The notes under the pieces are model-generated. The model saw only the letters and a program-made list of their open reading frames with translations. It had not been told where the DNA came from and did not search any database. A program made the position numbers and the translations under genes. Below are positions 1 through 64,000 of a DNA stretch of 64,000 nt, piece by piece (position 1 is the first letter of the stretch; each line of letters opens with the position of its first letter). Location: positions 97,092,001 to 97,156,000 of the forward strand of contig NW_026262723.1 of NCBI RefSeq assembly GCF_021869535.1. Reading direction: 5' to 3'. This DNA comes from Mytilus californianus. Lineage: Eukaryota.

Positions 1-117
1 TAAAATGCAACATTCCTGACTGCACATGCTTCCCATGACAACATCACTATGCACAGAAAAACAAACACAAAGCTTTGTATAACTCATGATTTCATGGTTG
101 TAGCATAATGTAATTAT

Positions 118-967
118 AAGAATTGAATGCTTTTTTGGTAATTTCTAGTGTTGTCAACGGTTAATCTGTTAACCGGTTAACCGTCGAAAGGACCTAATAT
201 CGAATACTAAAAATGTTATCCGATTCACTGGACTACTTACTTTCAATTTCAATACATTTTATATAAAAGTGTCATGATATTATAAATAACAAGGGTTGAT
301 TTGAAAATTATCAACGTGATACTTAATGAAATCCATTGTCCAGTATATTGATTACTTGATTAACATGAAAACAGTCCATTTTACATAATTAATTAGCACA
401 AAGACAAATTGTATATCAGCTTTTTGGCAAAATTTTAAGTAAACATCATTTACACGGTTATAAATATACTTTGAACAATTGCATGTAGGCTGATCAAAGA
501 TTACGATTTGGTTCATTATTTCACTTTAGTTAAATATCAAGTTGATGTAAATGTAGCATCCACATCACAGGTTTGGTCATATTTCAAACAAAGTACTGAT
601 GCAAAATATTTTAAAGACAAATTTAGTGTATACTACTCGAACCATTAACCTACCGACATGAACATTACAGAAAGATCTAGGAAAGGATGCCACAATCACC
701 TCAATACATCTTGCCATATAAACATCTATTTGTAAAGTACTGTCAGTGAACTTTTATAGCAGTTAACCGGTTAATCGGTCAAAAGATTATCCAAGTAACC
801 AGTTAGTTAAAGATGTTCGATTTGACAACTAGTAATTTCATAAGGGTGTTAAAGTGTTGATTGTACATACGTTTTTAGTATGAAGCACTTCACCGCTTCA
901 TACAAAATGTGCTTCGGTCAGTGCTTTTCCACACCAATATAGTTACAAAAAGAAGCATTCAATTCTT
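118..967. mobile_element. short TIR MITE (AAGAATTGAATGCTT ends), interrupted by a hAT-like MITE
   Basis: inverted ends at about 118-141 and 943-967. Confidence 0.75.
146..831. mobile_element. non-autonomous hAT-like element
   Basis: TIR TAGTGTTGTCAA / TTGACAACTA; 8-bp TSD GTAATTTC at 138-145 and 832-839. Confidence 0.88.
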
Positions 968-1675
968 TATGGTAGATTGATTTTTTGCACCTTGTTTGGG
1001 TCATTGGGTGGGATGTTTTTTCCTTTCGTTCCTCTAGATACAAGCCTTCAGGAATATAACAGCAGGTTTTACATTTTCCAAGCTATACGTGGCTAAAGGG
1101 CAAAAATAAGTCACATTTTATTGTAGTACATAGAATCAGATACTGTGTAAATTAAGTTTTACTGTGACTGCGTTTGCTTTTGATGAACACTTGTTCTTAG
1201 TTCCTGTGTCAACATATTGTGTTTTTTTTATGAATTGTTATAATGCCTTAAGTCTTTTTATTATTCAAAACTTTTAAAATTTTTGGCCTCATTCTTCCAA
1301 CTTCCAAATGTTGCCATATTTCCAGAGATAAAATATCTAGAGTAAAGATTTAGAAAATATTGGGTGGGAGTATAATTGATAACTATAAATGTATTTTGAA
1401 GTACCAGATTTCTGGCCTAATTAGATGATGATGCAAATGTTAATTATGTCAGAAAACTTTTACACAAAGTATATTTATCTGCTAATTGATGTAGTAATTT
1501 AAGTTAATCATATAGAAATTGTAGATAACCATATAAAATAATTAAATGTCTCTTATGATCATCACTGTGAAGTAACCATTGTGTGTTTCAGAGAGAAAAA
1601 ATGTACGTTGTCAGATGAATATTTATATTGAATGAAAATAAAGTTAACCCTTAAAATTTTTTTTTATGTTTTCAG

Positions 1676-1772
1676 GGAGGAAGTAGAAAACTGTGACCCA
1701 TGGGCAGACAGTCCTTCCCAGCAAGTAGACCTTGCTTTCAACGTATTTTTCATGATATATTTTTTCATCCGA
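1676..1772 (+). CDS. slo: slo exon: S1-S2 loop/S2 ([32 protein letters not shown])
   Basis: ttttcag|G acceptor, CGA|GTGAGT donor, 97 nt, BK S2 motif DLAFNxFF..YF.IR. Confidence 0.96.
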
Positions 1773-4700
1773 GTGAGTATTTAGATTAGTTTTCCAGTTA
1801 AAGAAACAAACGGTAGTGATTTTGTCTTGGAGATTGGATTTCATTCTCAGGAGAGAGATCTTATTTCGCTTTCCTTAGAACATCAATACCACTAGAAAAT
1901 TGTCTTTTCCTTTATTACAATTCTCCGGAAATTTATGTACTTGTTATGGTCTTGTTTTCAAGATCATGAGACATTTTTGGTTATATTTCCTACACAGTTT
2001 TTTTTTCAGTTTATAGGATCAGAATGATTTATAAAGTCAAACCAAGTGTAGTTGTAATTTGAGTATAAAATTTTAACAACCTAAAGCAATAACTCTTTTT
2101 AAAAAAATTCTTCACAATGGAATGAATAAGTCTCAAATTTATGTATTGATATCGTCTTGATATATAAATAAGTTGTTGCCGCAATATAGCCATTTTGTGC
2201 TGAGGAGGCGTAAAGCAACCACCAATCAATTGATATAGATATATATTATATATATATATATCTTCAGTCGTCAGATATTTAGGAATTGTTGATTTATTTG
2301 CACTACTAGAAAATACCTTTAGGATACACTTTTGATAATAAGTAATATCTATTGCCAATATTGATAATGTATTTGATTGATGAACTGTTTCAATTTTGTT
2401 GACTGTATGCCAGTGTATCTTCTAGAGCCATATCTGTTTTACTTTTGGTTTTTGTCTTGGAAAAATATTCAACTTTTCTTGTTGCTTTCATCCTTTTTAT
2501 ATGTAATAACTAAGAATTGTTCAATGTAATTGATATTCTACAAATGATTCAAATCTTTGACATAGATGGAAATAGATTTAATTTTTTTATAGCAAATAGT
2601 AATAGATCTGATGTATTGTTTTCAACTTGGAAATTGCTTTTCTTAGAAAATGGTGCAAAGAATTGGCAACTGTAAAATATTGAAGCAAAAATGGTTTGAA
2701 ATTTTGTTCAGTTTGTATGATAATTTGATATTAAGTCAGATTTGTTACTTCTGAGAGTTGCAATAAGATGACATCTGCTTATATAGATTTTTTTTTTAAT
2801 TAAATCAATTTTTGCTAATTCCACATTTCCCATTGACTATTTTTAATGATAGAATTACACAGTATGGTAGAGATTTTACATGTTGATTATTCATTTGATT
2901 ACCCCTACATACAAGCTTAGGTTACTAAGATAAGGTCACAAACAATTTTATTTTTCAGATTTTATGTTGGGTCTAGCTGTCATTATGATCTCTAGTAGAG
3001 GTTCATAAAAAGTTCTGATCTTAGGCTTTGCTCCCTTTGCCTGTAGTGATTTTTGTTTAAGACTCTTTTTTTTGATGAATCACATATGTAAATATGAATG
3101 ATTTGCATCCCAAATAGATGTCACATTGTTATGTGTTCTTTATATAAAAAAAAAGATATGATATTGAAGTTTTTCTTTATTGCAGCTGTTTACATTCTAA
3201 CTTGTATAGTGTAAATAGAAAAAAGAAAATTTATTGTTTGTTGGTGTTCATCAATTCTTAAAATCAAATCTTTGTTTGATAAACTCATTCTTGATGTAAG
3301 ATATCAATTGATCCACGATTGGTGATAGGATTGTAAACCATTGTTGTTAAAGATTATTGGAAAAAACTGTATTACAGTTTCAGTAACAATACTCCAGTTT
3401 TTATCATTGAAATAAAGTAGATTGATAACATGAATTAGATTTTCTCCTTGTCATACATAAAAGATGAGAAATGCAAATCAAGGAAAAAAGCAAAAGTATA
3501 TATTGCTAAACAGCAGCCCAATTATACCCCATGTGAAATGTTAGCATCAACTTCATGTATTGTAGTATTAGCACATCCCAATTTTAAAAAATTGTTATGT
3601 TTCTAATATTCATAAATGAATATGAATTGATAACCACATTTACCACATGTTGACCTTTTAATGTCTATTTCGGTTAACTTGAGTGGTTGGGTTTCTGTCT
3701 ATTTAGTGTTTAGAAAATTTCATGAAAATGAAAAAATCTTTACAATGATGAACCATCTGTAAGGATTATAATTGTATTTATATATCATATTAAATTCTGT
3801 ACAGAGTAATTACGGATAACATGCAGATTTTGTCACAGTTTACCTATTTTCACCTGGTACAACCCTTAGACTTGGACAATTTACCTATTTTCACCTGGTA
3901 CAACCCTTAGACTTGGACAATTTACCTATTTTCACCTGGTACAACCCTTAGACTTGGACAATTTCAAGAAAGTTATAATTTTCTTTCTTAAATATAATCA
4001 GTCTTTCTAGGAGATACAGGTCTGATCTTTGTAAATGATTAGGTAATGAGTAGTTTCACATCCAATAGTTAAGTTAATATTTATTTATTTATATTTTTGA
4101 CCTTTTGCAGTTCATTTCAAGCAGGGTACAGATGTTCAATTTAATTGTTCTTGCTTGAATGCAAATAGTAATTTAAATGCATGTTACATTGAGTTTTGGT
4201 TTTCAGTAGCAACATAATGAGAATGTCTCCATCATAATTGTTACTGTACCTATTGAATTTAAAACCTATATCAAATGTGTTACAACCATCATCCATGACT
4301 TTACAATAACACATGTGTCAAAATGATATTTCTTTTTTTTTCAGTTTGTTGCAGCAAACGACAAGTTACTGTTTTGGTTAGAAATATTTTCTTTTGTGGA
4401 TTATTTTACCATTCCTCCTTCATTTGTTGCCATCTATTTAGACAGAAACTGGCTAGGTAGGTACAGATGAGATCTTAAATGTATGGTCATAAAAACATTG
4501 AATAAAAGTTTCCACATTTTAATTCAATTTGTGTGGCAATGAGGTAAGCACATGTTAAGCGACCTTCAATCAATCAATCAATCAAAGCATATACTATGGC
4601 ACCTTCAGTCAGTCAGTTTATCAATCAAAGCATATGTTATGGCACCTTCAATCAGTCAGTTAATCAATCAAAGCATATGTTAAGCCAATTTCCATCAATC

Positions 4701-7700
4701 ATTCAATCAAAGCATATGTCAATAGAACTTCAACCAATCAGTCAATCAAAGCATATCTTAAGGGACCTTCAATCAATCATTCAATCAAAGCATATGTTTA
4801 GCCACCTTCGATCAATCATTCAATCAAAGCATATGTTAAGCCACCTTTGATCAATCATTCAATCAAAGCATACCTTAATAGACTTTCAACCAATCAGTCC
4901 ATCAAACCATAAGCCACCTTCAATCAATCAGTCAGTCAATCAGCCAAAGCATATGAAATTTTATACATTTTCTTTAAAGCAATTTTCCAAGATCCCTGGA
5001 ACGTCTAATGAAGCTAAATTTAAATGAAATGTGCATAAAAAAGTAAGAGCCTTTTATCAATAGTAATTTGTTTATCAGATCATGGTAAACCTACTGCATA
5101 TGGTATTAGGCTCATACATAATAATATGAGATATGATATTTAACTCTAGACTGGCAGACTCTCTAAATTTTCAGTTAGTACACAATCTTTTCTTTTTTGA
5201 GTCTGGACAGGGATTATTTTGAATTTGAAAAGAACAATTTGGGGAATTTGGGAAAGATTGCTCACATTTAAGAAGTTGATTTCCATTAGCTCATTTTCTT
5301 TTTTAATGATTTCAAACTAAATCCAGACCCTTAACTAGAAATTTTATTGGGTTTAATGCAAACTAGACTTAATACAAAGTCTTATTTGAAGAGATAGTTT
5401 ATGCATATGCATCAAGTAATTTGTTATCTTTTTTACAAAGGCTAAAGTACTGAAACAATTTTGCACTTACTGTTTTGAGACAGAACGTGACTTGTAGTAA
5501 ATTGAAACAGTAAAACAAAAAATTAAAAAGTAAATTTTTCGCTTCAATATAAACTGTAACTTTTGTACTTATATCAAGTAACTTTTGTACTTATATCAAA
5601 TAAAAAATTGATAGGGAGGTTCTTAACAAGTTATAATTCCCAATAAAACCTACAGCGTTCATTAGGAGAATGATGTTTGTATAGCTTGTAGTTGACTCAT
5701 GGAAAAAACGCCTTGAATATTAAAATAAAATATTTCTGACTATTGTAAGTGTTGTTAGACTGTTGCTGGAATCAGAATGATACAGTATATAATGACGTTA
5801 CGCACGGTGTTCAGTTTAGTAATGGTAACGTTACTTGACGTTGTTTTTCTATTATTTCAAGCGATAACTGTAAAAAACCTCAATATTATTTTTTATACAG
5901 CTGGCATTTTGATGTTTCACTATTTATAAAAAAAAAATAAATAGACAGTTAAGATGACTGATTATATATTTTTTACACATAAATCTTTATTTCATCATAA
6001 TATTAACTTATTGAAAGTATATATTTCAAATATTTGTCATTGCCCAAGACTGTCAATTGTTGCAAAATATATATCCTCTAGGATGGTCAGGATTCCATCA
6101 TTACAAGTATCTAAGTCTAGGTATAGATATCGCATGAAAACAGCCAGCACCAAAGCTGTTTTGTGCTTCAAGAGTTTAAATTTTATCAACCCGCCTTCAA
6201 CTGTAGTTTTTAAACTACAGTTTGTGATTAATATCAGGGTCTTTCAGAATTTGGAATGAAAACTTTATTTTAGAATTGTTCATTTTATTTAAAATTAAAA
6301 AGTGATTTACAGCCTTTGAAATGAGTATTTTTCACATACGCCTGTTTATCGGATGCGTGGAAATGACTGTTAGTGTATAAAACAAACATTCGTACCAGCG
6401 GAGACATATCTGTGACTAGGTCCCAAAATCGAAAGTTTCGGTATTATTAAAGCTTGTGCTACATATACTAATCCGAAAATTTCCGATAATGTTCGCAAAA
6501 TTTTACGTGAAAATTAACCCATGAATTTGAAAATTGCGTGATTATTTCAAGAGAATCATGCTTGGCAATTTTTCAACCACTCTACACGCCTTAAAACGCA
6601 AAGGTTTTGCATCAAAAATAATTAACCTTTTGCATAATATAATTATTATTTATTGGACGCCTTTAAAATCAGCACATGGTTTACAAAACTTTGATGGAAG
6701 TCAAATTTCATGTTGATTTATTACCTTAAAAGAAATTATCAAAAAATTATCTCCCAAAATAATATCATTATACAGAACGTGTCAAATGCAAATGACATGC
6801 AAGACTTTTAGTCAATGGAAAATAAAATTATATATATTAGGTTACATTGACGTTTCGTGCAAAAAACGTTCAATTTAGACGTGGTAACATATTTAGGAGA
6901 CACAGACATCTTGCAGAAAATTGATGAAAAATTGACCGTTTCCTTAACATTGATGGCTTAAACAAATCTTTAAAAAAATCACGTTTCAGTAATAACATTT
7001 GTTTTCATAGTTCATTTGTCTGTCACAAATTTGAAATACCATAAATTGTCATGGTACTGAAAAATCTTGAACAATAGTTCTATGGTAACAATTAAGGGAG
7101 ACACGGAAAATGCTGAAAATAATAAAATGATGTAAGTTATGTTAAAATAAAAAATGTGTTCGTAAAATCTAATAAAATCACATTTTAATGTTAAGGTGAC
7201 ATACCTTTTCTATAATTTATGTGAAAATATTATAATATCGAAGTGCTTGCTTTCATTTTTGTGTACTTGAATTTTCATATCTTACAGCTCTGTGGAATTT
7301 CGAAAATGGACGCTAGACTGCGAACTGACATGATATTTACCGTGACCGTTTCACGCCATGAATATGATCATATTATATCCAACCTGTACAAATTTTATTG
7401 AAATCCATTCAGCAGTTTATATTTTTTTCTTCGTTTATATTTGGATGGTTGGTTCTTGTTACGTCTTATACTGCAAAAATGGCATTATGAACACAGAATC
7501 ATTGCTTAGTTATATAATAAAACATAACATTAAATTTATTAAAATCAGGTTTTATTTAATTTGATTCAAATGATGTATCCAGACAAGTTACTTTTTAATA
7601 ATGCGTAGAATTGATTTGTTTTTGTCCTACTTTGCATCAAGAAATGGTCAAGTGAAAAATAGACCAAATACCGTGCGTAACGTCAACTTGTTCATCTTCA

Positions 7701-10700
7701 AAGTTGCCTTGTAGAAGACGTTACTAAGTTGTAAAACTTGTGTCTGATCCATTTGTCGTTTTGAACAATGCTAAAGTTGCCTTCATCCTGAATATGTATG
7801 AAATGTTAGCCATTGGATATTAAACAAACAACAATCAATCATTCATAGTTTTTACTTTCAGTCCTTTATATGATTGTCTCCCCTGACTCACTGCAATTTT
7901 GAATGATCTATGAATTATCAGAAATATATTATATACTATCAGATTATTCAATCCATCTTGTATGAGAAAGGATTTGTTGTTTAAATGTACGTTTGATATT
8001 TGAACAATAAAATACTTTGAATTAAGAATATGATTGTACAAGGAACCTTGCTTTAGTGTTGCTATGTTGTAATAGTGACCATATACCAAATATAATGCAA
8101 TAGCACAGGAGTGATAGATCATCTAATAAATAGGACTGGTAACACAAGTCCATAGTTTGGAATTAAAAATTCATGAAGAAATGCTGTATACAAAGTGAAA
8201 CCATAGTGTTTCTATGCAGATTGAATGCATTTGTTTGACATGCTTCATAGTAGATTTATTTTTAGTGAAAGTAAAGCAAGCCTTGGGAATATACTACTCA
8301 TCTACTGTTCAGGAATTCTATAGAAAATATTGAATATGACATTTTTCAACTGACTTAAATGAGGATTTTATCATTAATTATTAACAGATGAAATTTCAAT
8401 GTAACAGACAAAAATTGAACATTAGCTCATATAACATGCCATTATATTTGTTATCTGCACAGCTTTTAAAGTAAGAGATAGAATATAAAACTGAAGTAAA
8501 TGGCCAAGTCTTCATTAAATAAAGACTTGGTGGGCGACTTATAAAATATAACAATAAATCTATTTTCCTCAAATGAGTAAGTGATTGGAAAACAGTAAAT
8601 TGGCATCAAAATCTTCTCCATCAAAATTTTCTCCATTAAATGAGTAAGTAATGGGCAAACAGTAAAAATAGAATTTAATTGGAAAAGGGTACCTATTATG
8701 TTTTGATCATGCAGCCAATTTTTGTAGATGGTCATAGATTTTACTTATTTTCAACTTCAATTTTTGTTTCATAGAAATCAGAATCAGACACTTGGAATTA
8801 GTAATTTATGTTAAGTAAGACCTAAACACATTAAAGTTGCTTTAGAACCAACATCTATTTCTGAATAAGGCAGAAAAAGGCATTTCATCCTTTCTTTATT
8901 AGATGTCTATTATTAGATGATAATGAGCATTTTAACTGCTGAATAAACTAGTAAAATAGGTTGAACTGTACAGATTAACTTCTGACTACAGTTCATGATA
9001 TATGTACTGAACTTCATACAACCTTAACTTATACAGCTCTTTTGCATTTACATTGATTAAACATTTATCCCACAGCATGTGGCTTATTTTAACATCATAT
9101 CCTTTCATGTAAAATAATTCCACTTTAGGACAATAAATTACATGTTCATTTTCATAGTTATAGATTTTCTTCCTCATGAATTTTATAGACTGTGAAAAAT
9201 TTATACATCTGTAAAATAATTCACTATTTGAGGAAATGAAAAGATTAAATAAGCTGCACATTTTTAGTCTCAAATATCTTCTATAAAGCCAATAAATGGA
9301 ATGTTCATACTTTTTAACCTGCAGTTGTTATATTCTGCACAATATGGGAAATGTTTTCCATAGCAACATTAAAACAAAGAGGCTTTGTATCATCACACAA
9401 AGACATTTTTTTTACATCACACCTAGTAATAAAATTATTTCTACATCACACAAAACTAAAAATTTTTCTACATTACAATAAGTAATTGAATTATTTCTTC
9501 TTCACATTAAGTGATAGAATTATTTCTACTTCACACCAAGTTAGTAATACAATTATTTCTACATCACATCATGTACAATTATTTCTACAACACTTCAAGA
9601 AATAAAATAATTTCTACATCACACCAAGTAGTTAAATAATTTCTACAAACCAAGCAATAAATAATTTCTACATCACACCAAGTAGTTAAATAATTTCTAC
9701 AAACCAAGCAATAAATAATTTCTACATCACACCAAGTAATAGTATAAATTCTATTGAAATAAAATGATTTCTACATCAAACCAAGTAATACAATTATATC
9801 TACATCACACCATTAGTAATTAAATAATTTCTACATTACACCAAGTAATAAAATAATTTCTCCATAACTTTTTTTTATAAAAATAAACTAGATGTTAATG
9901 AGTCATTTTAAAGCAATTATGAATGTTCAAACAAATCAGTAATAAAAAAACTTTAACCCGTCTTATTCTTTATGTGCCTGTCCCAAGTCAGGAGCCTGTA
10001 GTTCAGTGGTTGTCCTTGGTCCTATTTATTTTTTTACGAAAATTGTTTGGTTATAAATTAGGCTTTTAGTTTTCTTTTTTGAATTGTTCCACATTTTTCA
10101 TGTCGCAGCCTTTTATTATCGACTATACGATTTGGGTTTATCTCATTGTTGAAGGCTGTAAGGTGGCATATAATTTTTATCACCTTCATTTGAACTCTGG
10201 TGGATAGTTGTCTCATCAGCAATCATACCACATTTCCTTATTTTAATACTGTTGATTCATTATTCATTGAATACTGCTTTAATATGTGGAGTTGGTACAG
10301 GCAGTCCACTGAAATTTGTACCAAATAGATATGAATTACTTGGTGATTAAGCAGCAGCAAATTGGAAAACTGTGAACATTTGCTTTCTGGAAACTGCTGT
10401 TATTTAATTAAAAAATATAAATCTTGAAGTTATAATACTCTTCCAATAGTAAATGTTGACTACCTTAAGCTTGCAATTGCTTTTTGTATTTTGGTAACTA
10501 AGATAGGTATTTTGGTAACTAAGATAGGTATTTTGGATTTTCATAAGCTAATTATACAAGAATTCCTTAATCAATAAAAGGCTTGTAGTTTGAAGAAAAA
10601 CATCAATGTTATATAATTTGATTGCAACTCAAGAAAAAGAAATATCCTGAATAGAAAGACTTTAGCCTTATTATTTGCATATTTTTATATTGAATATATG

Positions 10701-13700
10701 TCAGTAAATGAAAAAGTGGTAGACAATTTCTTAGGCCATTGAGAGTACTTGAATTCATACACAATTGCATTCTTTTTAAGTTCTTTTAGTTACTATTATA
10801 ATGCTAGAATTATTTAACATTCCCACCCTCTCAGTGTTATATGAAATGGTTGCTGTACTGTTGGGGTAGTGTTTTCTGTCTAATGTTTAGGTACCTGTTG
10901 TAGCACCCTAATGCTGTTATTGTATTCACAGTTTCTTTCAATTGTATTAAATATATAATGATCTTGTCATAAAAATGATTCAAGATGTATCTGATAAATG
11001 ACCATCCATCCATTCTTTAAATATTATCCAGAATCGTTTTAAACATTGAAAATTAATGATAAAACCTGTAATTCAGCATTTTAAAATATAAAAAGACTCC
11101 GTAAAAAAAATAAAATTTTGTGGAGACAGAGTGCTTTCCTGCATTTACCTTCAGGAGGAACACTCATAATCAATAATTTGAAAGCCAAGGATGTTTCAAT
11201 ACTTGAAGAACTATATGAATAGCCAAACCCATGTTAAGGCAAATTTATGTGAGGGAGTATGAACCTTAGTTTCTTATATTGTAATATGGAGAAGACTTCA
11301 TAAGTATGATTTATTTGTATCTCATCTATTTTACTCAGATTAAGCAAATAAAAAATGTTTAAACGAAACTAAGTTTCTTAATTATTTCTAAATTTATCAA
11401 CAGAAAATATAAGAAATGTTTGTTATAAATGATGAGAGGTGTCAGTATATGAAGAAACTAATCTTATCCCTAAAAACTTGATTGAATGGTTACATTAGTG
11501 CTTACTTTGGATGATGTTGTACACAATATTACCAATTCTGCAGATAGTTGGGCTTGAAAGCATACCTAAAACTGAGATAAACAATTTATTTTGTATAATG
11601 TCTTCAGAGGTAAACAATTTTACATAATTAAAAAAAATCTGACCATGGGTTTGATTGTCAAATTTCTTCTTTGAGTAGGACATTTTTATCAGAACCCTCA
11701 GCTTCTTAAAAGATAATTTTGTAGGTAAGCCACCAACAGTCAATCCTTTCTGTGTTGACACGAATTAACATTTACAAAACTTTGCATTGTTCGAATGACT
11801 AAGGATTTTCTACCCTAAATACCTTAGCTGTTTTTGGTAAAACCTTTGGTAATTTTTATGCCCCCGCCGTAAAGGAGGGGGCATTAAGTTTTACCCTTGT
11901 CCGTCTGTACTTACGAACGTCCGTACGTCCCAAAATTGGTTTCCGTTCTCTAACTTTAGTTTGCCTCAACCAAATGTTATGAAACTTATACACAATGCTT
12001 ATTACCACAAAACACAGATCAAGTTTGAATTTTGGTGGTGTCACTTTTACCGTTCTAGAGTTATGCCCCTTTACAGATCGAAAAATTGCTGAATTTTTCG
12101 TTTCCGTTCTCTTTACTTAAATTTGCCTCAACCAAATGTTATGAAACTTATGCACAATGCTTATTACCACAAAACACAGATCAAGTTTGAATTTTGGTGG
12201 CGTTACTTTTATCATTCTAGAGTTATGCCCCTTAACAGAAAAATTGTTTAATTTTCTCGTTTCCGTTCTCTAACTTCAGTTTGCCTCAACCAAATGTTAT
12301 GAAACTTTTACACAATACTTATTACCACAAAACTCAGATCAAGTACAAATTTTGGTAGCGTCACTTTTACAGTTCTTGAGTTATGTCCCTTTATAACGTT
12401 ATATGCAAAGGGGGGCATAATCTGTGTCTCATGGACACATTCCCCATTTATTTATCTTCAATTTGGTACATTTTTAGTCTTTAAGTTTTTTTATTCGAGT
12501 GGCACTGATGAGTTTTTTTAAAAATAAACTCCCCTCTGGTGTACAAAATTATAAGCCTGGTATCATTGATGAGTTTTTTCCCAGTATACCACCAGCACCC
12601 AATCCTTTTATTTGTTTAAATACACAGAATATACATATCCGTATCCAGGAAGCCAAAAATCAATATCTTGTAGATATTAAAAACCTATCCAGTCTTTACA
12701 GTAAAAAATTGATTTTTCTATCAGTGTCTTCATCTAAAATTGTCAACAGTATATTGTCACTGAGAAAAAAATGGTTAAATAGATTTTATACAAAGAATAA
12801 TTCCTGAAGACTCAAGTCTCTCTGTTCCATTTGAAAACATGAAAAAAGACCAATGTTTGTAGCCTTTTTGTACATTATACATTATCAATTGCTTTGTAAA
12901 TAATGAAATATTGCCTATTGAAATTTGGTAAATATTTGTTGTCCACAGAATCTCTTGTTGTCATGGAGAACCAACACTAGTAGTCATTGTAATAGAGTGT
13001 CATTTTGAAACCATTTAAAATTTGATGTAGTTAAGTTTGCTTCAAGTATCCTTTACTTTTAGCATTGATAATGATTTCACTTTTTATGTATTATTCAAAT
13101 TAAATATTGTGTCTAAGTTTACAAGTTTGAAATGACAGACATAATGGTTAAGTTTTAAGTTGATGTTTGTTTTGTTCCTATTTGGTGTAACCAATATGAG
13201 CAGGAGCCATGTGATATCGTTTATTTCTTACTTCGCTGGGATTCATTATGTCTTACTTAGTTTTAGTTGGTTGGTTTTCCCATACAGGATTTCCCACCTG
13301 GGTAATACTTTGCCTACCCTGGCACTGGTATTATTGCCAATGAGACAACTCTCCACCAGAGACCAAATGACATAGAAGTTAACACGTATAGGTCACCACA
13401 CGGTCTTCAACAATGAGTAAAACTGCATAGTCAGTTATAAAAGGCCCTGAAATGAAAAATGTAAAACAATTCAAACAAGAAAACTAATGGCCTGATTTAT
13501 GTACAAAACAATGAACAAAAAAAAAAAATGATACACAGCAAATAAACAACAACCACTGAATTACAGGCTCCTGACTCTAGGCCAGCACACTATCACAAGA
13601 CCACAGAGCCTGTTGGTATTTCCATAAGAAATATGTTAGCTATAAAATTCTAAATACAATATAATTTATCTTGGTTCTTCTGCAATTAATGCTAGACAAT

Positions 13701-16700
13701 CAATATTAATTGGCCTGTAGATAAGTTAAATGCTATATTATCTTAAAAATCTTCAATCAATTTTCTGTACTCACTGAAAACCAATTTAGATTATAGAAAT
13801 CCAGACAATAATTTGTTTAATAGAAAACAGTAAAAGTCTGCCATAACTTTATGAGATAATGTCATGTTGTCTTATCAAATCTCAACAGTATTTTATGTAT
13901 ATATGGGACTATTGATTTTTGCCTAAGAACAGTCATGTCCAGGTCAGCATCTAGTATAACATCATGAAAAAGATAATAGCTAATTTGTAGTCAGGTGTGA
14001 CAGGGGGTTGAATAAATACTCATTGATATAAACCCCAATGCTCATGAGATAAGGATTCTGTCTTGTGAATAGAATATTTAAAGAATTGATTGCAAGGAAC
14101 AAATTTGCATTGTTTGTTGTCAGTGGTATTAATCTGTGTCACTAGATAATAATAATCAAGCTAATTTTTCTGTGATGAAACATAATTTGATTTGATCTGG
14201 AAATATAGGCAAATTTATCACCAAATTATAATAAACATTTTGCTCATTAAGTATCAAGGTTGTTAAGTAGTCGAGAAAGTAGTAATTTGGTTGAATTATT
14301 ATAAAATTTTAAAGTTTTAAAGCCAACTTTATTACAACTGAATTTTTATTTTTTGGGTCTGAAAAAACCCATTGAAAAAGGATTGAGATTGTTCTGAAAT
14401 AAGATTAAACCTTGCTGCACAAAAGTGAAAAAATCCTGTCAAAATAATGTCAATAAGACAGCAACTCAACAACACAAATAACAGAGACATCTAGGAAAAG
14501 ATTGTATATTGACCTCTCGATGTCTTTTTTTTTGCTTTTATTGTGCTGTAGGGATGTTGTCTTATTGATATTTATTCCTTATTTTTTTTCTCTAATTTTC
14601 ATGCTTTTTTCACATTTCTCAATCGGTGTGAGAAAAACATTTCTTCTCTTTAGAGAAAATTTTGTTCTCGGCAAATGATTGGTCAAAATTTAATTATGAC
14701 GTAAAATTTTCTTGGTTTCTTCTGAATTTCCTATTATGACGTCATGAAAAAAGACGACCATGCCTGATGACGTCACATATAAAGAACACAACTTTCTGCA
14801 AATCTTTGAAAATGAAGGCTAAACTTTGTTTAAATATCGTTAGAGAAACAGATTCCACCACCTTAACTCGTGTATTACGATATTTCTCCACTCTCAACAG
14901 TTAAATTTTAATTATTTAAAAAGCTCTGCAAGCCTCTTGCTTTAAACATTTAAATTTAACTGTCTCGAGTGGAGAAATATCGTAGCACACTTGATGCAGT
15001 GGTGGAATCTATATTTCTCTCATTTAGATACGATAATCACAAAGCACCTCAATATGATGTGTTGTATACTATCCAAGATGACCTCTTACGAATCTAACCT
15101 TGACCTTCTGACAATAAAATTAGAAAAAATATTTTTTGGGGTCCTTTTTGTTCACCTTAAATAGACTAGATATTTTGAATATGGGTACATCATCTCAAAG
15201 AGGATGTGTCAAATACTAATATGGCTGACATCTGACCTTGACCTTTGACTGCAAGTTCAAATAGAATAGATTTTGGGGGAATATTTACCTTTAAAAGAGC
15301 AACACACACAAAAACAAACATAAGGGGTAATACCAGAATGAGTGTGTTTTGCTTTTCTTTTACACAAGTAACTTCTGTAGATGACAGGGAGACAAATGAT
15401 TTAGTCCACTTAAACAGTCTTCCTAGTTTAAGATACCTGTAACACTATGGAGATGGACCAATACTAACATAATATTAACTATTTCATGTACCCTTTCTCT
15501 CTTGCTCATATCTCGTGTGCGATGTCTTTTCTCTAGTTTGTTTCATTATTCCCCCACAAGCAAAGTTTTGGGGGTATATAGAAATCACCATGTCTGTCTG
15601 TCTGTCCGTCCCGCTTTGTGTCTGGCACATAACTTTTGAACTGTAAAACTTAGGTTAACAGTTGCATCATGGGCTGGGGGGTATCATATACCAAAGTCAG
15701 ATCAATCTGACCTTGACTTTGACTTATGACCCCTATGAGTAAAACCTTGTCCAATTCGTGTATGGCACAAATTATCTTTTGAACCATAGAACTTGACCAA
15801 ACTTTGTAAGCAGTTGCATCACGGGCTGGGGTTTATCATATAACCAAATCAGGTCCCTCTGACCTTTGTCCCCTATGTTAGTAAAACCTTGTCTTATTTG
15901 TGTCATGTGTATAACTTTTGTACCATAGAACTTTGTTGAAAAAACTTGGTATGCTGATGCATAATGGGATGGGGTATGTCATACATCAAAGTCAGGTCAC
16001 TCTGACCTTGAATTTGATCTTTGACCCATATGATAGTAAAACATTGTCAGATTTGTGATTGGTGCATAACTTTTGTACTGTAGCACTTTAATAGATTGAC
16101 AACACTTAGTATATAGAAGCATAATACTGAACTTGATATTGACCTTTAATTTTTAAATTTACAGTATACAAACCTCAGACTTTGTTCCTATGTCAATATA
16201 ATTCTTTCATAATGACCTATCATTAACCATGTGTCAATCTAACACAGTGGCAATGATTATTTTAAATGAATGGCTGAAAGCCAGAAATCTCAATACTGAA
16301 TTTCACAGCAGCAACTAAAATGCATGTACGAGGGGTATTAGTCCCACTATGCAGACAGCTCTAGTTAAGTAAGAAGTTCTAGATATCTATTCATACATTT
16401 GTATTTAAAAAATCTTTACATGATATCTGCATTATGAATTTTATTTGTAGAGATTTACACCAATTTTCATGCCCCCGACGTAGCGGTGGGGGCATCAAGT
16501 TTTACCCTTGTCTGCTGTACATACGTTTGAACGAACAAACGAATGTACGTACGTCCCAAAATTGGTTTCCGTTCTCTAACTTGAGTTTGCCTCAACCAAA
16601 TGTTATGAAACTTATACACAATGCTTATTATCACAAAACACATATCAAGTTTGAATTTTGGTGACGTCACTTTAACCGTTCAAGAGTTATGCCCCTTTAT

Positions 16701-19700
16701 AAATGGAAAAATTGCAAAATTTTTAGTTTCCGTTCTCTAACTTAAGTTTGCCCCAACCAAATGTTATGAAACTTATACACAATGCTTATTACCACAAAAC
16801 ACAGATCAAGTTTGAATTTTGGTGGCATCACTTTAACCGTTCTAGAGTTATGCCCCTTTTTAAATGGAATAATTGCAAAATTTTTATTTTCTTCTAAATA
16901 TCAAGTAAATTTTAAAATTGGAGTTATCTTCCTTTGTCCATGATTATAGTTGAATTAACTACAACCAATGCTATATACAATGCAATGTTTAATTTTGACT
17001 TCCACTGATAAAACACAGATCAAGTTGAATTTGGGTAGTGTCACTTTAACCATTATTGAGTTATGCCCCTTTATAAATCGAAAGATTGCAAAATTTTTAG
17101 TTTTCATTCTGTAACTAAGTTTGCCCCAACCAAACATTATGAAACCTATACACAATATTAATTACCACAAAACTAAGATCAAGTACAAATTTTTTGTTTC
17201 CGTTTTGTAACTTTAGTTTGCCTCAACCAAATGTTATGAAACTTATACACAATGCTTATTACTACATAATGCAGATTAAGTATGAAATTTGATGGCGACA
17301 CTTTTACCATTCTTGAGTTATGTCCCTTTATAAACGTGAAAATTACTGATTTTTTTGTTTCCGTTCTCTAACTTTAGTTTGTCTCAACCAAATGTTATAG
17401 AACTTATACACAACCGTTCTAGAGTTATGTATGTTTACAAATAGAAAAAGAAAAATTGCTGAATTTTTAGTTTCTGTTCTCTACTTAAGTTAACCTCAAC
17501 CAAATGTTATGCATATTACTACAAAACTCAGATCAAGTTCAAATTTGGGTAGCTTCACTTTTACTGTTCTTCAGTTATGTCCCTTTATAACTATATGATA
17601 TGCAAGTTGGGGCATCATCTGTGTCCACATGTGGATACTATCCACATTTATTTTGGTTTGTTCTGAATAACTTATTTTGCTTATATACATGATTTTTATT
17701 TCTTTAACCATATATTTTCAATTTGAGGCATGTTTTCTTGAAAATATACCAGTTTGTTTATACATTAGTAATATTTAAGAAAGTTGCTGTATTAATTTTT
17801 AGATTTAAAAACATGACTGTCAACGAGGTTTTACAATTTTTTTTGTTTTTGTAGGTTTAAGATTCTTGAGAGCTTTAAGACTAATGTCTATCCCAGATAT
17901 CCTGACCTACCTGAATATGCTACAGACCAGTACAATGATCAGACTGTGTCAAATGTTAACTTACTTCATCAGTCTATGGCTCGCTTCAGGAGGGTTTTTA
18001 CATTTAGTAAGTTCAAACTATTAACGAAGATATTAAAATAGTTCCAAAATTGAAGATAAAACTTGTGTTTTGAACTAAAAAAGGATGTCAATTAAAACTT
18101 AGTAATGATGCTTTGCATCAGATGAACTGTTAATATTGCAAAAGATATTTACATGACAATTGGAATTGGAGCTGATAAAAAAATATTTAAAAAGGCAAAG
18201 GATCAAATTGAATCAAGCAATTTAATTACAGCTTTCAACCTTAAAAGTGTCTAGCAAACAATATAAAGCTATCAAAATATTCTTTGAGTTACAAGTTGTT
18301 TAAAGTTTAGGGTAAATAAGAAACTATGGTAAAGCTTGAGTTATATGAAGATAAAATGTTTGAATCAGTATATCACAATGAGCAAACAATTCACAGGTTA
18401 TTGACAATTCCAATAATTTTCTGTCATTTCAGGTTGAAAATTCTGGTGATCCATGGAGAAATTTTGAAAATGCTAAAAGTCTGTCTTATTGGGAATGTTT
18501 ATACTTTCTATTGGTTACCATGTCAACCGTTGGATATGGTGATATTAGTGCTAAGACAGACATTGGTCGAATCTTTATTGTCATCTTCATAATGATAAGT
18601 ATTGTAAGTAAAATGAAAAAAATATTGTAATACATCATGGTATTTAAACCAATGAAATATCAGATAAATTAACATTATTTTTCAATGTAAAATATTTAAG
18701 AAGTATTTGAATCTTTGAAGTATAAATTGAATAAGTACCATTATTGTCTATTTTGAATGAAGTTGGAGTATTTGTTCAATTAGTCATTTACATTATGGAG
18801 TTAATTGAAAATAGCACATTATAGATTTGATGCGCCCAAAGCACTTTTTGGCAATGCACTTTTCTGGTACCTTCATCAGGAACGCTCAAACTCAAGAAAT
18901 TTTGAAAGCCAAGTGGTGTACTGGTATTTCTATAATTCTGGTAATCTTCACAGCCTATCAAATGTTTTTACTGATTCATCATCACTGAATGGAACTATTG
19001 CCTAAATAGAAACCTAGGCGTTTCTGTTATATCGATGATCCAATTCAAATATACAAACCTATTGTACCACCTCCTTCAAAGCCTACACATTACTATTCTT
19101 ATTCTTCTCAAATAAATTATCTAAAAGTACAAAGTGTTCAGAAATCCATAATATCTGTACTTGAGCATGGTAATTTCTGATTTAACATTAAGGATGTATT
19201 CTTCTCATGTTTCAGTCTCGTTGAAATCTTGTTCAGGAATTATTTCCAAAACATGTGATACAAGTGAAAAATATCAGTGAATTTTAAAAATATCATAATC
19301 AAACTAAACTCTGTGAAAAAATTGTGTACTTACAACAAGTAGTTTTTGAGTAACAAAATTTTCAAAGGAGTAGGTCTAGTAAGACCCCTTTTTGGCCCCA
19401 AAATATAGCAGTTTTACAAAATTGTTAAAATGTAAACTTTTAGCTATTTATTGGAAAGTAGAATACTTCTGCTGCATAAATATGGGCTTGTTTTGACAAT
19501 ACAATGCACATATATCGGGTACTAGCATCATTAAGTCATGCTTAATCATGAAATCTTCACAATTTTAGCATTTGAGTTAAATTTTATACTGTTTTCGTCT
19601 TTAATGGAAGTGGCCGCATTTGTGTTCATTCTTAATATTTAAATGTAAGTTGTATTTGATGATAATACATAACATATATAAAGATTGAGAGTGAACACGG

Positions 19701-22700
19701 ATGCGGCCACTTTCATTTTTGACAAAAACCATCTGAAAAGTGACAAATTATGGCATATTTGATAGATTTGTCATATTTAAGCTTGTATTTGAGCGTATTT
19801 AATGACTAAATCAGTTAAAATCTTTCACATAAACTAATTGAATAGACTGAAGTAGACACTTAAGTGTTTAAAAAGTGTCCAAAATCTTTCATCTGAAGAA
19901 CCTGAAATTTGAGGCCAAAATCGGCCCTTACCGGACCTACTCCTTTTATAACCAATCCAGTCAGTGTCTTCAACCAAAATATTGAGAAATAGTTGAGGAG
20001 TATAAAGAAATGGTTTTACCAAAACATGTACATCCCATATCAATTTTTTTCTTTTCAAAATTCTTAGATATGTTTTTTTTCAATCATTTATAGCAAAGAA
20101 GTTGAAATAATATGCTTTTTGTTCTGAAAAAAAAAAGAGAAAAATCACAAATTTACAAAATTGACTTGACACGAAAAAGCAACAAAATTTTATAAAACTT
20201 TCTAATATTAACACCAACCTATAGTTTTTTTAAGTTAAATTTATTCAGATTGGTCCACTTCATCTTTAGTGAAAGTATTAAAAAAAAGTTTTAATTGTGT
20301 ATCTGTGATTTTGTTTATGATAATAGCTCAAAAATATGTAAAAATTGATGAAAAATGGGAAAATCATTAAAAATGAGTGCTTTCAAATGGCTGTAGCAAA
20401 AAAAGAAGTGCACTACCATATGATTTTTTCTGCATCAATTACTTTCTTACAGTCATATGAACCCAAAAATCAGGTTAAGAAAAAAAGTTTAATTTTAGAA
20501 ATTTTTGGCTCCTCAGAGGTGTACATCCTTAAAAGATTCATACTGCATCTTTTTTGTTCTCACTGTATATAATTTGATCATTCTGTCAACCCTATATGTT
20601 GAAACTTTTCCAAGTGGTCTCTATTTTGTTTATAAGTTGTAAAAAATATCTCATATACAATTTGTAGGGTATGTTTGCCAGTTTTGTTCCTGAATTACTT
20701 GAAATATTTGGTAGAAGACAGGTTTATGGAGGGTCATATAAAAAAGAAAGAGGCAAAAAGTAAGTGGAGTTGTATTGGAATATGATATTTTCTTTTTGCA
20801 CTAACAACAAAGCATATACTGTAAATTCAGAAATTATTGCATGCATTTATTATTTTGATTTTGTCATTTTAGACTAAAATGCGATTTTAATTTTTGGGAT
20901 ATTGAGAAAAATCCTGTTCAATTTATATAAAAATTTCAAAATACGAGTTTAAATTATTGCGATTATAACCCTGTCTCATTTTTTGCAATAATAAAAACAT
21001 TGCAATAATTTCTGAATGTACAGTATCTGACAAAGAGATAAAATTAGTCAATTATTAGCCCTCATTGGAATTCTTTGATATCAGAGTACCATCAGACATT
21101 GACAGTTTTTGTATTACAGGTAATAACAAACTTATACTTGATGAGCAATCATATTGTTTTATCTATTTTTCTACCTATTTGTAAAAAACACTACATTGAA
21201 TAACCTTATTGATGTCGAGCAGTAACTGCAATGAGAAATAAAAGAATTTTAAGAAAATGTATTGAAAAAGTCATATTTTAGAACCAAATTTGGCATCATT
21301 TAATTTTTAGAGAACATTTTGTAGGGAATTTTTGTTACTCTGATGTCCAACATTTTGAAAAGTGTAAATGAAATTGTCAGTTGAAAAAGTGGTATCTGAA
21401 ACTTGAAAACAAAACCAAATCTTAATAGACCAATCTTGAGTTGTTTTTCATGAATGAGTTGCACCAGTTGACCAGAGATCAATTGGTGTAAATGGCATCG
21501 TTTAACTATTGGTTCTTACTGTGAGGTAATAACAAAAGCAATGTGACATAGGAAATGTACAGGAAAATGTTCAAACTTAAAAGTCGTCTATTGGTATATT
21601 ACAATTCTTCTATTTATTTTTAGGCACATAGTAGTATGTGGTCATATAACATTTGATTCAGTTTCCAACTTCCTCAATGATTTCTTACACAAAGACAGAG
21701 AAGATGTTGATGTTGAAATAGTCTTTGTTCACAAGTAAGTAGAAAACAATATCTTTGTGAAATAAAGGCAGTGTGTGATGAATATTGATGAGACTCAATA
21801 ACAAAAGCAAACTAAATATGTAAGATGTCAAGCCTTTTTTTAAAAAAAGTTTATGAAAGTATAAAAATTCTAAGGTTTTCCCTCTTTTGATAAGGATTTA
21901 TTGATAAATGAATAGGATGTTCAAATTTGAATTCCCCAACAGTGAATCTGTTTAAATGATATATAGTAACACCACCTTCTGTTTATGTATTCTTGAGTCC
22001 ATTTGTCTGTGTCTGTTACACACTTGTTGGCATCAAAGACATCTAGTCTTCCCTCCAACTGACATGTTTTGTCCATTTCTTTGTAACAGGAATGAATTTC
22101 AAGGTCAGATGTCAGATTTCAAGTTAACGACATGACAGGAGATTGCACAGTACAGCTTTAGTCTTAGATCCTATTTTAATCAGTCATTGTCAAATGTGAG
22201 AGATTGAATCTTATTGATTGTCAAGATCAGTGGTCAAAGTCAAAGGTCACAACATGACTTACATGATGAAAGCTTATAGGCACATTTTAGCTCCATTCTT
22301 GCATTGAATCTTCCTCAAGCATTTCTGATGCTTGTTCCTCTATACTTTCAGTACATCATATCAGTGAACACAGGTATTGTTCATTATTGAGTCAAATAAA
22401 TTTCCATTATTCATTATTACAGTGATAGAATTGATTCAAATAAATTTCCATAATGTACTGTTACAGATATGGCATTGATTCAAATAAATTTCCATAATGC
22501 ACTGTTAAAGTTATAGCATTAATTAAATTAATTTCCATAATTCACTGTTACTGTGATAGAATTAAGGGACAATTTTCATAGGTCTTACTATAACTAAAAC
22601 TATAGGTAATTTTGATTTTAATTTTTAAAATGTAATTTTGTAATTATTAAAGAAGTATTATTCCAAATTTGTGCATGAAAATAAAGTAAGCTGTTGGTAA

Positions 22701-25700
22701 ATTGTCTAAGTTTTAACAAGGAGCTTTTATTTTGGTAAGGAAGGGTCTTTACAAGAAAATAGCATTGATTAAATATCACAGGAACTTGGTTTTTTATACG
22801 ACCGCAAAAAATTTTTGTGGTCGTATATTGGTATCACGTTGTCGTCGTTGTTGTCAGAAGACACTTGGTTTCTGGACAATAACTTTAGTATTAGTAAATA
22901 GAAATCTATGAAATTTAAACACAAGGTTTATAACAACAAAAGGAAGGTTGGGATTGATTTTGGGGGTTATGGTCCTAACAGTTTAGGAATTAGGGGCCAA
23001 AAAAGGCGCCCAAATAAGCATTTTTCTAGTTTTCAGACAATAACTTGTGGAACGGTGTATGGATCTCTCTGAAATTGTACAACAAGTTTCCATACCACAA
23101 AGGGATGGTTAGGATTGGCTTTGGGGGGTAATGGCTCAAATCGTTGAGGAATTGGGTGCAAAAAAAGGGGGAAAAACAAGGGTTTCCTTGTTAATGGACA
23201 ATCACTTTTATGTACAATGTTAAATTTGGATTACCTCCCTTACACTGCTTTAAAATTATGTATAAAGAAATTTTGTATTGTCTTGAGGTGATTAGCTGTC
23301 AATTTATTTTTAGAAGTTACTAATAAAAATGCTGATTAAAGATATATTATTTTAAGACATGATTATGTATGTCATTTTCTATTTTAAGACTTTTATGATG
23401 TATTTAAATGGGTAATTATGGTTGCAAATTCCATTGGAAATTTGAATTGAGACCATATCTTGAGGGGGGGAACAATTTTTTTTTCTCATTACAGATTTCA
23501 GAAAATTAAAAAGAAAGAGGGGTGGGATAAAAAAAAAAATTTGCCAAAAAAAAAGGGGGTGAAATATTTTTTTCTTAGGGGGGGGTCAATTTGCCAACAG
23601 CATAGTGTATTGCACAAAAGCAAAACAAAAAAGGGGGGTAAATTTTGTAACAGCATAGTGAAGTGCACAAAAGCAAAAAATTGAATATAAATTCAAATCA
23701 TATAACCAATTCTAAGTTCTTTGACTACAATTTGGTGTCAGAAACCTATATTGTGACAAACATTTAATTTCAATCCAAATTCAGACCGGTTTCAAGCACA
23801 AATATTGTGTCCATTTTTGCCCCAACTGTTCAGGGTTGGACCTCTGCGGTCGTATCCAGCTGCGCTCAGCGAAGTAATTTATTTTTTCTGAAACTGTTCC
23901 CACATGACTAATCGTGTAGAATAAATGGCTTTAAAACTTTAAAAAGCCATATTACAATTCATGATGATTAGCATCTTTGGTGATATTCAGTATTGACAAT
24001 TTGTTGTTCTGTACAAATAAATGCTCTGAAATAGTTTACAATTTGTTATAATTTGAATAATCTCAGTTGCAAAATGTCAATAAAAGTGACTGCCTATATC
24101 GAATCTATTCTAATTGCATTACACTAGGAAATTTATATTCATAATGTAAAAAAGTAAAACACTTTTCCATATTGAGTATATTATATCTAGTAATACAGCA
24201 AAACACACTTTTAACAAAAAATAAATTTGTCCATAATTTGCCCTGAAATGTAATATGAGGTTTCATTGAATAATTAATAATTACATACAAATATGTAAGT
24301 CACACACACACACACACTGCTATTAACATTTGCTATTAATGAGCTGAAGAAAATTCTGCAAATATTACAAGGAAAAAGTAGAGGAGGGTCACAATGGACT
24401 TAATATTGTCTTCACTAATATTTTATGTATTGGACACATGTTATAAATTGTTCAATTTATGTCACTTTCAAGGGAGTATATGGTGATTAAAAGATAGAAA
24501 TCTGTTGCCACTATTTATTTATTTACTCATATGCCTCCCTTTTGGAGAGAAGCAGTGGTGGATTTTTCTTATAGATGAAAATTTCATTGGAATAGTAATA
24601 TTCTACAAGGAGGAAAATTTATTTCATGCTTGTGGTTGTGCATTTTTGTCGCAGAAAGCTGGACATAGGGGTACTGATCCGGCCGCAGCAACGGCGGCTT
24701 TAACTAACTACTTAAAAGCTTAATATTTCAGAAGGTAGAAGACCTGGATGCTTTATACTTTGTATATAGATGCCTTATGTTATGAAGTTTCCGTCTGTCA
24801 TATGTTCTTTGTCCTTGACCTCATTTTTATGGTTCAGTGATTACTTGAATAAAAAGTTAAGATTTTTTGTAATGTTAATTTCTCTCTTATTATGAGTAAA
24901 AGGATAACTATATTTGGTATGTGCATACCTTGCACAGTCCTCAAAAAAAAAGAAAAAAAATATCTTTCAAGACATAAATATGTAAAAAATAAATATATAT
25001 TTCACCTGACTAACCATATGTTTGGTATTCTATTTAGTCATCATATCTTTTTTAGTTCCAAATATTATTGCTCAGCTGTTTTAAACATAAAATGCATACC
25101 ACGTCAAAAAGAAGGGATATGTCCATGAACAAAGACAAAATTAAATCGTCATTTCAGGAACAAGAAAAAAACAGACCCAAGTTGCTTTTTATCAAATTTC
25201 AGGAAACATGGTGAATAATTATCTTCAAGCACGAAAACTAATAAATAAAAATTGCAAACACGTCGCACAAAAATAAGCTTTACCATCCCTGTCTACAACG
25301 AAATAGACTCGTCCACTGGAAAGACGAGGATATTGGATTCATCAGTTGTCATGCATTCTTGTTTTTGATACCCAATTGGACGAACTTATTTTCAATACTT
25401 ATGAAACAAGAAAAGTCCAAATTGTTTGTGAATATCTATTATTTTAACTGACGTCTTTCACGTTTGGACAGGTCCATTTCATCTATGAGATGATACATAC
25501 ATCTTACGAAATTATGACAAAAAAGGAAAACGAACTTATTGTAATGGGTTTTAAACACAGGTTTCGCTCCGCAAAATTATTTGCACAAACAACATTTCAA
25601 GGTCAGTTATGATTGATTTGTCTATTTTTTAGTATGTAAACATACGGATTATTTTTTTATTTTTATTTTTTTACAACTCAATGTGTAATCAATTCTGTTA

Positions 25701-28700
25701 ATGTTTAATGCATTTAATTTCATAAAAAAGAATATTTTTATTTATATTTCAGGGATAATGTATATTTTAGGGTCATTGGGAATAGAAAAGCATGAAATGT
25801 CAATTTTATTTTTAATATGCAAATCTGAAAAATAGGGTCGGCGGATCCATAAACCAACAAATTAAAAAAACCTGGCCTAGGTTAATGTGATACTTGTAGT
25901 AAAACTTTATATTTAGGGCTATCAACATAAAATCAATGGTAGTTTAAAGCAGGCGAGACATTTCAGCGTGTGCACTCTTGTTTAATTTAGTGTGACTTTT
26001 GAAAAGAGAGCACTGTGAAAATAGCCTTGGTCCAAGGGCGGAGTGTGTTGGTTTCCTATATAAAATTCCAATATTAAGCTTTCAAAGACAAATGCTAATT
26101 ATATAAAGTCTTAATAAGATATCAGCTGCTTCTGTCTTTTGTATAACTATTTTAAGGTAATAATTGTTAGTCTGTCATTTGGTTATTGACTAAAGCCAGG
26201 AGAAATTACCTCATTATAGGATTTGTTCACATCATTATATACAGAAATCTGTCCATAAAGAATTGACTAATATCTGTTTGCCAATTTCTGGTACAAAGTT
26301 ACCAGGATAATCATGAATAATGGGTGCAGTAATCAGTATGATATCAAACAATAGAAATAGTTGATAGACATTTATGAGAATGAGAAATGAACAGTTATAT
26401 CTGATTGCAGTGATGAGCATTTTTCTTTAGTGTTTGTTGTTCTGCCAAACTAAGTTTTTCCCTATAACTTGTCATTTTCATACATTTCTTTTTTGAAATG
26501 TACATATTTATTTACTATACAATGATACTCTAACAATACAGAATTCTTTGGTATAAAGTTTGTTGTGAACAGAGACAATATAGTTTTCTCCAAGTAGACA
26601 ACACATTTAGTAGACAGTAGATTGTTGACCATTGGACAATCTCTGAAACTATTATGTCTAGGAAGATAAAGGCTTAAGTCTTCAAGGAAACAACTCTCCC
26701 TTGGGATGACAACTTTTTGATATTCACCTCCTATGAAGACTAATTGCATCTTGTTAAAATGCTTCTAGGAGAGGGGTATATAGGAGGGGGTGTAATCCCT
26801 AATTCCCTAAAAAGAAAATGCATCCCAAATTCCTGAAGAAAATGAAGCATTCTTTCCTGGATCTTGAAAAATTAATCATTAATTCCCGAGTCCAAAAAAG
26901 TGTAAATTCCAAAATTCCCGCAAAAATAACAACCCAATCTTGATGTCTTGAAAAGGTCCATCTGCCCCTCTTCAAATGTATCAAAACCATAAGAATAAAT
27001 AGCTGATGCCTTCCAATAATTTGAATTGTTTAATTTGTTCTCCTTTTCATAGCTGTTTAATTATTGCTTTAATTGTAGGTTTGTATATTCATTTTAAAAT
27101 ATAAAGCACTAAGTATACTTACAGTGTTTAACTTATTACATGTTTTATAAGAATTCAGTGGGTGTATGTTATCACTATAGACACTCAAGATGATTGCTTT
27201 TTAATTTTGCATATTGTTTATTTACAGAATGTTGCCAGATCTAGAATTAGAAGGTTTATTAAAGAGACACTTCACACAAGTGGAATTTTTCCAGGGAACA
27301 GTGATGGATGCCAATGATCTAGAGAGAGTAAAGGTTAATAAAACTTTAAATTGCTATCCAAAAATAAGTGTTCAAGTATACAGCAACAGTTCTATTTGCC
27401 TATCGAAATTGTATTGTATGTATTAACATTATAGTCACTGAGTGCAAGTGGTCTAGTCTGTAAGAATAACATTGTAACTGGTTCTGCAGAATAAGTGTGG
27501 GCCTCATGCCTGTAGGCTCACCTTAATTTTCAACACTTATTATAAACTTCTTAATTTGCATCAATTTCTTTTCAATAGTTAGATAGAATGAAAAATTTAA
27601 TTGTTTTTTCCTTCATAAATGATAATATAGATTACCCCGTATTGATATTTCTTTAAACATGAAGGAGTTTCTCTTCTACAATCTCATCATAAGTCAACAC
27701 CCTTTAGATGAGATGTAGCCAAGAGTCCTCTAGTTTCAAAATGCATTTATTTAAGGAATAACTGTAATATTTTTTCTGTCTATGAAGAAATAACATCAAA
27801 AATGTGATGCACACTGAATACACGGGTTATTTTAAAGTGTGCATCACATTTTTTATGTTATTTCGAATAGACAGATAAAATATTACAGTTATTTCTTATA
27901 ATTTAATTCTAAATTCCATTTTAAACCGGAGTAAACAATGAAAAAACGTTGATGATGTCACTGTCACATGACTAAATTATGTCTATGAGCAGATAAACAA
28001 AACAACGTCAGCCAATCAGCAGACGCGTTACATCCAAAATTAAATTATTATCTGTTAATTGCTATTTGTATTCTCTCCCTAGAAAAAGGTAATTAACATT
28101 ATTTCTAAGGAAAAACTGTTTTAATATTATTTATGATGCAGATCCAGTCAGCTGATGCCTGTTTAGTTCTAGCCAATAAATACTGTACTGACCCAGACCA
28201 GGAGGATGCTGCTAATATAATGAGGGTTATATCTATCAAAAACTTCCATGCTGATATCAAAGTTATTGTACAGTTGATGCAGTACCATAATAAGGTATGA
28301 AACAATCATACATAGTCTATTCACAGAATATTATATAACATTGTAATGTTTGTGAAATGTATACAGTCCTTGATCTGAGTGTAAACTTTCCCCTTACAAC
28401 ATACACTATTCTCCCTTCCACCATTCAAAATTTCCTGTTATGCAGTTTATTACATAGAAAGCCTACAAGTACAACTTTCAATGGTTAAAAAAAGAAACAG
28501 TGAAGAAGGTGTTAACCTAATACATTGTTCCCCATTGTATGATACACTGTTCATTATTGCACCATATCCATTGCCCATAATGATTTCAGTATACACTTTT
28601 CCATGTCATAATGTACGCACTTTTCCATGGCACAATACACCATTCCCCATTGCTATCCTACAGTATTCCACATTCCAACAAACACATTTTATTGGGAAGT

Positions 28701-31700
28701 TTATTTGAAAGGCTGTGTAAGACCACTTTGTCAAGACATGATACCAATATGTTTGCTTTTCTTCTAAAATCAAATAAAACAAACTATAAAGCTAGGATTT
28801 TTTTTCTCAAAAAAAACTTTTCTGTTATGTTTTTAGAATTTTTCAGGATTTTAAACTAAAAGTTAAAAACAAAATGGTCAATATTTTGATAAAAAGCAGG
28901 CTTACTGTGTAAAAGTAGAAGGAATTTGAACTGCATTTAACTCATATGCCACTTTTGCTAACATATATATTCTATTTTAAAGGATACATAATAGACTGTT
29001 ATTAAATACGATTTTTAGAAAATTGCCATGCTCCCATTAAAATGTATTTCTTACAGAACAGGCTTCCTTTGGCTTTTTCATTGATAGTCTGCTCTCCATA
29101 TAGCTAACACTTCTCTAGGTCAAGTGTAAATTTAAAAACAAAATTTATTTTAAACAGATTGGCTTTAAGGACAAAATTACCTGAAATACACAATATCTCC
29201 AATGGTTATCAGTAAAACATTGATTTTACTTCAGCATTCGTTTTTGTCTTAAAACGTAATTAGAAGAAGTTTTTAGATTTAATTAGATATACATGGAAAA
29301 TTGCATTTTTGGTCATTGGGTGGCTAATTGTTGAGTCTGATCAATAGTACAGACTTATCACTTTCATTTGAATCAGTTACTAACCATCAGCATTCTAATA
29401 TTTTATTCATAAGAATATACACTGAACTTCTCAGAATATACACTGAACTTCTCAGGGCAAATAAATAGTAATGAACTTGTGGCATGAAAACAACACCTTT
29501 GATAATTACATCTTTATTGTAGTATCAAATAAAATTGAGAATGGAAATGGGGAATATGTCAAAGAGACAACAACCCGATTAAAGAGCAGACAACAGCCGA
29601 AGGCCACCAATGGGTCTTCAATGCAGCGAGAAAATCCTGCACCCGGAGGTGGTCCTCAGCTGGCCCCTAAATAAAAATGTGTGCTAGTCAAGTGAAAATG
29701 GAAAATGAACTAAAATTAAAAAACATACAAGACTAACATAGGCCAGAGGCTCCTGACTTGGGACAGGCCCAAAAATGCGGTGGGGTTAAACATGTTTTGT
29801 GAGATCTCAACCCTCCCCCTATACCTCTAGTCAATGTAGAAAAAGAAACACATAGCAATACGCACAGTAAAACTCAGTTTAAAAGAAGTCTGAGTCCGAT
29901 GTCAGAATAGGTAACAAAAGAAACTAAGCAAAATGACAATGATACATAAATGAACAAAGGACTACTAGCAGTTACTGACATGCCAGCTCCAAACCTCAAT
30001 TAAACTGATTGAAAGATTATGTATTCATCAGATGAAAATCAAGTACAATCCCTCACGTTAGGGGTTTAGTATCATACCATCATAAAATATATGAAATATA
30101 TAAAGAATGAATATGTATTGTACAGTGTAAAAATGATACATAGATATATCAGATTAATTGTATCAAGTGAAAAGAGAAGGGTGTCTACTCTTACAAACAA
30201 AAAAGAAAAAAATTAAAGCCCAAGTTCACATACACACAAGCAGAATTCAATAACTCTATCATGGATGTCTGAACCAAATGACATATGGTCCAACTGATAA
30301 GAGGATTGTCTGGACCATACATATTCATTGACTGGACTATTACAAATTCATTGACTGGACCATACAAATTTATTGACTGGACCAAACAAATTCATTGACT
30401 GGACCATTCAAATTCTCAGTGAGTAACACAATTATGATGATATGAAAACTCACTGCATCACTATAGTCCTCTTACATTTATAACAGTTGTAAAGTTATTG
30501 TGCTGTGCCGATATAAGTGCTGAAGAAGTAAGGTTCTCTCAACATAGTGTGTAAAAAATCTTTTAGAATTAATATTTATAGGTTTCATAACAACTCAGAA
30601 TTGGATATTACTTGATATCAACTGAAGTCATTTAATTTCAATATAATAGTTAATGGGTCTTTGGATTTAATTTCAATATAATACTAAATGGGCCTTCATA
30701 AGGTTTACTATTATTTTTATGCCCGGTCTTGACGGAGGGGTCATTAAGTTTTACCATTATCTATCTGTACATCCATCAGTATGTCCCAAAATTAGTTTCT
30801 GTTCTCTAACTTAAGTTTGCCTCAATTAAATTTTATGAGACTTATACACAATGCTTATTACCACAGATCAAGTTCAAATTTGGGTGGCGACACTTTTGCC
30901 GTTCTTGCTAAATTTGCTGTTTCCACACTCTAACTTTAGTTTGCCTCAACCAAATGTTATGATGAAACTTATACACAATGCTTATAACCTCCAAACACAG
31001 ATCAAGTTCGAATTTGGGTGGTGACACTTTTGTTGTTCTTGAGTGTGTTCCTTTGTAAATTGAAAAATTGCAGAATTTGACTTATATTTACAAGCGGGGG
31101 CATCTGTGTCCCATGGACACATTCTTCAATTATTTAAATTAAATAATGAGAGTTGATATCAAGCAATATTCAATTCTTACAAGTTTATAAACCTATGGTA
31201 AAAAATTTCTTTGTGTCAGACCTTTTTTGTTACAGAGAAAAAACAGTCCATTGTGAACATTGAAATACATCATTGATCTATTTTCAATAGCCAATGGAAA
31301 TGTCCCAAATTTGTATTACATTGCAGGGTAGGCCAACCAAATTAATGTATTTTTCTTATCACTTATTCATATCACACCCCTTTCAGTGTGATACAAGAAA
31401 ATATCAATTCATGCAATTAGCCACAACCAGAAGAGAATATATAGTTATATACTATGTAGAAAGATGAAGTATCTAAAAGGGATACATACATATCTTCTGT
31501 CTGCAGTTTTCCTTGAACATGTAAATAGATACTAATGAAATATTTAGTAATTTTTCAGCCTTATGTGCCATTGCACATCTTTTTATTCCAGAATGAGTTC
31601 TTTGGTTTCCCATAACAAAAGGAGGGACTTAGTCCGTTAAGGAACAAAAGAAGAACAGAAAAAGAAGTTTGGGTTTAAATTTGTTTCTCTACTCACAATA

Positions 31701-34700
31701 TTTTTTTTAAAGGCTTATCTACTGAATATTCCTAGCTGGGACTGGAAAAGGGGAGATGATGCTGTATGTGTTGCTGAACTGAAGCTAGGATTTATAGCTC
31801 AAAGTTGTTTGGCTCCTGGATTCTCTACACTCATGGCGAATCTCTTTACTATGAGATCTGATAAAACTGTAAGTATAGAATGATTCATTGGACAACTGAC
31901 ATGTGCAATATGTTTTTATCACTTGGCAGCAAAAGGGGAATAATCATATTTTGTTACCAGTGATGAACAAATTCTGAATCCTCATGCTTTTTTAGCACTA
32001 GTTGGTTTATAAATGTCTGTGAGTGCAGACATACAGTTGTGACAAGAAATAATTATAAAATGGAAAAAGTAATGTTTTAAGTCAATGAAATGTATTAATA
32101 CACTATGATCTTCGACTTAAACTTTGCTTTTAAATTTCATCTTTCAAGTTGGCATGCATTTACCATTGATATGATAAAAAAAATCTTGAATGTTTTGCAT
32201 GCACAATAACTGGCTCAAACGTAGCTTAAAAGTTTTGGGAAAATGTTGTGAGATTTTCTTTGATTTTTCCTTTTGTGCATTCCTGTGCTACAATTTCATT
32301 CATTAAAACCGATGTTTTCCTTTGGTTATAATGAGATAAATATCAAGAGTAGCCTCCCATACAACATGGATTTGACTAATTCAGGACTAAAAGATATTTT
32401 TTTAGTAAATTTTAGTAGTCTCCCATTCAGAACAATTTGTGTGGTTCTCTAAATTTTTGTCAAACAACCAAAAATCAAGTTAATTCAACCCATATTACAA
32501 AATTACAAAACTGTTTATGCCAATACATTGACTGAAATAGTAAAAAAGAATGAAAATAGGTGATAAGGCTACTATGTATTTATTTCAACAGTGAACATGG
32601 ATTCCATCTTTTAAGAAATATGTTTTGGAAGCCCTAGAATGAACCATAAAAAATCTCACAAGACTAAAAAATTACCTAGATATTAGTATTAACACTTCAA
32701 AAACATAATTTTCTGTGATTGGGAGAGGTGATTGGAGTTTTCAAAGAAAAAAAAACAATACATTTTACAGTCAAATGCTTTCACTAAAGTCAAATGCTCA
32801 TACTGAATTATACAATATATTCATCTTCTTTTCCATCCCTTTTTAACCAGATTTTTGAAGGAAAAATTGGTTATTGATTTGGGGATGTACGGCGGGCGGG
32901 TGTGCGGCTGCCAAACAGTGTCCGTTCATTAACATGCAAACGCTTTGACGTAATTTTTTTCAAATTTAGATATGTTGTTTCCTGTGACAAAATGAAGGTC
33001 AAGTTCAATTTTCATGATTTTAGCTTTTCTTGTTGTTGAGTTATAGCTCTTTCCCAAGAATTCAATTTTTGATGAAATACTTATTAATTACTCCATTTCT
33101 GTTCAAAGGGAAATACCTAATTTTTTTAAAGATTTTTAAAAGACATTGTATTATTTTGGATTTTTTTCTTCTTTTCTTTGGTAAATTGTTTTGAAGAATT
33201 TGTGGTAGGTTTGTTTGTTATTCTGTATAAACTAATTTTTCTGAATGCTATAAATAATATTTTTTTGATGAAGTGAACTCCTTTAATTAGATAATAATCT
33301 ATTTTTATTAAAGGATATATTTCATTACATTACATTGTGTAGATAAAGTTGTTGACATTGATAGATAATTTGCAGATCTATATTAGTTTGTGACAAATGA
33401 AAGAAAAAATATTTGGAACTTTTAATTATATTTGATTATAAATTGAAAATAGATATACATTGTGTAACATCATATCTAATTTTAGAGAACTATTTTTAGT
33501 GGTTAAATCATATCTAATTTTATAGAACTATGTTTGCTTTATTAGTTAAACCATTTCTGTTCAAAGGGAAATAACTCAAACTTATTCCATGAACCAGTAA
33601 TGATAACATAAGTATATGAATTCTGTTCAATTAATTTTAGTCATTAGTTGTCAAAATTTCTTTATAACTATTTTTTTAAGTCATGTGTGTTATGAAGGTA
33701 GATGTCACATTTGTTATGTGGTATTTTATTTTTGTTGTGTGTGTTAATGTTTAATTTTTACATGATCCTGTTTGGGGGTTCAGATTTGCAAATATCATTT
33801 TCATTATTAATTCGATAATAATCTATTTTGAATATTACTATCCAAATTCAGAGCTGTTTTAAGCTTAAATGTTGTGTCTAAACTTGCTCAACTGTTCAGG
33901 GTTTGACCTCTGCAGGAAAATCCGGTTTGCTGTCACTCGACAGCCTCTTGTCTACATTTTTATTTTATAATCATGAAAAATTAAAAATCAATTATGTTAA
34001 CACAAGTTAAAATGCATTTCTTGTAGACAATCCTTTAATAAAGTCAACTGGAGGTATACTTACTTTTGTTAGGGAATTATTGATAGAAATTTAATTTATA
34101 CTTGGAAACGGGAATAAATAAAAAAACATCAATATCAGATTGAAATCCAACACCAGTTTAATGGCCATACAACTCCTGACTGGACTAGTGTGCCAGTTAT
34201 TACTGGGAACAGGACTGAGGTTCATTATTTATTTTTGCTAATGTGATACTGATTTATTGAAAGTATGTTTGGCCTATTGCCATAGTGTGGCATTTGTTTT
34301 CAGATGACACAGATAGCCAACCAATTTTCTAACATTTTATATACAGTGCCCCAAGAGATTATTCTGAGATTATACAGTAGCAAAGTGTAATTGCATGTAA
34401 TCTTCCAAAATGAAATAACTGAACTAGTTGAAATTATTTGGAGTTCAAAAATAAGAGATTTTATAGTAATTCTAAAATGTCAATAAATGAGATGGAATGT
34501 TATCAAGATATTTGTGTTTCCTCAACTCTGATGTCTTGATTGCAATATTATTTGATTTGAAACATTTATTAGATAAAAATGATATATTATTTTAAGGTTA
34601 TCCCAGATTTTAATACATTGAGTTTTAAGGAGTTTTTGGTCATAAAATCTATTAATGGGCCACACTGCAGATTATTTAAATTTCATCAAACAAATAAAAT

Positions 34701-37700
34701 CTAAAAACATCGATAAAATGAATGGAGTTTAACTTTATTAGATCAGTATAAGCAATAATTAAGAAATAAATGACTGTACTTCTGGTAAATGTTTTGTAAT
34801 GCTATATGCCTAGTCTCAATGGCCGTTTATATGTTTTTTTTAACTACTTTGATAATTTACTTAATTCTGTCTTGTATATAGAGAATTTTGTATAAGGTAT
34901 TAGGAAAAGCTTTTATGATGGGGAACTAGCAATTTTTATAATTAGGGCCCCGCCGAATGGCGGACGCCCTATAGTGATCAGTCTGTCCGTCCGTTTGTCC
35001 GTAACAAATTGTGTCCGCTCTATATCTAAAGAACATATATGATTTCAAAGTTTATACTTTACATGTATATTAACCAACACCAGAGGGTGTGTCATAATGT
35101 ATGTACAACTTTCTAGGTCAAAGGTCAAGGTCTTGACAACACCATGTCCTATGGTAAAGATCGTGTCCGCTCTATATCTTGAGAACCGTTATGATTTCAA
35201 AATTTATACTTGACATGTATATAGACAACACCAGAGGGTGTGTCATAATTTATGTACAACTTCCTAGGTCAAAGGTCAAGGTCAAGAATTTTGGTTTCAG
35301 TTGACAACCCCATGTCCAATGATAAAGATACAAATTTTTTACCACACATTATTCACAGCGGAGCCCACAGAGATGGCTCCAATCTCAATGATAGGTAGTT
35401 CTTTATGAAAATATACAATACATTTTACAGTCAAACTCTTTTCAATAAAGTCAAATGGTCATACTGTATTATAAGATATGATCATTCATTCTTCATTAGT
35501 GTGAAAATAATATGGTTTTGGATTACATATGAATTAAAGAAGATGTTGGGTAAATTTTAATGAACAGCAATCAAAACAACACAACACACATAATGTTCTT
35601 CAGTGATAGACAAGGGTCCACATTTTATATCAGTCTAGATAAAATGTGAATAAATTCAACAGACCATTAAAGAAAGATCTGATTGATTGATTGATTTTTA
35701 GTGTTTAACACCCCATTTGATACAATTGGCTATTTCATGGCGGCCAATTTTTATTGGTGGACAAAGCTGGAGTGCCCTGAGAAAACCACCAACCTTCAAC
35801 AGGAAAACTGACAATTCTGGTCAAAGCTGACACTCAGCATCTACAAAGATCTGACCTCAACATCAAAATCTTAATGGACTTAAAACATTTAGAAACAACA
35901 ATGATTACCAACAATGATCCTAATCAGTGACATGAACCATAACATATGATGGGGTAAATCTAGTTTTGAAAGAAGTCAATCCTGCTGTATCCTTACACAT
36001 CTTTTATAGGGTAACACTATGTAAAAAGAAAGTCATTTAGCAAGTTTTGGTTATCGCGTGGTCATCAAAAGTAATGAGTATTCACACACAATATAGCAAG
36101 GTCAAAATAACCTAGCATATACATGTAAAAAAAAAAGGCTGAATCAAATTCATTCATAATTTTTATGCCCCCGCTACGGTGGAGGGGGCATTAAGTGTTA
36201 CCCTTGTCTGTCTGTACGTATGTATGCCCCAAAATTAGTTTCCATACTCTTACTTTAGTTTGCCTCAACCAAATGTTATGAAACTTATACACAATGCTTA
36301 TTACCACAAAACACAGATTAAGTTTGAATTTGGTGGGGTCACTTTTACAGTTTCTAGTTATGTCCCTTTATAACGTTATATGCAAGTGGTGGCATCATCT
36401 GTATCCCATGGACACATTCTCCATTTATATTTTTACAGTGGTAGATTTAGAGCTTGACATTTGTATCAATACATGTCTATTGTTAAAGGCCATAAGTTTA
36501 CCATTAAATGTCTTGTTTTTGTTTTTGTGTCACTTGTTTGCTATCTTATTGGTGTATATACCCCCCCCATCTCTCTTTACTCTGTAAACCCTGTATGGAA
36601 AGCAAGAAAGCTTTCATCCTTCTGGTTTGATGCATATGTTGCAGTATATTATAGAATTTCATTAAAGCATATGATATATCAGATATATATTGCTAAAAGT
36701 TAAAATAAAGAAAAAACTAACATGTTACACTGTTTCAATATGTGGAATAAATATTTTTAAAGAATACTTTCAATTTGAATAAATTCTGAGTAGATTTAGC
36801 TGATGCAAAAGCTAATTATATAAATTGATTTTTTACCGGTAGCTATTTCCATTAAAAAAACACTTCAGACCTAATAAGCAAAGTTTTTTTAAATTGCATA
36901 ATGTCTAAAACCTTTCATGGATTTTCCATTAGAAGCAATATAAAATTCATACACTTTTTGTAGCAGTTAATCATTGTATTGATTTCAAACTCTTTGTATG
37001 TAATTCACATTTTCATTAAAGGATATCCGATATAGATCTAATTACTAAAATGCATTATCAATAAAATGATATGAATATAGTCCTGAATATCTGTATGTTA
37101 ATTTAATATTTTTGTATTGAAAGCATAATGAAATTATAAAGACAAATCTTGACTTGAAACATTTTAATGACAAAATGATTCCTATATTTGAGAAAAGAAT
37201 GAAAAGAGATATCATTAAACTTTCTATTAAAGCAGAAAATATATAACATTAACCACATTTTTAGATGGATTCTATGAATAGTTCTTTTGCATGTTTTGTT
37301 CTGTCACAGTCCGTTTGGACTTAATCACAAAAATCCCTTTGTTTGCTCATCCGTCTGTAAAACTCTGTTAAGCTTAATAGATGGTCACCAGAATGAAAAA
37401 AGAGCAACGACAGTACAATTTCTCAGCTCAAATTTGGTTGATTTTTACAAGGCATGAATCCTGTTAACTTTCAAAGTCAAAAGGAAAAGACAGGGTATCA
37501 AAATTACCAGAAAAATAACCCCAAAAACTTTAAAGATTTGCCTGTGTTCCTTATATATCCTATTTATAAAGAGTTTGATAGAATTTAAATTGATCCAGCA
37601 GGTTGCAAAGATTGTGAAATTAGAATTTTTATACATTGCATTACCCAAATAACCATAAGATCTTATCTACTTTTTTATGTGTAGAATATGGAGTTACCTG

Positions 37701-40700
37701 ATTGGCAGAAAGATTACTTGAGAGGAACAGCTATGGAGATGTACACAGAATATTTATCTAGTTCCTTTAATGGTATGACATTCCCAGAAGCTGCAGAGTA
37801 AGTATTGCATTAAATAATGCTGTTGTAGATTTAAGTGTTTATGCAAAGCTGTAATGTCCTTGAAATTCAGAACTTGGCTTGAAAAGTCTTTAAATCATAT
37901 TGCAGCATTGAAGGATTCTCAAAACCAAACGTGAAATTCTTTGATTTTAAAGCAGCCTGCTCTTGATCAAAACCTAATTTTGTGTTGAATTGATTAAAAT
38001 ATAAGAATTCTCCAACTTTTGTTTCAGAATTTGAAAGAAGATCACTAAAATCTTACCAGCATTTTCTATGAATTAAACCAGATGTTATCGAAACAGCAAC
38101 CAAGCAACACAAGCTAACCAAAATTATAAAAGATCTAAAGCTCAACATATAAAAGTAAGAAGATGTAGTATTATTGCTAATGAGACAAATATCCACCAGA
38201 AACCGAACGAAGAAGTTAACAACTATAGGTCACTGTATGGCCTTCAGAAATGAGCAAAACCCATACCCCATAGTAAGCTATAAATGTCCCCTAAATGATT
38301 AATGTAAAACGAGAAAACTAAGGGCCTGATTTATGTACAAAATAATTAATGAAAAATAAATATATAATTGCGCTGTCTCTGTTTGCTGCACTATCTTTTG
38401 TTTTCCAGTTTACATGTCTCTATTTTCAGATTATGTTTTTCCAAATTAGAACTACTATTACTGGCTATTGAAGTACGTACAGAAGATGGCAGGGAGAGCA
38501 CTCTAGCTATCAATCCTGGATCAAAGATTAAAATAGAAAATGCTACACAAGGATTTTTCATTGCTGAATCTGCTGAAGAAGTTAAAAGGTATATTATTGT
38601 AATTTAAAGCAATTGTCTTTTGAAATAGTGTTCATTCTATGTGACGTCATCAGGAATAATTTTTTCTTCGGGACGTCAAAATAGTGAATTAGAAAAAAAA
38701 GTGACATCATAATTAAGTTTGACCAAGAAAAATTGAGATCAAGGAACTACAGGTTGATTAAAAAAATGAATAACAGTCAGTTTGGGGAATTAATGAATAG
38801 ACTGAAAATTAAGATACATTCATTGATTTCCATATAAGGAGTTCACCATAAGAATATACCGGTGTAAACATGAGTGGTATTACTACTAGAAGACCCTTTT
38901 AAAATATAAATAAGTGCCAGTATAATAAGTTAATGTTAGGATTTGAAAAATTCTAAACAGTTTTAGCAAATTTTCCAGTTAATTAGTAATAACCCGAGAA
39001 AGTGAAGCAGTAGATGTGGGATATGACACATGAAATGACTTTGCTATTTACATATAGATAATGGAACTGTGATGAAATGATTAAAGCTGTAAATTTTCTC
39101 CTTGACAATATCTATGTATGTTTTGGCAATAAAGTTTATCGACAAGTTGTAGGTATTCCTATGGGCACCAATTGTGTCCCTTTAATAGCAGACTTGTTCC
39201 TGTATTGTTATGAATCACAGTTTATGGACAAACTCAGTAAAGATTCGTCTAAATTATATTTAATTGATCAATTTAAAAACACTTACCGTTACTGTGATGA
39301 TATTTTTTCTTTAAATAATCAAGATTTTTCTGGTTTTACTGCTGAAATTTGCCAAAAAGGGGGAGGATTGAGTGCTCACAAACATGTTTAACTCCCCCAC
39401 ATTCCTTATGTGCCTGTCCCAAGTCAGAGTCTGTAATACAGTGGTTGTCATTGGTTCATATCTGTCATATTTGTTTTTTGTAAATTGGTATTGTTATATA
39501 TTAGGTCGTTCGTTTCACATTTTTCATGTCGGGGCCTTTTATAGCCTACTATAAGGAATAGGTTGTTGAAGGCCGTACAGTGGTCTAGAATTGCTTACTA
39601 CCTCTTTATTTTAAGTCAAGTGAATAGTTGTCTCAATGGCAATCATACCACATCTCCTCATTTTTATATACAAATTTATATTCTTTTTAGATTTTTGGAA
39701 GTACATGTGTACTGGTAAATTATCTAACTAAACTAAATTGATATAGTCTTTTGTTCAATATATTTTATCATTTAATACACACTTCTATATTTGTTATTTT
39801 AGAGCCTTTTATTATTGTCAAGCCTGTCATGGAGCCCTTAAAGAAGCTAGGGCTATCAAAAAATGTCGTTGCAGACCATGTAAGTTTTATAAATAATGCA
39901 TTTAATTTATTTTTTATTTGGATAAAAATACCTCAACAGAAAATAGCACAGTAGGTGACATCAGCAATAATCATTACCTTAAAAGATCTTTATTCTAGAT
40001 ACATGGAGACCAGTTGATATCAATGTAAATGTTGAGTAAACATAAGACAGTAACACAAAACCATAAATAAACTAAAAAAAAGACACACCCTACATCATGC
40101 TTTATATGGACTAAGTCTAAGAAGAAGTATGAAAGAAGCAGAAGTGACTTTAAAAACAAAATACTAAAACTGTCAAAAACCTTACTTAGAATAAAAACAA
40201 GTCTGATAAAATTTCTGACTTGGTGAAAGGCACATAAGCATGTTGCAGGGTTAAATTGGTTTTCTGTGGAAGCTATCCTTTTTATCTTCATCATAAGGAA
40301 AAAAACTTATACAATGAGAAATACACAAATTAATACATTGAATATACCAACTTAAAAAAAAGATTGGATTAAATTCAGCTTTATAGGTACTCCATCCTCC
40401 CCATTGTCTGTTTTCTACCCTATGATGTATATAAATGCTTTTTAGTTTGGTATAGATTGCTCCAATCATACTATTTCACACACATAGAAAATGTTACAAA
40501 ATAAAACATTTCCTTGCGGAAATTTACAGTCAACATGGTAAGAAACCAGCTATTTTCGTTGAAAGCTAAAAAAACCCCTGATAAATAGAATGTTCGATGT
40601 TGTGTATAGTTACAGATTTATTTTTATAGATTCAGTGACATTGATATATGTCTTATAGATTGTTATAGCTGCAGTTAATTGATAAAAATAGATTTTTCTA

Positions 40701-43700
40701 TTATTTCAATGCTATTTATAGATGCTTTGTGTTTGATGTTTTGCTTTGTTGGTTATTAGATCTACCAAATGACAGGGTATACATGTAAATGGAATCAATA
40801 GTTCATGATCAAGTAATAAGGAAACCAATTTTTAGTTGTAGCACAGCTATTAATGGGAGGACATAGGTGCTCTATGTCATTTGGTAATATGTGTGGCATA
40901 GCATGAATAGTTTTGGTACATCTTGGCTTATGTCCAATCATATTCGTGTTTTCACCAAACCTTTAACTTTCTATAAACAAAGGTTATAATATAACTGTCT
41001 CTGAAAGTAAGATTTGTTTGCATGGTGTTAAGATTTAAATGGTTAACCTCTGCCTAATTTAAAGCTATTTCTAATTGTAAGATAACCTGTAAAAACAATT
41101 TCTATGACCAGATTCAATAAATATAGCAAGATTAATTAACACTTTTCAGGAATCTCATCACTTGTGTCTCTCAACAAAACTAAATATATGTTTTTCTTCA
41201 AAATTATAAGTTTATGTATTTGGGAAGATAAAATTCATGCATAATAGTTTTCCTTGAAAATACTATTACAGTAATATAATGTGGGTATTTGTATGTTTCA
41301 ATTTCTGTTAGCAGTATGTACTGTAGTCCATCAGACATAATTTCATATTTGGTATTTTCAAATTATAGAGAGGGAATAATCTGTTATTTTTCAATCCTGT
41401 GTGACGGGATTGCTTCCCTTCATTAGTAGATACTTAGTCAGCTGTAAGAGGTTGAGCTAAGGAAGTACTTCTTTAGCTCAGTCGGTATACACGCTGCCTT
41501 GTAACACAGAGGTCTCGGGTTCGAGTCCCGGTGGAGACATACGATTTTGCAAGTAGAATCATGCTCTCCGGTTACACCTGTTTAATTTTGTCCATGTTGA
41601 AGTTTTTGTAACAATTGATCTTTGAAGTTTTTTTAATTCATTGTTCAATTATCATTTTTGGAATTACCAAAGTGGCTTTTTAGAACACTTCTAAAAAAAA
41701 TAACTGTTTTGATGCCTGCTTTTGTAAAAATAACTTAAAAGCAAAACATCAAGTTCAGGCTTTATCAAGTTCCAAGTTTCAAAGGGAGGTAATTCTTTCA
41801 TTTTATTTTCTATCAGTGGCTTTATTCAAGAAAGGAGCAACAGCTGTTATAGGTTTGTTACCATTTCATGTTGTGTCTTTTGTCATCATTTTTTACTTAT
41901 GTTTATCTACCTATTTGCTTTACACATTTTCATATTTATTTAAGAGAAATGACTGGTGTAGGTCCAAAGTGGCTAATGTTTTCAAATGATTAAAGATTCA
42001 GTATTGTCAACTACTTTTAATGTTGTGTAATCTTAAAATGTTTTCAGAGAATAAACTTTATTTGTTAATTTAAGAAGCTTTTTGAAAAATATATGTTGTA
42101 TAAGGGAGCTACCATTTGATTTTTATGGGGGGGGGGGGGGCTAGGATAAAATTTGAAAAAAAGGCATGACAGGAGTTTTGAGTAAAAAAAAAAGGCAGGA
42201 TGACAATTTATGTCAAAAAAGTCAGGATAAACTAATAAAAAAAAAGGCAGGACCGAATAGAGTGAGAAATAAAAAGGCAGGACAGAGATTACGACTAAAA
42301 AAATGCAGGACAGAGATTACAACTAAAAAAATGCAGGACAAAATTTTTCATCCTAGCCCCCCATAAAAATCAAATGGTAGCTCCCTAAGGGGGTTTTCTA
42401 TTCTTAGGCTTTGGGATTTTTGCTTTTTGCATGCTTATGTCAGTTTCTGACAATTTAAAATATGCCATCTGCTAAGACAGCAACAAAAAAATGTTAACTT
42501 AATGTGAGTGTGTTTTTATGACAATTTTCAATCTTTCAACAACAACAACAAAATAAATTAAACAAAATAAAGAAAGGTTGAAGAAAATCAATTTCACAGA
42601 GATTTTTTAAATCTAAGGTTTATTTAACTAATGATTGGTAATATAATTGAAATGTTAGTATAACTTTTTTACATAAAATGAAAACAAGTTGTATCAAAGT
42701 TTGTTTTATTCCTGTAATTCTTTAAATTTTTGTGATATTTGTTACTAACAAACAGCACAGTGTGTGTGTATGTGTGTGTCTTGACAGCAGCAGCATATTA
42801 TAAATATTTATCACATAAAGCATATTATTGGCTGGTACTAAGCTTGAACTTTTAATGGTTGTAATTGATTATAAGCAGCTAAGAAAATAATTCTTCACTC
42901 TTTATGTTGTACATAAATTATGCATGCTTTTTATTTAATTTAAAAAAGAAGAGAGGTTAAGATAATTTTACAAAAGGTATATGATAAAAATGCAATGGAT
43001 TGAAGTTTGCTGTGTTTGCAAAACAGGCTTGGCTCTGTTTTATTTTGTCAGCTTTTCTAAATACTTTTTGCTGTATATAAACTTTGACAGTACTTTTGTT
43101 TCTCGTTTCCAGTTTTCTTGGGTTTGTCGTGTTTTTATGCCCCCGCCGTAGCGGTGGGGGCATTTAGTTTTACCCTTGTCCGTCTGTACGTACGTACGTC
43201 CTAAAATTGGTTTCCGTTCTCTAACTTGAGTTTGCCACAACCAAATGTTATGAAACTTATACACAATGCTTATTACCACAAAACACAGATCAAGTGTGAA
43301 TTTTGGTGGCGTCACTTTAAACGTTCTTGAATTATGCCCCTTTATAAATGGAAAAATTGCAAAATTTTTAGTTTCCGTTCTCTAACTTAAGTTTTCCTCA
43401 ACCAAATGTTATGAAACTTATACACAATACTTCTTACCACAAAACACAGATCAACTTTGAATTTTGGTGGCATCACTTTAATCGTTCTAGAGTTATGCCC
43501 CTTTATAAATGGAAAAATTGCAAAATTTTTATTTTCCGTTCTCTAACTTAAGTTTGCCTCAACCAAATGTTATGAAACTTATACACAATGCTTATTACCA
43601 CAAAACACAGATCAAGTTTGAATTTTGGTGGCGTCACTTTAATCGTTCTAGAGTTATGCCCCTTTATAAATGGAAAAATTGCAAAATTTTTATTTTCTTT

Positions 43701-46700
43701 TAAATATCAAGTAATTTTTAAAATTGGAGTTATCTTCCTTTGTCCATGATTATAGTTGAATCAACTACAATCAAGCTTTATACAATGCAATGTTTAATTT
43801 TGACTTCCACTGATAAAACACAGATCAAGTTGAATTTGGGTAGTGTCACTTTAACCATTATTGAGTTATGCCCCTTTATAAATCGAAAGATTGCAAAATT
43901 TTTAGTTTCCATTCTGTAACTTAAGTTTGCCCCAACCAAACATTATGAAACCTATACACAATCAAGTACAATTTTTTTGGTTTCCGTTTGCCTCAACCAA
44001 ATGTTATGAAACTTATACACAATGGTTATTACTACATAATACAGATTAAGTACGAAATTTGGTGGCAACACTTTTACCATTCTTGAGTTATGTCCCTTTA
44101 TAAACATAAAAATTGCTGAATTTTTTAGTTTGTCTCAACCAATTGTTATAAAACTTATACACAATCTTTCTAAAGTTATGTGTGTTTACAAATAGAAAAA
44201 TTTCTGAATTTTTAGTTTCTGTTCCCTTCTTAAGTTAGCCTCAACCAAATGTTATGAGACTTACACACAATGCGTATTACCACAAAACTCAGATCAAGTT
44301 CAAATTTGGGTAGCGTCACTTTTACCATTCTTCAGTTATGTCCCTTTTTAACTATATGATATGCAAGCAGGGGCATCATCTGTGTCCACATGTGGACACT
44401 ATCCACATTTATTTTTTTTTTATTTGTTTCAAGCTTCATAAACAAAAGACAGTGGCCAAGGGTATATAATTTCCAATTATCATTAAACTATGAAACATCC
44501 TCGTAACTACAATACCCTTCCCTTTTCACGAATGTGACCTACCGAATTAGACTATTTACCGGGTTTGTAAAAGCATAAGCAACACGACGGGTGTCACATG
44601 TGGAGCAGGATCTGCTTACCCTTCTGGAGCACCTGAGATCACCCCCAGTTTTTGGTGGGGTTCGTGTTGCTTAGTCTTTAGTTCTATGTTGTGTCATCTG
44701 TACTATTATTTGTCTGTTTGTCTTTTTATTTTTGGCCATGGCGTTGTCAGTTTGTTTTCGATCTATGAGTTTGACTGTCCCTCTGGTATCTTTCGTCCCT
44801 CTTTTGGCACTCGTCAAATACAAGTATTACCACAATACTTCATTTAACCATGTATATATAAAATGTATAGTACATTGTAAGTTATATTTCAGATTTTTGT
44901 TTTGTAGTTGTATACTTAAATTATAAAAAAGGAAATAAAATTAATAGCCGTTATGTATCTATGTGGACTTCTTTTTATATTGGGAAGATAACTTTCAAGA
45001 AGTAAAACCTGCATCTACCTAGTAAATTCCATATTTCATAATTTGAAGTTTTGTGAGTAATTTTGGATATTCATCCAACAAAATGTCACATTTTAGATAT
45101 TTGAAAATTTCAACAAATATGTATTAAAAAAAATAATTGTATAATTCTAAAATATTCCGATACAAGAAAATGTTTGATTTTACAATGAGGAATTTATATA
45201 AAAATTTATCAAACATTATATTCATTTTTTGATGAGGTGTTAAATTGAAACACTCAAAATTTTGTCAATAAAGATTTATGTTCCTTTTGATATTTTTTTA
45301 GTTTTTCTTTTAATATTTTGATAGAAGCTCCGCTGTTTCTATGAAAGAACAATGCATAATTCTACCACAATTGGAATAAGAATTTAAACAGTAACACTTT
45401 CTTTTTAAAACAGGGACACAAGCTTTGTTAAGAACTGGTGAGAGGCATGGGGACATATACATTTGTATAAGTCTACTCGAATGATTGTCACTAATTTGTT
45501 GTTACTAAGTGTCATTCACATAATGTCACTAATGGCAAAACACTATATAATGTTGTCATTAATTTTGACTTATTTAAAAGTATTTTTGTTAGTGCTAGCA
45601 AATTATTATAATTATACTACAGGGAACTTTGCAATAGCCGAAAGTGGTGAGATTTCAAGCATGTTCTGTTAGTGAATACTAATAGTCTAACAAACATACA
45701 TTTTGGAATGATGATTGTTTGTAACAGTGTGTTAAATTTCTATAACAGCTTCACATTGTTTGTAAGTTTATTAATTGTATTCTGAGCTTGGGAAAAATTA
45801 AGTGTACAGTTAAGTATGCATTCATTGTGTAATAAATGAGTGGTAAGTAACTGCTTTGTTCATTTTTCTTGTAAATATGCAGTTTATGTTGATAAAAGAT
45901 TTGAAGTATTCCCCTTTTAGAAGTATGTTGGGTGGTGAATGACTGAAATTCTGCCTTTGCCATAAACAGAAGGTTCCCCTAAAATTATTTTAAAATTCTG
46001 CTTACATCAATTATATGACCTGTTTCAGCTTTTGTTTGTAGGGATATAACAAGACAGTTTATTTTCAAATTGGATGAACTTTAGTAAGCATTATGGCCCC
46101 ATCTTGGAACATAGTTTTTACATGGACATCAACGAATATTTGACCAAAATCACATTTTGTAATTTGTATGAGAGGGCGTCGGGGAAAATTAGTTTGTTGT
46201 AACTAACTGTGTTTACCTCTTTAAATAAAGAATTTATTATTATTTTTATTAATTTTATTATTCCAAAATCATTTTCGAAGTTAACTGAATACCAGAAGTG
46301 ACTGAGAATTTTGGAACCTTTATGTTATTTCAAAATGAATATGTTTGGTTTCTTGATTAGGGTACTAGCTACAGACTTCACAGCGCCCATATTCTAAAAT
46401 CACCTTTTTTTTATCAGCATTTTTTGTTTGATTTAAACAATAAATTGCACAAACAACTTCTGCACATGAGCAGATATTCACTAAATATTTTTTCTTCTGA
46501 GACATTCAAAGATGTTCGCACAATTTATTTTATGTATTAAGGTGTTCAGTCAAACATTTTCACATTCAAACAAAATTAATTTATTTATTTCAGTTCCAAA
46601 TTTTGTGCCTTAATTTGTGTCTCACCTGCAGCTATTGAAGTATAATGTGAGACTTACAGATGATAATCAGGCAGCACCATAAACAATTTCTATGAGGTTT

Positions 46701-49700
46701 TATAGTTCAGAGTGAGAAGAATTGGTCCCATATTTTTGAAATGCGCATTATGGTTTGAAATTTCCATCTGTCCTGCCATTTCATTTTCATGGTTCAATGA
46801 ATAACTCATTAGGTGTTTTGATCAAATGATCTTTTTAGTAACTATGCGTACAAGATCAACTACATTTGGTGTTATAGAATCATTGAAAGGTGTACAATTC
46901 AATCAGATGGTTCCATTCACCTTGACCACGTTACTGTAATAGTTCATTGATAAACTTTAAATATCATAATGAGACAATAGATGCTAGTTATAGCTGAATT
47001 ATATTTGATTTATAGTGTCATTGCAAAGGGTACATATCCATATGACCTAGTTCACCTGCCCTCATTTTCATGGTTCAATGATGAGGTTAAAGTTTCTCAT
47101 TTACTATAAGCAGTTGGTGAACAATATGTTGTTTGTAGAATCTTGTTAGGTGAACACATGCATATAACAAGGCTCACTTAATTCTGACCTTGACCTTGTT
47201 ATATAGTCCATTGATCAACGTTAATTATTTTTATTAAAGACAGTTTCTCCTTAACTATCAGTTGTGAATCAACTACATTTAGTCTTCTGAATCCTGATGT
47301 TGTATACATACCCCTATGACAGGGTTCAACTGACCTTGCCCTTTATTATTACATATTATAAATATGATTACGACCTAAACACTTATTTGCAGTCAGTGTA
47401 TTATAGAATGCTTTTATATAGTATGTAACTGTATAAACCATGTTCAGCTTTAAATATACATATAAAAGAATGCTTGTCAAAGTAGAACTGTAAAAGTATA
47501 TTCATTAGTGGATGACAGATTCCACGAGTTGTGGAAAATACTTGCTTTGGGTGGTTTTACTTTATGGCTTCAAACTTTGCATTAAAAAGTCAACTTTAAT
47601 TACTAAAAATATAAAATTTTAGGGTCAAACTCAAATAAAAAAAAATGTCCCCAATGAACAAAAATACTTGTACTTTATTTACTAGTAGTTATATTGTAGT
47701 AACAGATTGCCTGTTAATATTATTATATTATAGCTTTGAATCGACTGAAACGTTATAAACGAACCAGAGTTGGTCTAGCTTGTGAGTTAAAAAAGCAAAA
47801 TATTGAACTAGTCATAGAGCTTCTACTAACCAATAACAAAATATAAAGTACATTAATGAGCCAGAATGCCACTTACTAACAAGTTAGATGATATATATAG
47901 AGGCATACTAACAAGCTAGACATAGATACATGCAGTCATATTGAGTAGTATATCTAATCACCATTTAATCACCCATCTTATACATACTTTGGGGTAGGTC
48001 AAATATATATTCACTAAAATTAGACTTATAGAACTTTAAATTTTGGATTCTCGCAAAACAAGGGTTATAGTATTCCTTCTCTTCTTCGTATTGGGTAAAA
48101 TTATATTATGCTGTTTTATCTAGGGTGCTTTGTAAAATAATCAATGTTACTACTACACAAACAACTAAATTTGATTCAAGTCAAAATTTTCTCTAGTGGT
48201 TTATTGTTTTTTTCATTTGGTGCATAACTGTTTTAAAAGAAATTTCTGAAAATTTGTTAAATAAGTTGTTAATGTGATGCTTGAACAGAGATCTTAGATG
48301 TGCATTTATGGCATCTAGTTTTGCTTACTAATAAATCATTCTTTACAACTGTAAACTGGTTTTATAGACAAATTAAATATTTCTCAGAATGGCATACATG
48401 AGAAGTAGCTCTGTGAATAAATAAATCATAAAAAGTTCTAAGTTGACAAAATAGGTGTTTTTGTTATGATCTACTGGTACATTTTGATCAATAAGAGGGT
48501 CGGCACAAACAGATACTCCACCTATATTGATTGTTTAGTTGTTGGAGTTTAATGCCACTTTCAGTTTGTAATTGTTGAGGAAGCATACACTATAACTGTA
48601 ATTTATATAATCCAGAAATTTATTTGAGTATCAGCAAAAGAAGAATAAATCTGCCGTTCTACATTGTTGATAGATAAATATACTAAAATACTCTCTCTGT
48701 CTACTTAACTGATTTTCATTATTGCAGTTTGAACTCTTTAGTCAAACCTATTATATCAGAATATGTTAACAACATTAATATATTTTCAGTATAAAACTTT
48801 TATTTGAACACATTTAAAGATATAAGATGAACCAACGCAAATTTCTTGAATAATTATGTTATGATATTCAGTAATTTAATAGATAAATTGATATGACCAA
48901 ACATGACTTTTTTCATGAAAAGCTAAATTATTTATGTGTGTATCAAATAGTTTGTGTTTAAAAAATATGTAATATTACTTGTGACCGAACTTTTAGACAT
49001 TTGTTTGTCTGTTTTAGCTGCAAATCCTATGATGAATAAAGAAAATAAAGAAAGAAGAACATCAACAAAAGTAAATGCTGCAGTGAATGCTGGGTAAGGC
49101 AATGTTTCAGGAGTTATTTCCCTTTTATCATACACTCTCTAGACATAATTATATGAAATTTAAAAAAAATTTGTAGTAAGAAACTGTCATCTTTGTTTTC
49201 TTACTGTTATATAGCAAAAACCATTTATATGTTGACCATTTTGCAAATTTGATTTCATCACTCAAAGTTTTTTAACAGCCCTTGCAACAATCTAAATATG
49301 ATTGGCAACTTGCAAGAAGTTGGTTAACATGTGAATTGATGACACAGCATAATAAGATGCTTTCATTGATATTTTATGTTTATTTTATTACAAATCTTTG
49401 ATATTGATCTATAAATTTGTGTTTCTTCTATGGCTGATGATGATTTTTTTTTTTAAATTTTATTGGCGGTTTTTGTAATGTTAATTTGTCTCAATTTTTG
49501 CAGTCCAGATGAGTTTGAAGAAAGTGAGGAAAAAATATCAAATGTTTTCTCCTTTCCTTTCGCTAAAGGGAAAAGTACTGCTTCCATTAAAGGTCCCAGA
49601 TTAGCAATGTAAAGATCAAGTAAAAAGCATGCAAATGTTTGATTTTGTACATGCAGTAGGCTGGAATGCTTATAGATGCTTAAAATATTGTTCTATAAGT

Positions 49701-52700
49701 TCTCCCTGCCATTAACATTATTTCAAGTCTTATATTGGAAACATAGTTAGTTTTTAATTCTCAAAATTAAACAAAATAATAAGCTGAATGATGATAGAAT
49801 AATATGGAAATGCCGGCATTAGAAGTTTTATTTTAAAATTTTGACTTTGAATTTCCAGTGTTAAAGGAAACCGTTGGTATGTTTATGTGATATTTGATCC
49901 TCTCCTGTCCAATAATAACTTTGGGACCTGCTAATATTCTTGAACACGCATGTTCTAATTTGTCCTATTATAAGCCAATTGTTAACAACACAGCACAGGA
50001 ATAAAAAGAGGTTATTAAGGAAGAGCAGCTTGCTTGTACATTACAGATTAAATGTTAGTTATCTCTTGTAAGAGTTAATTACCTTGTTTAAGCTCACCTG
50101 ACCAAAATAGGCAGCATGATCAAAACCATTAAGGAGTTACTGCCCTTAAATGATGATTTTTTGACAAAGTTATCTCCAAAACTATAATAGATAGGTAGAA
50201 ACTGTAAACAGCAAAAATGATCATCAATTTAAGAGCTACTAAAAAGCCAACATGACTGAATCCATGATTCTTTAATGAATGCTAAGAAATTTTGAAGTTT
50301 TATATTTCTTAAAATGAAACTAGTTGAAAACCTAACATATATGAATTTCCCCAGAAGAATTGACAGCTGATTGCAGCAGCATTGTTTAACATTCAGTTAA
50401 TACATATTACAAAAACACATACCGGTATATTCAGGGTTACACTCGAGGGCATAGGGAACATTTATAGCCTGGCAATGTAGACAATATCTGTTTAATGGGA
50501 ATTTGTGTACAGATCACAATAAAGAAAATGAAAAAAAAAAGCAGATTAATAACAAAGTTGGAAAAAGTTCTTGTAAGTGTACAGAATCTTTTCTGTTATT
50601 GTTATACAAAACCTGTTGAAGATGTTTTCTTACTAGAAGGGTAATTAACTCTTACAAGACATGTAATATTTAAGAGCAGCAGTCTAATGTTATTGTTGCA
50701 TGGTAGAATAGTATTTATGTAAAACCAAGGATTTGTATAATATTTGATTTGCTATACAAATCATTGGTAAAACTATAGGAAAATCTGTACGGTAAATGAT
50801 CTTGTTTGATAATGTTTGTTTGGTGTGTAGAAGATCTTATAATAATGTACATATTTGGTTAAGTAAGAGGTGTATTGTATGCTTACAACTGAGATATGCA
50901 GTGAGTGATGCACTCAGTGTCCATTTGTAAAATGGTTTTATATTTCAAATTTTGCAAGAGTTATCTCCTTTTTCCATTGGTATTTGCAAATAGTTTGACA
51001 TTTTATTTCTGCTAAACTCATATTACAAACTTAGATAAGATGTTTTTCCATGAAAATATAAAAGTTTACCATTCCATCCAAAATGCATAGAATATCTCGC
51101 CATTAACAGAGAAAATTCTTTCTATAAGTAAATCTTGTTATTATTCTTGAGGTATGAAAACATATTAAAGGGGAAAGACTACATTAGATAACAAATGTTA
51201 CTTTATAAGTCTTTAATATATCTTTACAGCAAAACTCATTTTCACATTTACTTTAAATTAAAAGATGAAATTATAATCATCAACTAAATGTATATTGAGA
51301 ATGTAAGGTATTACAAATCATACCCCGCGGAACAAAGTTGGGTAGGGTATAATGTTTGGACCCGTCCGTCCGTCAGCCTGTCAGTCCATCAGTCAGTCAG
51401 TCCACCTGTCAGTCCTCCCATCAGACTGTCTGCCAGTTATGTTCTTGTCATGACATCTCCTCTGAAACCACACAACAGAATTTCATGAAACTTTATAGAT
51501 AATAAGTAAAAACTATGTAGATGTACATATCAACAGGAAATCATAATTCAATTTTTTTTGGTAGGAGTTATGCCCTTTTGAATATAGAATTTTGGCCTTA
51601 TATTACTACTGCAATAGTTTGTCATCACAACTCCTCTGAAACCAAACAACAGAACTTCATGAAACTTTGTAGATAATTAGGACATACTATGTAGATGTGC
51701 GTATCCACCAGAAAGTTTTATCTGTTGACTTTTGTAGGAGTTATGAGTCTTTGAACTTAGGTGTCTTGTGAGATTTAGTTGGCCCAGTGACAAGTGACAA
51801 TGTGGGGGCGTGGGTTATGAGAGCATGCTCACAGAAGTTCTTTAATTATTTTAGTTCTTATGTAGTTATTATACTCTACTGTCAACCAATTCATAACACG
51901 AACATTAGTTGAAAACTGTCTAGTTTCATATATTTCCAGAAATTATAACTATCTGTAATTGAAAAAGTATACAAAGTACCAAAAATATGACTAGTTGTAG
52001 CTCTGATATTATCTGATACAGTTCATGAATACTGATTAACAACAGTCACATCTGGCTTCAATTACAACTCTTGGTAGCAAATCAATGCCTAAAAAAATGT
52101 AAAATAAATTTTATTCTCATATTGTGTACAATAACCTTTGTATAAATAAGACATATTTAACTCCATTGGTGTCCACTTTGTACAGGTTTGAATGTACCTT
52201 CAATAGTATTATATATTTACATGGTTATTTTTGACATCTTCAGGGCATTGGCACAGCTTTGGTCTAAAACTGCAAATAAAGAGTAAGAAAGACAGAAATT
52301 ATTATTTTTGCATATTTTTTTTTAAACATTTTAGATTTACTTATATTTAGTTATAATATTTGAAGCACATATCATACATGTTGTGAACTATAAGACATGT
52401 ACTGCTAAATTGATGTTCAGGAATTGATTTAGTCTTTTTTCAAAATCACACAATTATACACAAGTATTAGCAATGAATGTTTGTTTTATTTTTAGTTGTT
52501 GTTTGCATATTTATGAAAAAAAACATAAGTGCTAAAGACAGTAGGTGTAGAATTAAATTTAATTTTGAATTTGACATTCATTAGACAAATTTTTAAAGTA
52601 GTTTTGTGACAATAAACTCATTAGTTTTATTTATTTTATATTTTTATTTAATTTGTCTCCATCTTTAGTGCAGAATTCCTTCAATTGTCTGTTTTGCTAG

Positions 52701-55700
52701 GAGACATTGTTTTAGAATGTAATTTTTCTATTGTTTTTCATTTTGAGGACTAAATGCAATTATGTGTTGTTTCAAACATCAGCATGAAGTAGATATATTA
52801 GTCAATTTTTCTTTCTTTCTGCAATTTTTCATATCTCCATGAAAGAATATTTCATAGTTATTTCTAAGCTTTAAATGTGTTACCATGACACTTTTTGTTT
52901 TATTGTTTACAGTTTTTATGACTTAGGGTATGTATAAGATGACTGGCATAATAGCGGCATGATTTGACACATAGATGTACTTTGCTTCAGTGCACTGGAA
53001 AAGGAGCCTGCAGCATCTAAACATAGGGAAATGATTTCATTTTATCAAAGATATAGATAAAAAAAAGGCTTCAAATCATCAATAATTGTAAAACGCCTGC
53101 CAACATATTATTGTATACCATTGTCTTCAGTCCATCTAAATAAATGTCTCAAGTTTAATATAGAGTTTGCTCAGAGCTGTTATTCTAAAGTGTTTTTACA
53201 TCAATGGTCAAAATAAAGGGAGCTGGTGTATAATGTTTTCTTGGTACAGCTGTTCATAAGTTGGATAGTGATTGTAAGGAATTTATGAATCGGGTACTGT
53301 TAATTCAGAAATTATTGCATTCATTTATTATTCTGATTTTTGAAGAATGGACAAAAATGTGAGGTAAATTATTGCGATTTCTGAACCTTTCAAAAGTTTT
53401 ATATAGTCAAGCTCATACTGATTTTTATTTACTTTTGCCATTTGTCATGGAACTTTTTCTTAAAAAGATAACTCAGGTTTGTTTTTGCCCATTGAACATT
53501 AAAAATGTAGATGTATGATTACTTTGGGAAAGGCACATCACAATCTCATGGTGCAGCTGTTTATTATTATATATTTGGAATGTGCAAATAGTATAAATAT
53601 TTAGTATGAATTTAGATTGGCCTCTGTTATAAGAAGCATAACTATGTTAGCAGAAAACATGGGATTGATTATAGCATATGCAGACCTATATATATTTATG
53701 ATAACATAGTTTTAGACTGGAGCTTTAGAAGAAGATTTTCTATAGATTTATTATAGATTAAAAAAAGCATGAGCATCCACATAAATATATCTCATTGATA
53801 ACCATGATCAGATTTCTTTCAGTATAAATATCTTTAAACTTGTTCAGAAAATCAAAGACATTTTTATGGACATGAATGAACAAACTGCAGCATGTATAAC
53901 CTTTTATTTTTAAGAAGGACAAAATTTGTCTTATGCTTTAAGCATTATATTTTGAAAATTTGTAAAGAGGTAAAACTATTCCACAGCATTGAAAAAATAT
54001 TATTAAAGATGTATTGTCTACCATTTCAATTAACAATCTAGATAAATTGATCTATGATTACCTCTATATTTAGGCCTACTAGCCCAAGTAAACAACATTT
54101 ACCTCCCTTGGAGAAGGAACCTGTAGATACTTCAAATGATCAGAGTGTAGCTCCAGGAGAAGAACCAAGGAAGTTTGATTCCACCGGCATGTTCCACTGG
54201 TGTCCTTCACGTCCTTTGGAATCGGCTGTTATGGTAAGTTGGATTCTGCCGGCATGTTCCACTAGTGTCTTTCACATCCTTTGGTATCTGCTGTAATGGT
54301 CAGTTGGATTCCACTGGTGACTTTCACATCCTTTGGAATCTGCTGTAATGGTCAGTTGGATTCTACTTGATGCCCATCACATTCATTGGAATGAGCTTTT
54401 ATTGTGAATTTGATTGCATTAAAATCCATCACATTCATTGGAATCATCTGTAATAGAAACTTTGATTCTAATGGTGTTCATCTTGTCCATAGACATTATC
54501 ACTATTTGAGAATCTGAGACACTTGACCTTGAAGTCTGTGATACTTGAACTATTGATGTCATACAACAATCACTTTTTCTTTGTGGCCTCAGCCATTTTC
54601 TATTATGATATCAAAATTTTACGGGAACCTTGGTGATGTCCAGTATTGGCAGACAAATAGCGAAAAGGTGTATCGGTTAGTTTGATTCTACTTGTGTCTA
54701 TCATGTCCATTGGAATTTTGATTCTTTTCACAGCTGGTATACTGTTTTTGTCTTGCTTAAATGAAAGTCGCGGAAGGCGAAACATAAGTATTGCTTGGTG
54801 TCAAGTTTTCTGCTTAAGTTAGTTTGATAAGAACTACTTGTGATAGATCAATGATATTTTCTATAAAGTTGCATTTCTATCTATATATATTAGTTTGATG
54901 ACAATTTCAAGGCCCTCCCCCGTAGGTCATTGTCTAGCAACTTTCAATTAATAAACAATTTTCAATTTAAAGTTTTCTGCTTAAGTTAGTTTAATTGGAA
55001 CTACTTGTGATAGATTAATGATATTTTCTATAAAGTTGCATTACTATCAGTACATATCAGTTTGACAACATTGACTCCCTGCCCCCATAGGTCATGGTCC
55101 AGTGACTTTCATTAATTACCAATTTTCAATGTTAAGTTTTCTGCTTAAGGTAGTTTGATAGGAACTACTTACAATAGACAACAATATTTTCTATAAAGTT
55201 ACATTACTGTCTGTACATATAAGTTTGTTCACCATTTCGAGGCGCTGCCCACTAGTTCATGGTCCAGCGACTATGAATTAATCTGAAGTGTTGCTGTCCA
55301 TCAGATTGTCTTTTTCTGAATTTTATGCCAACAGGCGAGACATATCTTTGTGTCAATAGTTTATTCTGGTTAAGAGTCTTATGTATATGTATAATAATTA
55401 TGTTATAGTTCATAACAGAGCATCCATAGTTATCTTTTACAAATTATTGTTTAATGATTTATTGATTTTTTTTCAGGACCGTGACAAAGCTTCAATGACA
55501 GTTCTATGTAACCATGTTGTAGTTTGTTTATTTGCTGATGACAGATCTCCACTTATTGGTTTACGTAATCTTGTGATGCCTCTCAGAGCAAGCAATTTCC
55601 ATTACAAAGAGCTGAAAAATGTTGTGATAGTTGGAAATCAGGAATATTTAAAAAGAGAATGGAAAACACTTCAAAACTTTCCAAAATTATCTATTTTACC

Positions 55701-58700
55701 TGTAAGTTTTTCTTGTCCTTTGGTTATTGTATTGTTATTCATTATTGCATACTAATAACTATGTTATTCCTTGTAGTAATGCAATTCATAATATTAAAAA
55801 TTTAAATCTTTAAAATTTCTAGAAAACTTTGTAGAATGAGATTCACAGAATTAAAGTCAGTGTTATGTATGATAAGTGATAATTTTTTCCATTAAAGTTT
55901 ATAAGTGCATTCAAAATTGCAGAATGCATTTCATTTAAGCAAAAATAAATACACAAGTGTAATAGTCTGTGCCAAACTGTTTGAGGGTTTGTCTGACCGA
56001 AAAAAAAATTGGACCTTTTCTACTATATTTTTAAGTAAAAAATCTGTAAATTTCTGTCTGACCAAAAGATTTTTTGTCTGACATTTTGTCCGTCAGACAG
56101 AGTTTGGGATACACTAGTGTAAAAAATATTAAAGGAAAAGAATGTATAAAGAGTTTTATACCTAAATTGCTTTTTGCCTTGCTTATTTAATTTTTGTCAA
56201 AATAATTTTAGGGCCTTTCCCAAAAAAATAAATGATCTGAAATGAGTGTATTAGTTTTAAAGGTCTGATAACAATACTTTTTGGTTTAATCTTAATCTTT
56301 TGTATTCCAGGGTTCTCCATTGAATCGTGCCAATCTGCGGGCAGTGAATGTTAACCTCTGTGATATGTGTGTTATCATATCTGCTAAGGACAAGAATTTA
56401 GATGATCCACATTTAGTGGATAAGGAAGCCATTTTATGTTCATTAAACATTAAAGCAATGACATTTGATGATAGTATCGGTTTATTACAAGCTTCTGCAC
56501 AAGGAGTAGGAGCCGGAGGTATGTTAAATAAAAAATATTAGTCAAGAAATAGGACACCAAGTTTGCTTATTGTAAAAATTTATTTCAACCTTTTAGAGAT
56601 AGAAAACTATTGATTCACTACCAGTAAAATTCACTGTACTGTGGATATATTTTTGTGGAAACCAATATTTGTGGATTGAGGAAAACTTGTAGTTTCTTGG
56701 AATTTTTATTTTGTGGTTTTGCCAAAATCCGCATACAAATCTATATTAAATTTGTACTTCGTTGAACATTTAGATTTGTATAGTTAACCTGTACCCTCCA
56801 AATCCATGAAATTTGGTATCCCACGAATGATAATGAATCCGAAGTATACCCATCTTAGTGGATTTCACGGTATGGGGGAAAACCACATATTAACTACATG
56901 AAAATATACAATATTTCAGTCACTTTGATAGTACATTGTAGCTAAACATGAAACAATAAATTATAGGAACCCTCTAAATAGCAAAATTTTCTCTGACCAT
57001 GGACGGTCACATCAACAACAATTAATAAATCTGATATAAATTAATTGCAATCTTTTGTTCTGAGATATTCAAGATAGTGAAAGACTTGCAACATAAAACT
57101 CAGTCATGATCAGAAAAGTAGGTGAGACATTTCCGTGCCTGCACTATTGTTTTTATATTTAAGGATATATACAACTATTTTTTGCAGTGTAGCTTATCTA
57201 TGTTTATTATTTTGCAGGTTTCCTTCCACCTGGGTTTTCACCTATAGGCAGTCCAGCAAAACAGTCAAGGAGGGGTTCAGTGTGTGGTTCAAATGTTCCT
57301 TTAATTACTGAATTAGGTAAGTAGTTTTTGGTACAATATTTCTTGGAAGGCACATTGTTTTTTTTTAATTGGCTGGGGCTGAGAGAAACAGTTAAAATCG
57401 TCCCAATAAACAAAATAACGTGACGGTACCCAAATTGCACCTATTTTGGCAGTTTCACCTACATTTATTTATGATCAAGACAAAAGTTTCCATTCTGTGT
57501 TTATTTTGTAGATGTATCCTTTTTTTCTATATATTCACACCAATTTAATTTTGAATCCATATTGAATCGTAGAAAATGGGTTTGAACCGACCTCCAAACC
57601 ATCCAAAAAAATTGATTCTGTAATGAGGAGTACCTAAATTGCATCCATGCTTAAATTCACATCCTTAAAAATCGAATAACAGATTCATTTTTTAAGAAAT
57701 GGATGCTTGTAACATATTGTATTTGCTCATTTTTAAAAGATGACTCTTTGTGGACATTGCCATGCGATGTTTCCGTAGATTTTAATTTTTCCAATGAATA
57801 TTCATCTGTTGATATATACTGTGAACGTTTTGTGTATATTTAAATATATTTACCTATGTTGAAAGACTTGTATAATGTCAAATCATAAAAATACAAATTG
57901 TTTATAGTCTCAAAGAAAACTTGTACTATTTCAGCTGCTATTTTTGTTGAATAGGTGCAATTTGGGTACTGTGACGTTACCTGTTGTCTAATAAACTGTA
58001 TTTTTGTTACACAATTTCCTTGTTACAGATATCTGGCTTTTTCACCTTATATATTAATTTTAGTTATTGCAATGGTAAATTCTGCATTGTAAAAGTTTAT
58101 GGACTATTTAATGTTATTCATATTTTTGTTACCTAAACTTTCAGTTAGTTCAACATTTATTTTCATAAAAAAAATATGCATTTTTTTTTTCAGCGAATGA
58201 TTCCAATGTACAGTTTTTAGATCAGGATGATGAAGATGACCCTGACACACCTCTTTACATGACACAACCATTTGCATGTGGTACTGCATTTGCTGTTAGT
58301 GTACTGGATTCATTGATGAGTACTGTAAGTAGGGGAGATAACTCTCTCAGAAAAGACACACTTATAGTTTTAAATTGAAACCAGTTTACAGAATCTGTAT
58401 TTTCCATTTAAAAAGAAGTATGTTCTTTCAAATATTCTGATAATTGTGAACTTTGAACAATATGTATATATGCTTTGATTACATAAATTTGGTAAAATCT
58501 GTCTAGTTTGTACAATAAACATGTAGATATTCTTTTTTCCAACTCCTTTTGATCTTTAGTAGATGATTGATTGATTGATTATTGTTTGCTTAACATCTAG
58601 TGGCAATATTTCATGCAAATTTAGGACAAGAACAAATTTACAAAAATCCAGAAGTTATATTCTGTGAAGTGGGTCAGCAAGGATGTAGGTGGGAACTTTA

Positions 58701-61700
58701 GGTTGCCACTGAAGAAAAAAAGGTATATTATACAGTTGACCATTTTGAGAAAGATGCAGGAGGGTTGGCCTTAATACAGGCTATCTACGGACCCCTCAAG
58801 GAGCTGTTGCAAGAATTTTTTAACATGGAAAATGTCAATCAAAAACTTTAAAATATTACGAAGAAGGAGGTGTACTAGTCTTAATTTCCTCATTAATAAT
58901 GATAAGTGTATAGGAAAAGGAATTGTTTGGTAAAGATCAATGAGATAACAACCCAACAACACAAGCCGTTATAGTTATTAATGTCTCATTTACCTTGTTC
59001 TCAAATGCAGGCTCGGGGGGTATAATAATATTATCCATATATATGTGTAAATCTATATAAATGTACCACTTTACATCGTTTATACATTTTTATATATTTA
59101 CAGAGTTATTTTAATGACAATGCTTTAACATTAATACGAACACTGGTGACAGGAGGAGCTACACCTGAGTTAGAACAGATTCTTGCTGAGGGGGCTGGAA
59201 TGAGAGGGGGATACTGTACTCCTAGTGTGTTAGCCAATAGGGATCGATGCAGAGTTGCTCAGCTATCACTTTTTGAAGGACCACTCTCAGGGTTTGGGGT
59301 AAAATTAACATGTATAAAGACTTTGATATACATTCTTCAGCTCTCATTGAGTGTATATGATAAATAGTGAGGTTATTTTATACAACATGCCATTTTAAAT
59401 CTGCTTTTGTTGGGTTTGGGGGTTTTGGGAGATTCACAAAAATACCATTCTAGAGAAGTTGAAATTTCTTGAGCTGCTAGTTGAAGGGAAATTTCTTACT
59501 CAAGACTGGGTTTTTTTTATCAAATATTCCTCATGAACTGTGTCAGAACATGCTATATTTGTTTAATTACACAGAATATCAATAGAAATGATGAAGTTAA
59601 ACATTTGATTTAATTTCATTACTCTTTGGTTAGCAAAAACAGCAGCATTTCATAAAATCCATTTAAGATCAAATAACTTAGCACAGAAGTTAGCTTATGA
59701 AAACTTTATTTTTCAATAGTTAAATTGAAGTTATGAAAATTAACAAATGATATTCAATCGTAAGGTAAATTGACACAAACCATGCTTTGATGAAGATTTA
59801 ATATGTAGATGGCAGATCTTTTTTTCTTGTCAATCTTGTTTATCATTGTTGTATCATTTCCCTAAAAAAGTAGATCTGCTTTTAACATTGAAAATAACTA
59901 ATATAAACAATACTTCAAGCTTATGAATGTAACATTAAAGTTTCATTTTACATTTGTAACTTGTAAAACAGTACTAGTACTATATTGTATACATAGAATT
60001 TTCATATTTTAGATAAATTATAGAATTAATATTATCTATAAAAAAACATGTGTTGCAGGAAGAGGGAAGTTATGGAGACTTGTTCCTTTATGCACTAAAG
60101 AAGTTAGGAATACTTTGTATTGGTTTGTACAGATTCCGCGACACAAATGAAGTACAGACAAGTCCATCATCAAAACGATATGTCATAACAAATCCAAATG
60201 CTTCTTTTAAACTTTACTCAACAGACCAGGTTTGTCAAAGCACATTTATTGTGATGCTATACAGTAGAATCTGTCTTGATGGTTACCTTCCGCCATTTAA
60301 AATGTCACAGTTTCCCGAAGTATTTGGTTCAGTCTACTATTATTAAGTAATAGCAGTTGTAGTTCAGGAAAGGTTTTACTGGTATAGCCTTCTAATTTAT
60401 TTCTTTTTCTTGTAAACTGCATAAAAAACTTTGCATGATTTCATATTTGTTATTATAAACTGTTGTACATTTTGAATTTTTTTCTTTTATGTAAATGGTA
60501 ATTTGAATCAAAACAATGAAGACTTCAAAAACACAGACACAGCAAAGAGGGAGTCATATTTATATTGTATTAAATATGAACGTTTTTTCACAACATCCTT
60601 TAAATTAGTCCAACAAATATTTTTTTTTAATTCAGAATCATTCTTTAACATCATTGAAGCATCTATTATGCATTATGGTAATATTTTCAAATGGGTACAC
60701 TTAAACATTTTGATTGATTTAAAAAAACCATCCTAAACAATGGAAAGTTCACCATTGGCTTGACATTATTTTTATTTTGGGATACAAACAATGAAATTAC
60801 CCATAGTGCATTAGATTCTGAAATGGTGAATTGTTGAATGACTGACATACTCCAGACTTGGCACAGGCACATTAGTAATGAAATGAACCAGGTTTAAGGA
60901 ATGTCAAAAGTCCCACTTTTATCATAGTCCTTTCCAGTAAAAAGTTATCACCCAATTTATCTACCAGATATGCATCACGTAAAACTCAAAAGACAAATCT
61001 TGAACTTTAATCTAAGACACTGCTGTAAAATTGAATGTAGGAGTCCATCAAAAGATACATGATTCCCAGGGAAGGCACATTGAAAATGAAGTAACCATCT
61101 ATAGAAGCAATTTTAGAATTTCTCTTACCAAAAACTCCGAGCCCCAGATAAGTTTTTTTCAAAGTGCCTTTCCTGGGTTTCATGTATGTTTTTATGGAGC
61201 AGCCCTAAGGGACAAAGACTTAAGTTTTTATATTTACAGAAACAAGGAACTAAATCTATGTCCAAGTACATTATTGTAAGGACAGTTGTTACTAAGTTTC
61301 TAAGTTAATGGTTAAAACTGGCAAATTAATGGAGATCTTTTAAAAAATACTGTAATGGTCCTCCCTTAAAGAAACATGGCAATTATGAGATTTGAAAACT
61401 GGAAATTGTTTAACTTGATAAGTAGATGGCTGTAGAATAGAATTTTTTTTATAAAAATGTCATGAAATGATGTTGAAATAGCTAATTTGGGAAACTGCCT
61501 TTTTTTTTACAAGAATTGGCTGTTATAAAATACCCGGTACCTTTAAAACTACTATTTTTGATTATATGCTAACACATTTCATGGCATTGTTTTTAACTAA
61601 ATACATGTATCTTGCACCATTTTTCTTGATGTATGTTATATGCTTTTCTTATTCTATGCAGGTTTTCTGCCTAGTTCCATGCAATTTTTCACAAAGTTCA

Positions 61701-61722
61701 AAGTCTACTCTCAACGAGAAAA
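1676..61722 (+). CDS. slo: Slo1/BK Ca2+-activated K+ channel alpha subunit (slowpoke/KCNMA1 family), 5'-partial and probably 3'-partial; 21 core exons
   Basis: Manually spliced exons give one open frame (2825 nt) with BK hallmarks: S4 RFLRALR, pore [16 protein letters not shown], Cxx[11 protein letters not shown], Ca bowl [12 protein letters not shown]. All junctions are GT-AG and phase-compatible. Confidence 0.98.
3839..3964. repeat. 3 perfect tandem copies of a 41-bp unit
   Basis: TTTACCTATTTTCACCTGGTACAACCCTTAGACTTGGACAA x3. Confidence 0.95.
4345..4456 (+). CDS. slo: slo exon: S3 ([38 protein letters not shown])
   Basis: tttttcag acceptor, G|GTAGGT donor, 112 nt. Confidence 0.98.
4545..4955. 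repeat. degenerate minisatellite (about 40-bp unit with ATCA microsatellite)
   Basis: repeated aagcatatgttaagccaccttc-aatcaatca units. Confidence 0.85.
5793..7685. mobile_element. putative 1.9-kb non-autonomous TIR element
   Basis: perfect 16-bp IR TGACGTTACGCACGGT (5793-5808) / ACCGTGCGTAACGTCA (7670-7685); no TSD found. Confidence 0.5.
9370..9870. repeat. degenerate minisatellite
   Basis: recurring ataatttctacatcacaccaagta units. Confidence 0.85.
9953..10245. mobile_element. SINE-like interspersed repeat
   Basis: tgtgcctgtcccaagtcaggagcctg core shared with 13324-13580 and 29526-30095 (opposite orientation) and 39360-39665; the other end (tctca...gcaat) also recurs at 38155-38365. Confidence 0.75.
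11853..12445 (+). mobile_element. Helentron-like non-autonomous element (HINE) with internal tandem cores
   Basis: TTTTATGCCCC subTIR plus IR, GTAC/GTCC microsatellite, about 3 core repeats of roughly 150 bp, GGGGGCAT and TGTGTC-CATGGACACA 3' hairpin. Confidence 0.85.
13324..13580. mobile_element. SINE-like repeat, opposite orientation to 9953 copy
   Basis: gccaatgagacaactctccaccagagacc...acaggctcctgact. Confidence 0.75.
14623..15020. mobile_element. interspersed element with a 60-bp-arm hairpin and TGACGTCA motifs (Crypton-like, tentative)
   Basis: arms 14850-14910 / 14950-15010; inverted homologous fragment at 38625-38745. Confidence 0.65.
15546..16365 (+). mobile_element. HINE-like element, second family
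   Basis: TTATTCCCC...GGGGTAT IR, TGTC/GTCC microsatellite, tgaccttgac cores, GGGGTAT 3' subTIR. Confidence 0.7.
16464..17650 (+). mobile_element. HINE, long composite copy
   Basis: same family as 11853; near-identical in detail to 43132-44410. Confidence 0.88.
17855..18006 (+). CDS. slo: slo exon: S4-S5 ([51 protein letters not shown])
   Basis: tttgtag acceptor, TTA|GTAAGT donor, 152 nt, S4 arginines intact. Confidence 0.98.
18433..18603 (+). CDS. slo: slo exon: turret, pore and S6 start (VENSGDPW...[29 protein letters not shown])
   Basis: tttcag acceptor, ATT|GTAAGT donor, 171 nt, K+ selectivity filter TVGYG. Confidence 0.98.
18829..18890 (-). ncRNA. degenerate type-I hammerhead ribozyme remnant (Penelope-like repeat)
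   Basis: minus strand GCGTTC-CTGATGA-AGGTACCA-GAAA...AAAAGTGCTTTGGGCGC. Confidence 0.5.
19192..20528. mobile_element. TTAA-target non-autonomous DNA transposon (Kolobok-like)
   Basis: TTAA|GGATGTA...TACATCC|TTAA. Confidence 0.7.
19366..19944. mobile_element. nested TIR MITE (Kolobok-like)
   Basis: about 35-bp imperfect TIR AGGAGTAGGTC(T/C)(A/G)GTAAG; flanks TCAA/TTTA resemble decayed TTAA. Confidence 0.8.
20668..20759 (+). CDS. slo: slo exon: S6 end and linker ([30 protein letters not shown])
   Basis: tttgtag acceptor, AA|GTAAGT donor, 92 nt. Confidence 0.97.
20817..21025. mobile_element. Tc1/mariner-type MITE
   Basis: TACTGTAAATTCAGAAATTATTGC / GCAATAATTTCTGAATGTACAGTA, TA ends; truncated copy near 53295. 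Confidence 0.85.
21624..21734 (+). CDS. slo: slo exon: RCK1 start ([37 protein letters not shown])
   Basis: tttttag acceptor, AA|GTAAGT donor, 111 nt; D362/D367/E374 equivalents present. Confidence 0.98.
22360..22570. repeat. degenerate tandem repeat, about 48-bp unit x4
   Basis: ttcaaataaatttccataat..actgtta recurring. Confidence 0.75.
22790..23875 (+). mobile_element. HINE-like element (TTATACGACCGCA family)
   Basis: TATACGACCGCA...TGTGGTCGTATA IR, GTCGTT microsatellite, 3' TGCGGTCGTAT plus hairpin. Confidence 0.75.
24643..25983 (+). mobile_element. HINE (TGTCTCGCCT/AGGCGAGACA family) interrupted by an unrelated insertion of about 0.9 kb (roughly 24950-25880)
   Basis: 5' part and 3' end AGGCGAGACATTTCAGCGTGTGCACTCTTGTTT match 62601-63783. 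Confidence 0.75.
27228..27333 (+). CDS. slo: slo exon: RCK1 ([35 protein letters not shown])
   Basis: tttacag acceptor, AAG|GTTAAT donor, 106 nt; E399 equivalent present. Confidence 0.97.
27757..28052. mobile_element. interspersed element with a 59-bp-arm hairpin (Crypton-like, tentative)
   Basis: arms 27757-27815 / 27836-27893, then gatgatgtca...gccaatcag block. Confidence 0.65.
28142..28294 (+). CDS. slo: slo exon: RCK1 ([51 protein letters not shown])
   Basis: gatgcag acceptor, AAG|GTATGA donor, 153 nt. Confidence 0.98.
29526..30095. mobile_element. long SINE-like interspersed repeat
   Basis: shares gaggctcctgacttgggacaggc core with the 9953 and 39360 copies. Confidence 0.75.
30290..30415. 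repeat. 25-bp minisatellite, 4-5 copies
   Basis: aaattcattgactggaccatac recurring. Confidence 0.85.
30714..31126 (+). mobile_element. HINE, decayed copy of the 11853 family
   Basis: same cores and 3' GGGGGCATCTGTGTCCCATGGACACA. Confidence 0.8.
31713..31868 (+). CDS. slo: slo exon: RCK1 ([52 protein letters not shown])
   Basis: ttttaaag acceptor, ACT|GTAAGT donor, 156 nt. Confidence 0.98.
32845..33955 (+). mobile_element. decayed HINE-like element
   Basis: GGCG microsatellite head; 3' caactgttcagggtttgacctctgc shared with 23825. Confidence 0.5.
34941..35390 (+). mobile_element. HINE-like element
   Basis: TAGGGCCCCGCC..GGCGGACGCCCTA IR, GTCC microsatellite, 2 internal cores with ggtcaaaggtcaag. 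Confidence 0.75.
35685..35830 (-). mobile_element. SINE fragment with (TGAT)n tail
   Basis: tgattgattg tail followed by ggagtgccctgagaaaaccaccaacctt core. Confidence 0.6.
36160..36424 (+). mobile_element. HINE, single-core copy of the 11853 family
   Basis: complete termini with one core repeat. Confidence 0.85.
37685..37797 (+). CDS. slo: slo exon: RCK1 ([38 protein letters not shown])
   Basis: gtgtag acceptor, GA|GTAAGT donor, 113 nt; E535 equivalent present. Confidence 0.97.
38155..38365. mobile_element. SINE-like repeat fragment
   Basis: homologous to 13324 copy. Confidence 0.7.
38430..38588 (+). CDS. slo: slo exon: RCK1 ([53 protein letters not shown])
   Basis: ttttcag acceptor, AG|GTATAT donor, 159 nt. 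Confidence 0.97.
39040..39355 (+). pseudogene. Penelope-like element reverse transcriptase fragment
   Basis: [35 protein letters not shown]...YRYCDDIF matches the PLE RT GxPMG and YxDD motifs; truncated. Confidence 0.85.
39360..39665. mobile_element. SINE-like repeat
   Basis: same family and orientation as 9953. Confidence 0.75.
39803..39879 (+). CDS. slo: slo exon: heme-binding CxxCH segment ([25 protein letters not shown])
   Basis: tttttag acceptor, T|GTAAGT donor, 77 nt, ends in phase 1. Confidence 0.96.
41400..41576 (+). mobile_element. 177-bp solo LTR containing a tRNA-derived sequence (Helenus-type TRIM-like)
   Basis: TGTGAC...GTTACA termini; 4-bp TSD CCTG at 41396-41399 and 41577-41580. 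Confidence 0.8.
41467..41539 (+). pseudogene. tRNA-Thr(TGT)-like sequence inside the LTR (A box 41474-41485, B box 41518-41528)
   Basis: TAGCTCAGTCGG, CTTGTAA loop, GGTTCGAGTCCC; acceptor, D and anticodon stems mispaired. Confidence 0.8.
42104..42385. mobile_element. PIF/Harbinger-type MITE
   Basis: about 35-40-bp TIR GGGAGCTACCATTTGATTTTTATGGGGG; 3-bp TSD TAA; internal aaaaaaggcaggac repeats. Confidence 0.88.
43132..44410 (+). mobile_element. HINE, long composite copy (twin of 16464-17650)
   Basis: shared unique internal segment and 3' end. Confidence 0.88.
44490..44795. mobile_element. SINE-like bivalve repeat
   Basis: gagcaggatctgcttacccttctggagcacctgagatcaccccc core; GC-richer than flanks. 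Confidence 0.65.
45414..45437 (+). CDS. slo: candidate 24-nt cassette microexon (phase 1-1; W-TQALLRT)
   Basis: ttctttttaaaacag|GG...CTG|GTGAGA; multiple of 3; open in required phase; GCATG at +8. Confidence 0.6.
45623..45646 (+). CDS. slo: candidate 24-nt cassette microexon (phase 1-1; NFAIAES)
   Basis: tactacag|GG...GTG|GTGAGA; multiple of 3; open in required phase; GCATG at +13. Confidence 0.55.
46760..47345 (+). mobile_element. decayed cores of the 147-bp HINE repeat
   Basis: cattttcatggttca...caactacatttggtg...tgaccttgacc similar to the 62809 unit. Confidence 0.6.
49018..49093 (+). CDS. slo: slo exon: RCK1-RCK2 linker ([25 protein letters not shown]), phase 1 to 2
   Basis: tgttttag acceptor, GG|GTAAGG donor, 76 nt; the only exon I found that bridges the phase-1 donor at 39879 to the phase-2 acceptor at 54074. 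Confidence 0.85.
49504..49608 (+). CDS. slo: candidate 105-nt cassette exon (phase 2-2; [34 protein letters not shown])
   Basis: tttttgcag acceptor, AT|GTAAAG donor, open in required phase, purine-rich, GCATG at +19; donor choice uncertain. Confidence 0.65.
51318..51845 (+). mobile_element. HINE-like element
   Basis: ATACCCC..GGGTAT IR, GTCC/GTCA microsatellite, two cores. Confidence 0.7.
52244..52282 (+). CDS. slo: candidate 39-nt cassette exon (phase 2-2; [12 protein letters not shown])
   Basis: tttttgacatcttcag|G...AGA|GTAAGA; open in required phase. Confidence 0.55.
52913..52927 (+). CDS. slo: candidate 15-nt microexon (phase 2-2; FYDL-G)
   Basis: ctttttgttttattgtttacag|...AGG|GTATGT; strong sites; open in required phase; GCATG at +30. 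Confidence 0.55.
54074..54233 (+). CDS. slo: slo exon: linker end/RCK2 start ([16 protein letters not shown]...[21 protein letters not shown])
   Basis: atatttag acceptor, ATG|GTAAGT donor, 160 nt. Confidence 0.96.
54171..54480 (+). repeat. tandem duplication of the slo exon 3' end and its donor into the intron
   Basis: 65-bp unit 54171-54235 repeated at 54236-54300, 52-bp unit at 54301-54352, further decayed copies. Confidence 0.9.
54745..55362 (+). mobile_element. HINE with three cores of about 166 bp
   Basis: unit starts 54803, 54970, 55134; AGGCGAGACA 3' subTIR. Confidence 0.75.
55477..55701 (+). CDS. slo: slo exon: RCK2 ([47 protein letters not shown]...KLSILP)
   Basis: ttttttcag acceptor, CCT|GTAAGT donor, 225 nt. 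Confidence 0.98.
55963..56116. mobile_element. short MITE with an apparent 6-bp TSD
   Basis: TAGTCTGTGCCAAACT / AGTTTGGGATACACTA; GTGTAA on both flanks. Confidence 0.65.
56311..56518 (+). CDS. slo: slo exon: RCK2 ([26 protein letters not shown]...[18 protein letters not shown])
   Basis: tattccag acceptor, G|GTATGT donor, 208 nt. Confidence 0.97.
56637..56848. mobile_element. mariner-type MITE (TACTGTGGAT family), decayed
   Basis: tactgtggat ... aatccgaagta ends. Confidence 0.6.
57218..57316 (+). CDS. slo: slo exon ([32 protein letters not shown]), contains the RRGS PKA-type site
   Basis: ttttgcag acceptor, G|GTAAGT donor, 99 nt. Confidence 0.96.
57416..57979. mobile_element. TA-flanked MITE with a 30-bp TIR
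   Basis: TAACGTGACGGTACCCAAATTGCACCTATT vs its inverse at 57950-57979 (28/30). Confidence 0.88.
58194..58324 (+). CDS. slo: slo exon: Ca2+ bowl ([43 protein letters not shown])
   Basis: tttttcag acceptor, ACT|GTAAGT donor, 131 nt. Confidence 0.98.
59104..59298 (+). CDS. slo: slo exon ([30 protein letters not shown]...FEGPLSGFG)
   Basis: tttacag acceptor, GGG|GTAAAA donor, 195 nt. Confidence 0.97.
60059..60229 (+). CDS. slo: slo exon ([28 protein letters not shown]...[19 protein letters not shown])
   Basis: gttgcag acceptor, CAG|GTTTGT donor, 171 nt. Confidence 0.97.
61055..61187. mobile_element. short foldback/MITE
   Basis: ATACATGATTCCCAGGGAAGGCACATTGAAAA vs TTTCAAAGTGCCTTTCCTGGGTTTCATGTAT. 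Confidence 0.65.
61662..61722 (+). CDS. slo: slo exon: end of RCK2/tail ([20 protein letters not shown])
   Basis: ctatgcag acceptor, AAA|GTAAGC donor, 61 nt; VFCL matches the IFCL/VFVL motif after TDQ; next exon not found in window. Confidence 0.88.
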
Positions 61723-62600
61723 GTAAGCTATGTTTTCTGTATAGTATCCCTCCCTGAGTTTGATATATGTAGATTCTGTTGATTTTTTACCTTGGTAGAA
61801 AATTGTTAGAATGAAAAATGAACAAGAACAAAAACCCATTTTAACAGAAATTTACATATTTTGTATTTTATACAATAGATGTTATATGCATGCATAAACA
61901 GATTGGTTATGGGAATTGTGTTAAGATGTATTTTCATAACTTTTATAAGACTGTGTCCCTAATAGGTATCAAATGAAGTTGATAAAAAAGTTTGTAAGCA
62001 AAAGTCCCATAACCTGATTTAAAGAATAGTCGTGTTCAGGGGTATGTATTAAGCAATGGGAAACCTGACTGAACAAAAATATGCAGATGTCAGAATATTC
62101 GTTACGTACAAAACAGTATATTTCCTGTTTTGGTAACAGGAGTTAAAAATTGTTTAAAATACATTTTAAGCTCTAAAATTGAGAGGGTTAATTTTTATAG
62201 TGAATTATCCTATTTACTAAAATTCTTCTAAAATATTTTGATATAAACATTATACAGAAATAAATGATCTTCCTTTTTCACTTTGGATGGGGGCAAGATC
62301 AAAATGGAATGCTAAGATTACCTCATTCTTGCCTTTTCATTATTCTGTGATTTGTTGGCAATGATTAATATTGGTAAGGTCAAATACTCACTAGAAATTG
62401 TTCATCACAGGTGTTAGGAATGAAAAAAGGTCAATTAAAATCAACAAATTTTGAATTTTGAAGAGGAAAACATTAATAGAATGAGCTTAAATCATATGAC
62501 ACCAGAGTTTTTTCTGATTTTTTATTTTTTTTACTTTTATCAATGTAAACAAAATTTTAAATATTACTTCTGTGGATTCATCATTATAGGCAGGATACAA

Positions 62601-63783
62601 TTTTTGTCTCGCCTGCAATGAAAGTCGCAGTATGTGAGACAGCGGCGGCGTAAACTATTTGTATAAAGCTTTATATTTCAGAAGGTAGAAGACTTGGATG
62701 CTTCATACCTTGTATGCAGATACCTTATGTTACGAAGTTTCCATCTGTCATATGCCCATTGTCCTTGACCTCATTTTCATGTTTCATTGGTCATCATTAA
62801 TTTTTATGTTTTGGTCTGTTTTTCAGGTACTGTAAGCAATAGGTCAACTATATTTGGTGTATGGAATGATTGTAAGGTGTACATGTCTGTCTAGCTGGTG
62901 TCATCTGACCTTGACCTCATATTCATGGTTCATTGGTCATTGTTATTATTTTGTGTTTTGGTCTGTTTTTCAAGTGCTGTAAGCAATAGGTCAACTATAT
63001 TTGGTGTATGGAGTGATTGTAAGGTGTACATGTCTGTCTAGTTGGTGTCATCTGACCTTGACCTCATATTCATGGTTCATTGGTTGTTGTTGATTTTTTG
63101 TGTTTTGGTCTGTTTTTCAAGTACTGTAAGCAATAGGTCAACTATATTTGGTGTATAGAATGATTGTAAGGTGTACATGTCTGTCTAGCTGGTGTCATCT
63201 GACCTTGACCTCATATTCATGGTTCATTGGTTGTTGTTGATTTTTTGTGTTTTGGTCTGTTTTTCAAGTACTGTAAGCAATAGGTCAACTATATTTGGTG
63301 TATGGAATGATTGTAAGGTGTACATGTCTGTCTAGCTGGTGTCATCTGACCTTGACCTCATATTCATGGTTCATTGGTCGTTGTTGATTTTTTGTGTTTT
63401 GGTCTGTTTTTCAAGTACTGTAAGCAATAGGTCAACTATATTTGGTGTATGGAATGATTGTAAGGTGTACATGTCTGTCTAGCCAGTATCATCTGACCTT
63501 GACCTCATATTCATGGTTCATTGGTTAACATTAAGTTTTGGTGTTTTGGTCTGTTTTTTGATTACCATAAGCAATGGGTCAACTATGTTTGGTGTATGGA
63601 ATAATTGTGAGGTGTACATGTCTGGGTGACAGTTTTTATCTGACCTTGACCTTATTGTCATGGATCTTTAAGAATGTTAAGTTTATGTGATTCTTGTAGT
63701 AAAACCTTTGTCTTTAAGACTTTCAACATAAAATCAATGGTCAGTAAAACAGGCGAGACATTTCAGCGTGTGCACTCTTGTTT
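62601..63783 (+). mobile_element. HINE with about six tandem 147-bp cores
   Basis: unit starts 62809, 62956, 63103, 63250, 63397, 63544; TGTCTCGCCT/AGGCGAGACA subTIRs. Confidence 0.9.
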
Positions 63784-64000
63784 ATGAAATAGAGGTGAAC
63801 CATAGATTAAACAGTTCAACAGAATGCAAATTTTCTAAAGGCTTGTATTCAGAATTTGTTAAAACCAAACATCTAGTACCCTGCAAAATGCAACTTTCCC
63901 TCAATCCACATAGATTGGTGCTCACAAAAATGCATAAATCCACAGTATATAGTACTATCACATTGTCAATTATATTCTTCTCTTTTATAAAACAACACTG

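What the first reader, a model, noticed from the sequence alone, without database searches (positions are those of the whole stretch)
45414..52927. Combinatorial, probably Rbfox-controlled cassette and micro-exon array in the RCK1-RCK2 linker
Around one obligatory phase 1-to-2 exon (49018-49093) sit two phase-1 cassettes upstream (24, 24 nt) and three phase-2 cassettes downstream (105, 39, 15 nt). Each is a multiple of 3, is open in exactly the phase its position demands, and creates no stop at any junction combination, so up to 32 in-frame linkers are possible. Four of five have GCATG within 30 nt of the donor (+8, +13, +19, +30). My rough expectation is about 1% per 30-nt window at about 30% GC, and I did not see the motif after the constitutive donors I checked. 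Downstream (U)GCAUG is the established Rbfox inclusion signal. This linker is the known splice hot-spot of vertebrate (STREX) and fly Slo, but these peptides are unfamiliar to me.
Basis: partly seen in the sequence, partly recalled or inferred. Interest (0 to 1): 0.8.

Follow-up and report, generated by a model that had tools for sequence, protein, structure and literature searches.

The report
Alternative mini-exons in mussel BK channel
The flexible linker of a mollusc BK (Slo) potassium-channel gene holds a string of small optional exons, two shown by RNA, most followed by the GCAUG signal that Rbfox splicing proteins read; this is a new instance of a known theme, not a new kind of thing.

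Summary
The sequence observation holds. All five candidates exist at the stated places (C105 is 49504-49608, D39 is 52244-52282). All 32 combinations stay in frame. By a generic splice-site score they rank 1st and 3rd of 340, and 1st, 3rd and 8th of 182, in-frame AG..GT candidates.

- **15-nt exon:** it lies, letter for letter, between 49093 and 54074 in the main contigs of two same-species RNA-like runs.
- **105-nt exon:** it is joined exactly to 49093 in a contig of a sister species.
- **39-nt exon:** it has only weak, strand-consistent raw-read cover.
- **Two 24-nt exons:** A short collinear resemblance to Aplysia, Elysia and Nucella BK linkers (ALLRT/ALQRT) supports them.
- **GCATG:** it follows 4 of 5 cassette donors against 1 of 20 constitutive donors. 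It is the only outlier among all 1024 pentamers (p = 4e-7).

Rbfox control is plausible (mouse Kcnma1 is an RBFOX target) but untested, and none of the four sites has the optimal 5' U. Linker cassette arrays are already annotated in insect slowpoke. I could not check public mussel protein annotation.

The parts
39803..39879 (+). Constitutive exon ending RCK1 ([25 protein letters not shown]). It ends in phase 1 with a T.
   Evidence: Sequence; tblastn to wasp slowpoke P0073; PDB match to Aplysia BK residues 599-623.
41817..41852 (+). It is phase 1 to 1 and encodes (L)[11 protein letters not shown].
   Evidence: It is the best match in the intron to Aplysia LAMFKKGAAAVL (score 47) and to Nucella P0371. 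Adding it raises the PDB hit to Aplysia BK from 29.6 to 53.7 bits. The 9 letters upstream of 49018 in the X5 contig fit its 3' end, CTGTTATAG (inference).
45414..45437 (+). A24: a 24-nt micro-exon candidate encoding (G/W)TQALLRT.
   Evidence: Rank 1 of 340 in-frame candidates. It holds the only 5-mer of the intron with at least 4 of 5 identity to Aplysia/Elysia/Nucella ALQRT, which directly follows the X36 homologue. No RNA was laid on it.
45445..45449 (+). GCATG at +8 of the A24 donor (context GGCATG).
45623..45646 (+). B24: a 24-nt micro-exon candidate encoding (G/W)NFAIAES.
   Evidence: Rank 3 of 340. Weak collinear resemblance to gastropod GLAVEPDG / GLTIESDG. No RNA was laid on it.
45659..45663 (+). 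GCATG at +13 of the B24 donor (context AGCATG).
49018..49093 (+). 76-nt exon, phase 1 to 2 ([25 protein letters not shown]). It is present in every contig seen.
   Evidence: Contigs of X1, X2 and X5. Weak similarity to Aplysia NDKDKSRGTST.
49504..49608 (+). C105: a 105-nt cassette encoding [34 protein letters not shown].
   Evidence: X5 contig record 15 joins 49092/3 to 49503/4-49608 and ends exactly at 49608. Raw reads of X21 cover this bin (1.2) while the neighbouring intron bins are 0.
49627..49631 (+). GCATG at +19 of the C105 donor (context AGCATGC).
52244..52282 (+). D39: a 39-nt cassette candidate encoding [12 protein letters not shown]. No GCATG lies within 300 nt downstream.
   Evidence: Rank 3 of 182. 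X21 raw reads, on the gene's strand only, give 0.86 in its 184-nt bin, about 4 reads x 39 nt. Among the 20 non-repeat intron bins, only the three that hold C105, D39 and E15 are non-zero.
52913..52927 (+). E15: a 15-nt micro-exon encoding FYDL.
   Evidence: X1 (depth 18.4) and X2 (depth 27.2) contigs carry TTTTTATGACTTAG(G) between 49093 and 54074 (tables 5 and 5c). Rank 1 of 182.
52957..52961 (+). GCATG at +30 of the E15 donor (context GGCATG).
54074..54233 (+). Next constitutive exon, running from the end of the linker into RCK2 (PTSPSKQ...[21 protein letters not shown]). It starts in phase 2.
   Evidence: contigs. The X5 contig ends exactly at 54074.

Best explanation
This is the intrinsically disordered RCK1-RCK2 linker of a mollusc Slo/BK channel gene. 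It is built from a chain of short, phase-symmetric exons:
- X36, A24 and B24 lie before the 76-nt exon.
- C105, D39 and E15 lie after it.

At least some of them are used optionally, so one gene gives many linker versions (up to 64 in-frame on paper). The constitutive RCK domains do not change.

**Shown**
- E15 is spliced in between 49093 and 54074.
- C105 is spliced to 49093.
- X36 is a conserved coding exon.

**Inferred**
- A24, B24 and D39 are used.
- The choices are independent of one another.
- The GCAUG copies 8-30 nt behind four of the donors act as intronic splicing enhancers. Most likely an Rbfox-family protein binds them and helps U1 recognise these very short, otherwise weak exons in excitable cells.

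The likely functional outcome is a change of phosphorylation, trafficking or partner-binding sites in the linker. C105 adds an acidic cluster (DEFEESEE) and a basic Ser/Thr stretch. That outcome is also inference.
For: **Gene and position**
- tblastn of wasp slowpoke gives 20 collinear exons, and a 916-933 aa open CDS can be assembled.
- PDB hits go to Aplysia, human and Drosophila BK at the linker.

**RNA**
- X1 and X2 contigs run 49018-49093, then the 15 letters of E15, then 54074-54234.
- X5 record 15 runs 49009-49092 and then 49503-49608.
- Contigs end exactly at 49018 (X2), 30 nt upstream of 49018 (X1), at 49608 and at 54074 (X5). In a k=31 assembly that is what branching splice junctions give (inference).
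- In X21 raw reads, the only non-repeat intron bins with cover are the three that hold C105, D39 and E15 (1 in 1140 by chance).

**Splice-site ranks**.

**Conservation**
- X36 against Aplysia, Nucella and wasp.
- A24+B24 against the 16 Aplysia residues between the X36 and OBL homologues score 21. None of 2152 open intron 17-mers reaches this; shuffle p = 0.012.

**Motif**
- 4 of 5 cassette donors against 1 of 20 constitutive donors; binomial 5e-7.
- GCATG is the only outlier among 1024 pentamers.

**Knowledge**
- TGCATG is the one motif over-represented downstream of alternative micro-exons in human, with RBFOX CLIP support (PMC4317164).
- Kcnma1 exons rank among RBFOX HITS-CLIP targets in mouse (as cited in PMC5577181).
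- Insect slowpoke RefSeq isoforms show the same kind of combinatorial small cassettes right after KKCKCKN.
Against: - No read was laid on A24, B24 or X36, because the single read-laying run covered 48900-54400.
- D39 rests on about 158 read-bases in one run. Its junctions were not listed.
- C105 in the window's own species rests on about 2 raw reads. The contig cover in its bin in X2 is mostly explained by a repeat-derived contig.
- E15 is the main form in X1 and X2, so it may be nearly constitutive.
- Against whole gastropod linkers, the A24 and B24 similarity is not significant by shuffling (p 0.1-0.8).
- None of the four GCATG has the 5' U of the optimal UGCAUG.
- D39 and X36 have no GCATG.
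- Motif conservation in other species, tissue specificity and dependence on Rbfox were not testable.
- The tissues of the runs are unknown, and X1, X2 and X5 are only guessed to be RNA.
Confidence: 0.6

Rival explanations
1. The exons are real and alternative, but GCATG is not an Rbfox switch. Either another factor reads it, or it is a constitutive helper for very short exons without tissue regulation.
For: - None of the four sites is UGCAUG.
- E15, which has the motif at +30, is the dominant form in two runs. That fits a constitutive helper.
- D39 and X36 lack the motif.
- GCATG is about 2.9 times denser across both linker introns, not only at donors (17 in 14.1 kb against 21 in 49.9 kb).
Against: - GCAUG is the well-established Rbfox core.
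- Its place, within 30 nt downstream, is the classical enhancing position (PMC4317164).
- No other pentamer is enriched.
- Mammalian Kcnma1 is an RBFOX target (PMC5577181).
Confidence: 0.25
2. Only E15, C105 and X36 are true exons. A24, B24 and/or D39 are chance pseudo-exons with good-looking splice sites.
For: - No junction for A24, B24 or D39 was seen.
- 340 and 182 in-frame candidates exist by chance.
- The peptide similarity of A24 and B24 to gastropods is short, and weak by the shuffle test.
Against: - They are the top-ranked candidates on a score blind to GCATG and to homology.
- A24 and B24 both carry GCATG at +8 and +13.
- A24 holds the only ALQRT-like 5-mer among 6388 in the intron, at the collinear place.
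- D39's bin is one of only three non-repeat intron bins with raw reads, on the correct strand.
Confidence: 0.2
3. The short exons are mostly constitutive. The array is a finely split but fixed linker, and the apparent alternatives are rare splicing noise.
For: - E15 sits in the main contigs.
- Gastropod cDNAs and gene models carry homologues of X36, A24 and B24 together.
Against: - The X5 contig goes X36 to OBL directly (inferred from the 9-nt fit) and includes C105. The X1 and X2 contigs go OBL to E15 without C105 or D39.
- Contigs break exactly at exon edges.
- Elysia lacks X36 while Nucella and Aplysia have it.
Confidence: 0.12

Closest known systems
Insect slowpoke linker splicing (RefSeq isoforms of Polistes, Vespa, Vespula; Drosophila slo)
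   Same: - Same gene and same intron position, directly after KKC(K/R)C(K/R).
- Same phase, with a split codon fed by a T.
- Several small in-frame cassettes, including a 7-aa one, are combined freely.
- The segment LATFRKGVRAVQMV is the homologue of X36.
   Different: Apart from X36, the cassette sequences are unrelated. The mussel has a second group of cassettes just before the PTSP... exon. I did not examine regulatory motifs in the insect genes.
Vertebrate KCNMA1 linker splice site carrying STREX, and RBFOX regulation of Kcnma1
   Same: - The insert site lies right after ...KKCGCKR, the same place as X36, A24 and B24 (alignment; the position of STREX is from my own knowledge).
- Kcnma1 exons are RBFOX HITS-CLIP targets (PMC5577181).
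- Linker exons control trafficking (PMC2906319).
   Different: - STREX is a 58-59 aa cysteine-rich insert. The mussel cassettes are 5-35 aa and have no cysteine cluster.
- There is no sequence homology.
- The DDxxDxxxI export motif of the vertebrate linker is not kept in mussel or Aplysia.
RBFOX-enhanced alternative micro-exons (Li et al. 2015, PMC4317164)
   Same: Exons of 51 nt or less carry the Rbfox core motif in the first tens of bases of the downstream intron. The motif is absent from constitutive exons of the same gene.
   Different: - That class was defined in mammals with the full TGCATG, CLIP data and tissue data. Here there is only the GCATG core and no binding or tissue data.
- C105 is not a micro-exon.
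Aplysia californica BK channel cDNA (PDB 5tj6 and others) and gastropod gene models P0371 and P0372
   Same: The linker is collinear:
- LAMFKKGAAAVL corresponds to X36.
- ALQRT corresponds to A24.
- PGLAVEPDG corresponds to B24.
- NDKDKSRGTST corresponds to the 76-nt exon.
- A 4-residue FPEK stands where E15 gives FYDL.
   Different: There is no counterpart of C105 or D39 in those sequences. Only X36 is significantly similar. The exon structure of the gastropod genes was not available.

Membership tests
Slo1/BK channel alpha subunit gene | A K+ pore with a GYG filter, followed by RCK1, RCK2 and the calcium bowl, in one collinear protein | tested here: met
   The assembled CDS contains TVGYGD, the RCK1 and RCK2 blocks and [13 protein letters not shown]. 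It is 55-93% identical, exon by exon, to wasp slowpoke P0073, which carries PF03493 and PF22614. PDB hits are BK channels only.
Alternatively spliced cassette exon | Both the included and the skipped form are seen in RNA | tested here: inconclusive
   - C105: included in the X5 contig, absent from the X1 and X2 main contigs. This criterion is met across two species.
- E15: only the included form was seen directly; skipping is inferred from contig ends.
- D39: cover only.
Rbfox-enhanced exon | (U)GCAUG in the proximal downstream intron | tested here: met
   GCATG stands at +8, +13, +19 and +30 of four donors. It is absent for D39 and X36. None has the leading U.
Rbfox-enhanced exon | The motif is conserved in related species | not testable with these tools
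   No mytilid genomic sequence could be reached. The metagenome scan gave only distant animals, and the loci L016-L018 are short and distant.
Rbfox-enhanced exon | Inclusion depends on Rbfox protein and is higher in neurons and muscle | not testable with these tools
   The tissues of the runs are hidden, and only one read-laying run was allowed.
SRRM4/eMIC-dependent neural micro-exon | Length 3-27 nt with a UGC element close upstream of the 3' splice site | tested here: not met
   The lengths fit (15, 24, 24). In the 60 nt upstream, only B24 has a TGC, at about -30. E15 and A24 have none (output).
STREX insert | A cysteine-rich insert of about 59 aa at the site after CGCKR | tested here: not met
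   The position is the same, but the mussel cassettes at this site are 8-12 aa, have no cysteines and have no similarity to the human chains in the PDB.

The most novel reading that the evidence does not exclude
Rbfox control of the Slo/BK linker is ancestral to bilaterians. The same RNA-binding protein reads GCAUG behind linker cassettes in molluscs and mammals, although the cassettes themselves have been replaced. A regulatory link would thus have outlived its target exons. The mollusc array, with four motif-bearing micro-cassettes in 8 kb, would be a compact system in which to test that.
Probability: 0.3. Interest if true: 0.6.

Novelty: new member of a known kind. Interest (0 to 1): 0.42.

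Why it matters
BK channels set firing and muscle tone. Their linker is where vertebrates and insects tune trafficking and kinase control by splicing.

What this locus adds:
- Molluscs appear to do the same with their own set of tiny exons. At least part of that set (X36, probably A24 and B24) is shared by bivalves and gastropods.
- The exons carry a clean Rbfox-type signature.

Practical consequences:
- Exons of 15-39 nt are routinely missed by gene prediction, so mussel Slo models and any electrophysiology built on one 'canonical' cDNA will under-describe the channel.
- The locus is a convenient test of whether the Rbfox code works in Lophotrochozoa. The paper searches run here turned up no study on that.

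Tried and rejected
**Database and locus searches that gave nothing useful**
- **Word search, spliced peptide:** a 103-aa peptide (OBL+C105+D39+E15+start of the next exon) found no candidate of 57-180 aa.
- **Representative search:** the 55477-55701 exon gave mostly genomic ORF fragments and one full-length wasp protein. There was no mussel entry, and the best identity was 85%.
- **Profile word searches:** two searches used a wasp backbone plus mussel exon rows (A5, A6) to reach annotated mussel isoforms. The 120 rows shown were filled by arthropods, with a few gastropods, an annelid and nematodes. No bivalve appeared. I could therefore not check whether public mussel annotations already list these cassettes.
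- **Metagenome scan:** the exon 54074-54233 hit only distant animals.
- **Contigs behind P0002 and P0016 (L016-L018):** they are too short and too distant to test conservation of E15 or D39.

**Readings tested and dropped**
- I first thought A24+B24 were the homologue of the Aplysia/insect LAxF(K/R)KG..AV segment. The scan showed the real homologue elsewhere in the intron (X36), so I dropped that idea.
- Homology of C105, D39 and E15 to any fetched Slo linker is not significant.
- An eMIC/SRRM4-type upstream UGC signature is not present.
- Alignments A1-A4 were discarded because short rows were scattered.


Full report
**What the locus is**

The + strand of the window carries most of a Slo/BK channel gene.
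- tblastn with a full-length wasp slowpoke protein (P0073, found) gives about 20 collinear exons from 1.7 kb to 60.2 kb.
- With canonical splice sites these assemble into an open CDS of 916-933 residues. It contains the TVGYGD filter, both RCK domains and the calcium bowl.
- The finding lies between exon 39803-39879 ([25 protein letters not shown]) and exon 54074-54233 (PTSPSKQ...[11 protein letters not shown]). PDB searches align these ends to residues 599-625 and about 700-724 of the Aplysia BK channel and to the matching places of human BK.

**The observation**

All five candidates are in the sequence. My reading of the exact limits of two of them is C105 = 49504-49608 and D39 = 52244-52282.
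- All are multiples of three and open in the phase their position requires. All 32 combinations translate without a stop.
- By itself that is weak evidence. The two introns hold 340 and 182 AG..GT segments of 9-150 nt that are also in frame and open.
- With a generic splice-site score that knows nothing of GCATG or homology, however, A24 and B24 rank 1st and 3rd of 340. E15, D39 and C105 rank 1st, 3rd and 8th of 182.

**RNA evidence (one call allowed, laid on 48900-54400)**

The run search with the exon-rich stretch 54000-60400 returned two groups of runs.
- Runs of the window's own species held 16-17% of the words, which is the exon share of that stretch.
- Runs of a close relative, 'organism B', held 11%.

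Laying X1, X2, X21 and X5 gave the following.
- **E15:** in X1 and X2 a contig (depth 18.4 and 27.2) runs through 49018-49093, then TTTTTATGACTTAG plus one G, then 54074-54234. Those 15 letters are E15 exactly. The micro-exon is real and sits in the dominant form in these samples.
- **C105:** in X5 (organism B) a 254-nt contig joins 49092/3 to 49503/4-49608, the predicted C105 junction. It ends exactly at the last base of C105.
- **X36 to OBL:** the same contig is aligned 9 nt upstream of 49018, onto ctgttttag. That matches the 3' end of exon X36 (CTGTTATAG) in 8 of 9 letters and matches none of the other upstream exons. I read this contig as X36-OBL-C105, which is an inference.
- **Contig ends:** contigs also end exactly at 49018 (X2), exactly 30 nt upstream of it (X1) and exactly at 54074 (X5). 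In a 31-mer graph this is what alternative neighbours produce. This too is an inference.
- **Raw reads (X21, stranded):** among the 20 bins that are neither repeats nor constitutive exons, only three have cover. They are the bins holding C105 (1.2), D39 (0.86, about 4 x 39 nt) and E15 (0.41, about 5 x 15 nt). All of it is on the gene's strand. The chance of hitting exactly those three bins is 1 in 1140.
- **Limits:** junction rows for these few reads were not listed. A24 and B24 lay outside the stretch and remain untested by RNA.

**A missed exon and the upstream cassettes**

While testing whether A24+B24 resemble the Aplysia linker, I scanned all open peptides of the intron. A far better match appeared at 41817-41852.
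- Its limits are ctatcag|TGGCTTTATTCAAGAAAGGAGCAACAGCTGTTATAG|gtttgt.
- It is 36 nt, phase 1 to 1, and encodes (L)[11 protein letters not shown].
- This matches Aplysia LAMFKKGAAAVL, Nucella MFKKGAAAVL and wasp LATFRKGVRAVQ.

With X36 in place the mollusc linkers line up as follows:

| Mussel exon | Mussel peptide | Aplysia |
|---|---|---|
| X36 | [12 protein letters not shown] | LAMFKKGAAAVL |
| A24 | TQALLRT | ALQRT |
| B24 | NFAIAES | GLAVEPDG |
| 76-nt exon | [11 protein letters not shown] | NDKDKSRGTST |

- Elysia has ALQRT-PGLTIESDG at the same place and, like the mussel, a Trp right after CKCRP.
- The A24/B24 resemblance is short. Against the 16 Aplysia residues at the collinear place the spliced peptide scores 21. 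None of 2152 open intron 17-mers reaches that, and the next best overlap B24. A24 holds the only 4-of-5 match to ALQRT among 6388 5-mers. The shuffle p is 0.012.
- Against whole linkers the resemblance is not significant.
- I rate A24 and B24 as probable exons (about 0.75), skipped in at least the X5 transcript.
- C105, D39 and E15 have no detectable relatives. At the place of E15, Aplysia has FPEK where the mussel has FYDL.

**The GCATG signal**

- GCATG occurs 38 times on the + strand of the window. Seventeen copies lie in the 14.1 kb of the two linker introns.
- It stands at +8 (A24), +13 (B24), +19 (C105) and +30 (E15). D39 and X36 lack it.
- Among 20 constitutive donors, only the one after 54233 has it within 30 nt. 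There it is part of a tandem copy of the exon's own ...ACCGGCATGTTCCAC... tail.
- Fisher p = 0.0019. The binomial is 5e-7 at the window frequency and about 8e-6 at the local intron frequency.
- In an unbiased scan of all 1024 pentamers at +7..+34, GCATG is the single outlier (p = 3.7e-7). The next ones (p at least 0.003) mostly overlap it.
- The enrichment is therefore real and specific.

Its meaning is inferred.
- GCAUG is the Rbfox core.
- TGCATG is the only motif over-represented downstream of alternative micro-exons in human, with CLIP support and the known rule that downstream binding enhances inclusion (PMC4317164).
- Mouse Kcnma1 exons rank among RBFOX HITS-CLIP targets (PMC5577181).
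- Against this, none of the four sites has the 5' U. I had no tissue, binding or motif-conservation data.
- An SRRM4-type upstream UGC is not evident.

**Comparison and novelty**

- The 120 hymenopteran slowpoke isoforms returned show 33 different linkers. They are built from small cassettes inserted directly after KKCKCKN, and one cassette is only 7 residues long.
- Vertebrates use the same site for STREX (my own knowledge), and their linker exons control trafficking (PMC2906319).
- The kind of thing is therefore known. What is new is the mollusc set of exons and its very clean GCATG pattern.
- I could not reach any bivalve protein record, so the cassettes may already be in public annotations.

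**Verdict**

| Claim | My estimate |
|---|---|
| Real multi-cassette splicing array | about 0.9 |
| E15 is a real, spliced exon | certain |
| C105 | 0.9 |
| D39 | 0.7 |
| A24 and B24 | 0.75 |
| X36 is an exon | 0.95 |
| Rbfox-type control | about 0.55 |

Noticed in passing
window 54171-54367: The last ~65 nt of exon 54074-54233, with its donor, are tandemly repeated into the intron. TRF finds a period of 65 (2.2 copies, 84%), then a period of 52 (2.1 copies). The second copy has an in-frame TAG. It may be a decoy donor or pseudo-exon, and it explains the only GCATG found after a constitutive donor.
   Followed up: partly
window 50004-50371, 51292-51843, 53132-53499: Repeats inside the second linker intron are very heavily represented in the RNA-like runs of both species (summed word depth in the thousands). 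They show many internal joints and many variant letters. They are transposon-like and unrelated to the channel mRNA.
   Followed up: no
window 39803-39879: The acidic ER-export motif DDxxDxxxI, reported as conserved from flies to man (PMC2906319), reads GALKEARAI here and ANVSDVRQI in the Aplysia BK structure sequence. Molluscs lack the two aspartates that are essential in human BK. The optional C105 exon adds an acidic cluster ([10 protein letters not shown]), which might substitute for it. That last point is pure speculation.
   Followed up: partly
window 38409/38430 and 57218/57248: There are two pairs of in-frame alternative acceptors, 21 and 30 nt apart. In each pair both sites score well and both give an open CDS. 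They may be further small splice variants in RCK1 and upstream of the calcium bowl.
   Followed up: no
window 39880-54073: GCATG is about 2.9 times denser across both linker introns (17 in 14.1 kb) than in the rest of the window (21 in 49.9 kb). Copies lie 131 nt upstream of E15 and 184 and 307 nt upstream of exon 54074.
   Followed up: partly
P0151-P0269: RefSeq lists up to 50 slowpoke isoforms per hymenopteran species. Their linkers differ by free combination of 7- to 23-residue cassettes right after KKCKCKN.
   Followed up: partly
window 49018-49093: The constitutive 76-nt exon encodes KERRTSTK, which contains an RRxS-type kinase consensus. Aplysia has KSRGTSTS at the same place.
   Followed up: no
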